The notes under the pieces: generated by a model
Told to the model about the DNA's origin: nothing
The model's input: only the letters and a program-made list of their open reading frames with translations
Databases searched by the model: none
From: Hadesarchaea archaeon
GTDB lineage: Archaea > Hadarchaeota > Hadarchaeia > Hadarchaeales > WYZ-LMO6
DNA length: 45,601 nt
Assembly: GCA_029259185.1 (NCBI GenBank)
Contig: JAPDJF010000030.1
Location: 1-45,601 of the forward strand
Direction of reading: 5' to 3'
Program-made: the position numbers and the translations under genes
Shown: positions 1-45,601 of the stretch, in pieces
Numbering within the stretch: the first letter of the stretch is position 1
How the letters are laid out: every line of letters begins with the position of its first letter

Positions 1-400
1 CCAAGTACGGAATCCTGGTGGGGGGGACTAGGAGGATGTACTCCGACCCCAGCACCTCGGCCCCGAGCAAGCAAGCGAAGAAGACCGCGGGGAGGTAGAG
101 GGGGAAGGCCCAGAAACCCAAAGGCTTGGAATCGGGAAAGATCCGGGTGAAGTGAACGAACACGGGGAAGAGGAGGATCAGACCCCCTTCCGCGAACCTC
201 CCCAGCAGGAAGGCGAGATACCCCGAGGTCACGTCCTCCCCGGACTTCCCCAAACACCACACCATCCCCAAGAACGCGAGCAAGGCAGCCATCCGGTGGG
301 TGGGGTACCAGAACCCAGCCCTCAGGATGTACAGACCGAAGGAGAACAGCAAGAAAGAGGAGACGAATCCGCCTAGGGTGTAAGCGCTTGCATCAATCAT
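1..400 (-). CDS. Membrane protein, 7TM sensor-like N-terminal region (3' partial, runs off window)
   Basis: Not in the ORF track. ATG at 400 overlaps the TGA of the upstream ORF (ATGA). Reads MIDASAYTLGGFVSSFLLFSFGLYILRAG...FPVFVHFTRIFP...LYLPAVFF with several hydrophobic helices, resembling HisKA_7TM-type sensor regions. Confidence 0.6.
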   Translation of the reverse strand, partial: MIDASAYTLGGFVSSFLLFSFGLYILRAGFWYPTHRMAALLAFLGMVWCLGKSGEDVTSGYLAFLLGRFAEGGLILLFPVFVHFTRIFPDSKPLGFWAFPLYLPAVFFACLLGAEVLGSEYILLVPPTRIPYL

Positions 401-708
401 CTCTTTGACCGAGGTATGCGATGCTTCGCTCTCAAAAAGCTCCTGATCCACCGCTCACATGCGCTCTTCCCCTCCGGGGTGAGCTGATACTTCTTCAGAG
501 ATTCATTAAACTCGACGAACTCTTCCTTCGTCATTCGCTCGAGTGCCTCGTTCAGGAGACCGGGGGGCACTATGTTCTCTTCCACCGGGATCGAGAAGAT
601 GCTGATGCCGAGGGCGTTGGGTTCACGCTTGTTGAGTTCGTATAAAATAAGGACCTCGGCCCCGGATACGGTCTTCAACCCTCTGTTTTTTCCCACGACC
701 CCCACCAA
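397..708 (-). CDS. Putative winged-helix (PadR/MarR-like) DNA-binding protein
   Basis: 103 aa. The LNEALERMTKEEFV...KKYQLTPEGK segment matches a wHTH recognition helix and wing. Start codon uncertain. Confidence 0.55.
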   Translation of the reverse strand: MVGVVGKNRGLKTVSGAEVLILYELNKREPNALGISIFSIPVEENIVPPGLLNEALERMTKEEFVEFNESLKKYQLTPEGKSACERWIRSFLRAKHRIPRSKR

Positions 709-962
709 TTTTTATTTATTACATCTATTTAAGTTCTGTTTATTGAACTTGGTTCACTAATCTGGTTTACTAATTTATTACCTAGAATCTCCATTTTTTT
801 GTAAGTTAATCCACTAAGGCATGGCTTCGCAGGTGATTCGATGATCGATACGGCCCCCATCAAGCCGGTAGACAGAGTTGCTCGGGGGAAGAGAGCTGTC
901 TCCCACCTCGCGGGCCCACCTCCGCCTATCTCCAGACCGAACAAAAATTTGGGGTGGTCGGG

Positions 963-1229
963 ATGAAAATCTGGAACATCTTGGAGACCCCATGTGCTCG
1001 GATAATTTTTTTCCTCTCGGAACAGGGGGAGGTGAGGTATTCGAAGCTGACTAAACTTGTTCCGAGTCGTGGTACCCTATCATCGAATCTCAGGGACCTA
1101 GAGCAAGAAGGGTTGATCAAGAGAAGGGTCACAACAACAAAACCAATCCAATCAATTTATTCCCTGACCGAAAAGGGAACGATCATCGCAGAAAATCTCC
1201 TCCAGATGAGGAAAACCCTCCGGTCTTAG
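963..1229 (+). CDS. HxlR-family winged-helix transcriptional regulator
   Basis: RYSKL...GTLSSNLRDLEQEGLIKR...PIQSIYSLTEKG is the HxlR-type pattern. ATG at 963. Confidence 0.8.
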   Translation: MKIWNILETPCARIIFFLSEQGEVRYSKLTKLVPSRGTLSSNLRDLEQEGLIKRRVTTTKPIQSIYSLTEKGTIIAENLLQMRKTLRS

Positions 1230-1328
1230 TTCAATCTCAACGGGAACGAAGGCGACTACCGGATTCCACGCGAAGTCTGTTTAACGGGCTTGGATCGCGA
1301 GTGGTTAGAATCCTCCGAGCAAACACCT

Positions 1329-1445
1329 TGGTGCGGGGGAGGGGATTTGAACCCCCGAACTCCTTCGAGACCAGATCTCCCACCCAACAGACTTGAGTAT
1401 CGCCCAAAAAGTCTGGCGCCTTTGACCTGGCTCGGCAACCCCCGC
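1329..1445 (-). tRNA. tRNA-Leu(CAA) with two introns (30/31 at 1399-1412; 37/38 at 1377-1391), CCA encoded
   Basis: Acceptor stem GCGGGGG/CCCCCGC, Leu-type D arm, anticodon stem CCAGA/TCTGG, long variable arm, GGGGG-TTCAAAT-CCCCT T arm, then A-CCA. Removing 14 + 15 nt gives the loop CT-CAA-GA and an 88 nt mature tRNA. Both introns form bulge-helix-bulge (BHB) motifs. TATA-like TTAAAAA about 24 nt upstream. Confidence 0.9.
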
Positions 1446-1514
1446 ACTATTCATTTTCTCTTTTCGGATTTTTAACGAATGTGTCTTTTCAAGACTTTGA
1501 AAGAACCAGCACCC

Positions 1515-2921
1515 TCACCTGTACCAGGGGAGACATCGGGTCAAATATTCCGAAAGAAACGTCGCTACCCCTTCGTACCTGCACAGCCTTAATACTCCCT
1601 TCCCCTCGTACACACGGTATCCCTCAGATACGGCCTCCTTCACATGTTTCCCGAACCCCTCTCGCCGATCGAGGAGTTGCCTGAGGACGTCCCCCACTCT
1701 TCGTTTTTCTCGTTCAACTTCAAAGACCACTCTCCCTTCCGAATTGACATAGGGGCCACTCCACGATTTCCCTGAGTGGAGATGCCTTCCGATGAAATTC
1801 GACGCGGACACGGTGATCGGGGGACCAACCCTCATCCGAAGACCGGGCAGGCACGAATGGGCTACCTCCAGCAGAATAACAGATATCCCATCAGACCACA
1901 CATCGCTCCTCAGGACTTCAAATCCCTCCCGCGCCAGTGCCGCCGAAATAGTCCGTTCGGTCTTTCGAAGCTGGGGGTACAAAACATCCTCCACCACATC
2001 AGGGGTTTTAAAAGTGATGCAGAACAACCCCGTTCCCCTCCGCTCTATCAATCGACTCAACTCCCGGCGACTAATTTTCCGTGCGGGATTTGGGAAAAAG
2101 AATTTTTCGTGCGGTTCTTTGAGGAAATCTCTACAAGCGAGGACAAAAGTAGCAAAGCTTTGGAGAGAGACCGCTGCCGCAACGTTCCGGCTGCGATCCA
2201 CCGGATCCACCACGACTAGAGGACGATCCCCGAACAGCAAGCGAACTTCGGATGGATCCGCATAAACTCCCTCTATGTCTATGATGATCCCAGGCTTCCA
2301 GCTGGCCGCCCTCCCCACCAGCCCCTGAAAAGACCCATAATGGAGGATCAATAGCTCGCAGAGGTAGCCCGAAAAACCTCCGACTTTGAACTCCGATCCG
2401 TAACATCCGGTTCCCATCATGAACCTCTTGAGGAGCCGAATTTCCCGCTTGAGGCCGTCGTTCAAACGTCGTGATACATACTGGGTGTGGAAAGGTGTTC
2501 TGTCCACCGCCGAGCGCAACTCGGTTGGACTCCTGAGCCTGAAACAAGGGACAACTTCGACTCTGTACCCCCTGAACTCGATCTCCAAGTATGGATGCTC
2601 GGCGTACTTCAGCCTCCGCTTTCCACCAAGCCTCTGCGCAACTTCTAAAACCTCTGTGAAGAGTTCTCTAGGAGAGTCTTCGGGAAGGAGAACGAACAGA
2701 TCTAGATCGTTCTCCCCAGCGAGCCATGTGTCCTTTGCAAAAGAACCCTCCACTCTGACCTCCGCTTCTATCCCTCTCCTACTCAATCCTTCCGACAACT
2801 TGGCCATCAGCCTGTTTATCACTTCCCGCGATTTCCTCCTGTCCTCCTCGGTTGGTTGGATTCTAGCTAATACCGCTGAACAAATTTCTGAGATCTTCCT
2901 CTCACTTCCTCTCGGCTCCAT
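1515..2921 (-). CDS. cca: Archaeal (class I) CCA-adding enzyme
   Basis: GSFAKDTWL..ENDLDLF nucleotidyltransferase motif plus YAEHPY, SAVDRTPFH, GFSGYLCELL and DPVDRSRNVAAA. Confidence 0.95.
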   Translation of the reverse strand: MEPRGSERKISEICSAVLARIQPTEEDRRKSREVINRLMAKLSEGLSRRGIEAEVRVEGSFAKDTWLAGENDLDLFVLLPEDSPRELFTEVLEVAQRLGGKRRLKYAEHPYLEIEFRGYRVEVVPCFRLRSPTELRSAVDRTPFHTQYVSRRLNDGLKREIRLLKRFMMGTGCYGSEFKVGGFSGYLCELLILHYGSFQGLVGRAASWKPGIIIDIEGVYADPSEVRLLFGDRPLVVVDPVDRSRNVAAAVSLQSFATFVLACRDFLKEPHEKFFFPNPARKISRRELSRLIERRGTGLFCITFKTPDVVEDVLYPQLRKTERTISAALAREGFEVLRSDVWSDGISVILLEVAHSCLPGLRMRVGPPITVSASNFIGRHLHSGKSWSGPYVNSEGRVVFEVEREKRRVGDVLRQLLDRREGFGKHVKEAVSEGYRVYEGKGVLRLCRYEGVATFLSEYLTRCLPWYR

Positions 2922-2971
2922 CGAACTCCAAGCTCATATTAAACTTCATTCCAATAAATCCCATCAGAAGG

Positions 2972-3997
2972 TCACATGCTCCAATACTTGGCTAACAGTC
3001 TCTTGAGTTCACCTATTACCGGAAGCCGCCGATGTTCCGGAGGTGAAGCAAATTCCCTACCAACCAAAGCCTTCGTGAGATTTGCCGCCGCCTCACCTAT
3101 GACCTCCAGGGCGTAACCTCCCTCCAGCACGAAAACGACCTTTCCACCGCACAAGTGTTCTGCCTGTTTCACCACATGCCCGGTTAACCACCCATATGCG
3201 GAGGGGGAGAGCTGGAGCTGAGTTAGTGGATCCTCCGCCAACGGATCGAATCCCACCGACACCGCTATGAATTCAGGTTTGAATATCTCGCTTAACGGCA
3301 AGAAGATTTCTTCGATGGCAAAAGCGTAGTCGGGATCTCCACTCCCTGGGGGGAATGGCACGTTCACATTAAATCCCTCCCCATCACCAGATCCGAGCTC
3401 ATGGATGAACCCACAACCTGGATAAAGCGTCCTGGGATCTTGATGGAACGAGAGATAGAGAACCGAGGGATCCTCATAGAATATGTCTTGCGTGCCATTT
3501 CCGTGATGGGCATCCAGATCCAAAATCATTATCCTCTTCATGTTGAAGTTCTGCTTCAGCTTTTCAACCATCACGGCCACATTGTTGAAATAACAAAATC
3601 CACCACCCCTCACCCTACACGCATGGTGCCCAGGAGGTCTGAGGAGGGCAAATGCATTATTCCACTTTCCCGAGACCACACCCTCACCAGCGTCGATCGC
3701 TCCCCCAACCGCCAGCAGGGCAATCCCAAACGTGCCCGGAGGCGTTGGAGTGTCCAAATCTAACGGTGTTCCCGATTCACTCATCTTCTCAACCAACCGG
3801 ACGTAAGAGGGATCGTGGACCAACTGGAGATCCTCCACCGACGCCGGAGACGGAGGAGTCACCTGAACTTCGGGCGAATACCACATCTTCTCCTTCTTCA
3901 ATGTTTCAACTATCGCCCTTAATCGCCAAGGGTTCTCCGGATGGCTCCTTCCGGGATCGTGTTTCATGAACTCTTCTGAGTATATCAACGCGGTCAT
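2972..3997 (-). CDS. Histone deacetylase family (HDAC/AcuC/AphA) Zn-dependent deacetylase
   Basis: HPENP, RPPGHHA, GFCYFNN, DLDAHHGNGTQ and LEGGY motifs. ATG at 3997 overlaps the upstream stop. Confidence 0.93.
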   Translation of the reverse strand: MTALIYSEEFMKHDPGRSHPENPWRLRAIVETLKKEKMWYSPEVQVTPPSPASVEDLQLVHDPSYVRLVEKMSESGTPLDLDTPTPPGTFGIALLAVGGAIDAGEGVVSGKWNNAFALLRPPGHHACRVRGGGFCYFNNVAVMVEKLKQNFNMKRIMILDLDAHHGNGTQDIFYEDPSVLYLSFHQDPRTLYPGCGFIHELGSGDGEGFNVNVPFPPGSGDPDYAFAIEEIFLPLSEIFKPEFIAVSVGFDPLAEDPLTQLQLSPSAYGWLTGHVVKQAEHLCGGKVVFVLEGGYALEVIGEAAANLTKALVGREFASPPEHRRLPVIGELKRLLAKYWSM

Positions 3998-4668
3998 ATC
4001 TTCTCCACCGTTTTGACTCTTTTTATCGATAGATACCCCCTCACCCCATCCCACACCCGATCAGCTTCAAGCAATTCGATGCGTCTGGAAAAGAAGGGTG
4101 CATCCAGCACTAACGTCTCGTACTCCCCCCCTTCCGCGACTAGGTTGATTCCATATTTTTCCTTTACCCTGACCAAATCCTCTACGCACCTCCTATCTAG
4201 CGTTCTCCCGAGCCACTCCTCTCCCAAACCCTCAGAAGAGACCGATGTTATGATCACTTTAAAACCTTCCCCTAGGAGTTCGAACAAGAGCCGGAGGGGA
4301 TCTTCTCCCCACAAGGGGGCGACTACTTCAAGACCCAGTTTTTCACAAATTTTGTCTATCCGGGTTTTCTGGTAGGTCGAAGCTATCGCTCCGCTCACCA
4401 CACCTTCAACGTCCAATCCTCTAAGCACCCTCTCCAGATCACCCACCTCTTTCTCTTTTTCCCCACTCGTCTCCGCCTCCAGCGAGGGAATATCTGAACA
4501 TTCGGCGAAAACTCTGGCCAAACGTATGTTGGGGTGATGGTACATCCAAGAATCCGCTCTCTGAGGGATCATGATGATCGCCTCTGAGATCTCATGGCCA
4601 CTCCGCATGGCTCGCCAGATGGCCAGTGCGGAGTCCTTTCCACCTGAACAGAGAGCTGCGAGTCTCAC
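3994..4668 (-). CDS. dph6: Diphthine--ammonia ligase (Dph6 / PP-loop ATPase)
   Basis: SGGKDS PP-loop, GAIASTYQ and EGGEYETLVLDAPFF. Confidence 0.88.
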   Translation of the reverse strand: MRLAALCSGGKDSALAIWRAMRSGHEISEAIIMIPQRADSWMYHHPNIRLARVFAECSDIPSLEAETSGEKEKEVGDLERVLRGLDVEGVVSGAIASTYQKTRIDKICEKLGLEVVAPLWGEDPLRLLFELLGEGFKVIITSVSSEGLGEEWLGRTLDRRCVEDLVRVKEKYGINLVAEGGEYETLVLDAPFFSRRIELLEADRVWDGVRGYLSIKRVKTVEKI

Positions 4669-4705
4669 GCACTAGTATTTAGCTTCAAAATGTAAAAATA
4701 CTAGA

Positions 4706-5053
4706 ATGAACTTGCTGAGGACAACCGCATCCATCCTAGGTGTGGTAGGTGTCTTCATCATCTTTGAGGCGGGCACCCCTCAACCCCGCAGCATGATAGA
4801 TTACTCGATGATAAGTTTAGGAGTCGCGTTTTCTCTTACTTATTTCCTGCTGGTAGTCGAAGACTCACCGAGCGGTGCTCGGGTCTCTGTCCTCTTCGCA
4901 CCCATCATGCTCGGAGCGGGGATCTCCTCACTCTACCAAGTTGCGACGCATTCGTTCTCCGAAACTGCTTTTTCATGCCTGACCGTGCTCGCAATATTTT
5001 TTATACTCGTAGGCATCGCCATGGTCTACAAAGTGTTTTCTACCTCAGCCTAG
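4706..5053 (+). CDS. Hypothetical four-TM membrane protein
   Basis: 115 aa ORF with four hydrophobic segments, divergent from dph6. Confidence 0.6.
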   Translation: MNLLRTTASILGVVGVFIIFEAGTPQPRSMIDYSMISLGVAFSLTYFLLVVEDSPSGARVSVLFAPIMLGAGISSLYQVATHSFSETAFSCLTVLAIFFILVGIAMVYKVFSTSA

Positions 5054-5123
5054 ATGTTTCGAATATCAGCACTGAGAAAATCCCGTTACGGTTTGCTACG
5101 GATTCCCGACCAATCCATCGAGC

Positions 5124-6530
5124 ATGGGGTATAATTTTTTAAAAAGAAAGAAAACTTCTCTAGTGTTAGCCCGGTTGATTTCCGTCATTACACTCTCCAT
5201 CGTGCTGTCCTTGATTTTCCTCCCACCAGTTACTGGAGACTCAGTGGTTTATAGGATCCAAAAGACCTACGAGGTCTCCAACGAGAGTTCCACAACCGCA
5301 ACCAATGTGCAGGTGTTCATTTTCATCTTCGACAACGGTTATTTCGGATGGAACAACCAAACAATCCTCAACGAAGACATTCTACCCCTCGACTACACGA
5401 TCGAAGAGTGTGACGACAACCGAGTGTTGGAATTCTCACTCGGAACGCTTCGCCCGAATGAATCCCAGCTCATCTCCATAGAGCAAATCATCCGCGTCGA
5501 TGATGTGGAATTGACCATCGACCCATCAAAGGTGGGGGGTACTGTTCCTCCAGAGTTGTTTCCACTCACCCAGCCGGTTCCACACCTGTGGGAAAGTGAT
5601 GCCCCCGAGCTTGTGGAGAGGGTCAGAGAACTCACTGAGAACGAGAGTAACCTATACTGGAGCGCGAAAACCGTATTTGACTTCGTGAACGGATATCTCA
5701 CCTACCAACCCAGCGAGGCGGAACACAGCGCCCTTGAAGCATATCGTACTAGGGTGGGAGACTGTAGCGAATTCGCCCACCTCCTTATCGCCTTGATCAG
5801 GGCGATGGGTTTGCCTGCCAAACTCATCGTTGGATACGGATATCAACATGATAGGGAGACCGATCTCGAAGACATGGGGCATGCGTTTGCCTCCATCTAT
5901 CTACCAAGCGTTGGATGGCTCCCGGCCGACGAGACTTGGGGCTTGGGAGGGGAGTTCGGGGAGCTAAGCTGCGACCACCTGATCCTGTTCACGAGTGATG
6001 GATCCAACCTAGTGAGCAACGGACGGATCCGTATTCCGGGAGACAGCATAACCTACTCGTACATCGGTACGGATCCGCGAATCTCCCTCCACTTGCGAAG
6101 ATCGGAAATAACCCGCGAGGTTGCCCTTGAGACACAGCTCAGGACAGCGCCCGGATTAGAGGGAAAGACCCTCCATCTTTACGTAACGGTTAAGAACTCG
6201 GGGACAAGGAAGGTGGAAAACCTATGGATCTCGATTCATGCCGATGAGAACCATTTTGTCGTTCCCCCAGAGCATGTCCTGCCAAGTCTGGCTCCGAAGA
6301 GTGAGCAGACGATCACCTTCGAACTCGAGGTGAAAGAGAGTGTCAGGAGCGACCCGATTATGGTGAGGGTAGACTACGATACGTGCTATGGAAAATTTTC
6401 GTCTGAGAGTGAAGAGGTTCTGATCACCGTGAATATGCCCCAACTGCCCTCGGGAGGCGTGATGAGGTTACTCATTATCATGGGATTGATAGGGATCGTG
6501 GGTGCCATTGTAGCCCTGTTACGGCGGTAA
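5124..6530 (+). CDS. Secreted, membrane-anchored transglutaminase-like protein with C-terminal Ig-like (CARDB-type) domain
   Basis: Signal-peptide-like N-terminus, Cys-His-Asp triad (GDCSEFA, GHAF, WLPADETW) and a C-terminal TM helix ending in RR. The start may be the GTG near 5164. Confidence 0.85.
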   Translation: MGYNFLKRKKTSLVLARLISVITLSIVLSLIFLPPVTGDSVVYRIQKTYEVSNESSTTATNVQVFIFIFDNGYFGWNNQTILNEDILPLDYTIEECDDNRVLEFSLGTLRPNESQLISIEQIIRVDDVELTIDPSKVGGTVPPELFPLTQPVPHLWESDAPELVERVRELTENESNLYWSAKTVFDFVNGYLTYQPSEAEHSALEAYRTRVGDCSEFAHLLIALIRAMGLPAKLIVGYGYQHDRETDLEDMGHAFASIYLPSVGWLPADETWGLGGEFGELSCDHLILFTSDGSNLVSNGRIRIPGDSITYSYIGTDPRISLHLRRSEITREVALETQLRTAPGLEGKTLHLYVTVKNSGTRKVENLWISIHADENHFVVPPEHVLPSLAPKSEQTITFELEVKESVRSDPIMVRVDYDTCYGKFSSESEEVLITVNMPQLPSGGVMRLLIIMGLIGIVGAIVALLRR

Positions 6531-6580
6531 AAGCCCGATGACCCACTCCCCCTGCCCTCGGAGGTGGATTCGACGATAGG

Positions 6581-6868
6581 GTGACCTCCTCCCCTCGCTT
6601 TCGCAGGGGGGCTTCCGCTTTTCCCTCGCGCTTCGCGGAAGCTTTCCCCGCTTTAGCGGTGCTCTAGCCCCTGCTTCATCCACCGACCCGATCCCATCCC
6701 ATTAGGCGGTTACGGAGATCCAATGTCCATCCTACCTGCGCTGTGCAGGTCCACAGGCGTTGGGTTCGGGGTGGCCCTCTCCACCTCCCGGAAGAAATTG
6801 GAGGGGAAATAACGTGGTTTTCGGCTTTCATCCCCCAGCTCTCGCATGGAGGCTCCCCGCCGACAGAG
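6581..6868 (-). mobile_element. ORF-less IS200/IS605-derived mini-element (PATE/MITE-like) carrying a TnpB omega-RNA scaffold
   Basis: The left end follows TTTAA (6869-6873) and resembles the left end of the IS at 42469. The right end is ...GGAAGCCCCCCTGCGAAAGCGAGGGGAGGAGGTCAC. Blocks identical to the IS right-end region: CCTGCTTCATCCACC (6670-6684 vs 41516-41530), GGTTACGGAG (6708-6717 vs 41589-41598), CACAGGCGTT (6752-6761 vs 41609-41618). Confidence 0.8.
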
Positions 6869-6904
6869 TTAAATCTGAGGGAGCTGGAATTGAAAGTGAT
6901 CGGC

Positions 6905-7516
6905 ATGGAGTACTTCGCAGGCACGGTAGTGGGGTTGCGGGCTAAAGAGGGAATCGCCCTGGCCTCAGACACGCGTGGGGTCTCGTATTACATGGTGTTG
7001 AGCAAGCGAGCACGCAAACTCTTCAAATTGGATGAAAAAATAGGTGCTGCCTTCTCTGGAGCTCCGGGGGATATCCAGAGTCTGGTGAACTTCCTCAGAG
7101 TGGAGGCCAACATCTATCGACTGCAACATGGACGCACCATCTCCATCCGAGGATTGGCCCAAGTGGCATCGAACATCCTTCAAGGTCGAAGGTTGTTCCC
7201 ATACGTGCTTGAAGGGGTGATATCCGGAGTCGAGAGAGATGGGCCCCACCTTATCCTCATCGACCCTGCCGGCGGAAGGATCGAAGAGGAGGATTTCGCA
7301 AGCGGAGGTACGGGTGCTATGGTAGCATACGGGGTCTTGGAGAGAAATTACCGAAAAGGGATGAGCCTCCAAGAATGCGAGAAACTCGCCGCGGAGGCTA
7401 TTAAAACCGCTATAGAGCGGGATGCCGCGACTGGGGATAAGATAGTAGTCTCGATCATCGACGAAGGGGGGTACCGCGAGCTGTCCGATGAAGAGGTCGA
7501 GCGACTCCTCAAGTGA
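6905..7516 (+). CDS. psmB: Proteasome beta subunit (probably non-catalytic paralog)
   Basis: TVVGL...ASDTR...KLFKLDEKIGAAFSG..GDIQ, IDPAGG, GGTG, ERDAATGD. The real start is GTG 6896 or ATG 6905; the ORF-track extension runs into the mini-element. Confidence 0.92.
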   Translation: MEYFAGTVVGLRAKEGIALASDTRGVSYYMVLSKRARKLFKLDEKIGAAFSGAPGDIQSLVNFLRVEANIYRLQHGRTISIRGLAQVASNILQGRRLFPYVLEGVISGVERDGPHLILIDPAGGRIEEEDFASGGTGAMVAYGVLERNYRKGMSLQECEKLAAEAIKTAIERDAATGDKIVVSIIDEGGYRELSDEEVERLLK

Positions 7517-7519
7517 GCA

Positions 7520-7852
7520 TTAATTGAGTTTCTTGAGGACCTCCAATATCGTTTCCATCTCCTTGAGAAGTTGCATGACCCGCTCGTGATCCTTTTCCCT
7601 CTCAAGTTCGGATCTTACCTTATCGAGCTTTGCTTCTAAGACCTTCCCGAGTTCCGATTTCTTAGAGGTTTTTTCCGCGGGCTTCTCGGCCAACAGTTTT
7701 TCCCCACATATTGGACAGAAGATTTTGCCATCCTTTTCGAAAAGCGGTCCTTTACACTCAGCACAATGGATTGAAAGCATTTTCGCCCCAGAAAAGAGGG
7801 TTTCTACTGCCTTGGTCAGTTTCTCGTCTTTCATTCCCTCGTCCAAATTCAT
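7520..7852 (-). CDS. UPF0148 / autoantigen p27-family Zn-ribbon protein
   Basis: GAKMLSIHCAECKGPLF...IFCPIC followed by a coiled coil. Start at 7852 or 7834. Confidence 0.85.
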   Translation of the reverse strand: MNLDEGMKDEKLTKAVETLFSGAKMLSIHCAECKGPLFEKDGKIFCPICGEKLLAEKPAEKTSKKSELGKVLEAKLDKVRSELEREKDHERVMQLLKEMETILEVLKKLN

Positions 7853-7879
7853 TTTTATCGGTTTTTCTTTAATTAATGC

Positions 7880-8155
7880 GTGGTGATGCACGTGTCCTCA
7901 GGTGCAGAGGCTAAGCTAAAACAGGCGGGGGAGATATTAGCGAGCATCGTGGGGGACACCTCGGTTCCTAGAAACATCAGGAGGGTAGCCAATGAAGCTA
8001 GAGAAACTCTGCTCGAGGAGAATAAGGAGCCATCGGTCAGAGCGGCGTTCGCTGCGAGCATGCTCGATGAGGTGAGCAACGATCCTAACATGCCTATGCA
8101 CACGAGGACCACGATATGGAATGTCCTGAGCATCCTGGAGACCATACGTGAGTAG
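7880..8155 (+). CDS. UPF0147 family protein
   Basis: DTSVPRNIRR and LDEVSNDPNMPMHTRT motifs. Confidence 0.9.
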   Translation: MVMHVSSGAEAKLKQAGEILASIVGDTSVPRNIRRVANEARETLLEENKEPSVRAAFAASMLDEVSNDPNMPMHTRTTIWNVLSILETIRE

Positions 8156-8199
8156 CGAACCCGAGTTCAGGCTTTCGGTAGGCTGGTAGGCTGGAATGT

Positions 8200-8811
8200 C
8201 TAGGGGTATCTCTCCTCCTCAGACCGTCTAGACGGAGGCCTGACAAAAATCCTGTACTTGTCCAATCCCTGAAGCTCTTTCATTATCCTCTCAACGATCA
8301 TCGTAGTGATATCTCCAAGTCCCTTCACCCTGTTCTTGAGATCCTCAAAACTTGAGAACGGTGCTCTCTCCCTCTCGTTTATGATGGTCCACATCAGCTT
8401 CTTCCCTATACCCGGGATCAGCTCCAGCTGATGAAAGCGTGTTGTTATTGGCCCGGCTGTGTTGAAGAACTCCAAGAACCTACCTGGAGACTCATTCACC
8501 AAACGCTGGATTACGGAGGAGAGTTCCGCTTTGGCCGCTGCCGTGAGCTCCTCGTATCCGATCCGCCGTTTGACACGATTCACTTTCGCCCTCTCTCCCC
8601 TTCCTATGAACACCTTCTCCTGGGGTTCGAACTTAACCCCCTTTTTAGGAACCACCTCCAAGAGGGTGAAGAAGGTATCACCTATTATTTGGGCTACGGG
8701 CTCGCGGAGGTGTATGGGCCTCGAATCGTTCGGATGACCCTGAGGCAGGAAATCCAGCACTATACCGTAATCTTCAAACTTCTTTTGAACCAAGTTCTGA
8801 CCCCATATCAA
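8200..8811 (-). CDS. DUF655 family nucleic-acid-binding protein
   Basis: VLDFLPQG, FTLLE and ITTRFHQLELIPGIGKK; conserved position downstream of rpoF. The start may be slightly downstream. Confidence 0.9.
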   Translation of the reverse strand: MIWGQNLVQKKFEDYGIVLDFLPQGHPNDSRPIHLREPVAQIIGDTFFTLLEVVPKKGVKFEPQEKVFIGRGERAKVNRVKRRIGYEELTAAAKAELSSVIQRLVNESPGRFLEFFNTAGPITTRFHQLELIPGIGKKLMWTIINERERAPFSSFEDLKNRVKGLGDITTMIVERIMKELQGLDKYRIFVRPPSRRSEEERYP

Positions 8812-8815
8812 GAAT

Positions 8816-9157
8816 TCATTCGCGGCGCTTGTTCAGGAGATCCAAGACTTTTTTTATCTCCTCATCCGAGAGTTTTCTCCTCTCCTTAGCCAGGATAAGC
8901 TCTACCTCCTCCTTGGTTTCGGGCATGAGATCCACCAACAGGACAGCTTGGTTCTCCCTCAGATCGACCGCCCCCATGAGTTCGCTCACGAGTTCCCTAG
9001 CTTCCTTTCCCTTGAGCTTAGAGAACTTCTGAGCGTAATCGTAAGCCAGCCTCTGCTCATACCCGAGTTCCTCCCTCTCCTTTTTCATCTTCTCCAGTAT
9101 CTCCAACACTTCTGCTAGAGTGACCGGCCTCTCAGAAACTGTTCCCCGCCCTATCAT
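8816..9157 (-). CDS. rpoF: RNA polymerase subunit Rpo4 (RpoF)
   Basis: LGYEQRLAYDYAQKFSKL and LVDLMPET; lies between rpl21e and DUF655. Confidence 0.92.
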   Translation of the reverse strand: MIGRGTVSERPVTLAEVLEILEKMKKEREELGYEQRLAYDYAQKFSKLKGKEARELVSELMGAVDLRENQAVLLVDLMPETKEEVELILAKERRKLSDEEIKKVLDLLNKRRE

Positions 9158-9426
9158 CCAGCTACCCTCTTAAGATGCTCTGGAGTGATAATAACCTTTT
9201 TGATTTTCCCCCCATCTTTGAACTCGACCTCGTAGGCCCGTCCCACCCTTCCTCTAACCACCCCCACCCTCCCATGGTACCTCGGGTGAGGCCTCCCTCC
9301 TGGGACACTCGGCTCTATCAGGAGGACCACCTTTTCCCCCAACCCGAACTTCTGGACCACCTTACTCACTTGGAAAAGCCCCCTCCTCCTCGACCCCTTG
9401 GCCAACTTCTTACGCGCCTTGACCAT
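9154..9426 (-). CDS. rpl21e: 50S ribosomal protein L21e
   Basis: IEPSVPGGRPHPRYHGRVG...DGGKIK..I.PEHLK and conserved synteny. Confidence 0.92.
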   Translation of the reverse strand: MVKARKKLAKGSRRRGLFQVSKVVQKFGLGEKVVLLIEPSVPGGRPHPRYHGRVGVVRGRVGRAYEVEFKDGGKIKKVIITPEHLKRVAG

Positions 9427-9477
9427 TCTCCTACTTTCCCCCCTCTCGATTAAGAGCTTTGCCCCCCCCAGAGAAAA

Positions 9478-10839
9478 TTATCTTAGACCCTTTCTTTCCA
9501 TCTCCCTCACAAATTTCGCGAGCGGTCCAACCCTTGGCAACCTGCGCTTGCTAAAACTCTTCACGAGCTTCTTCATCAGTTCGTACTGTTTCAGCAGCTC
9601 TCTCACCTCCACCTCACTCGTTCCCGAACCGAGTGCGATCCTCCTTATCCTAGAAGCGTTCAAGACTTCCGGATTTTCAAGTTCCTGAGGTGTCATCGAC
9701 TGCATTATCACTTTAAAGCGCTTCAATTTCTCCTCCCCGAGCTTCATCTGATCCTCAGGAATCGATACCCCTAACCCGGGGATGAGCTGGACGAGCTTCT
9801 TGAGGGGACCCATCTTGCCTACCATCTCAAGCTGCTCGTACACCATTTTCAGCGTCAACTTACCTTTGAAGACATCCTTGAGATCCTCCTTCTTCACTTC
9901 CTCGGACCTTACCACTTCCTCAACTCGCCTCAGCAGGGTTTCCAAGTCACCCATTCCAAGCAACCTAGCGACAAAGCGCGGAGGGGAGAAAAGCTCGATA
10001 TCGTCCATATGCTCACCCGTTCCTATGAACTTGATCGGTGCCCCCGTGGCGGCCACGGCCGAGAGGGCACCCCCACCCTTTGCCGTCCCGTCGAGCTTGG
10101 TCACCATTATTGAGCCAATGGGAGTGGCCCTCGTGAAAGCCGCCGCCTGATCCCTGACCTGTTGGCCTAGGGTCCCATCCACCACCAACATTATCTCGTC
10201 CGGTTTTATGGCCTCTGCTATCCTCTTCATCTCCACCATGAGATCCTCTTCCCTCTTGTGCCTTCCAGCGGAGTCCACTACTATGAGATCGTATCGCTTG
10301 AGCTTCATCTCCTCCACTCCCCTCTTGGCGAGTTCGACTGGATCCTTGGCCCCCGGATCTCCTATCACCTCGATACCCACTTTTTGACCCAGTTGGCTCA
10401 ACTGCTCATAGGCTCCCGCACGGAACGTATCCGCACACACGGCCCCGACCTTGAACCCTTTCTTTTTGAAGTAGTTTGCCAGCTTCGCCGCCGAAGTCGT
10501 CTTCCCACTCCCCTGAAGCCCGACCATCAGTAACACCGTGGATCTGTCTGGTTTGAGTTCCAAAGTGGCGGGCTTTCCAAGCAGCGAGGAGAGCTCCTCG
10601 TAAACCACCCTCAACACGTGCTCCCTCCTGGTTACACCGACCGGAAGTTTTTCCTTGAGCACGCGGTTTTGAATTCGTTTAGTGAGATCCGACACGAGTT
10701 GAACGTTCACGTCAGCTTGGAGGAGAGCCCGCTGGATGTCTCTCACGAGTTCCTTAACGATTCCCTCGTCCACATGAGGAGCCTTGGCTATCTTCTGAAG
10801 AGCTCCGTAGAGGGCCTTTCCCAGCTTTTCTAGAACCAT
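9478..10839 (-). CDS. srp54: Signal recognition particle protein SRP54
   Basis: GLQGSGKTT, DTFRAGA, DSAGRH, TKLDGTAKGGGA and the M-domain SMTPQELENP. Confidence 0.97.
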   Translation of the reverse strand: MVLEKLGKALYGALQKIAKAPHVDEGIVKELVRDIQRALLQADVNVQLVSDLTKRIQNRVLKEKLPVGVTRREHVLRVVYEELSSLLGKPATLELKPDRSTVLLMVGLQGSGKTTSAAKLANYFKKKGFKVGAVCADTFRAGAYEQLSQLGQKVGIEVIGDPGAKDPVELAKRGVEEMKLKRYDLIVVDSAGRHKREEDLMVEMKRIAEAIKPDEIMLVVDGTLGQQVRDQAAAFTRATPIGSIMVTKLDGTAKGGGALSAVAATGAPIKFIGTGEHMDDIELFSPPRFVARLLGMGDLETLLRRVEEVVRSEEVKKEDLKDVFKGKLTLKMVYEQLEMVGKMGPLKKLVQLIPGLGVSIPEDQMKLGEEKLKRFKVIMQSMTPQELENPEVLNASRIRRIALGSGTSEVEVRELLKQYELMKKLVKSFSKRRLPRVGPLAKFVREMERKGLR

Positions 10840-10977
10840 CCGATTCCTCTCCAGAGGTTTCCCTTGGAGACATTAAATCTGTATCGAAGTCATGCCCAAA
10901 ACTTTCAGAACTTTCTGACAAAGGTTCTGGTAAATATTCGTGGCTTAAGGATTTAGGGGGAACGCCAAGTTACTCTG

Positions 10978-11242
10978 ATGCTGGTCTCCAAAACCGTGAG
11001 GGCTGAACCGCACGGCCTCACGAGAAGCGAGCTGAGGGGACTGGAAGACCTCCAAGCGTGGGATCGCGCCCAAGAGGGACTACAAGAAGCTGAGGGAGCA
11101 GACTAGGCTATCCTCCTACTATAGGTCGCTCAGTTGGAAGGCAAAAGACGGGCGCAAATCCCCTATTCTCCTCGATAAGGACGCATTCAAGATCGTGGAG
11201 ATTGACAATAAATTTGCCCGGTTTTTCATCTCGATCCCTTAA
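10978..11242 (+). pseudogene. Frameshifted 5' fragment of a TnpB/Cas12f-like gene
   Basis: MLVSKTVRAEPHGLTRSELRGLE..., then in a shifted frame ...PILLDKDAFKIVEIDNKFARFFISIP*. Resembles the N-terminal region of compact archaeal TnpB proteins; no RuvC part. Confidence 0.45.
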
Positions 11243-11251
11243 CTAGTTCCT

Positions 11252-11839
11252 TCAAAGTATCTTCTCCACAAGTTTCCTTATCTGCTGATGCACGTCCCCC
11301 ACCGATCCCGTGCCATCGACCAGCTCAAGTCTTCCCTTCCTGACGAGTTCCAGATATTTCATCCGAACGGTGCGCTGGAGTTCGAGGTCGCTCTCGAATT
11401 TATCTAACTTCCTCCTCCCTCTTATCCTCCTAACACACATCTCAGGAGGCACATCTATGAGAATTGCGAAATCCGGGAGCGGTGCGAACACGTTTATTCC
11501 TTCTATCCACTCCATCGGCAACCCACGGGCTGACTGGTAAGCAAGTGACGAGTATACGCAACGCTCACTCACCACGATCTTCCCCTCGCGGAGTGATGGG
11601 ATGATGAGCGACTCCGCGTGTTCCAAACGATCTGCAGCGAAGAGAAGGGCTTCCACCCGAGCTCGAAGACCCGCTCTCCTGAGCGAGCGCTTGATGATGC
11701 GTCCCAAGGTGCCACGGGTTGGTTCTGCTGTCCGTAAGACCTCGTATCCTTCAGAACGGAGCCACCTAACCAAGAGTTTGACTTGGGTGGTTTTACCGCA
11801 CCCATCGAGACCCTCAACGCAGATGAACTTTCCACCCAT
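11252..11839 (-). CDS. tmk: Thymidylate kinase
   Basis: EGLDGCGKTT, LLFAADR and SER..YSSLAYQ. Confidence 0.95.
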   Translation of the reverse strand: MGGKFICVEGLDGCGKTTQVKLLVRWLRSEGYEVLRTAEPTRGTLGRIIKRSLRRAGLRARVEALLFAADRLEHAESLIIPSLREGKIVVSERCVYSSLAYQSARGLPMEWIEGINVFAPLPDFAILIDVPPEMCVRRIRGRRKLDKFESDLELQRTVRMKYLELVRKGRLELVDGTGSVGDVHQQIRKLVEKIL

Positions 11840-12991
11840 TCATCCACCCCAAGGAATAGGAAAACACAAGAGGAAAACCGCAAACGTTAAAAACGCTAGA
11901 TGCTTGTGGAAAGGGGAAAGCTCAGAGATATCATCTAACACCCCCCCATGCGGTTGGTTAAAGATCAAAATTATGAGAAGACCCCATAGCCAAAACGGAT
12001 ACCCTGGAAATATGAATCCCGAAAAAAGTAAGAGAAAACCGACTGCCCTCGTGATCATGTAGTGACTCTCCCTGCTCAGTAGCCCCCTAGCCACGTGGCC
12101 CCCATCCAGCTGACCCGCGGGGAAGAGGTTCAAAGAAGTTATGACCATCATCACCGAACCTGAAAAAACCAGGGGACTCTGCTCAAGCCCAGATGGAATC
12201 CTGCCGTAGAACAACAACTGAAGCACCATCAACATCGGGCACGTGAAAATGAGGGGCTCACCCCCGGGCTCGGAAAACATCAATCCTATGGAAGTGAGTA
12301 AGACCGCCACCAAGAACCCCAAGAGCGGACCACTCGCGCCTATCTCCACGAGGGCATTCCGGTTTGGGATCGGACCCTTGAGCCTTATCAAGGCCCCCAA
12401 CGTTCCAAGAAAAGTAGGCGCGGGAATGAAGTATGGTAAAGAGGCCTCCACCCTGTTCCTGCTAGCCGCTAACTTGTGGCCCATCTCATGGGCCCCAAGC
12501 ATTGCCAGAAGACTGGATGAAAAAAGCGCAGCATAGGGCACGCTCCGCTCGAAGATCAAGAAATAGCTGAAGCCGAAGGTCGTAATCACCGTAGTGAGTA
12601 GAAGCAAGATGTTCAAGTGAGGTTTGTCCCTCGCCGACCTAGGCGATCTGAACACCTGTAGTTTGAGACAGTCCCCCCTTTTCCTCAGGACGCCAACGAA
12701 ACCGTTCTTCTGGAGTTTCGAAAGCACCCTTGAGAACGAACGTCCTGGATTCTCAGCCTCCACCTCGAACTCCGCACGGTCTTCGTACGCTATGAGATCA
12801 ACCACCGAAAATTCGTTTTCCACCACCGACCCCACACGTGCCCACGAGGAGGGGAGTCCTCTATCCACGACCGCCATATCCCCTCCACACCTCGGACAGC
12901 TCTCCACGAGCAGTTCTCCCAAACCCAGCGTGGACATACAGTACTCCGTATGCTTGCATGCCAAACACTGGAGCTTGGCTATCGGGCCCAA
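11840..12991 (-). CDS. Site-2 protease (peptidase M50) with N-terminal Zn ribbon
   Basis: HEMGH, GPLLG and NLFPAGQLDGGH motifs, multiple TM helices, N-terminal CLAC...CPRC. Confidence 0.9.
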   Translation of the reverse strand: MGPIAKLQCLACKHTEYCMSTLGLGELLVESCPRCGGDMAVVDRGLPSSWARVGSVVENEFSVVDLIAYEDRAEFEVEAENPGRSFSRVLSKLQKNGFVGVLRKRGDCLKLQVFRSPRSARDKPHLNILLLLTTVITTFGFSYFLIFERSVPYAALFSSSLLAMLGAHEMGHKLAASRNRVEASLPYFIPAPTFLGTLGALIRLKGPIPNRNALVEIGASGPLLGFLVAVLLTSIGLMFSEPGGEPLIFTCPMLMVLQLLFYGRIPSGLEQSPLVFSGSVMMVITSLNLFPAGQLDGGHVARGLLSRESHYMITRAVGFLLLFSGFIFPGYPFWLWGLLIILIFNQPHGGVLDDISELSPFHKHLAFLTFAVFLLCFPIPWGG

Positions 12992-13143
12992 CCCACCACC
13001 TCAACGGTGGAGATTTGAACTTACCACTTAATAAGTAAGATGGCGGAAAACCCCACCGAGTATCCTAACTCGGTAGAAGATAAGACATGAAACCCAACAG
13101 TAAGAATTAATACTTCAAGCACACAACTCCTGCCGGTGTCCGA

Positions 13144-14994
13144 GTGCGCCTGTTACTGATCCATGCTGATTACCTCGAGTTCGAAGCCATCCAGCCGACC
13201 CCCGCGGCAGAGGAGGTGGGGGAGGACAGAAAGTCCGGGAGGATAGAAGAGGCTCTAGTCGCATTCACCGCGGTAGAGGAGGACGATGAAAGGGATCAAG
13301 CGAACGTGGTTTCAAAGGCTCTCAAGGAAATTCTAGATTATTGTGAACGGGTTCGAGTGAGAAAGGTCGCTGTGTATCCCTATGCCCACTTGAGTCCCAA
13401 CCTTTCATCCCCCACCGCAGCAATAAAGATCTTGAAGGACCTGAGGGAAAGGTTATCGAAAGAAGGTCTTGAGGTTCTCCACGTCCCCTTCGGATGGTAT
13501 AAATCTTTCACCCTGAGATGCAAAGGACATCCGCTCAGTGAACTCTCTAGAACTATAACAGCAGAACCTGAGATCACCCGGGTTGAGGAAGAAAAGCCGA
13601 GTGAATTCATCGTGATCAACCCCGAAGGGGAGGAGGAGAAGCTCGATCTCAGGGATTTAGACTCATGTGAAGCCATTAGGAGTGACCCACTCATGAAGCA
13701 ATTCATCCTCAGCGAGGAACTCAAACATAAGCCCCGTGCGGAGCCTGCCCACATAAAGCTCATGCGCAGGCTGGAACTCGTGGATTATGAGCCATCGAGT
13801 GACATCGGACATTTCCGGTTTTACCCGAAAGGTGCCATGATGAAATCCCTGCTCGAGGATTTCGCACTCCAACTGGCGAGGGAGATCGGTGCTATAATCA
13901 TCGAAACCCCCCTCCTCTACCGGGTGGACGAACCCGACATACGTGAGCAGGCCTCCAAATTCCTCGCCAAAGACTACCGAGTGAAAATTCCTGGCCGAAC
14001 CCTTCTGCTCAGGTTCGCGGGAGACTTCGGGCTGTTTCGAATGATGAAGGAGACACACGTTAGTTACAAACAGATGCCGATCAGGGTCTTCGAACTTTCA
14101 CCATCGTTCAGATTAGAGCAGAGCGGTGAGTGTGTGGGACTGAAAAGATTACGTGCATTCACTATGCCTGATCTCCACTGCTTTTGTTTGGATCTCAGTC
14201 AAGGACTGGAGGAATACGATCGTCTCTTCCATTTGTTCCTCAGACCCTTCGAGCTGATGGGTATTCCATACGTTATAGTGTTCAGAGTAGTGAAGGAATT
14301 CTACGATAAACACCGAGATTTCATTGGGGGGCTACTAAGGAAGGTTCGAAAGCCAGCTCTCGTGGAACTCCTCCCCGAAAGGAAGCATTACTGGGTGATG
14401 AAACACGAACTTCAAATCCTAGACTCCACCGGGGGGAACTCCCAACTCGCAACCGTACAGCTCGATCTCGAAGACTCCGAGCGATACGGGATATCCTACG
14501 TGGACGAGAACGGAAAAAAGAGGGGATGCATCATCTTGCACTCGTCCATGGGATCCATTGAGAGGTGGATGTACGCGTTGCTAGAAAACGCGGAGAAGCT
14601 CAAGAAAGCCGGAAGGTCCCCCTCCCTCCCCTTGTGGCTCTCTCCTACCCAAGTGAGGCTGATACCCGTAAGTGATCGTCACCTGAAGCTCTGCATACAA
14701 CACTCGGAAGAGCTGGAGAGATATGGAGTACGCGTTGACATCGATGACAGGAACGAGACGGTGGCGAAGAGGATAAGGTATGCGGAGCGTGAGTGGATTC
14801 CGTACGTGGTTGTGGTAGGGGATGAGGAGGAGAAGAGCCGCAGGTTGCCGGTCAGGGTGAGGGAACTCGGAAAACTCGTCTCGCTTGAGATAGGCGAACT
14901 CGGGGAGGAAATCAGGAAGAAGTGCGAAGGCACGCCGCGCGCGCCCTTACCTCTTCCAAAGTTATTATCTATGCGTCCGATATTTGTGGGATAA
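13144..14994 (+). CDS. thrS: Threonine--tRNA ligase, archaeal type with N-terminal editing domain
   Basis: MRLLLIHAD and YPYAHLS editing domain, FRLEQSGE.GLKRLRAFTMPD.H, HSSMGSIER and an anticodon-binding domain. Confidence 0.96.
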   Translation: MRLLLIHADYLEFEAIQPTPAAEEVGEDRKSGRIEEALVAFTAVEEDDERDQANVVSKALKEILDYCERVRVRKVAVYPYAHLSPNLSSPTAAIKILKDLRERLSKEGLEVLHVPFGWYKSFTLRCKGHPLSELSRTITAEPEITRVEEEKPSEFIVINPEGEEEKLDLRDLDSCEAIRSDPLMKQFILSEELKHKPRAEPAHIKLMRRLELVDYEPSSDIGHFRFYPKGAMMKSLLEDFALQLAREIGAIIIETPLLYRVDEPDIREQASKFLAKDYRVKIPGRTLLLRFAGDFGLFRMMKETHVSYKQMPIRVFELSPSFRLEQSGECVGLKRLRAFTMPDLHCFCLDLSQGLEEYDRLFHLFLRPFELMGIPYVIVFRVVKEFYDKHRDFIGGLLRKVRKPALVELLPERKHYWVMKHELQILDSTGGNSQLATVQLDLEDSERYGISYVDENGKKRGCIILHSSMGSIERWMYALLENAEKLKKAGRSPSLPLWLSPTQVRLIPVSDRHLKLCIQHSEELERYGVRVDIDDRNETVAKRIRYAEREWIPYVVVVGDEEEKSRRLPVRVRELGKLVSLEIGELGEEIRKKCEGTPRAPLPLPKLLSMRPIFVG

Positions 14995-14997
14995 TGA

Positions 14998-15879
14998 TTA
15001 GTACCACCCGATACCCAGTTTCCTGCAGTTGGAGTCTACCTCCCTCTGGATCTCATCTATCTCCGTCTCCGAGAGATGAGCGAACCTACCTTGAAGCTTT
15101 AGATACTCCCTCACGGGCCTGCGTTTCTCAGGCTTAAAAGTCACCCTAATCTTTCCCCCCTCCATCTCGTAGAGGATCCACGCCCCCGTATCCACCGCAA
15201 GCCTCGCTAGCTTGATCGTGAGTTTTGGATCGTACCTCCACCCGGTCGGACAAGGGCAATGCACATGAATGTAACATGGGCCATTTATCTCCATCGCCTT
15301 TTTGACCTTCTCCACGTAGTCCCAAGGGTAGCCCACCGATGCGGTCGCCACATACGGAACGTGGTGGGCAGCAACTATTGCGGGCATATCTTTCTTGCTC
15401 CTGTCCTCCCCCCGTTTCACCCTACCTACTGGGGTCGTGGTCGTCCAAGCTGTAAAGGGTGTGGTTCCGCTTCGCTGGATACCGGTGTTCATGTACGCCT
15501 CGTTATCGAGACATATGTAGAGGAAGTTATGGCCGCGCTCAAGTGCTCCCGAGAGCGCTTGCAAGCCTATATCCGCCGTGCCACCATCGCCGGCGAAGGC
15601 CACCGGCTTTATGTCCTTCCCCAAAACTTTCAGGGCGACCTCGATTCCCGATGCGATAGCGGCCGCGTTCTCGAAGGCGCCATGGATCCAGGGAACTTTC
15701 CAAGCGGTTTGAGGATATGGGGTGCTCACTACTTCCATACAGCCCGTAGCCTCGGCCACGATTACGTTCTTCCCGGTCGCCTTAAGTGCTAGACGGATGG
15801 CGAGAGCCTCTGCACAACCAGCACAAGCCCTGTGACCCTGTGCGAAAAACTCTTCCTCCTTGAGCTCAAGCCCTCCCAT
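14998..15879 (-). CDS. porB: Pyruvate/2-oxoacid:ferredoxin oxidoreductase beta subunit
   Basis: [32 protein letters not shown] and CPTGW. Confidence 0.95.
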
Positions 15880-17055
15880 TCACCTCACCTTCTCAACGTC
15901 CAGCCCTATCCAGTGAAGCACTTTCCCCACCTCTCCGCTCGAGGCCGCACCAGAGGTGATTTCGATCACCTCATCCAGATCGGAGAACTTGACGTCCCTT
16001 CCCCCCAAGCCCATCACGAAATCGAGGAAAAGGGGTCTCCGCTTGACATTGGCGAACGCTGCCACAACATCCGTGTACAATGCCCCAACCCATCCCATCG
16101 AGATATCCTTCTCCACCACCCCTACTGCTTTTGCCCCCATCAAGACTTCTGCAAGCTCCTCGGCCGGAAATGGTCTGTAGAGCCTCAGCTTCACCAGCCC
16201 AACTTTCTCCCCACGTCCTCTCCATCTGTCGACCACCTCTTTGATGGTTCCGGCCAGCGAACCCATGGTGAGCAAAATTATATCGGCATCGTCGGTGCGG
16301 TACTCCTCCATCATCCCGTACTTCCTCCCAAACCGTTTACCGAACTCCTCATCTACCTCCACCAATTTTTTCTTCGCGAGTTCGGTAGCCTCATGCTGCT
16401 GATACCTGAACTCCTGATACACCTCCGGAACTCCTACCGCTCCCATCGTGATGGGATGTTCAGGATCGAGCTTAAACTTCGGGGAATAGGGGGGAAGGAA
16501 AGAATCCACTTCATCCTGCTCTGGAACATCCACCGGCTCAACCGTGTGGGAAAGGATGTAACCATCATAACACACCATCACGGGGAGAAAGACCTGTTCG
16601 GCCAAACGAAAGGCCTGAAGTACCGAATCCAATATCTCTTGGTTGTTCTCACAGTACAGCTGCACCCAACCCGAATCCCTGACCGCCATCGAATCTTGCT
16701 GATCGTTCCATATACTCAGGGGAGCCGAGAGTGACCGATTAGCGTTGGTCATCACGATAGGCAATCTCATCCCCGAGACCACGTATAGGATCTCGCTCAT
16801 CAGCATCAATCCCTGTGAAGAAGTGGCCGTGAATGCTCTCGCTCCCGTGGCCGAGGCCCCCAAGCAAACACTCAGTGCGCTGTGCTCCGACTCTACCTTA
16901 ACGAATTCCGCATCCAGTTCACCGTCTGCCACGAACTTCGCCAACGTCTCCACTACCACGGTCTGGGGGGTGATAGGATAAGCTGAGATGACCTGAACCC
17001 TAGCTAATTTAGCCGCCATCGCGGCCGCCTCATTTCCATTCAACACCCGTCTCAA
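15880..17055 (-). CDS. porA: Pyruvate/2-oxoacid:ferredoxin oxidoreductase alpha subunit
   Basis: AYPITPQT, VESEHSA and TATSSQGL. Confidence 0.95.
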   Translation of the reverse strand: MRRVLNGNEAAAMAAKLARVQVISAYPITPQTVVVETLAKFVADGELDAEFVKVESEHSALSVCLGASATGARAFTATSSQGLMLMSEILYVVSGMRLPIVMTNANRSLSAPLSIWNDQQDSMAVRDSGWVQLYCENNQEILDSVLQAFRLAEQVFLPVMVCYDGYILSHTVEPVDVPEQDEVDSFLPPYSPKFKLDPEHPITMGAVGVPEVYQEFRYQQHEATELAKKKLVEVDEEFGKRFGRKYGMMEEYRTDDADIILLTMGSLAGTIKEVVDRWRGRGEKVGLVKLRLYRPFPAEELAEVLMGAKAVGVVEKDISMGWVGALYTDVVAAFANVKRRPLFLDFVMGLGGRDVKFSDLDEVIEITSGAASSGEVGKVLHWIGLDVEKVR

Positions 17056-17056
17056 C

Positions 17057-18229
17057 TCATCCCTCCTCCACCATCCTTATCACTCCCCTCGGACACTCGT
17101 TCGCACATATCCCGCACCCCTTACAGTAATCGTAGTTCACCTCGTACTCGATCTCACCGAGCTTCACGATCGAAGCATCGGGACAGTAGAACCAACAGTT
17201 GTTGCACCCATTGCACACACCACAACTGAAACACCTCTCAGCCTCTATCTCCACCATTCGTCCCACAGCCTCCGAGATGCTTCCCTCGGGTATCGAAACC
17301 CGAGGGGAAAACGTGAAATAATCGAGATTTATTTCCTCAAATTTCACAGGTTGAGGCTCCAACACTTGGGGCAAACTTTCGTCCCGGAGGTATTTGTCAA
17401 TGGCGATGGCGGCTTTTCTCCCGGATCCTATGGCCCAAGCCACCCCGCGTCTCGCCCCCACAGCCGCATCTCCGCCCACAAACAGCTCCTTCCTTCCGGT
17501 TCTCCCCCACCGGTCAATCTTCACTCGTCCATGCTCTACGGCTACCCCTTGGGGCAACTGAGGGAGGCCGAACATCCTGCCAGGTGCTAGGAAAACTGCA
17601 TCATACTCCCTCAGCTCATCTAGATTTTCGATGCGGTGCCCGGTTCGGATCTCCATTCCAAGATTCAAGATCGAAGATAGCTCACGTCTCAGGATCTCTC
17701 TGGGCAAACGCTCCTCGGCAATCCCCACCGCCATCATCCCCCCCGTTACCTCCAGTGCCTCGAAAATCGTGACCCTGTGACCCAACAGGGTGAGGTGGTA
17801 AGCACAAGCTATCCCTGCCGGACCCGATCCCACCACAGCTACCTTTTTCCCCGTGGGAGGGCTCGAACTTTTTTTGATCCACCCTTCCCTTAACCCCAAA
17901 TCACCGAGAAATCGCTCGATCTCGTGGATCGCCAAGGGTTCATCGAATTTCCTTCGGTTACACACCCTCTCACACGGATGATAGCATATCCTCCCACACA
18001 CCGAGGGCAAGGGATTCGTCTCCTTGAGAACTTCCCAAGCCTCTCTGAACTTCCCATCCTTGACGAGGTACAAGATGCGCTGAACATCGTTCCCAACCGG
18101 ACAGCCAACATTGCATGGAGGCGTCCTGTTCTCATAAATAGGGCGTAAGTGTCTCCACCCTCCCGTTAGGTAGTCTACGCTACTGCCGGGTTTATCTATA
18201 ACCGCACCAGGCAGCAATTTTGAGCTCAT
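17057..18229 (-). CDS. PorD-like delta subunit with inserted GltD-like Fe-S/FAD module
   Basis: PorD-like leader (PGSS...TGGWR..RP), GltD-type Fe-S domain ([23 protein letters not shown]), GSGPAG FAD motif and C-terminal 2x[4Fe-4S] ([26 protein letters not shown]). Confidence 0.85.
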
Positions 18230-18762
18230 CCCATCTCCCTCGACTTTTCGTACGCAGCCCTGACGGCGGCCACGTTTCTCTCTGCCACCCTTTCTTTGAA
18301 ATAACTTCTGATCACTTTTAACACCGACTCCAAGTTAACCATCTCCGTAGCCTTTACGTACGCCCCCAACATCGCCATGTTGGTTATAGGTACCCCTATT
18401 TTCTCGATCGCGATCGAAGTGGCATCGACCGTTACTATCCTTTTAGCCTTGAGTCCTCGCGGAACTTCTCGGGTGTTGAGTATGAGAATGCCGTCTCGTT
18501 TCAAACCCTCTGACACGTTCACCACACCCAAGAGTGTCGGATCCAAGACAACCACGTGATCCGGGGTGTATATCTGGGTTCGAACCCTGATCGGTTTCTC
18601 GTCGATCCTAGCGAAAGCCACCACCGGCGCCCCCCTCCTCTCTGCACCAAAAAAAGGAAAGGCCTGACAGTACTTCCCTTCTAGAAAAGCTGCTTCTGCT
18701 AACAGCCTCGCGGCTGTAACCGCACCCTGACCACCGCGACCGTGAAACCTTATCTCAATCAT
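18226..18762 (-). CDS. porC: Pyruvate/2-oxoacid:ferredoxin oxidoreductase gamma subunit
   Basis: [13 protein letters not shown] and [13 protein letters not shown] at 18762 is the most likely start. Confidence 0.95.
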
Positions 18763-18811
18763 TTTTACCATCTTGACAACTCTCATTTAAATCATTTTAC
18801 ATCTTGATAAC
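18757..18811. promoter_or_regulatory. Imperfect direct repeat around the por operon TATA box (putative operator pair)
   Basis: AATCATTTTTACCATCTTGACAAC (18757-18780) and AATCATTTTACATCTTGATAAC (18790-18811) flank ATTTAAA. Confidence 0.45.
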
Positions 18812-18879
18812 CCAACAACTCTTAAGAATTGATTTATATCCATACCGGTCCAAAATTCCATCACGTATTCTGGTGCCCT

Positions 18880-19620
18880 TCAAGGTGATCTGCGCACTCC
18901 TCTCTTCCTCAGGTATTCCCTCGCCAACATCCTTACCTGCTCATCGCGCATCTTTATAGTCAACATCTGCTGAACCACGAGAGTCAAGAAAACGAAGAAC
19001 ACTAGGATCCCGCCGAATCCACCCGTGATGTTCGCGACCTTCGTGAGAAGTGACTCCCCTCCGAAGACGGTCAACGTGAGCCCGACCACCATCGCCTTGT
19101 ACACGGATCCAAACAACAGAGAGGAGAGAACCAAAAGCGAGATTCCTGCGAAGAGTGTGTACCTCACGATGTCATGCTCCCGGAGGAATTTGAACAAGTC
19201 TGCTAAAGTTGATGATTTTTGACCCAAGAATCGCTTGAACCCCACGTTCTTCCAAAGCCTCACCCTTTCCCCCCTCTGGTATATCTCCTTTTCCTTCCCC
19301 CCAGCATCCAGTTCCTCGTAGACCTGTCCCTGAAGATCTCTCTTCACGTCTCCCGCCACATCCTCCTCCACCAAAACGGGAAGGGCTCTGTAACAGTCTT
19401 TCGTGCTCATCCTCGTTTCCTTGGCTATGTTCTCAACAAGCTCACTCACCAAATCGTCAAATCCTTCCTCCCTCAGCGTTTGTTCGATGGCGCTCCTCAG
19501 ATCCAAACCGCTCGTCCCCTCGACGCTTATGCGCTCCATCAAACTGTCTATGAAGGCTCGTCTGAACTTGTCGAACCTCGCCCTCCTCAGGATCTCCTTT
19601 CCCTTGGTATCGATCGTCAT
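18880..19620 (-). CDS. Hypothetical protein with C-terminal TM helices
   Basis: 246 aa with a charged helical N-terminal part and 2-3 hydrophobic segments. No family recognised. Confidence 0.7.
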   Translation of the reverse strand: MTIDTKGKEILRRARFDKFRRAFIDSLMERISVEGTSGLDLRSAIEQTLREEGFDDLVSELVENIAKETRMSTKDCYRALPVLVEEDVAGDVKRDLQGQVYEELDAGGKEKEIYQRGERVRLWKNVGFKRFLGQKSSTLADLFKFLREHDIVRYTLFAGISLLVLSSLLFGSVYKAMVVGLTLTVFGGESLLTKVANITGGFGGILVFFVFLTLVVQQMLTIKMRDEQVRMLAREYLRKRGVRRSP

Positions 19621-19686
19621 GAAAGCTTCTATCCCCTAACGCATTTCTGCGTCCCCAAATAAAACTCCCTCTAAAACGGTGACCGA

Positions 19687-21633
19687 TCAGCCACTGTAGC
19701 CTACCCTTTCTTTTAAGATCTCAACGACCTCTGGATTGAAGAGAGTTGAGGTATCCCCTATCGGGGCGTTGATCAAGAGAGATTTGAGGATCCTCCGCAT
19801 TATCTTCCCGCTTCGAGTCTTGGGCAAATCTGGAACGAACAGTATCCGCTCGGGTGTCGCGGTGGGGCCTATCTTCTCCCTGACCAAGGATTTGAGTTCC
19901 TTCTCGAGTTCGGGGGATGGAGAAACCCCCTTTCTAAGCACGACATATGCCACGGGTGTTTCTCCTTTCACCTCGTGGGGTTTTGAGACCACAGCACTCT
20001 CGGTCACTGCTTCGTGGGCGTTTATCACGTCCTCCACCTCAGCCGTTGAAAGACGATGGCCGGACACTTTCATCACATCATCCACCCTTCCCGTTACCCT
20101 TATACACCCGTAGAGTGCCCGAACTGCCCCATCCGATGGGAAGTAGTATCTGTAGTCGAACTTAGCCCAATAAGTTTCCCTGTATTTTTCATCTGCCTTA
20201 TACAGTCCTCGGAGCATGCCGGGCGCGAGGGGGGGGACCTGAACTAAGTAACCGGAGTCGGTAGGGTTTCCGTCCTCATCAACTATGGTCAGCTCCGTCC
20301 CTGGAAATGGACGCCCGGCCACGGTGGGGATAAACGGCCCTATTCCAGGAAGGGACATTATGAGCGTCCCACCCGTCTCCGTTTGCCACCAAGTATCGGT
20401 AATCGGACACCTCCCCCCGCCCACGACTTTAAAGTACCATAACCACGTCTCCCGATCTATCGGTTCACCGACGGTGCCCAAAAGTCTAAGACTGCTCAGG
20501 TCGTGCTTTTTAACCCACTCTTCGCCGAACCTAACGAACATCCTTATCGCAGTTGGTGCTGTGTAAAATATGGTTACCCTTTGTTTCTCTATGATCTCCC
20601 ACCACCGATCGGGGGCAGGGTAGTCTGGCGCTCCCTCGTAAATTAGGAGGGTGGAATTGTTCAAGAGCGGACCGTAGCAAGCATACGTGTGACCGGTAAC
20701 CCACCCGATATCCGAGGTGCACCAGAATACGTCGTCGTCGTGGAGATCAAACACCCACTTGGCGGTCCAGTACGCTTGGGTGAGATATCCTCCAGTGGTA
20801 TGCATCACCCCTTTCGGCTTCCCGGTCGTGCCGCTCGTGTAGAGGAGGAAGAGGAGATCCTCACTGTCCATCTCCTCCGGCTGGCACCATCCTCCCGCCT
20901 CCTCCGTTACCTCATGCCACCACACATCCCGCCCCTCCTGCATTTTCACCTCGTTTCCGGCTCGTCTGACCACCACCACTTTCTCCACACACGTTCCTTT
21001 GACAGCCTCATCGGCATTTGACTTCAAATTCACACACTTACCCCTCCGGTAGTACCCATCACACGTGACAAGCACTTTGGCTTCCGCATCCTCCAATCTC
21101 ACCCTCAAGGCTTGGGGGGCGAAAGCCGAGAAAACGACGGTGTGGGGGGCTCCCAAGCGGGCACATGCGAGTATGGTGGGATAGAGCTCAGGGATCATCG
21201 GGAGGTAAATACCCACCCGATCTCCCTTCTTGACCCCCAGCTTCCTCAACGCGTTGGCAAACTTATTCACTTGGAGAAAGAGATCGTTATAGGTCAAAAC
21301 CCTCACGGGCTCGTTTGGGGGCTCAGGGATCCAGATCACGGCCCTTTTGTTTCCCTTCCCCTGTCTAACATGCCTATCGACGGCGTTGTAGCTCGCGTTA
21401 ATTTTTCCGCCCACAAACCATCTCACGTAAGGCGGATTCCACTCATACGTCTTGTCCCATCTCCTGAACCACTCCAATCCTTCTGAAGCGAGTTTCTCCC
21501 AGAAGGCCACCCTATCCTTGGAGGCTTCCTCATAGATTTTTGGATCGTTGACCCATGCCCTCTTCTTCATTTCCTCGGAGGGCCAGTAAATGTTCTTCTC
21601 TTTCGGGTCCTCGACCACCCAACTCAAAGGCAT
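19687..21633 (-). CDS. acs: Acetyl-CoA synthetase (AMP-forming)
   Basis: YTSGTTGKPKG, DIGWVTGHTY, DTWWQTETG and LPKTRSGKIMRR. Confidence 0.96.
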   Translation of the reverse strand: MPLSWVVEDPKEKNIYWPSEEMKKRAWVNDPKIYEEASKDRVAFWEKLASEGLEWFRRWDKTYEWNPPYVRWFVGGKINASYNAVDRHVRQGKGNKRAVIWIPEPPNEPVRVLTYNDLFLQVNKFANALRKLGVKKGDRVGIYLPMIPELYPTILACARLGAPHTVVFSAFAPQALRVRLEDAEAKVLVTCDGYYRRGKCVNLKSNADEAVKGTCVEKVVVVRRAGNEVKMQEGRDVWWHEVTEEAGGWCQPEEMDSEDLLFLLYTSGTTGKPKGVMHTTGGYLTQAYWTAKWVFDLHDDDVFWCTSDIGWVTGHTYACYGPLLNNSTLLIYEGAPDYPAPDRWWEIIEKQRVTIFYTAPTAIRMFVRFGEEWVKKHDLSSLRLLGTVGEPIDRETWLWYFKVVGGGRCPITDTWWQTETGGTLIMSLPGIGPFIPTVAGRPFPGTELTIVDEDGNPTDSGYLVQVPPLAPGMLRGLYKADEKYRETYWAKFDYRYYFPSDGAVRALYGCIRVTGRVDDVMKVSGHRLSTAEVEDVINAHEAVTESAVVSKPHEVKGETPVAYVVLRKGVSPSPELEKELKSLVREKIGPTATPERILFVPDLPKTRSGKIMRRILKSLLINAPIGDTSTLFNPEVVEILKERVGYSG

Positions 21634-21692
21634 CTACAGTTCATGTCGATCCTCTCATAAAAGCTTTTTCCCCGGAGGATGGCTAGAAATAT

Positions 21693-22006
21693 GGGGGTAC
21701 CGGCGAGCTGGTGGGCAGCTGCCGGGCGACTCCGTCGCCTGAGGAAATTCCATCCATCAAGTAGGCACCGCGAGCCCGTGAGGGCTAGACCGAGAGGTCT
21801 GACCCTGGCACAGAAACGACACCCACCGGTCCGTGGGCGATGATGCGGAAACGCTGAGGTCGGATCGGAGAGGGATGAAACGGCCAATCCGCGGGATGCA
21901 AGGGCAAGTTTCCATCGATGAGCGCCTACTCGAGATGGGTGGTGGCCCGCTGAGCCCAATGCTGCCTAAAACAGAAGATGGATTACGGCCAGCACGCCGG
22001 TGCCCC
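21693..22006 (+). ncRNA. rnpB: RNase P RNA, archaeal type A
   Basis: P1 GGGGTACCGGCG/CGCCGGTGCCCC. CR-I GAGGAAATTCCATC pairs with CR-V AACAGAAGATGGATTA (P4). P6 GTAGGC/GCCTAC, P8 and P9 tetraloop hairpins, ACAGAAAC and TGAAAC loops, K-turn-like GATGA..CTGA in P12. Confidence 0.93.
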
Positions 22007-22046
22007 ATATCGTTTTAAGCCGGCTGGCTGTTAAGTAGATGGTGCT

Positions 22047-22268
22047 ATGGGAAAGAAGTGGGGACGCTACGCGATCGGAGGGAGAAGCCAACCTGTCTCT
22101 TGTGTGTATTGTGGTCGCCTGGTCCCACGGATAAAAGCCGTACCCGTGAAGAGGGGCTCATGGCTGGACCCAAAAGCTATCCCGGGAATAGACAGGAGAA
22201 AAATATTCATTCCCGCTAGAAAGGGCTACGCGTGCATCTCATGCGCAAAACATCGAGGACTACTATGA
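22047..22268 (+). CDS. rps26e: 30S ribosomal protein eS26 (S26e)-like
   Basis: Basic 73 aa protein with CVYCGRLVPRIKAV...YACISCAKHRG, matching the eS26 Zn-finger pattern CxxCG..VP..KA...CxxCA.H. Confidence 0.8.
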   Translation: MGKKWGRYAIGGRSQPVSCVYCGRLVPRIKAVPVKRGSWLDPKAIPGIDRRKIFIPARKGYACISCAKHRGLL

Positions 22269-22415
22269 TCACGCCCTCCTCTCTTTGGCCTTGGGCCTCA
22301 GTTTGGTGTACCCACACTTCCTGCACTTGACTGCCCTCCAAGCATTGTGAGCGTTGCATCGCATACATATCTTCACCCGGAATAAGCGCTTCTCGGCCAC
22401 CTCGAACCTAGCCAT
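22269..22415 (-). CDS. rpl40e: 50S ribosomal protein L40e
   Basis: Below the ORF-track cutoff. [48 protein letters not shown] (48 aa). Confidence 0.95.
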
Positions 22416-22419
22416 CCGA

Positions 22420-23289
22420 TCACCTCCTAAGCGACCTCAATACATCCGGTATCTTCTCGATTAAATCTGACGCCGTGAAACCATACCCCCTTTCCCTCAT
22501 ACACATATCGCCTGCCATACCGTTTATGAACGCGCCCCCCCAGGCTGCTTCAAAAGCTTTGACACCTTGGGCTAGGAGTGCTCCCACCACACCCGAAAGG
22601 ACATCGCCCGTCCCCCCAACCGTCATGCCTGGATTCCCGGTTCGATTCACTATCACGCGACCCTGGGGGGAGGAAATGACATCCGTCCAACCCTTCAACA
22701 GGATCACGCACCCGAGCCTCTTGGCGAGTTCAGAAACCTGTTTCACACGCTTCCCCAAATCGTTTGACACTTCTTCACCCCCGAGGAGTTTAAACTCGCC
22801 CGCATGAGGGGTGAGCACGACCTCTGTACCCTCCAACACATCCGGTTCGCCCACCACGGCTTTCACCCCATCCGCATCCACGAGCACGGGCAGATGGTGT
22901 TCTCTGACCCGCTTTAGGAAAGAAGTGATCGCCTTCAACGTCCTGTCAAGCGTTCCGAGTCCCGGCCCTACGACCACCGCATCGCACCTCTCGAGTTCGG
23001 GATCGAGTTCACGCAGGACCTTGGGCTCTAGATTCTCGCACGGGAGCTTTATGGTTATAAGATCTGGAGCGAATGAATTGATGATCCTAGCCGTTTCAAA
23101 AGGAGCCGCCACCGTGGCGAGATCCACCCCAGTCCTCAATGCTGCAAGGGCGGTTAGGGCTGGGGCCCCGACGTAGCGTGAGGATCCTCCCAGCACCAGC
23201 AACCTCCCGTTGTCCCCTTTACGCGAGTCCCGTCTCCTCCTCGGAATTAGCCCTTTCACATCCGATACGCGTACGTACTTGAACCCCAT
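22420..23289 (-). CDS. nnrD: NAD(P)H-hydrate dehydratase (stand-alone, no epimerase domain)
   Basis: [37 protein letters not shown] and GGTGDVLSG. Start at 23289 or 23310. Confidence 0.92.
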
Positions 23290-23391
23290 CCTACTCTTGT
23301 CCACTCCCATGAGTAAATACGTGATGGCCCTCCAGCCCCATCCAACACGACGAACCCTCTGCTTTTTAACCCATCCCAGAAAAGTAAGAGC

Positions 23392-24708
23392 TTGGAAAAA
23401 GTGTTTAAGGAACACTTCCGGGTTGACGAAAACGGGAACCTCTACGTGGGAGGCGTGAAGGCATCGGATCTAGCCGAGAGGTTCGGCACCCCGCTTTTCG
23501 TGATGGATGAGGTGAGGATAAGGAATAACTACAGGAGGTTCTACAACGCCTTCGCCACCAGGTGGGAGAGGGTGCTCATCGCTTACGCCTATAAGGCGAA
23601 TTCGAACTTAGCCGTCTGTAAGGTGTTGCACGAAGAAGGAGCGGGGGCCGAGGTTGTCTCGATGTGCGAACTCAAAGCCGCCCTAGGGCTAGGCGTGCCA
23701 GCGGAGAAAATAGTCTTCAACGGAAACAACAAAAGTGAAAGGGAGATCGAACTCGCCGCTCGAAAAGGAGTGCTGATCAACGTTGATAGCCTCGAGGAAC
23801 TCGAGCTCATCAACGAACTCTCTACCGGGCTTGGGAGAAAAGTTAGGATTGGGATAAGAGTCAACCCGAACATAGAGGTGCCAACCCATCCCTACATCGC
23901 CACGGGTCTCAGGGAGAGCAAGTTCGGACTCGACATGGAAAGTGGTGAAGCCTTGGAGGGATTCTCAAAGGCGATGGGATACAAAAACTTGGAGGTGGTA
24001 GGAATCCACTGCCACGTGGGATCGCAAATCCTGGACACTGCCCCGTTCGAGGAAGAGGCCAAGCGGGTGATGGACTTCGTGGGCAAACTCAAGGAGGAAT
24101 TGAGACTCCAACTCGAATTCGTAGACTTGGGGGGCGGACTGGGAGTACCGAGGAAGCCCGGAGAGAGAGGAGCATCTCCGGAGGAAGTTGCATCTAGGGT
24201 AATTCCTGTGCTGAGGGAATCCGTGCGGGAGAGGGGTGTGAAACCTTTTACCCTGATATTGGAGCCCGGGAGATACCTAGTCGGGGACGCGGGAGTGCTC
24301 CTCCTCAGGGTAGGATGTTTTAAACCGAGAGACAGGACGCCCTCATGGGTATGCGTGGATGGGGGGATAAACATACTGATCCGCCCCGCCCTGCTTGGGA
24401 CCTACTACCACATGGAAGTAGCGAACCGGATGAAGTCAGAACACACGGAGCTGGTGAACATCGCTGGCCCCCTCTGCCAATCGGGAGACGTGATAGGGAG
24501 GGAGAGGAAAATCCCTAAGGTGAGGAGGGGGGATCTCATAGCCGTTTTCGATGCCGGGGCATACACGCTTGTTATGTCGAGCCAATACAACTCCCAGCCC
24601 AGACCGGCTGTGGTGATGGTGAGAGAAGGGGAGGCTGAGGTCGTAAGGTATAGGGAGGACTGCGAGGACGTGCTGAGATACGAAAGGATCCCGAGCTGGT
24701 TACGATGA
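23392..24708 (+). CDS. lysA: Diaminopimelate decarboxylase
   Basis: YAYKAN, SKFG, HCHVGSQI, EPGRYLV and GAY...MSSQYN. Confidence 0.94.
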   Translation: MEKVFKEHFRVDENGNLYVGGVKASDLAERFGTPLFVMDEVRIRNNYRRFYNAFATRWERVLIAYAYKANSNLAVCKVLHEEGAGAEVVSMCELKAALGLGVPAEKIVFNGNNKSEREIELAARKGVLINVDSLEELELINELSTGLGRKVRIGIRVNPNIEVPTHPYIATGLRESKFGLDMESGEALEGFSKAMGYKNLEVVGIHCHVGSQILDTAPFEEEAKRVMDFVGKLKEELRLQLEFVDLGGGLGVPRKPGERGASPEEVASRVIPVLRESVRERGVKPFTLILEPGRYLVGDAGVLLLRVGCFKPRDRTPSWVCVDGGINILIRPALLGTYYHMEVANRMKSEHTELVNIAGPLCQSGDVIGRERKIPKVRRGDLIAVFDAGAYTLVMSSQYNSQPRPAVVMVREGEAEVVRYREDCEDVLRYERIPSWLR

Positions 24709-25940
24709 GGAAAAGAATCGTTGTGAAATTCGGAGGAACTTCGTTGGGTAGTGGTGAGCGCGTGAGGTTAGCCGCCAAATCGGTGCGAAGGGAGCACGAA
24801 AAAGGAACTCAGGTGATCGTTACGGTATCGGCGATGGGACACACGACCGACGAACTCGTGGCCGTGGCTAAAGTTGTATCCGGTGGAAAGATTTCACCCC
24901 ACGAGATGGACGATATAATGGCTATGGGGGAGAGGACGAGCGCTAGAGTGTTCGCAGTCGCCCTCCGCAGCCTTGGAGTGAAAGCCAAGGCGGTGGATCC
25001 TTCCAGCGAGGAGTGGCCCATCATAACCGACAGTGAATTCTCGAGAGCCAAAGTGGATCAAAAGGAAACCGCGAAGAGGATCAAGAAGTACCTCCTCCCC
25101 ATGGTGGAGAGGGGGATCGTCCCCGTCATCTGCGGTTTTTTGGGAAAGGATCTGAAAGGCAACATCACCACCTTGGGAAGGGGTGGCAGCGACATAACCG
25201 CATTCATCCTCGGGAAGTTCCTGAAGGCTTCAGAGGTGATCATCGTCACCGACGTTGAGGGAGTAATGACCGCAGACGTGAACGAAGTCCGAGGAGCGGA
25301 ACTACTGGACTCCATCACGGCCACGGAACTCAGAGAACTTGGAAGATTCGGTGCGAAAGTGATGCACCCCAGAGCAATGAACTACAAGATCCCAGAGGTC
25401 GATGCGAAAGTGATACACTTCAAGCATGGAGATTTATCAGCGAAGGGTACTAGGATAACTGGAGGGATAGTGGAGGGAGAGACCACGGGGATAAAGCTGC
25501 ACGACAGGCCAATAGGGATGATAACCGTCGTCGGAGAGGACATGCAACAGACACCGGGGATACTGGTCAAGACGATAAAGCCCCTGAGCGAGAAGGATGT
25601 GAACATCCTGGGGGTATCGATTGGACCTCGATCCTTTTCGATCTACGTTTGGCAAGACGATTTGAGGAAAGCCCTAGAACTCGTCCACATGAAAGTCAAG
25701 AGAGACGAGGTGATGAAATCCGTCACGAGCGAGAAGGATTTGGCCATGATAGTGGTGGAGAGCGAGAAGTTCATAGAGACCCCCGGGATGATAGCCACAC
25801 TCACCGCCCCGATAGCGAAAGCGAAGATAAACATAGTGGAGATCCTGTCGAGCAGGGCATCGATAAGCTTCTTCGTTGACTGGGAGAACAGGAAGAGGGC
25901 ATTTATGTTGTTGAAGAAGAGGATGGAAGAGGTGGGATGA
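24705..25940 (+). CDS. lysC: Aspartate kinase with ACT domains
   Basis: VVKFGGTS, VSAMGHTTD, TTLGRGGSD and GAKVMHP. Confidence 0.93.
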   Translation: MRKRIVVKFGGTSLGSGERVRLAAKSVRREHEKGTQVIVTVSAMGHTTDELVAVAKVVSGGKISPHEMDDIMAMGERTSARVFAVALRSLGVKAKAVDPSSEEWPIITDSEFSRAKVDQKETAKRIKKYLLPMVERGIVPVICGFLGKDLKGNITTLGRGGSDITAFILGKFLKASEVIIVTDVEGVMTADVNEVRGAELLDSITATELRELGRFGAKVMHPRAMNYKIPEVDAKVIHFKHGDLSAKGTRITGGIVEGETTGIKLHDRPIGMITVVGEDMQQTPGILVKTIKPLSEKDVNILGVSIGPRSFSIYVWQDDLRKALELVHMKVKRDEVMKSVTSEKDLAMIVVESEKFIETPGMIATLTAPIAKAKINIVEILSSRASISFFVDWENRKRAFMLLKKRMEEVG

Positions 25941-26822
25941 GTGTTCGAGGGAGCCCTGACCGCCATGGTCACGCCCTTTACCCGAAGTGGCGAACTGGAC
26001 GAAGAGGGATTGAGGAAGAACGTCGAGTTCCAGATAAGGAACGGGATCGACGGCCTAGTACCCGTGGGAACGACTGGGGAGTGCGCTACCCTGACCTACG
26101 AGGAACACGAGAAAGTGATTGAGACCGTGCTGAACGCGGCAAAAGGGAAGGTTCCCGTGATAGCCGGCACGGGGAGCAACAGCACCCAAGAAGCGATAAT
26201 GCTTACCGAGTATGCGAAGGAAGTGGGGGTAGAAGGGGTGCTGCTTGTGGTTCCCTATTACAACAAGCCAACTCAGGCGGGCCTCTACCAACACTTCAAA
26301 CGTATCGCCGAGGAGGTGGACATACCCCAAATCCTCTACAACGTCCCCTCCAGGACTGGACTCAACATGTCTCCCGAGACCGTCGCAAAACTCGCAAAGC
26401 TTAAGAACGTAGTGGGGATCAAGGAAGCGAGTGGGAACTTCGACCAGATCTCAAAGATCTTCCAGCTCACCCGTGGTGAAGACTTCGCGCTGCTCTCGGG
26501 AAACGACTCCCACACCCTCCCCATCCTAGCCCTAGGAGGAGTTGGCGTCATCTCGGTGGCATCCAACATCGTCCCTGGAGAAGTCGCCCGCCTGGTAAAA
26601 GCTTACCGCGAAGGAAAGATCGAGGAGGCCAGGAAGATCCACTACGAACTCGCACCGCTTTTCGAGACCCTCTTCATCGAAACGAATCCCGCTCCGGTGA
26701 AGGAGGCTATGAACATGATGGGTCTCGCGGCGGGAGAACCGAGGCTCCCACTGGTCAGGGTGAGCGAAAGCACGAGGGAGAAACTCAGAGGAGTCTTGTC
26801 TCGGCTCGGGATACTGAAGTGA
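25941..26822 (+). CDS. dapA: 4-hydroxy-tetrahydrodipicolinate synthase
   Basis: GTTGE, PYYNKP, YNVPSRTG, IKEASG and ETNPAPVK. Confidence 0.95.
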   Translation: MFEGALTAMVTPFTRSGELDEEGLRKNVEFQIRNGIDGLVPVGTTGECATLTYEEHEKVIETVLNAAKGKVPVIAGTGSNSTQEAIMLTEYAKEVGVEGVLLVVPYYNKPTQAGLYQHFKRIAEEVDIPQILYNVPSRTGLNMSPETVAKLAKLKNVVGIKEASGNFDQISKIFQLTRGEDFALLSGNDSHTLPILALGGVGVISVASNIVPGEVARLVKAYREGKIEEARKIHYELAPLFETLFIETNPAPVKEAMNMMGLAAGEPRLPLVRVSESTREKLRGVLSRLGILK

Positions 26823-26824
26823 AC

Positions 26825-27115
26825 TCATGACTCCACCAAGTACATCACCGTGGAGAGCACAGCCAAGATGCCGAGCATCACCACCGACATCAGAAAGGTT
26901 TTGCGAAATCCCAAGAACTCGAGTGCCCTTTTCGAGATAACATAGATGGCCGAGAACGAACTGAAACAGAACCAGAGAACGATCATCGCAACGAGCGGGA
27001 GGGGGAATTTCAGGAGGAGCATCAGGAACGCTATGAACCCCCCGACCATCATGGCGAGCGTAAAGGGGTAGAACAAGAGGAGCAAAGCACGGGTCCTTCC
27101 CTCCACAAACTTCAC
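26825..27115 (-). CDS. Hypothetical small membrane protein
   Basis: 96 aa with three hydrophobic helices; overlaps the upstream stop. Confidence 0.65.
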   Translation of the reverse strand: MKFVEGRTRALLLLFYPFTLAMMVGGFIAFLMLLLKFPLPLVAMIVLWFCFSSFSAIYVISKRALEFLGFRKTFLMSVVMLGILAVLSTVMYLVES

Positions 27116-27510
27116 GCCCCCAAGAAAAGGTACTGGGTGGTGGTGGGAAGCTTTCTCCGGAGAACGGCAACCTCTGGGCGGTATATTATCAATTCTAACT
27201 CATCGTTTCTCCCTCTCTTGTTCAGGAAGTGGGAGACCACCTTCACCTCGGTCTTTCCGGTCACCCTCGCTGTTCCCCTCCCCAACCTACGATCCACCTG
27301 AATGAATATGGGAAGCTGGAGCATTTTCCACTCCCCCTCGGGAAGCACCTTCGCGAGCTCTCTCAACTCATCCCGCCTGAAAGAGTGAACCCCCCCACCC
27401 CGCGTCAGAACATGAGGTCTGGAGGACTTCAGCGCGTCCGCGAGGGAGATCCTCTGCTTTGGAAGATGGATGTTCAGTCTACCAAGCTCAAGTTTTATAA
27501 CCCTGTCCGT
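27112..27510 (-). CDS. DUF61/UPF0216 family protein (5' end lacks a canonical start)
   Basis: The frame is open from 27510: DRVIKLELGRLNIHLPKQRISLADAL...HSFRRDEL...LPIFI...YRPEVAVLRRKLPTTTQYLF. The first TTG is only at 27366. Confidence 0.7.
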   Translation of the reverse strand, partial: TDRVIKLELGRLNIHLPKQRISLADALKSSRPHVLTRGGGVHSFRRDELRELAKVLPEGEWKMLQLPIFIQVDRRLGRGTARVTGKTEVKVVSHFLNKRGRNDELELIIYRPEVAVLRRKLPTTTQYLFLGA

Positions 27511-27514
27511 TCAC

Positions 27515-28168
27515 TCACCCTCCCGCTTCCTCGGCTCGTCTCTCAAGCATCAATTTGATACGCTTCATCCGGACGAAGTTCTCCCTCTCCATCTCATCCA
27601 GCCGGAGAACGATGAACTTAATTGTCTCCTCAAGCCTCGGTATGAGGATGTACTCGAGTGCATTCACCCTACGCTTCGTCTTCTCAAGTTCCCTCCCCAC
27701 CGCCCGCGCTGCCTCCTCTAGTTCCGCGAGTTGAACTAGAACCTCAAAAGCCCTCTCGAAATCGCGAGAAGCCTCATCGAGGAGTGAAGAAGTGGTGTGA
27801 ACGCTGTACCCCCTACCCAGCGGGTCCCTCTCGACTGACTTGATCTCCACCGTGGGAACCGAGACCCCCATAACGAAACGGGTAGAGAGATCTACCTGGA
27901 GTTCCTTCCTCGTCTCCCTAGATGCCTGCTCCGTCTCGACCGTCCCCATGCTCGCCAAACACTTGCTCAAGCTCCGGTGGGCCACCGAGAGGAGCTCAAA
28001 CGCCCTCCGCTTCGTCCTCCCTATTTTCCGCAAGATCTCCACGAACTCCATAACGAGGGCATCCATCTTCTCCTTTAACAACTCATGTCCCTTCCGTGCT
28101 AGTGCCACCCGTTTCTTGAGTCTGAGGAGCTCCATCCTAGTAGGAGCAACACCGGACATCGTCTTCAA
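27515..28168 (-). CDS. atpD: A-type ATP synthase subunit D
   Basis: PTRMELL, GHELLKEK and KTKRRVNALEY. Likely start is the ATG at 28159. Confidence 0.95.
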   Translation of the reverse strand: MKTMSGVAPTRMELLRLKKRVALARKGHELLKEKMDALVMEFVEILRKIGRTKRRAFELLSVAHRSLSKCLASMGTVETEQASRETRKELQVDLSTRFVMGVSVPTVEIKSVERDPLGRGYSVHTTSSLLDEASRDFERAFEVLVQLAELEEAARAVGRELEKTKRRVNALEYILIPRLEETIKFIVLRLDEMERENFVRMKRIKLMLERRAEEAGG

Positions 28169-28503
28169 GTCTCTTCCTCCTTTATCACTATCTTGGCCCC
28201 AACGGTCCGCTCGACCATCCTCATCAGCTCATCCACCGGAGGCACGTATCCTGTCCGGTCGGGTATCGACAAAACAACGGGGATCGGGTCCTTTCCGGCC
28301 ACGAGTTTTTCGAACTCCTCCCCCAGCTCTTCTCTCACCCTGTAGGTTATCATTATCACCCCCATCCGCTCGCTCGAAAGGAACTCGGAGAGTTTCGAAA
28401 GGGTTTCAGACCTGTCTGAGTGGATGTGGGCGTACTTCACTCCCGCTAGGGAGAACCCTATCACAGTTTCTCTCTCCCCTATGACCGCCACTTCATGCTC
28501 CAA
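28165..28503 (-). CDS. atpF: A-type ATP synthase subunit F
   Basis: VAVIGERETVIGFSLAGV...P.V.SIPD...VERTVG. Confidence 0.92.
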   Translation of the reverse strand: MEHEVAVIGERETVIGFSLAGVKYAHIHSDRSETLSKLSEFLSSERMGVIMITYRVREELGEEFEKLVAGKDPIPVVLSIPDRTGYVPPVDELMRMVERTVGAKIVIKEEET

Positions 28504-29629
28504 GCTTGGGAACCCCCACCAACATTCCTTTTATTTCACCGGGCTCGACTCCATCGGCCTTCAATCTCACTATCGTGCGCAGGTTCCTCACCTCCATCTC
28601 TTTGCAGTAAAAGTAGCTCACGATCGGCGCCAAGCTGAAGAACTTCGCTAACGAAAGCCACTTGCACAGCTTCAAGTGATTCTCTTCGAGCGTCCTTTCG
28701 AGCTCGAAGAGCGATCCCGTGCTCTCTACCTTTGGAAGGACCTCCAGCAACGCACGGCCATAGGGGACGTGAGATATCACTTCTAGAGCTGAGCGGAGGT
28801 CTTCTGAGGTTATCATGGATCGGAGCATCGCCTCCGTTAGCATGTGGGATGGTCTAACTATCAACTCCTCGATTTCTTCGGGTGGTCTGCCCGCCATTTT
28901 CATCCGGGCTATCGTCTTGATGTTGACGGCATCTATCTCATAACCCACCATCTCCCGGAGGACCTCCCGCTGAGGTTTCTTGCTCAGAACCTCCCGCCAC
29001 AGGGTTGAGTAGTAATGCTTGTCTAGAGCGAAGAGGATCCGCTGGAGACCAGCTTTTTCGTATTCACTCATCACCTCCGAAAGCACCTGGTAGTACTCAC
29101 TTCCTTTCAGGTACTCGAGCAACACCTCCAAGCTCTCGGCCCTAGCGAGCAGCTCCAATCTCTCTCTGGGAGTCGTGGGAGAGGGCTGGAGACGCTCCAC
29201 CACTTTCTCGAAGGGCAGCCTTTCCTCAATAGAGGTGATCAATATTTTGAGATTCAGTAAGTCTACCCTCCCGATGAGCTTCTCGATGACCTCCTTCCTT
29301 TCCTCAGGCACCATTTGGAGGAGCTCCACATAGTGTGAATTCGCATTTTCCCTCAGGGCTCTCTCGATCTGCACCACATCCACCCCGTCCTCCCTCGGTA
29401 TCCCCGCTAGGTATGGGCGGTATTCCGTGTTTTCTAGGAGGGAAAGAACGCTGGCCAAGTTCGGTGCATCGGCGAGTTCCATCAAGTTCTGCTCACGCAA
29501 GAGCCTCCCCTCCCACGCGCTGACGGCTGCATTGCCGTAAACGTAAGGCATCGTCCGCTTGGTATGCCAGATCACGGCCGTGAACAAACCTCCTATCAGG
29601 GATGTTATTAAGAGAGGGATCTCGATCAT
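28493..29629 (-). CDS. atpC: A-type ATP synthase subunit C
   Basis: YVYGNA, LENTEY, EIDAVNIKT and KEMEVRNLR, plus operon position. Confidence 0.9.
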   Translation of the reverse strand: MIEIPLLITSLIGGLFTAVIWHTKRTMPYVYGNAAVSAWEGRLLREQNLMELADAPNLASVLSLLENTEYRPYLAGIPREDGVDVVQIERALRENANSHYVELLQMVPEERKEVIEKLIGRVDLLNLKILITSIEERLPFEKVVERLQPSPTTPRERLELLARAESLEVLLEYLKGSEYYQVLSEVMSEYEKAGLQRILFALDKHYYSTLWREVLSKKPQREVLREMVGYEIDAVNIKTIARMKMAGRPPEEIEELIVRPSHMLTEAMLRSMITSEDLRSALEVISHVPYGRALLEVLPKVESTGSLFELERTLEENHLKLCKWLSLAKFFSLAPIVSYFYCKEMEVRNLRTIVRLKADGVEPGEIKGMLVGVPKLGA

Positions 29630-30240
29630 CTGAGCCCTTCGAACAGAATTTTGGCTACCTTAGTTCTGAGATCCTCAAAGTTTCTTTTCATCCTCCCCTC
29701 GAGAGTGTCGTCCACCTCGATTTTCCCGTCCGATGTGCTCACCCTCACCCCTCCCACCGTCTCTATCGGGTCTCCGAAGGAGATCCTTTTTCCGACCTTC
29801 CCGGCTATCTCATCCCTATACTTCTGGAGGAGTCTCAGATCCTTGGGGTTGGCCCTCACGATCACCTCATCGGCTCCTAACTTGTTGCATGCGTCGCACG
29901 CTATCCGCACCAAATCTTTCTCGTACACCTTCGACGATACGCGCTTTTTGAGTCTCTCCTCCACCTCTTTGAACACCCGATCGATCAGCTCCTCCCTCTT
30001 CTCGAGCAACATGTTTTTCGTTCTCATCCTTCCCTTGGCCAGGATCTCTTCGTACGCATACCTAGCCCGATCGCGGGCTTCGCTCACCTTCCTCTCAGCT
30101 TCCTGTTTCGAGATCCGCTTGGCCTCCTCCAAGATTCTACGGGCTTCCTGCTCAGCCTCTTCGATAATCCTGGAGGCCTCTCTCTTGGCCCCCTTCACAA
30201 TATCCTCAGCTATCAGTCTCGCGCCCTCTTGAGCCGGCAA
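29626..30240 (-). CDS. atpE: A-type ATP synthase subunit E
   Basis: Coiled-coil N-terminus and GGV...DG.IEVDDT.EGR...LF C-terminus. Confidence 0.92.
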   Translation of the reverse strand: MPAQEGARLIAEDIVKGAKREASRIIEEAEQEARRILEEAKRISKQEAERKVSEARDRARYAYEEILAKGRMRTKNMLLEKREELIDRVFKEVEERLKKRVSSKVYEKDLVRIACDACNKLGADEVIVRANPKDLRLLQKYRDEIAGKVGKRISFGDPIETVGGVRVSTSDGKIEVDDTLEGRMKRNFEDLRTKVAKILFEGLR

Positions 30241-30250
30241 ACAGTCCCTC

Positions 30251-30730
30251 CTACAGGGCTCCAGTGAACGTCAGCATCAGGATAGTCCCCAGCAGACCCA
30301 AGATAGCGTACAGCTCCACCATTACCGTGTACATTATGGACGGTGCGAACACCTCCGGCCTCTTGGCGAAAGCCGCTATACCCGCGGCCGCCACCCTTCC
30401 CTGCGCGTATGATGTAAAGCCTTGGAGTATCGCTGGCAGTGCCGCACAGAGAACCGCCAGCCCCACTATTCCCTCCTTAACCGTTATTCCCCCTGCTCCT
30501 CCAGAAAGCGCTGAACCTACGAGGATCAAGAATCCCGCGACGAAGCCGTAGATACCTTGGGTACCCGGTAGCACCTCCATGACGAATGCCGTGTACGCCT
30601 TCTTTGGATCCTCGCTTGCCACCGCCGCAGCTGCAACCCCGGCCAGACCTACCCCGAGGGCTGACATTATCCCTGGGATGCCCATGCTGAGGCCTACCGC
30701 CAATGCTACCCATACTCCCTCCGCTACCAT
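30251..30730 (-). CDS. atpK: A-type ATP synthase subunit K (c), 4-TM, Na+-type
   Basis: LPGTQGIYG, AQGRVAAAGI and MVELYAILG. Confidence 0.93.
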   Translation of the reverse strand: MVAEGVWVALAVGLSMGIPGIMSALGVGLAGVAAAAVASEDPKKAYTAFVMEVLPGTQGIYGFVAGFLILVGSALSGGAGGITVKEGIVGLAVLCAALPAILQGFTSYAQGRVAAAGIAAFAKRPEVFAPSIMYTVMVELYAILGLLGTILMLTFTGAL

Positions 30731-32748
30731 TTTCCGCCTCCTTTCCTTTTCGTGAACTTCCTTTTAACTTTAAAGGGTTCGAAACCGATCCCCCCTCCCT
30801 CGAAAAACTTGCTGAAAAACTCTACGAAATGCAAACGCATGGTGTGGATGAACGCTCCCAAGCTCTGGATGAATATGTTGAAGCAATGGGCTAGGAAGAG
30901 ACCGAAGACCAGGAGGGCCCCCAACGGGGCTGCGATGAAGATGGGCAACCCCGCTACCCCCCCGTACATCGAACCCACGATGTGGTTTATGGCAAAAGCT
31001 ATGACCCCTGTGGCCATTCCCAACGCCATCAGTCTGCTGTAAGAGGCGGCATCCGCCACCAGTCCTGTGAGACTGTATATCACCCCAATCGGTCCCCCGA
31101 TTTTCTCCCTCAGACCCTTCCCGGAGAGAGCCGCCCCCAACATCGCCAGTGCGAGTCCGAGATAGAAAATACCCCTTGACACGCTCACTACGAGCGGAGC
31201 TTGAACCGTGGGGATGAAAACCTCAAAAATGCCCATCTTGGGGAATCTGAAGTTTATTCCGAACTCCAAGAGTCCAACTCCCAATGCGCTGAACGTTAAA
31301 CCGAAGAATCCGATCGTTGTGAGGATTCGTGGCAAGTGCCCCAGTCCTAACTCTCTCCAGTCCCTCCGAAACACATCTTTGACCGCTCCCCCTAGACCAA
31401 ATCCCCACAGGATATGGAATATCCCCACGAACACCGCAAGCTTCAGGAAGGGTATGGGATTTTCGATGGGATCTATCCACACCGGACCAACCCCGAACCA
31501 TCCCCCAAGCATCGCCCCGATCGGTATCGTCGTAAGAGAACACGCCACCATCGCCTTCCGCAGGGATGGAGATAGCGCCTTAGCGAACCAGAGTCCAAAC
31601 CCCATGAAGGTGGCTAGGAGTAGTCCATACCCAGCATCGGTGAGACAAAACGCAAAGAACAGTGGAAAAGTTATGGAAATGAAGAGGGTGGGATCGACCT
31701 CATCGTATTTCGGTAAGCTGTACATCCGGGTGATGAACTCGAAGTCCTTGACGTAACGAGGGTTATCCAACTCTACCGGTGTCTCCTCCACTTCCGAGGG
31801 GCTAGGCTCCTCCACGCGAAGGATGTACCTCCCCCTCGTCACCCCGGCGATCGTTTTCTCCAGCCTCGACAGGTCCCTCTCAGGCACCCAGCCTTCTACC
31901 ACCACGGTGGCGTACGTGTAACCGAAGAGCCTTCCGCTCTCTACCCTCTCCCTGTGGATCTCAAGGAGTTCGAGAACGACGTTCAGCTCTCCGAGCCAAC
32001 GCTTGGCCAAAGCCCCCATCTTTTTAGAGAGGGACTTCTCCCCCCTCTCGAGCCTTTTCATCTCATCATCTATCGAGCTTAGTGCCTCAACCGGGAGCTG
32101 GGGAATTGGTGGGATCTCAAACGGCTCGACCCCGTACCTGTAGAAGAGGGGCATGAGCTTCCCCTGATCCTCCCGTTTGCACATCACCAAGAGGACCCTC
32201 TCCCGCCCTCTACCAAACGTGTGGATGAGCACCTTTCCCTCGAGCACGCGCTCAGCTTCCTCTGAGAAACCCTTCACCACATCCTCCGCCACCTTACCGG
32301 TGGCGACATGGACCCTCTCGGTGGGGCGCAAACGATCCAGCGAAAGCTGAAACTCCTTCAGCTCTTCGATGATCAAGCGCTGAATGCTGAGCTCCTCTCT
32401 TCTCTCATCTAACTCCTTTCTCTTCGCGCGGAGTTCGTTCACCTTGGGTTCGAGCTCTTCAATCAACCTCTTGGCCTTCCGCCGAAGGAGTAGGGGGCTC
32501 ATCTCAACCTCCACGGGTTTGAACTTCCCAGCCCCCAGAAACCCTTGGATGTTCCTTAACTTCGTGATGAGAGAGGAGAGTTCGAGCAACTCCTCTCCCG
32601 CCGTCTTCCTCGAAACCCTAGCATCCGAGACTTCGCGTAGCTGGGTGAGACCAAGTTCATGCAACTCGGAAACAAGCCTATCCTGCATCCGTTGCAAAAA
32701 GACGACCCTGAACTTCTTCATTCTCATCGTTTTAAGCAAAAAGCTCAC
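30724..32748 (-). CDS. atpI: A-type ATP synthase subunit I (a)
   Basis: EGWVP, PKYDEVDPT, DAGYG, SYSRLMALG and HTMRLHFVEFFSKF. Confidence 0.95.
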   Translation of the reverse strand: MSFLLKTMRMKKFRVVFLQRMQDRLVSELHELGLTQLREVSDARVSRKTAGEELLELSSLITKLRNIQGFLGAGKFKPVEVEMSPLLLRRKAKRLIEELEPKVNELRAKRKELDERREELSIQRLIIEELKEFQLSLDRLRPTERVHVATGKVAEDVVKGFSEEAERVLEGKVLIHTFGRGRERVLLVMCKREDQGKLMPLFYRYGVEPFEIPPIPQLPVEALSSIDDEMKRLERGEKSLSKKMGALAKRWLGELNVVLELLEIHRERVESGRLFGYTYATVVVEGWVPERDLSRLEKTIAGVTRGRYILRVEEPSPSEVEETPVELDNPRYVKDFEFITRMYSLPKYDEVDPTLFISITFPLFFAFCLTDAGYGLLLATFMGFGLWFAKALSPSLRKAMVACSLTTIPIGAMLGGWFGVGPVWIDPIENPIPFLKLAVFVGIFHILWGFGLGGAVKDVFRRDWRELGLGHLPRILTTIGFFGLTFSALGVGLLEFGINFRFPKMGIFEVFIPTVQAPLVVSVSRGIFYLGLALAMLGAALSGKGLREKIGGPIGVIYSLTGLVADAASYSRLMALGMATGVIAFAINHIVGSMYGGVAGLPIFIAAPLGALLVFGLFLAHCFNIFIQSLGAFIHTMRLHFVEFFSKFFEGGGIGFEPFKVKRKFTKRKGGGKW

Positions 32749-33077
32749 CGGAGGATGGTCTTGATCAAAAACTCAATTGCCTCTTCGGATTTCTCTTCGG
32801 CCCTTTTCTCCATGAGCTTTATCTTCCTCTCTGCCTCCTTGACTATCCGTTGCACCTCGGCCTCTGCCTTGGCCCTCTCCTCCTCTATTCTAACCCTGGC
32901 CCTCTCATCCGCCTCCCCCCTCTTCTCTTCCCTTAGACTCTCAGCATCCCTCCTAGCTTTTTCCAGGATCGTTGAGGCCCTCGTCCTAGCCTCTTCGATT
33001 ATTTTTTTCGCCTCATCCTCGGCGATCAGTATCGTTTGAATTCGCTCCTCTATCCCCTCTGATCCCATCCAAGTCAC
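32745..33077 (-). CDS. atpH: A-type ATP synthase subunit H (G-like stalk)
   Basis: 110 aa E/A/K/R-rich coiled coil, first gene before atpI. Confidence 0.85.
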   Translation of the reverse strand: MTWMGSEGIEERIQTILIAEDEAKKIIEEARTRASTILEKARRDAESLREEKRGEADERARVRIEEERAKAEAEVQRIVKEAERKIKLMEKRAEEKSEEAIEFLIKTILR

Positions 33078-33114
33078 TTATCTAGAACCTTTATTAAAAA
33101 AGATTTTATAAAGA

Positions 33115-34899
33115 ATGAGGCGGAAGATGGGAAAAATCATACGCATCACCGGACCCGCGATCATCGCCGATGGGATGAGGGGCTCGGAAATGTACGAGCT
33201 CGTGCGGGTCGGGGAAGAGGGATTGATGGGCGAGATCATAGGGCTGAAGGGGGATCAAGCCATTATCCAAGTGTATGAGGAAACCTCTGGAATAAAACCT
33301 GGAGAGAAGGTCGAGGGAACTGGAAGACCCCTCTCCGTGGAGTTGGGACCTGGACTAATAGGATCGATCTACGATGGAACCCAGCGCCCCCTGACGGTCA
33401 TCAGATCGAAGGTAGGAGATATGATAAAGAGGGGGGTTTTCGCCCAAGCTTTGGATCGGAGTAAGAAGTGGAAGTTCGTCCCAAGGGTCGAAAAGGGAAA
33501 GGAGGTAGTCGAAGGGGATATTCTTGGAACCGTGCGGGAGACCAAAGTGGTTGAACACAGGATCCTGGTGCCACCCGGTATACGGGGGAAGGTCGCGGAT
33601 ATATCGGAGGGATCCTTCACCGTAGACGAACCGGTCGTCACCCTAGAAACGGATGGACAGAAGAGAAGTCTCTCCCTCATGCAAGTGTGGCCGGTTCGGA
33701 GGGCTAGACCGATCAAGAAGAAACTCGATCCCTCCCAGCCGCTCATCTCGGGCCAAAGAGTCATAGATTCATTCTTCCCTGTAGCCAAGGGGGGAACCGC
33801 CGCCATCCCCGGTGGATTCGGAACTGGAAAAACGGTGATGCTCCATCAGCTCGCGAAGTGGACCGACGCGGACATCGTGGTCTACATCGGGTGCGGTGAG
33901 AGGGGAAACGAGATGTGCGATGTCCTCGTCCACTTCCCTGAACTCAAGGATCCACGTACGGGTGAGTCTATAATGAAGAGAACAGTCCTGATAGCCAACA
34001 CCTCTAACATGCCGGTTGCGGCGAGGGAGGCTGGAGTGTACTCAGGGATTACCATCGCCGAGTACTTCAGGGACATGGGGTACGATGTCGCCCTCATGGC
34101 CGATTCAACCTCGAGGTGGGCCGAAGCCATGAGGGAGATTTCGGGGAGGTTGGAGGAGATGCCAGGTGAAGAAGGATTTCCCGCTTACCTCGCCTCAAGA
34201 CTCGCTGAGTTTTACGAGCGGGCCGGATACGTGCAGACACTGGGGAGCGATGAGCGTTATGGCTCGGTCACGGTCTTGGGCGCGGTTTCTCCTCCTGGAG
34301 GGGACTTCTACGAACCCGTGACCCAGAACACCCTTCGGATAGTGAAAGTATTTTGGGCTCTCGATACCGGACTCGCGGATCGCCGCCACTTCCCTGCCAT
34401 CCATTGGTTGAACAGTTATTCCCTCTACCTCGACGCGGTGGAAGGATGGTGGAAGGAGAACTTTGGAGAAAATTGGAAAGCGTTTAGGAATGAGGCGGTG
34501 GGGATGCTTCAACAGGAGGCCGAGCTCGAGGAGATAGTGAAGCTCGTCGGACCAGATGCCCTCCCCGAACCCGAGAAAGCCGTGCTGGAAGCGGCGAGGA
34601 TGATGAGGGAAGACTTTCTACAACAGTTCGCTTTTCACGAGGTGGATACTTACTGCCCCGCCAAAAAGCAGCTGAACATGCTCAAGCTCGTCCTGAAGTT
34701 CTATAGAAAAGCCGTCGAAGCCGCCAAAGCGGGAGTCCCCGTAAGTGAGATTGGGAAGATACCTGTGAAGGAGAAGATAGCCAACATGAAGCGCATGCCC
34801 GAAGAAGAGTTCGAGCGGGAATATCCCAGAATGGAGAAGGAACTCGATGAGCAGTTCGCGTCCTTGCTCGAGAAGATAAAGGCTGAGGTGAGCGCTTGA
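33115..34899 (+). CDS. atpA: A-type ATP synthase subunit A
   Basis: [16 protein letters not shown] and DSTSRWAEA. No intein. Confidence 0.97.
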
Positions 34900-36299
34900 A
34901 GAGCCGAGAATACCTGACGGTCGCCGAGGTCTCCGGACCCCTAATGGTGGTCGAGGGGGTGAAGGGTGTCGCCTACGGAGAAGTGGTGGAGATCGTGACG
35001 CCCGATGGTGAGCCCAAACGTGGGCAGGTCCTCGACGCTTACCAGGATCGTGCTATCGTCCAGGTATACGAGGGAACTGGTGGGATAGATACCTCGAAAA
35101 CGAGGGTGAGGTTCACGGGGGAGACCGTGAAGTTCGGGGTCGGGATGGAACTCGTGGGAAGGATATTCAACGGAAAGGGGGAACCGATCGACGGAGGACC
35201 AAAACCTATATTCGAGGACGTGTGGGATGTGCATGGGGCCCCGATCAATCCTGCGGCGAGAGAATACCCGAGTGAATTCATTCAAACCGGCATATCTGCC
35301 ATCGATGGGATGAACACGCTCGTCCGGGGACAGAAGCTCCCCATCTTCTCGGGAGCTGGGTTACCCCACAGCGAACTCGCGGCTCAGATAGCGAGACAAG
35401 CGAAAGTGTTGGGTGAGGAGGAGAGGTTCGGAGTGGTGTTCTGCGGGATGGGTATAACCCATGAAGAAGCTGCGTTCTTCATCAGAGACTTCGAGCGGAC
35501 GGGTGCTCTCGAGAGAGCCATCCTCTTCCTAAACTTGGCCAACGATCCCGCGATCGAGCGCATCTTGACCCCGAGACTCGCACTGACCGCATCCGAATAT
35601 CTCGCCTTCGTCCAAGGGATGCACATTCTAACCATCCTGATAGACATGACGAATTATGCGGAGGCGCTCCGGGAGATCTCCGCGGCTAAGAACGAGGTTC
35701 CGGGGAGGAGAGGCTACCCCGGATACATGTACACAGACCTAGCGACGATCTACGAACGGGCGGGGAGGATAAAGGGTAAGAAGGGATCGGTTACCCAGAT
35801 GCCGATCCTGACGATGCCCGGAGACGACATCACCCACCCCGTTCCCGACCTCAGCGGGTACATCACAGAGGGTCAGCTCATTTTGGACAGGGAACTACAC
35901 CGGAAGGGGATCTACCCCCCGCTGAACGTGCTTCCCTCTCTCTCCAGGCTTATGAAAGATGGGATAGGACCTGGGCGAACGAGGGAGGATCACATGGAGC
36001 TTTCTAACCAGCTGTACGCGGCATACGCGGAGGGTAGGGATCTGAGGGCCCTCGTGGCGGTGGTGGGGGAAGAAGCCTTGACCGAGAGGGACAGAAACTA
36101 CCTCGACTTCGCCGACAAGTTCGAGCGCGAGTTCATAAACCAGGCGAGGGACGAAGACCGATCGATCGAACAAACGTTAGACCTCGGATGGGATTTGCTC
36201 AAAACCCTCCCGAGGCAAGAACTCAAACGCATAGACCCCAAACTCATAGAGAGATATATGGAACCCAAGAGCGCTCGGAACTCAACATCCTCATCATGA
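34896..36299 (+). CDS. atpB: A-type ATP synthase subunit B
   Basis: [24 protein letters not shown] and GYITEGQ. Confidence 0.97.
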
Positions 36300-36412
36300 A
36301 GTCAGCTGTCTAATCCCTCATCGCGCATTTTCACTTAAACGTTTCTAAGCTTTTAAACCGATCCTCCCCGATTCTGCGGTAAGGTTAAATCTACCCATTT
36401 GGACTCTCTTGG

Positions 36413-38002
36413 ATGTTCGGTCTTAAGAATCGGAGAACTTCGAGAGGAGAAGACTGTGGAAAAACCGTGGTGCTCACCTCCTCGGCAATCGAGATGAGCG
36501 ACTTCAACCTCAATCCCTTCATCGCGTTTACAGGGGGATTTCCAAAGGTAGCACCGCTGAGGGTGCTAAGGAAGTACTTGTATCCCGTAACCCCAGACAA
36601 CGACGACGGGAGCGCACGCTTCGCCCCGTACGGGCTGAGAAAAATCGAGTCTTTACTCGTGGACGAGTTCGGGGAAGATCGTGTCGTGACCTGCACGCCA
36701 CACAACCTCCCCAAGTTCATTGGACGCGAGACCAAGGTGGTAGGGATCTCCACGATGGATCCGCTTGGCATGGGGTTCGTAAGCAGGACTTACACTTCCC
36801 TCGTGGGGCTGAGCGGTGAACCGATCGCGGCCGCTGAGTTCAGGCTGTTGATGAGACACCCCATTTGGAAAAGGTATCGTCCCAAGATTGTGGTCGGAGG
36901 GTCTGGTGCGTGGCAGATCGTGGAAATGGGGGTACAAGACCACTACGGGATAACCACGGTGGTGATCGGAGAAGGTGAGCACTCAATCCTCGAGGTGTTC
37001 AGAAAGGCCGTGAACGATGAGCCTTTACCCAAAATCATTCGCACGGAGAAGCCGAGGATGGAGGAAATCCCAACCATAAAGAATCCATCCCTCTTTGGAG
37101 TAGTGGAAATAACGAGGGGCTGTGGGAAGGGGTGCCAGTTCTGTTCTCCCACCATGCGAACCCGATACTCGTTCCCCCTCGAAAAGATAAAGAAGGAAGT
37201 CGAACTCAACGCCAAAGCTGGCTCCAGGATGATCATCCTCCAGACCGACGACGTTTTCCTCTACGAGTGCGGAGAGAGATTCACGCCTAACCGCGAAGCG
37301 ATCATCGAGTTAATAGAAACTATAAACCGCGTTCCCGGAGTCGAGTTCATCCAGCTGGCTCACGCCGCACTACCCCCGATCGCATACGACCCCCGGACCT
37401 TGGAAGAGATAGCACCCACACTCGTGGAGAAAAGCAGGTGGAGGTGCAGGGGGAAGAGGGTGGCCTCGATTGAGGTCGGTATCGAAACCGGAAGCGTCAG
37501 GTTGATCAAGCGATACATGCGGGGAAAACCTTTACCATACGAACCGGAGGACTGGCGTGAGGTGGTGGTGCAAGCGATCGGCATCCTCAACGATTGTGAT
37601 GTTTATCCGCTCGCAACCCTCGTCGTTGGGCTACCAGGTGAAAAGGAAGAGGATACGCTCATGACGATCGAACTCATCGACGAGTTGAAGGATGCCAAGC
37701 TCTTTTACGTCCCCCTCCTCTTCACGTCTGAAGAGGAGTGTTTGCTCAGCAACGCACGGCACGCGAATCTTCGCCATCTCACGGAGCTCCACTGGGAATT
37801 TTTCTCAACCTGCTGGGCGCACAACGTGAAGGTGTGGGCACCCGAAAACCACCGAAAGTTGGCCATAGGATCCATGCTCATGTACATGCTCTACTACAGG
37901 TGGAGACATGGGAGCTGGGTGATCCGGCACTTGATGAAGCTTGCGGACTTCCCGAATTCCATCATCGGGAAGAACCTCTCCGAGGGCAATCGATTAAAAT
38001 AG
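36413..38002 (+). CDS. Radical SAM protein (B12-binding-like N-terminal region)
   Basis: EITRGCGKGCQFC (CxxxCxxC), GIETGS and N-terminal APYGLRKIE / GISTMDPLG. Confidence 0.88.
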   Translation: MFGLKNRRTSRGEDCGKTVVLTSSAIEMSDFNLNPFIAFTGGFPKVAPLRVLRKYLYPVTPDNDDGSARFAPYGLRKIESLLVDEFGEDRVVTCTPHNLPKFIGRETKVVGISTMDPLGMGFVSRTYTSLVGLSGEPIAAAEFRLLMRHPIWKRYRPKIVVGGSGAWQIVEMGVQDHYGITTVVIGEGEHSILEVFRKAVNDEPLPKIIRTEKPRMEEIPTIKNPSLFGVVEITRGCGKGCQFCSPTMRTRYSFPLEKIKKEVELNAKAGSRMIILQTDDVFLYECGERFTPNREAIIELIETINRVPGVEFIQLAHAALPPIAYDPRTLEEIAPTLVEKSRWRCRGKRVASIEVGIETGSVRLIKRYMRGKPLPYEPEDWREVVVQAIGILNDCDVYPLATLVVGLPGEKEEDTLMTIELIDELKDAKLFYVPLLFTSEEECLLSNARHANLRHLTELHWEFFSTCWAHNVKVWAPENHRKLAIGSMLMYMLYYRWRHGSWVIRHLMKLADFPNSIIGKNLSEGNRLK

Positions 38003-38008
38003 GACAAA

Positions 38009-38665
38009 ATGAGTCGTGTTTTGATGAAACTCGTGATATTCGGACCTCCGGGAGCTGGAAAGGGAACCTATAGTGAGATGATATCCACTAGGTACGGGAT
38101 TCCCCACATAGCCACAGGGGATATCATCCGGGAAGAAATTCACAAGGGGACTGAACTCGGGAAGAGATTCAAGGAGTATGTGGGAAGGGGCACCCTGGTT
38201 CCCGATGAGGTGGTGATCGAGATCGTGAAGAAACGCATATCCCAACCCGACTGTGGAAGGGGCTTCATCCTAGACGGCTTTCCCCGTACCATTCCACAGG
38301 CGGAAGCACTAGACGAACTCACCAGCGTGGATTCGGTTATCAATCTCCAAGTGAGCGAGGAGATCATAGTCAAAAGGCTTTCAACGAGGAGGGTGTGCAA
38401 ACGGTGCGGGGCCATCTATAACCTCGTGAGTCTACCTCCAAAAAAGCCAGGAGTGTGTGACAAGTGCGAAGGAGAGCTCTACCAGAGGGAGGACGACAAA
38501 CCCGAGGTGATAAGAAGAAGGCTCAAGGAGTACGAAATTCAAACCAAACCACTTTTGGAATTTTACGAAAAGAAATCTGTGGTGAAGACGATCTCCCTCG
38601 AGAAGGAGGAGAGGATCGAAGTCGTTGCAGAAAAGATTTTCAAACTGATCGAAAGACCGATGTGA
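38009..38665 (+). CDS. adk: Adenylate kinase, bacterial type with Zn-binding lid
   Basis: GPPGAGKGT, GFILDGFPRT and lid CKRC...CDKC...QREDD. The start may be the ATG at 38024. Confidence 0.95.
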   Translation: MSRVLMKLVIFGPPGAGKGTYSEMISTRYGIPHIATGDIIREEIHKGTELGKRFKEYVGRGTLVPDEVVIEIVKKRISQPDCGRGFILDGFPRTIPQAEALDELTSVDSVINLQVSEEIIVKRLSTRRVCKRCGAIYNLVSLPPKKPGVCDKCEGELYQREDDKPEVIRRRLKEYEIQTKPLLEFYEKKSVVKTISLEKEERIEVVAEKIFKLIERPM

Positions 38666-38746
38666 ATTGAAGCTGACCATCCGGAGCCCAAATCGATGGG
38701 TCCGCTCATCCTACAAGCAAATAAGGACTAGGAACTAAAAATCAGT

Positions 38747-38835
38747 GGGCCCGTAGTCTAGCCTGGATAGGACACTAGCCTGCGGGCAAAACCGGCAGAT
38801 AGCTAGTGGCTCGGGTTCGAATCCCGACGGGCCCG
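38747..38835 (+). tRNA. tRNA-Arg(GCG) with 15 nt canonical 37/38 intron (38786-38800)
   Basis: GGGCCCG/CGGGCCC acceptor stem, CTAGC/GCTAG anticodon stem, CT-GCG-G loop, BHB central helix CTGC/GCAG and TCGGG-TTCGAAT-CCCGA T arm. Confidence 0.95.
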
Positions 38836-38897
38836 CCTTGATTTTAGAGTCGGAACCAAAAGAAGGATACCCTTCTGGACCTCGTAAAGCAGGAGTG

Positions 38898-39330
38898 ATG
38901 AAGAACTATCGTGGATTGCTGAACGATCCGGAGGTCAAGCGGTGGTACGAGAACTTAAAAGCGGGATCGAAGATAACGGCCGACGTTTACCTTCGGAGGG
39001 TGGGGAACTTCTGTAAGATCCACAACACTACCCCCTCAGGACTGGCAACGATGCCCCCGAGAGAACTTGAAAATCTGCTCCTCGACTTCACGCGCTCCCG
39101 AGAAGGTGAGGGCAAGTTTGGGGGGTATATCGCATCGATCCTGAAAGCGATCAGGTCTTGGCTCGCACACAACCACCGTAAGCTCGATGTTAAAATAAAG
39201 ATCAGGGGGGCACAGCAAACCCCTTCGCTCAAAAATGAAAGGATCCGGACCAAATTCGGGCCGGCACGAATCCTCCTGGCGGGGGGCGAGAGAACTCGCG
39301 TCGCTTCGGTGCTCTTGGCGATGCAGTTGA
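38898..39330 (+). pseudogene. Truncated tyrosine recombinase/integrase (N-terminal part only)
   Basis: LLNDPEVKRWYENLKAGSKITADVYLRR...YIASILKAIRSWL...TPSLKNER is typical of archaeal tRNA-associated integrases. The match stops just before the catalytic G.R motif. Confidence 0.75.
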
Positions 39331-39366
39331 CAATATCGCGTTGCAATCCAAGCAAGTTTCATGTAG

Positions 39367-39810
39367 CTACACCTTTCCTTCAAGCCAGCCAATTTTAACG
39401 TTATTTTTTCGATCGAACGTCGGGACGTACGGCTTGATATCCAAAAGAGGGGTGCCGTCGAGCATGTCGATACCCCGTACCTTCAAGATATTCCCCTTTC
39501 GTTCCAACAGCTCCACTACGGTGAGCCCTATTGGATTTGGCCTATTTGGAGACCTCGTGGCGAAAAGCCCGCGTGGAGCATCGTCCAGATAAGGTTTTAC
39601 CAGAAGGCCCGGCGAATCCAAGTTGATGGACTTGTGGAACTCGTACAAAATTATAAGGTGGGAGAAACCCTCGATGTCTTTTAGCCCTTCCTCGTATTTT
39701 TTGAAAACCTCGATCTCGCCGACTTCATTCGATCTGTAAGCTTGGTAGGGCGCGTCTCTGGGTTTTTTGTATGGTGTGTGGATTATCCCTATTGGTTTTA
39801 ATTTTCTCAT
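39367..39810 (-). CDS. tsaA: TsaA/TrmO (YaeB-like) SAM-binding tRNA methyltransferase
   Basis: LKPIGII, GFSHLIILYEFH, GLFATRSPNRPNPIGL and DGTPLLDIKPY. Confidence 0.92.
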   Translation of the reverse strand: MRKLKPIGIIHTPYKKPRDAPYQAYRSNEVGEIEVFKKYEEGLKDIEGFSHLIILYEFHKSINLDSPGLLVKPYLDDAPRGLFATRSPNRPNPIGLTVVELLERKGNILKVRGIDMLDGTPLLDIKPYVPTFDRKNNVKIGWLEGKV

Positions 39811-40453
39811 TCTATCACCATCCCCACCCCGCACCTCACGTATTGTTCCGGGAATGTGCGCGCCAACTTCTTTTTGTATGATGTACAGTGGCAGGGGAAA
39901 TCAATCTAACGCCTTTTAGAACGTCGAAATCACTAAATCCGTGAAAACCTCCAACGATGCCGTATATCTTGCCAAATTTGGATGCCGTATTTATGATGTT
40001 GTGCACTCCGGAATGAGCGCAGTCTGTGATTACTCCAAATACGCCTCTTTTGTCCAAACCAATTAACGATTGTTCTTTATAAGCACCTAACTCGCCTGTT
40101 GTAAATACATCTTTGTGTATTTGCATTGGTCCGCGAACTTCAACCAACTTTGTTTTTGCTGGGATCTCGTTTTTTAACCATTTGGAAAACGATGCCAGAG
40201 CGTACACAGAAAGATTTTGATTTTCTTCAAGTAGCTCTGATAGACCACCAGTGTGATCCCCATGCCCGTGCGACAATACAACGAATTTTATGTTGCTCGG
40301 ATTTATGCCTAATTTTTCCAGGTTATGCAACAAAGCTACGCCATCGTTATCCGTGTCAAATAAAATATCATCATCGATTAAACAGGAGAAACCCCAACCC
40401 GCTGTTAATCCTTTCTTTAACACTTCGTTGTCATAAACTACTGTTATTTTCAT
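39807..40453 (-). pseudogene. Metallo-beta-lactamase-fold hydrolase (COG1237-like), frameshifted
   Basis: MKITVVYDN, WGFS, SHGHGDHTGG and GGFH motifs. A 1-nt shift near 39895 moves the conserved PCHCT tail out of frame. Confidence 0.75.
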
Positions 40454-40549
40454 CGCTGCCAGCTTCCGATTAGGGATCTTTCGTAATTCAATGAACACAG
40501 GTAGTTTATATGTGTTTATGTGCATATGCTTATAATAGGAGATGGGAAA

Positions 40550-40990
40550 ATGGCTTATGGTCAAGGAGGTTGGAGAAGAAGAAACATGTATTACCTCACC
40601 GGTCTGCCAGGATGGATGAGGTTCGGATATTTGACACAGACCGGACAAGTGCTTCAGCCTTCTCCAGCCCAAGTACCAGCGCAAATTTCAGTTCCCACTC
40701 ATGGGGACTGCGCTAATTTCAGGGATGGATTCTGCGCATTAAACGGTGCTGCTGTGGATCCTAGTGCCCCCGCGTGTCCAAGCTTCATACCGAAAAGTTC
40801 CACTCCAGCACCACAGACACCTTCAACGCACCCTATGTTTCAAGCATCAGCTGGTTTTCCTCCAGCACAAATGCCCCAGATACCTAAAGAGCAGGAAATC
40901 CAGATGTTGGAGTGGCAAGCAAGAATGGTGGAGCAACAATTAGAACAAATCAAAAAAAGGCTCGAAGAACTCAAAAAGGGGGTGAGATGA
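40550..40990 (+). CDS. DUF5320-like protein with internal 3-Cys/His motif
   Basis: RRRNMYYLTGLPGWMRFG N-terminus and KEQEIQMLE.QA...QLEQIKKRLEEL coiled coil. Confidence 0.7.
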   Translation: MAYGQGGWRRRNMYYLTGLPGWMRFGYLTQTGQVLQPSPAQVPAQISVPTHGDCANFRDGFCALNGAAVDPSAPACPSFIPKSSTPAPQTPSTHPMFQASAGFPPAQMPQIPKEQEIQMLEWQARMVEQQLEQIKKRLEELKKGVR

Positions 40991-41419
40991 ATGCTGTTTG
41001 GAATGGATCCCTATGGCTGGATGGGTATGTACGGATATCCATACTGGGATTGGAGATATAGGTGGTTCCCATGGTTGCCCACATGGTGGTGGACGGGAAT
41101 GTACGATCTCATAACACCTTTTACGGGAACACCAGGAATGCCCTACGGCCAACATAGCATGTACGCTCTAACGGCTGCACCATGGACAACCTATACACCG
41201 TACTACGCGCCACCCTACAGCACGTACGCACCACCGGCAACAGCAATGCCGAGCATGACCTACCCATCGCCATATGCACCGCCACCTTACCCAACTAGCA
41301 TGGAGATCCCTCAAATTCCGAAGGAACAAGAAATACAAATGCTTGAAAGCCAGGCGGCGGTGCTCCAGCAACAATTAGATCAGATCAAGAAGAGGCTTGA
41401 AGAACTCAGCAAAATGTAG
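40991..41419 (+). CDS. DUF5320-like Tyr/Trp/Pro-rich protein
   Basis: FPWLPTWWW motif, Y/P-rich linker and the same KEQEIQMLE..IKKRLEEL C-terminus. Confidence 0.7.
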   Translation: MLFGMDPYGWMGMYGYPYWDWRYRWFPWLPTWWWTGMYDLITPFTGTPGMPYGQHSMYALTAAPWTTYTPYYAPPYSTYAPPATAMPSMTYPSPYAPPPYPTSMEIPQIPKEQEIQMLESQAAVLQQQLDQIKKRLEELSKM

Positions 41420-41689
41420 GCCCCAATAGCTTGTCAACGAGTTCGACAAGTAGGGCGAAGGATGCTATGATACATATGAGCCCTCAGTGAACTACCCAGC
41501 TCTCGCAGGGGGCTTCCTGCTTCATCCACCAGACTCGATTCCCTTCACAGGTGCGGTCATCCGCTTTCAGCCTTGCGGATCTGCGGGAGGTTACGGAGGT
41601 CTTGACCTCACAGGCGTTCGCTCGGGCCGTTCCAGCTCCCTATCGAATCCCTCAGGGACGTTCTGCGAAGTACCTCTCCTTCCCGCTTG

Positions 41690-42039
41690 ACGATAACCCC
41701 CTTCACTTTTTCCTTAATCTTTCGGTGAAGCTTGATGGGGATCTACCGATTTTCGAGAGCACGAGCTTTCCGCTCTCAAGCTTGAAGCCCGACTGGTTGT
41801 AGTTCAGCGTCTTGAACCAGCCCCTTCCCTTGAACCGCAACTTCCCGATTTTTTTACCGCTCCGCTTTAGCCCAGCCAGAGCAAGCTTGGGTGTCCCCTT
41901 GCTTCAGCCTTATCCCCTTCTCATGCACAAAATTGAGTTCGGAGAGCAGGCGGTTGTAGAGCCACCTGCAAAGTGCCATGTGGTTCAGCTTCCGCTCGGC
42001 TGGCTTTGAAGGATACAGGCGGAACCTGTGGCTAAGCAC
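41690..42039 (-). pseudogene. tnpB: TnpB N-terminal remnant (RuvC and Zn finger deleted)
   Basis: HRFRLYP...CRWLYNRLL, then in a shifted frame KIGKLRFKGRGWFKTLNYNQSGFKL...LSKIG. Confidence 0.85.
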
Positions 42040-42413
42040 GCCCTTGTCCTTCCACATACCTTTTCAGCACATCGAGTGTTACCTGTCCAGTTGTGGCGAG
42101 AAAAATACGATGGAGACCAGAAAAACCATTTCCAGAGCTTTCTTTTTATCTACGCCGAGTTTCTCTCGATGCTATCGTTTTTATTGCAGACCTGGGTATG
42201 TCCAAGGTTGGCTTCGCCTTGAAGATCATGTGGAAGTGATCTTTGTCGCACTCCAAGTTTAGAACCTCGACTTGGAAACTCTCGCTTATCTCTCTCACTT
42301 TCTGCTTCAGCAAATCCACCACCTCGTTTTCAAGCACCTTTCTTCGGTATTTTACGACTTGAACTAGATGATACTGCAGGGCATGACTGAGTGTGCCCCC
42401 TTGTCCAACTCAT
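42032..42413 (-). pseudogene. tnpA: IS200-type Y1 transposase, frameshifted
   Basis: ELDKGAHSV / LQYHLVQVVKYRRKV, HUH motif DHFHM, FLATTG and YVEGQ, interrupted by frameshifts and a stop. Confidence 0.88.
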
Positions 42414-42484
42414 TATATCCTGCGGCTCTCATCCCCTAGCTCACGCGAGGGGACTTCTCGCCGCAGAAGTTAAAAACCCCGTCG

Positions 42485-43582
42485 TTGAGTTTCTCCTCTG
42501 GGATCATGCGACTAGCATACCCCCTGACTTTCTTCGCCAACATGAGCATAGCCCTTTCTTCTATGATCATTCCCCTCTTGGCCGAGGACTTGGACATCTC
42601 CTACTTCTACTTGGGTCTCGTGGTCATGGCTTACGGCATTGCTTCCTCCCTCTCCTACTTCCTGTTCGGGAGACTCTCGGATTCGTTCGGGAAGAGAGTA
42701 GTTTTCGTTCGGGTGGGGTTCGCGGCCGGTTTCTTGACTTTCCTCTTCCAAGTCTTGATGCACGACTGGGGATCTATGATGGTCGTGAGGAGCTTAGCCG
42801 GGTTTTCAGTGGGAATATCCTCTTTCCCCCTTCTCGCTTACCTCTCAGAGTTCTCGGGTTACGAGGGAAGGGTTTGGGTGTATTCAGGATTCGGTTCATT
42901 GGGATGGTTTGTAGGGTACATGGGTGCGGGGGTGATCCCCAGCTATGATCCTGTTTTCATTTTGGCCGCCTTGATGTTTCTCCTCGGATTTTTGCTTTCC
43001 CTCCGGATGCATGAGGTAAGGGGGGCGAGGAGAAAACTCTCACCCTCATGGGACATAGTTAAAAAGAACTATGCAGTGTACTTCTCATATCTCCTCAGAC
43101 ACACAGGGGCTTACTGCGTCTGGACGATATTCCCCCTCTACTTGATCGAGTTGGGCGCGACGCGGTTCTGGGTTGGGGTAATCTATTCGTTGAACTGCGT
43201 CCTTCAGTTTTTTGTGATGAGCTCGCTGGGACGCTTGGGTAGGAAGCTTGACGAGAGGTTTCTCATAAGGGTGGGACTTCTCCTCTCCAGCTTGGTCTTC
43301 TTGGGTTACTCGCTTGCCACCTCTTACCTTCAGATAGTTCCTATCCAAGTCATGTTGGCATTCGCTTGGAGCACCCTCTACGTCGGTTCTCTCCTCTACC
43401 TGCTCGCACGTAACGTGGAGAAGGCTACTTCCACAGGAATCTTGGGCTCGACCATAAGCTTGGCTGGGGTCGTGGGTCCCTTCGTGGGTGGAACGATTTC
43501 CGAACTCTTCGGTTTGAGGGCGGTTATGTATGTGGCATTCGTCCTCACGGCCCTAGCGACCATTTTATCCGGGAAAGCGTGA
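42485..43582 (+). CDS. MFS transporter
   Basis: About 12 TM helices and motif A GRLSDSFGKR. Confidence 0.92.
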   Translation: MSFSSGIMRLAYPLTFFANMSIALSSMIIPLLAEDLDISYFYLGLVVMAYGIASSLSYFLFGRLSDSFGKRVVFVRVGFAAGFLTFLFQVLMHDWGSMMVVRSLAGFSVGISSFPLLAYLSEFSGYEGRVWVYSGFGSLGWFVGYMGAGVIPSYDPVFILAALMFLLGFLLSLRMHEVRGARRKLSPSWDIVKKNYAVYFSYLLRHTGAYCVWTIFPLYLIELGATRFWVGVIYSLNCVLQFFVMSSLGRLGRKLDERFLIRVGLLLSSLVFLGYSLATSYLQIVPIQVMLAFAWSTLYVGSLLYLLARNVEKATSTGILGSTISLAGVVGPFVGGTISELFGLRAVMYVAFVLTALATILSGKA

Positions 43583-43584
43583 GT

Positions 43585-43925
43585 CAGTGGTAGGGCTGTA
43601 AAACCGCGCTTGTCACTACGGTGCCTGATCTCAAAGTTCAGACTCAAAACGTGGCGGGCCGGAGATTCATACTCAAATGGGTTCGGGTTCCAACTCCGGG
43701 CGTGCTGTATTTAATACCCAATTTTGGGCAAATGGCTGACGGTGGGCTGGGTTCTGAAAAACGGTAACTGCGGCTTAGACCGCTTTGATTAGATTGAGGC
43801 GCTCCCTCACGCTCGGCTGAAAGCCGAGATGTGGCCCAGACCGCTGATAGGAGAATGTCGTCCCGGGGTAAAAGGTATATGCCCGCCAGACAAAAACTAC
43901 CCAGAGGTTGTCGGGAGCGGGCCTT
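43585..43925 (+). ncRNA. Candidate structured non-coding RNA of unknown family
   Basis: Convergent intergenic gap with nested helices TGGCGGGC/GCCCGCCA, ACTCCGGG/CCCGGGGT and CGGT-GGGCT/GGCCC-ACCG, and hairpins GCGG/CCGC, TGAGG/CCTCA and CTCGGC/GCCGAG. Confidence 0.4.
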
Positions 43926-43979
43926 CATAGAAGTCTAAATAAGTCAACAAATCTGAGGGAAGCCTCTTCCGGTGGGAGT

Positions 43980-45601
43980 TCAGTAGGAGATCTGGAGGGG
44001 TGTCAGCTTTATTTCTCCTCTTCCTTCCCTCAGCAGCTCCCTAGCCGTCCTGAGGGCGTACTCTAGGCCGTACACCCCCTTCCCAGCCAGCCTAGCCCTA
44101 CGGAGGATTTCCTTCTCCGTTTTGTTTTTGAGCCTGCCCACCGCCAGTGCGCCTATCCCGAAGCTTCCCGGACGAAACTCCTTTAGGTCATAGTCGGGTC
44201 TCAGTCCCGCGATCCCGCTCGGGGGTACGGCGTTGACGTCTACCATGATCCTCCTCCCCTCCGCCAGTCTCTCCAAGGTCTGCTCGGAGACCAGCTCCAC
44301 TCCTGGTGTGCCGCTCGCCACCACCACCGAAGCGTCCTTGAGCACTTCGAAGGTCTTCTCCTGATCGTTGACCTGAATTCCCTCCACTCTGGCCCCCCAC
44401 CTCTGGAGGATCTCCTGAGCGCTCTTTTTGGCCCTCTCTTCCTTTCTGGAGGTGAGGTAAACCCGGAGGCCCAGTTGGCTCAGGAGGGAGGCCGAAGCCA
44501 TCCCCACGGGTCCTGTCCCCGCGAGCACCACCGCTTTCACGTCCCCCTTCATCCCCAGCCTCTTCATTCCTTCTTCCACCTTGGCCACCAGCGCCGCCGA
44601 GGTGGTGTAAGCCCCATGTGGATCTATCACCACTGAGGCTTCGAAGGGGGGAAACATGCATTCCTTCACCACTGCCAGAATCCTTTCGGCCTCTTCCAGG
44701 GACTTTCCCCCTATCAAGAAGGTGGAGCGTTTCACCCCCCTAGGTCCCCTGGAAAAGAGGGCATCCTGTGTGATACCCCTAGCGTCATCGACCTTGACCC
44801 CTCCGTAAGGAATGACCGCGTCAAATCCAACGTCGTAGGCTAGGGAGATGTCAAAGGGACTTACGTGGGGCTCCGTATCGAGGAAAAAAAGCAGGAAGGG
44901 CATCTCCCCTTCCTCCAAGGCCCTCACCTGGGGAACGACTTCGAAGCCAGGGAGTTCAAGGTTCCTCCCCAACCTAGTAGGGGGAAAATTTATCTTCAGG
45001 TTGGGGAGGGCCTTCTTCTCCAGCTTCACGTGGGTGAGGTTGGCCCCCATCGCTTTCAGGAGCTTCGCCACCCCCTCCACATGTCTTGGGCTGGTAAGGT
45101 GCACCACCAGAATCCCGTCTTTTTCCAGCTTCCTCGCCCTCTCCAAGATGCCCATGGTGATCCAGGCCTCCCTGACTTCGAACTCAGCCTTTCTGACCTC
45201 CTCTTCCAACTCCTGGTGGAGGTACTGGGCATAGACCTTCAGGTAATCGAGCTGGTGGGACGTGAGCTTCTCTCCCCTCCTCTTGCGGGTGAGCACCTTC
45301 AGGATCTCATCCCTCTTCTCCCTGAGTTCTCCCGCCCTCCCTTCTAGGTAGTATCTGGCGTTTTCGTCCACATCAGCAGGGTAGAGGGGGATTCCTTTCT
45401 CAGCGCATATCTGGGCCACGGGGTTTTCCTCGTAGAACTCTTTGTCGGTTCTCTTCCCTCTCTCCTCCGTCACGAAGTCCGGCCTCTCTTTGGTGAGGAG
45501 CTCCCAAAGGAATTCCCTGAAAGCTGCGGAGGGGGTTCGAACCACTTCCAGAGCCTTTGGGAAACGGGGAAACAGCACCTCGTCGTAATCCCAGAGGGGT
45601 T
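43980..45601 (-). CDS. NAD(P)-dependent methylene-tetrahydromethanopterin dehydrogenase (MtdA/MtdB-like) fused to an extra N-terminal domain (5' partial)
   Basis: SPFDISLAYDVGFD, QDALFSRGP, MFPPFEASV..DPHGAYTT, AGTGPVG, DVNAVPPSG and IGALAVG.LK. The frame is open to the window edge. Confidence 0.88.
   Translation of the reverse strand, partial: PLWDYDEVLFPRFPKALEVVRTPSAAFREFLWELLTKERPDFVTEERGKRTDKEFYEENPVAQICAEKGIPLYPADVDENARYYLEGRAGELREKRDEILKVLTRKRRGEKLTSHQLDYLKVYAQYLHQELEEEVRKAEFEVREAWITMGILERARKLEKDGILVVHLTSPRHVEGVAKLLKAMGANLTHVKLEKKALPNLKINFPPTRLGRNLELPGFEVVPQVRALEEGEMPFLLFFLDTEPHVSPFDISLAYDVGFDAVIPYGGVKVDDARGITQDALFSRGPRGVKRSTFLIGGKSLEEAERILAVVKECMFPPFEASVVIDPHGAYTTSAALVAKVEEGMKRLGMKGDVKAVVLAGTGPVGMASASLLSQLGLRVYLTSRKEERAKKSAQEILQRWGARVEGIQVNDQEKTFEVLKDASVVVASGTPGVELVSEQTLERLAEGRRIMVDVNAVPPSGIAGLRPDYDLKEFRPGSFGIGALAVGRLKNKTEKEILRRARLAGKGVYGLEYALRTARELLREGRGEIKLTPLQISY

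Follow-up and report, generated by a model that had tools for sequence, protein, structure and literature searches.

An ORF-less IS200/IS605 derivative with an omega-RNA-type module upstream of an archaeal proteasome-beta gene

Contig C9 of an archaeal MAG (G000; 1.27 Mb, 54 contigs), referred to here as the window and analysed over its whole length of 45,601 nucleotides, carries at 6581-6868 a 288-nt ORF-less element which is almost certainly a palindrome-associated transposable element (PATE) with an omega-RNA-type module. We consider it probable, though far from assured, that the complete chain applies, that is, a PATE formed by internal deletion, mobilised by TnpA in trans and carrying an omega-RNA that is used by TnpB in trans. 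Taken separately, present-day use of the module with TnpB in trans is a matter on which the arguments are about evenly balanced. Most worth keeping from the analysis are the covarying scaffold, which crosses phyla and for which no coding parent was found, and the insertion of the element in an apparent promoter.

Results

Anatomy of the element

The element is read on the minus strand, where TTTAA (6873-6869), the presumed TnpA target and TnpB TAM, is directly followed by 288 nt that run from 6868 to 6581 and terminate in GGTCAC. The sole ORF that overlaps it (6676-6972) begins in unrelated flank, and the element itself has no coding capacity. Nucleotides 1-47 (6822-6868, minus strand) form the left end, which RNAalifold folds into an imperfect subterminal hairpin with one pair changing from GC to CG in 3 sequences. 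The right end (6581-6616, minus strand) consists of a hairpin followed by the terminus GGAGGAGGTCAC, which fits the 3' consensus of Rfam HgcC and belongs to a motif found across Archaea. The left-end and right-end hairpins are alike, terminal inverted repeats are absent, and no repeat of the flank occurs at the other end of the element, i.e. there is no target duplication. The ORF-less element with TTTAA, an IS-like left end, ordered blocks and a TCAC end that the earlier note had described could thus be read directly from the sequence.

On the 3' side of the left-end hairpin lies an AT-rich box, AAAACCACGTTATTT (6807-6821, minus strand), whose position matches that of the TATA-like box of tnpA in the full IS, where GATATAAT is found about 30 nt upstream of the tnpA ATG. 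AT-rich 8-mers follow this hairpin in most copies of the family (e.g. CATATATT, TATATTTT, GTTTATAA and ATAATTTA), with at least 7 A/T in an 8-mer at +4 to +10 in 8 of the 13 copies scored, and the box of the window copy, CGTTATTT, is weaker (6 of 8 A/T). From what is generally known of archaeal BRE/TATA elements, we take the box to be what was the promoter of tnpA and now points at the RNA module; as a predicted promoter it may drive transcription of that module.

The omega-RNA-like module (6581-6777, minus strand) is homologous to a tnpB 3' end together with the right end, and scores 162 bits with the family covariance model (CM R1). The scaffold-homologous portion accounts for approximately 197 of the 288 nt of the element, and the earlier description of the whole as almost entirely omega-RNA scaffold was therefore too generous. 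Two extra inserts relative to the IS discussed below had also been named, the hairpin ACCTGC-ACAGC-GCAGGT (6750-6734, minus strand; helix 1) and 53 nt between GAAGCAGG and GGAAGCCCC (6669-6617, minus strand) with the hairpin CCGC-UAAA-GCGG. Both are present, but they are family-wide, the 53-nt expansion being longer in other genomes, and the IS has an extra stretch of its own after CTCCGTAACC, where the mini-element is short. The flank CCTATCGTCGAATCCACCTC (6561-6580, minus strand) would supply the guide; at up to 3 mismatches it is unique in the MAG, so that the search for guide matches elsewhere returned the element's own flank only, and no tnpB match lies near 6581-6868.

Relationship to a degraded IS and to tnpB

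A degraded IS200/IS605 copy of 983 nt, with an in-frame TAA in tnpA and most of tnpB deleted, is located at 41487-42469 on the minus strand. Like the mini-element it starts, at 42469, after TTTAA, and the left ends of the two are 79% identical over 53 nt. The blocks AACGCCTGTG, CTCCGTAACC, GGTGGATGAAGCAGG and GGAAGCCCC occur in identical order in both; GAAGCAGG and GGAAGCCCC abut in the IS and are separated by the 53-nt expansion in the mini-element, and the span from AACGCC to TCAC is 181 nt in the mini-element versus 132 nt in the IS. CM R1 gives the right end of the IS 28 bits (E 5e-7). The shared blocks, which lie in the right-end region of the IS at 41487-41618, are also found in the tnpB 3' end on contig C34 of the same MAG, where they encode ..TPVE.. 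and ..LKQEAP.. of the TnpB protein. Since the conserved blocks represent the 3'-terminal part of the tnpB frame, tnpB sequence persists in the mini-element; the claim that no tnpA or tnpB is left thus holds in terms of coding capacity, but not in terms of sequence. Together, the shared blocks and the covariance model support the classification as an ORF-less IS200/IS605 derivative composed of a left end and a tnpB-3'/right-end module.

The degraded IS and the type B mini-elements of the MAG, an ORF-less family of about 245 nt with the end GTAGTTCAC and four copies, resemble the window element in the TTTAA target, the left-end hairpin, the block order and the TCAC end, and differ from it in the right end, which is GTAGTTCAC instead of GGAGGAGGTCAC, and in lacking helix 1 and the 53-nt expansion. 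The TnpB lineage on C34, with the right end closest to that of the window IS, aligns with the Pfam TNB domain over positions 1-33 only, out of 60 (..TSQNIPEGFDRD..), and this lineage, which is tied to the GTAGTTCAC right end, seems from its sequence to be without the zinc ribbon. The arrangement at C34:2-1120 (L026) is repeated in the degraded IS, at 41640-41700. Two neighbouring plus-strand ORFs of 156 and 142 aa (40520-41419) adjoin the IS; they share a nearly identical segment, located at one end of either gene, and look like tandem paralogues.

Copies and distribution of the family

The search for other copies that the earlier note proposed was productive, both within the MAG and, as set out below, in the class and in a second phylum. 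The MAG holds three full copies, namely the window element, C2:71792-72086 (91% identity) and C29:2547-2816 (81%), and three partial ones; other copies match the window element with E values of 5.6e-118, 5.6e-80 and 3.5e-76, which is far beyond chance. At least 10 full copies are present in other genomes of the class. In all 13 full copies compared, from four genomes, TTTAA lies directly 5' of the element, which starts with CT[CT]T and ends with GGTCAC, and the flanks are unrelated; this agrees with the assignment of TTTAA as the target. BLAST matches were obtained in 12 of 61 genomes of the same order and in 0 of 5 genomes of the same family, and CM R1 matches in at least 9 of 65 genomes of the class, the latter being a lower bound, i.e. 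a census of strong matches in which 33 candidates per genome were scored under strict filters.

Two full scaffolds were found in another phylum, in a Methanomethylicaceae MAG (L199:2500-2832 and L154:322-650) in which at least 12 loci have the right-end motif. These copies show compensatory changes in helix 1 (ACUGGC/GCCAGU), and their linker differs from that of the class copies. The presence of scaffold copies in a second phylum suggests transfer between phyla. Copies elsewhere are longer than the window copy, up to 337 nt, and have one further helix; the window copy is without 10 nt kept by the other 12 full copies, and one whole helix is missing from all three full copies in the MAG. The window copy is a shortened variant of the family, and in view of the 10-nt loss, the weak AT box and the missing helix it may be decaying.

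Other ORF-less elements were also observed. Members of a second family, about 340-400 nt long, share their right end with the window element but have a different, GC-rich interior (C19:3603-3943, C8:47157-47493 and C1 near 61955; L007 and L008), and at L053:1501-1547 in genome G052 a 47-nt element consists of the fused left/right-end hairpin alone, between TTTAA and GGTCAC. Nested elements occur in the MAG at C2:81108-81330 and C2:62277-62917; there, a tnpB fragment contains a GTAGTTCAC-type mini-element, and another IS, in opposite orientation, apparently cuts a truncated member of the window family.

RNA structure and covariation

The scaffold was aligned from 19 copies (A2) and from 20 copies including the two from the other phylum (A3), and the structure tested comprised seven helices from RNAalifold plus helix 1, derived from the same, related sequences. 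Across the 20 sequences, compensatory changes are seen in six internal helices, of which the CCTGC/GCAGG hairpin is one. In A3, with 38 pairs and 714 cells, 90.8% of the cells were paired as compared to 86.0% in shuffles, and 34 cells carried double changes as compared to 11.2, neither observed value being reached in any of 500 shuffles; 10 pairs were changed on both sides as compared to 6.1 (reached in 2 of 500 shuffles), and slid controls gave 40-48% paired, where both types of control leave the relatedness of the sequences in, and some of the compensatory changes may date from coding ancestors. Similar figures were obtained with the 19 sequences of A2 (shuffles 0 of 500), with 10-11 pairs changed on both sides over the two alignments.

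The inserted hairpins, which the earlier note had regarded as paired rather than random, are indeed paired with compensatory changes, and the covariation that had been sought in them was found in helix 1, where pair 42-52 occurs as UA (6), CG (5), UG (4) and GC (2), and pair 41-53 as CG (10), UA (2), GU (1) and UG (1). The helix that is missing from the three full copies in the MAG has UA 8 / GC 6 and CG 10 / UA 5 in two of its pairs elsewhere, and pair 235-246 of the 8-bp right-end hairpin occurs in 5 types. The hairpin in the 53-nt insert varies yet stays paired (CCGC/GCGG, CCC/GGG, CCAG/CUGG and GGGC/GCCC), as read by eye from A3, which is too ragged in this region for these variants to be counted by the tool. 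The long-range helix between GAYCUCC and the terminal GGAGGUC shows C-to-U variation alone, which is compatible with pairing and does not prove it.

Approximately 100 of the 714 cells, as counted from the pair table, are G:U, which would be A-C mismatches on the opposite strand, and because of these many G:U pairs the structure forms on the left-end-to-right-end strand alone. The single-sequence fold has no greater stability than shuffled sequences (z -0.92), and stability alone is therefore uninformative. Helix 1 is wholly missing in some relatives and a small hairpin in others; such gain and loss of whole hairpins, with the core kept, fits a structured RNA with variable arms.

Insertion site

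The element is flanked by a transglutaminase-like gene (end 6530) and a proteasome-beta gene (ATG 6905). Without 6581-6868, the plus strand would have ..GATAGG directly joined to TTAAATC.., some 30 nt 5' of the ATG, and each of the 5 orthologous loci, all from the same family, has GTAGG[GA]TTAAAAG at a like distance from the ATG. The TTTAA target corresponds on the plus strand to TTAAA within the presumed proteasome-beta TATA box, and since removal of the element restores the motif of the 5 orthologous promoters, the element appears to be inserted in this TATA box. At this split, presumed TATA box (6869-6905), the original sequence 5' of TTAAA has given way to left-end sequence.

In sequencing run X5, from a different study, a 1928-nt contig bridges 6532 to 6857 without the element, with 39 letters between the two sides that are a diverged copy of 6533-6569; the flank of the C2 copy is present in this run, too. 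Run X6 yielded no sequence, and run X7 fragments only. The copy in the window is therefore, on the X5 contig, strain-specific. In that contig the joint falls within the left end, by 12 nt, and outside the right end, by 11 nt, and because it is off the element boundaries it is no proof of precise excision by TnpA. The empty site looked for in the earlier note was accordingly obtained as a locus without the element, but the clean junction TTTAA/CCTATCG was not seen. Nucleotides 3-11 of the left end and 2-10 of the flank are alike at 7 of 9 positions, and judging from this, the two similar 9-nt stretches may have been the endpoints of a deletion, in which case the joint would not be the product of clean excision.

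TnpB and TnpA partners

There are 26 matches in the MAG to the TnpB zinc-ribbon domain, and three TnpB ORFs (369, 398 and 483 aa), located at C1:38425-39531, C5:15823-17016 and C11:25505-26953, look full-length, so that an intact resident TnpB, as called for in the earlier note, probably exists; but none of the 48 tnpB loci of the MAG and five relatives that were searched with the covariance model has the window scaffold 3' of the gene. The good matches in these 48 loci were two, one to a truncated copy of the window (type A) family with 120 bits, on the strand opposite a weak OrfB match and apparently cut by an adjoining IS, and one to a nested GTAGTTCAC-type (type B) mini-element. A coding parent of the scaffold was found neither by motif scan behind 22 TnpB matches, nor by ORF scans upstream of right ends in the fetched loci, nor by nhmmer on 17 tnpB loci of the five relatives. 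Across Archaea, the right-end motif occurs in at least 120 stretches of public genomes, and a TnpB-like ORF was located upstream in 5 of 81 occurrences (80 loci examined), all with different scaffolds, in a tblastn search with one TnpB query by which divergent TnpBs may be missed.

The tnpA genes of the MAG consist of one with a TAA stop, one 76-aa fragment and others cut at two contig ends. None was found in G035 and G011, the relatives richest in copies, and among the five relatives only G053 has tnpA matches without internal stop codons, two in number. Contigs of the MAG end inside IS200/IS605 elements at C34:7474-7723, C53:1032-1197, C24:21-104 and C6:21-104, with a left end and the start of tnpA or with N-terminal parts of tnpB, and intact multi-copy IS are therefore probably unassembled in the MAG.

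Discussion

In the reading that we favour, an internal deletion has removed tnpA and nearly all of tnpB, joining the left end and its promoter-like box to the last approximately 200 nt, which encode the TnpB omega-RNA scaffold in full elements. A Y1 TnpA acting in trans would excise and paste the element as single-stranded DNA, and transcription from the left-end promoter would run through the scaffold and on into the flank, so that the RNA would carry a guide for TTTAA followed by CCTATCG... A TnpB in trans would then cut the emptied donor site with that RNA, and recombination would restore the element, as in the TnpB/omega-RNA homing model given in PMC10055086 (Meers et al.). Conservation of RNA structure in a gene-less element would in this scheme be due to a benefit for retention.

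The element could instead be an inert relic, i.e. a PATE, whether still mobile or no longer so, with an RNA module that is functionless here and is kept as a spacer between the ends required by TnpA, with pairing inherited from a working tnpB. We regard this as unlikely, yet deserving of serious attention. The failure to find a cognate tnpB in the loci searched or an intact tnpA in the MAG is in line with it, as are the deletions of the window copy relative to the family, the divergence of the MAG copies to 81-91% and the differing linker in Methanomethylicaceae, by which some subfamilies may have arisen separately. It accounts less readily for the class copies, which share an alignable junction between left end and scaffold, yet have compensatory changes in four internal helices unneeded by TnpA; the variation moreover removes or adds whole hairpins and shows no erosion, and in at least 9 genomes the family has lasted with no coding parent. 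An RNA role independent of TnpB seems to us decidedly improbable, even if the absence of a cognate tnpB from the 48 loci suits it and there is a precedent for it: PMC4615843 reports an expressed PATE-derived RNA in Halobacterium (VNG_R0052), links such RNAs to Rfam HgcC, and describes improved growth upon overexpression of a PATE-derived RNA, for which competition for TnpA was proposed. Here, conservation extends beyond the end hairpin to the whole omega-RNA-like scaffold, and no target is indicated besides the element's own flank.

We give next to no credence to the suggestion in the earlier note that the element is a domesticated guide RNA, which would be a host-fixed guide for a nuclease-dead, TnpB-like repressor (TldR-like) or a regulator of the proteasome gene. 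Its position in the proteasome-beta promoter, and the one TnpB lineage in the MAG apparently without the zinc-ribbon half of the TNB domain, might be taken to point in this direction, but the suggestion is hard to maintain for an element whose family has several copies with unrelated flanks, which does not occupy this site in another strain or in any of 5 related genomes, and whose guide matches its own flank alone; nor does any tnpB-like gene adjoin the element. Another thought, which we find doubtful and do not wish to press, is that the GGAGGAGGTCAC-ended mini-elements form a guide-RNA lineage which, orphaned through the disappearance of its coding parent, has made its own scaffold expansions and crossed phyla, either borrowing TnpA and a TnpB with a different omega-RNA, as a parasite of the TnpB guide system, or acting without TnpB.

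The assignment as a PATE rests on comparison with haloarchaeal elements. According to PMC3119063, PATEs originate through deletion of the core; they are protein-less, have near-terminal palindromes like those of IS605-type transposons and a targeting sequence of 4-5 nt, do not duplicate their target, and comprise terminal-only forms of 52 bp as well. The window element shows every PATE feature tested here, being short and ORF-less, with subterminal palindromes, a target without duplication, and mobility. The likeness to the PATEs of Haloquadratum walsbyi (HqIRS), as they are presented in that paper, includes the lack of protein and of inverted terminal repeats, the subterminal palindromes, the absence of target duplication, the targeting sequence of 4-5 nt on the 5' side and strain-specific insertions, and the 52-bp terminal-only forms resemble the 47-nt fusion of left and right ends at L053. 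The present case differs in its host, which belongs to another archaeal lineage and to a hydrothermal setting, in its TTTAA target, and in that the window family keeps a structured scaffold of about 200-240 nt, for which the coding parent was not found in the loci searched.

With respect to the omega-RNA, the origin from the tnpB 3' end and right end and the covarying structure were both found, and a TnpB partner was not found in the loci searched. The combination is not new in principle, as PMC10055086 already holds that PATEs often encode omega-RNAs and that TnpB of other IS elements must act in trans, so that the idea of omega-RNA-bearing PATEs which need both TnpA and TnpB in trans is already in print. 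The PATE-like elements of Geobacillus stearothermophilus treated in that paper are likewise gene-less, minimal IS200/IS605 derivatives with a TAM that equals the TnpA target and a guide in the right flank. That system is bacterial and experimentally backed; for the window family, a scaffold-matched TnpB was not found in the searched genomes. Selfish DNA of this sort has been described before, and we report a further, well-documented case of it instead of a new system. The literature search on Hadarchaeota and TnpB turned up one preprint, which was unrelated, PMC12558985 makes no mention of PATE, MITE, orphan or HgcC, and the PATE tables of PMC3119063 and PMC10055086 may hold closer relatives.

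The family provides a well-resolved archaeal example for a point that has been made briefly in print, namely that gene-less IS200/IS605 derivatives retain a guide-RNA module. Compensatory conservation across a class and into a second phylum, with no coding parent found, is what would be expected if the RNA aids the persistence of the element. The family alignment and covariance model furthermore offer natural scaffold variants, with hairpins added or lost, by which the needs of TnpB can be tested. For genome annotation it should be considered that TTTAA-targeting elements can fall in archaeal TATA boxes, as in the present case, in which the promoter of an essential-looking proteasome gene is split.

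The sotRNAs, VNG_R0052 and HgcC, as treated in PMC4615843, are archaeal RNAs that originate, as is the case here, from an IS1341-type tnpB 3' end and from a fusion of the left end with the right end, and the consensus terminus of HgcC (RF00062), GGGGAGGAGGUCA, is the same as in the window element. The element scores 14.4 bits with RF00062 (E 0.46), below the gathering threshold of 50, and is for this reason not an HgcC member by the Rfam rule. No HgcC score in the MAG reached 50 bits, the best values being 29.4 and 25.3 bits for the ORF-less family of 340-400 nt, and permissive scans of the window gave sub-threshold HgcC only. At the Rfam gathering thresholds, the window contains an RNase P RNA and two tRNAs only; the former is an archaeal RNase P RNA at 21703-21997 (223 bits), and the tRNA genes at 1332-1445 (114 nt) and 38747-38835 (89 nt) have spans that are long enough for introns.
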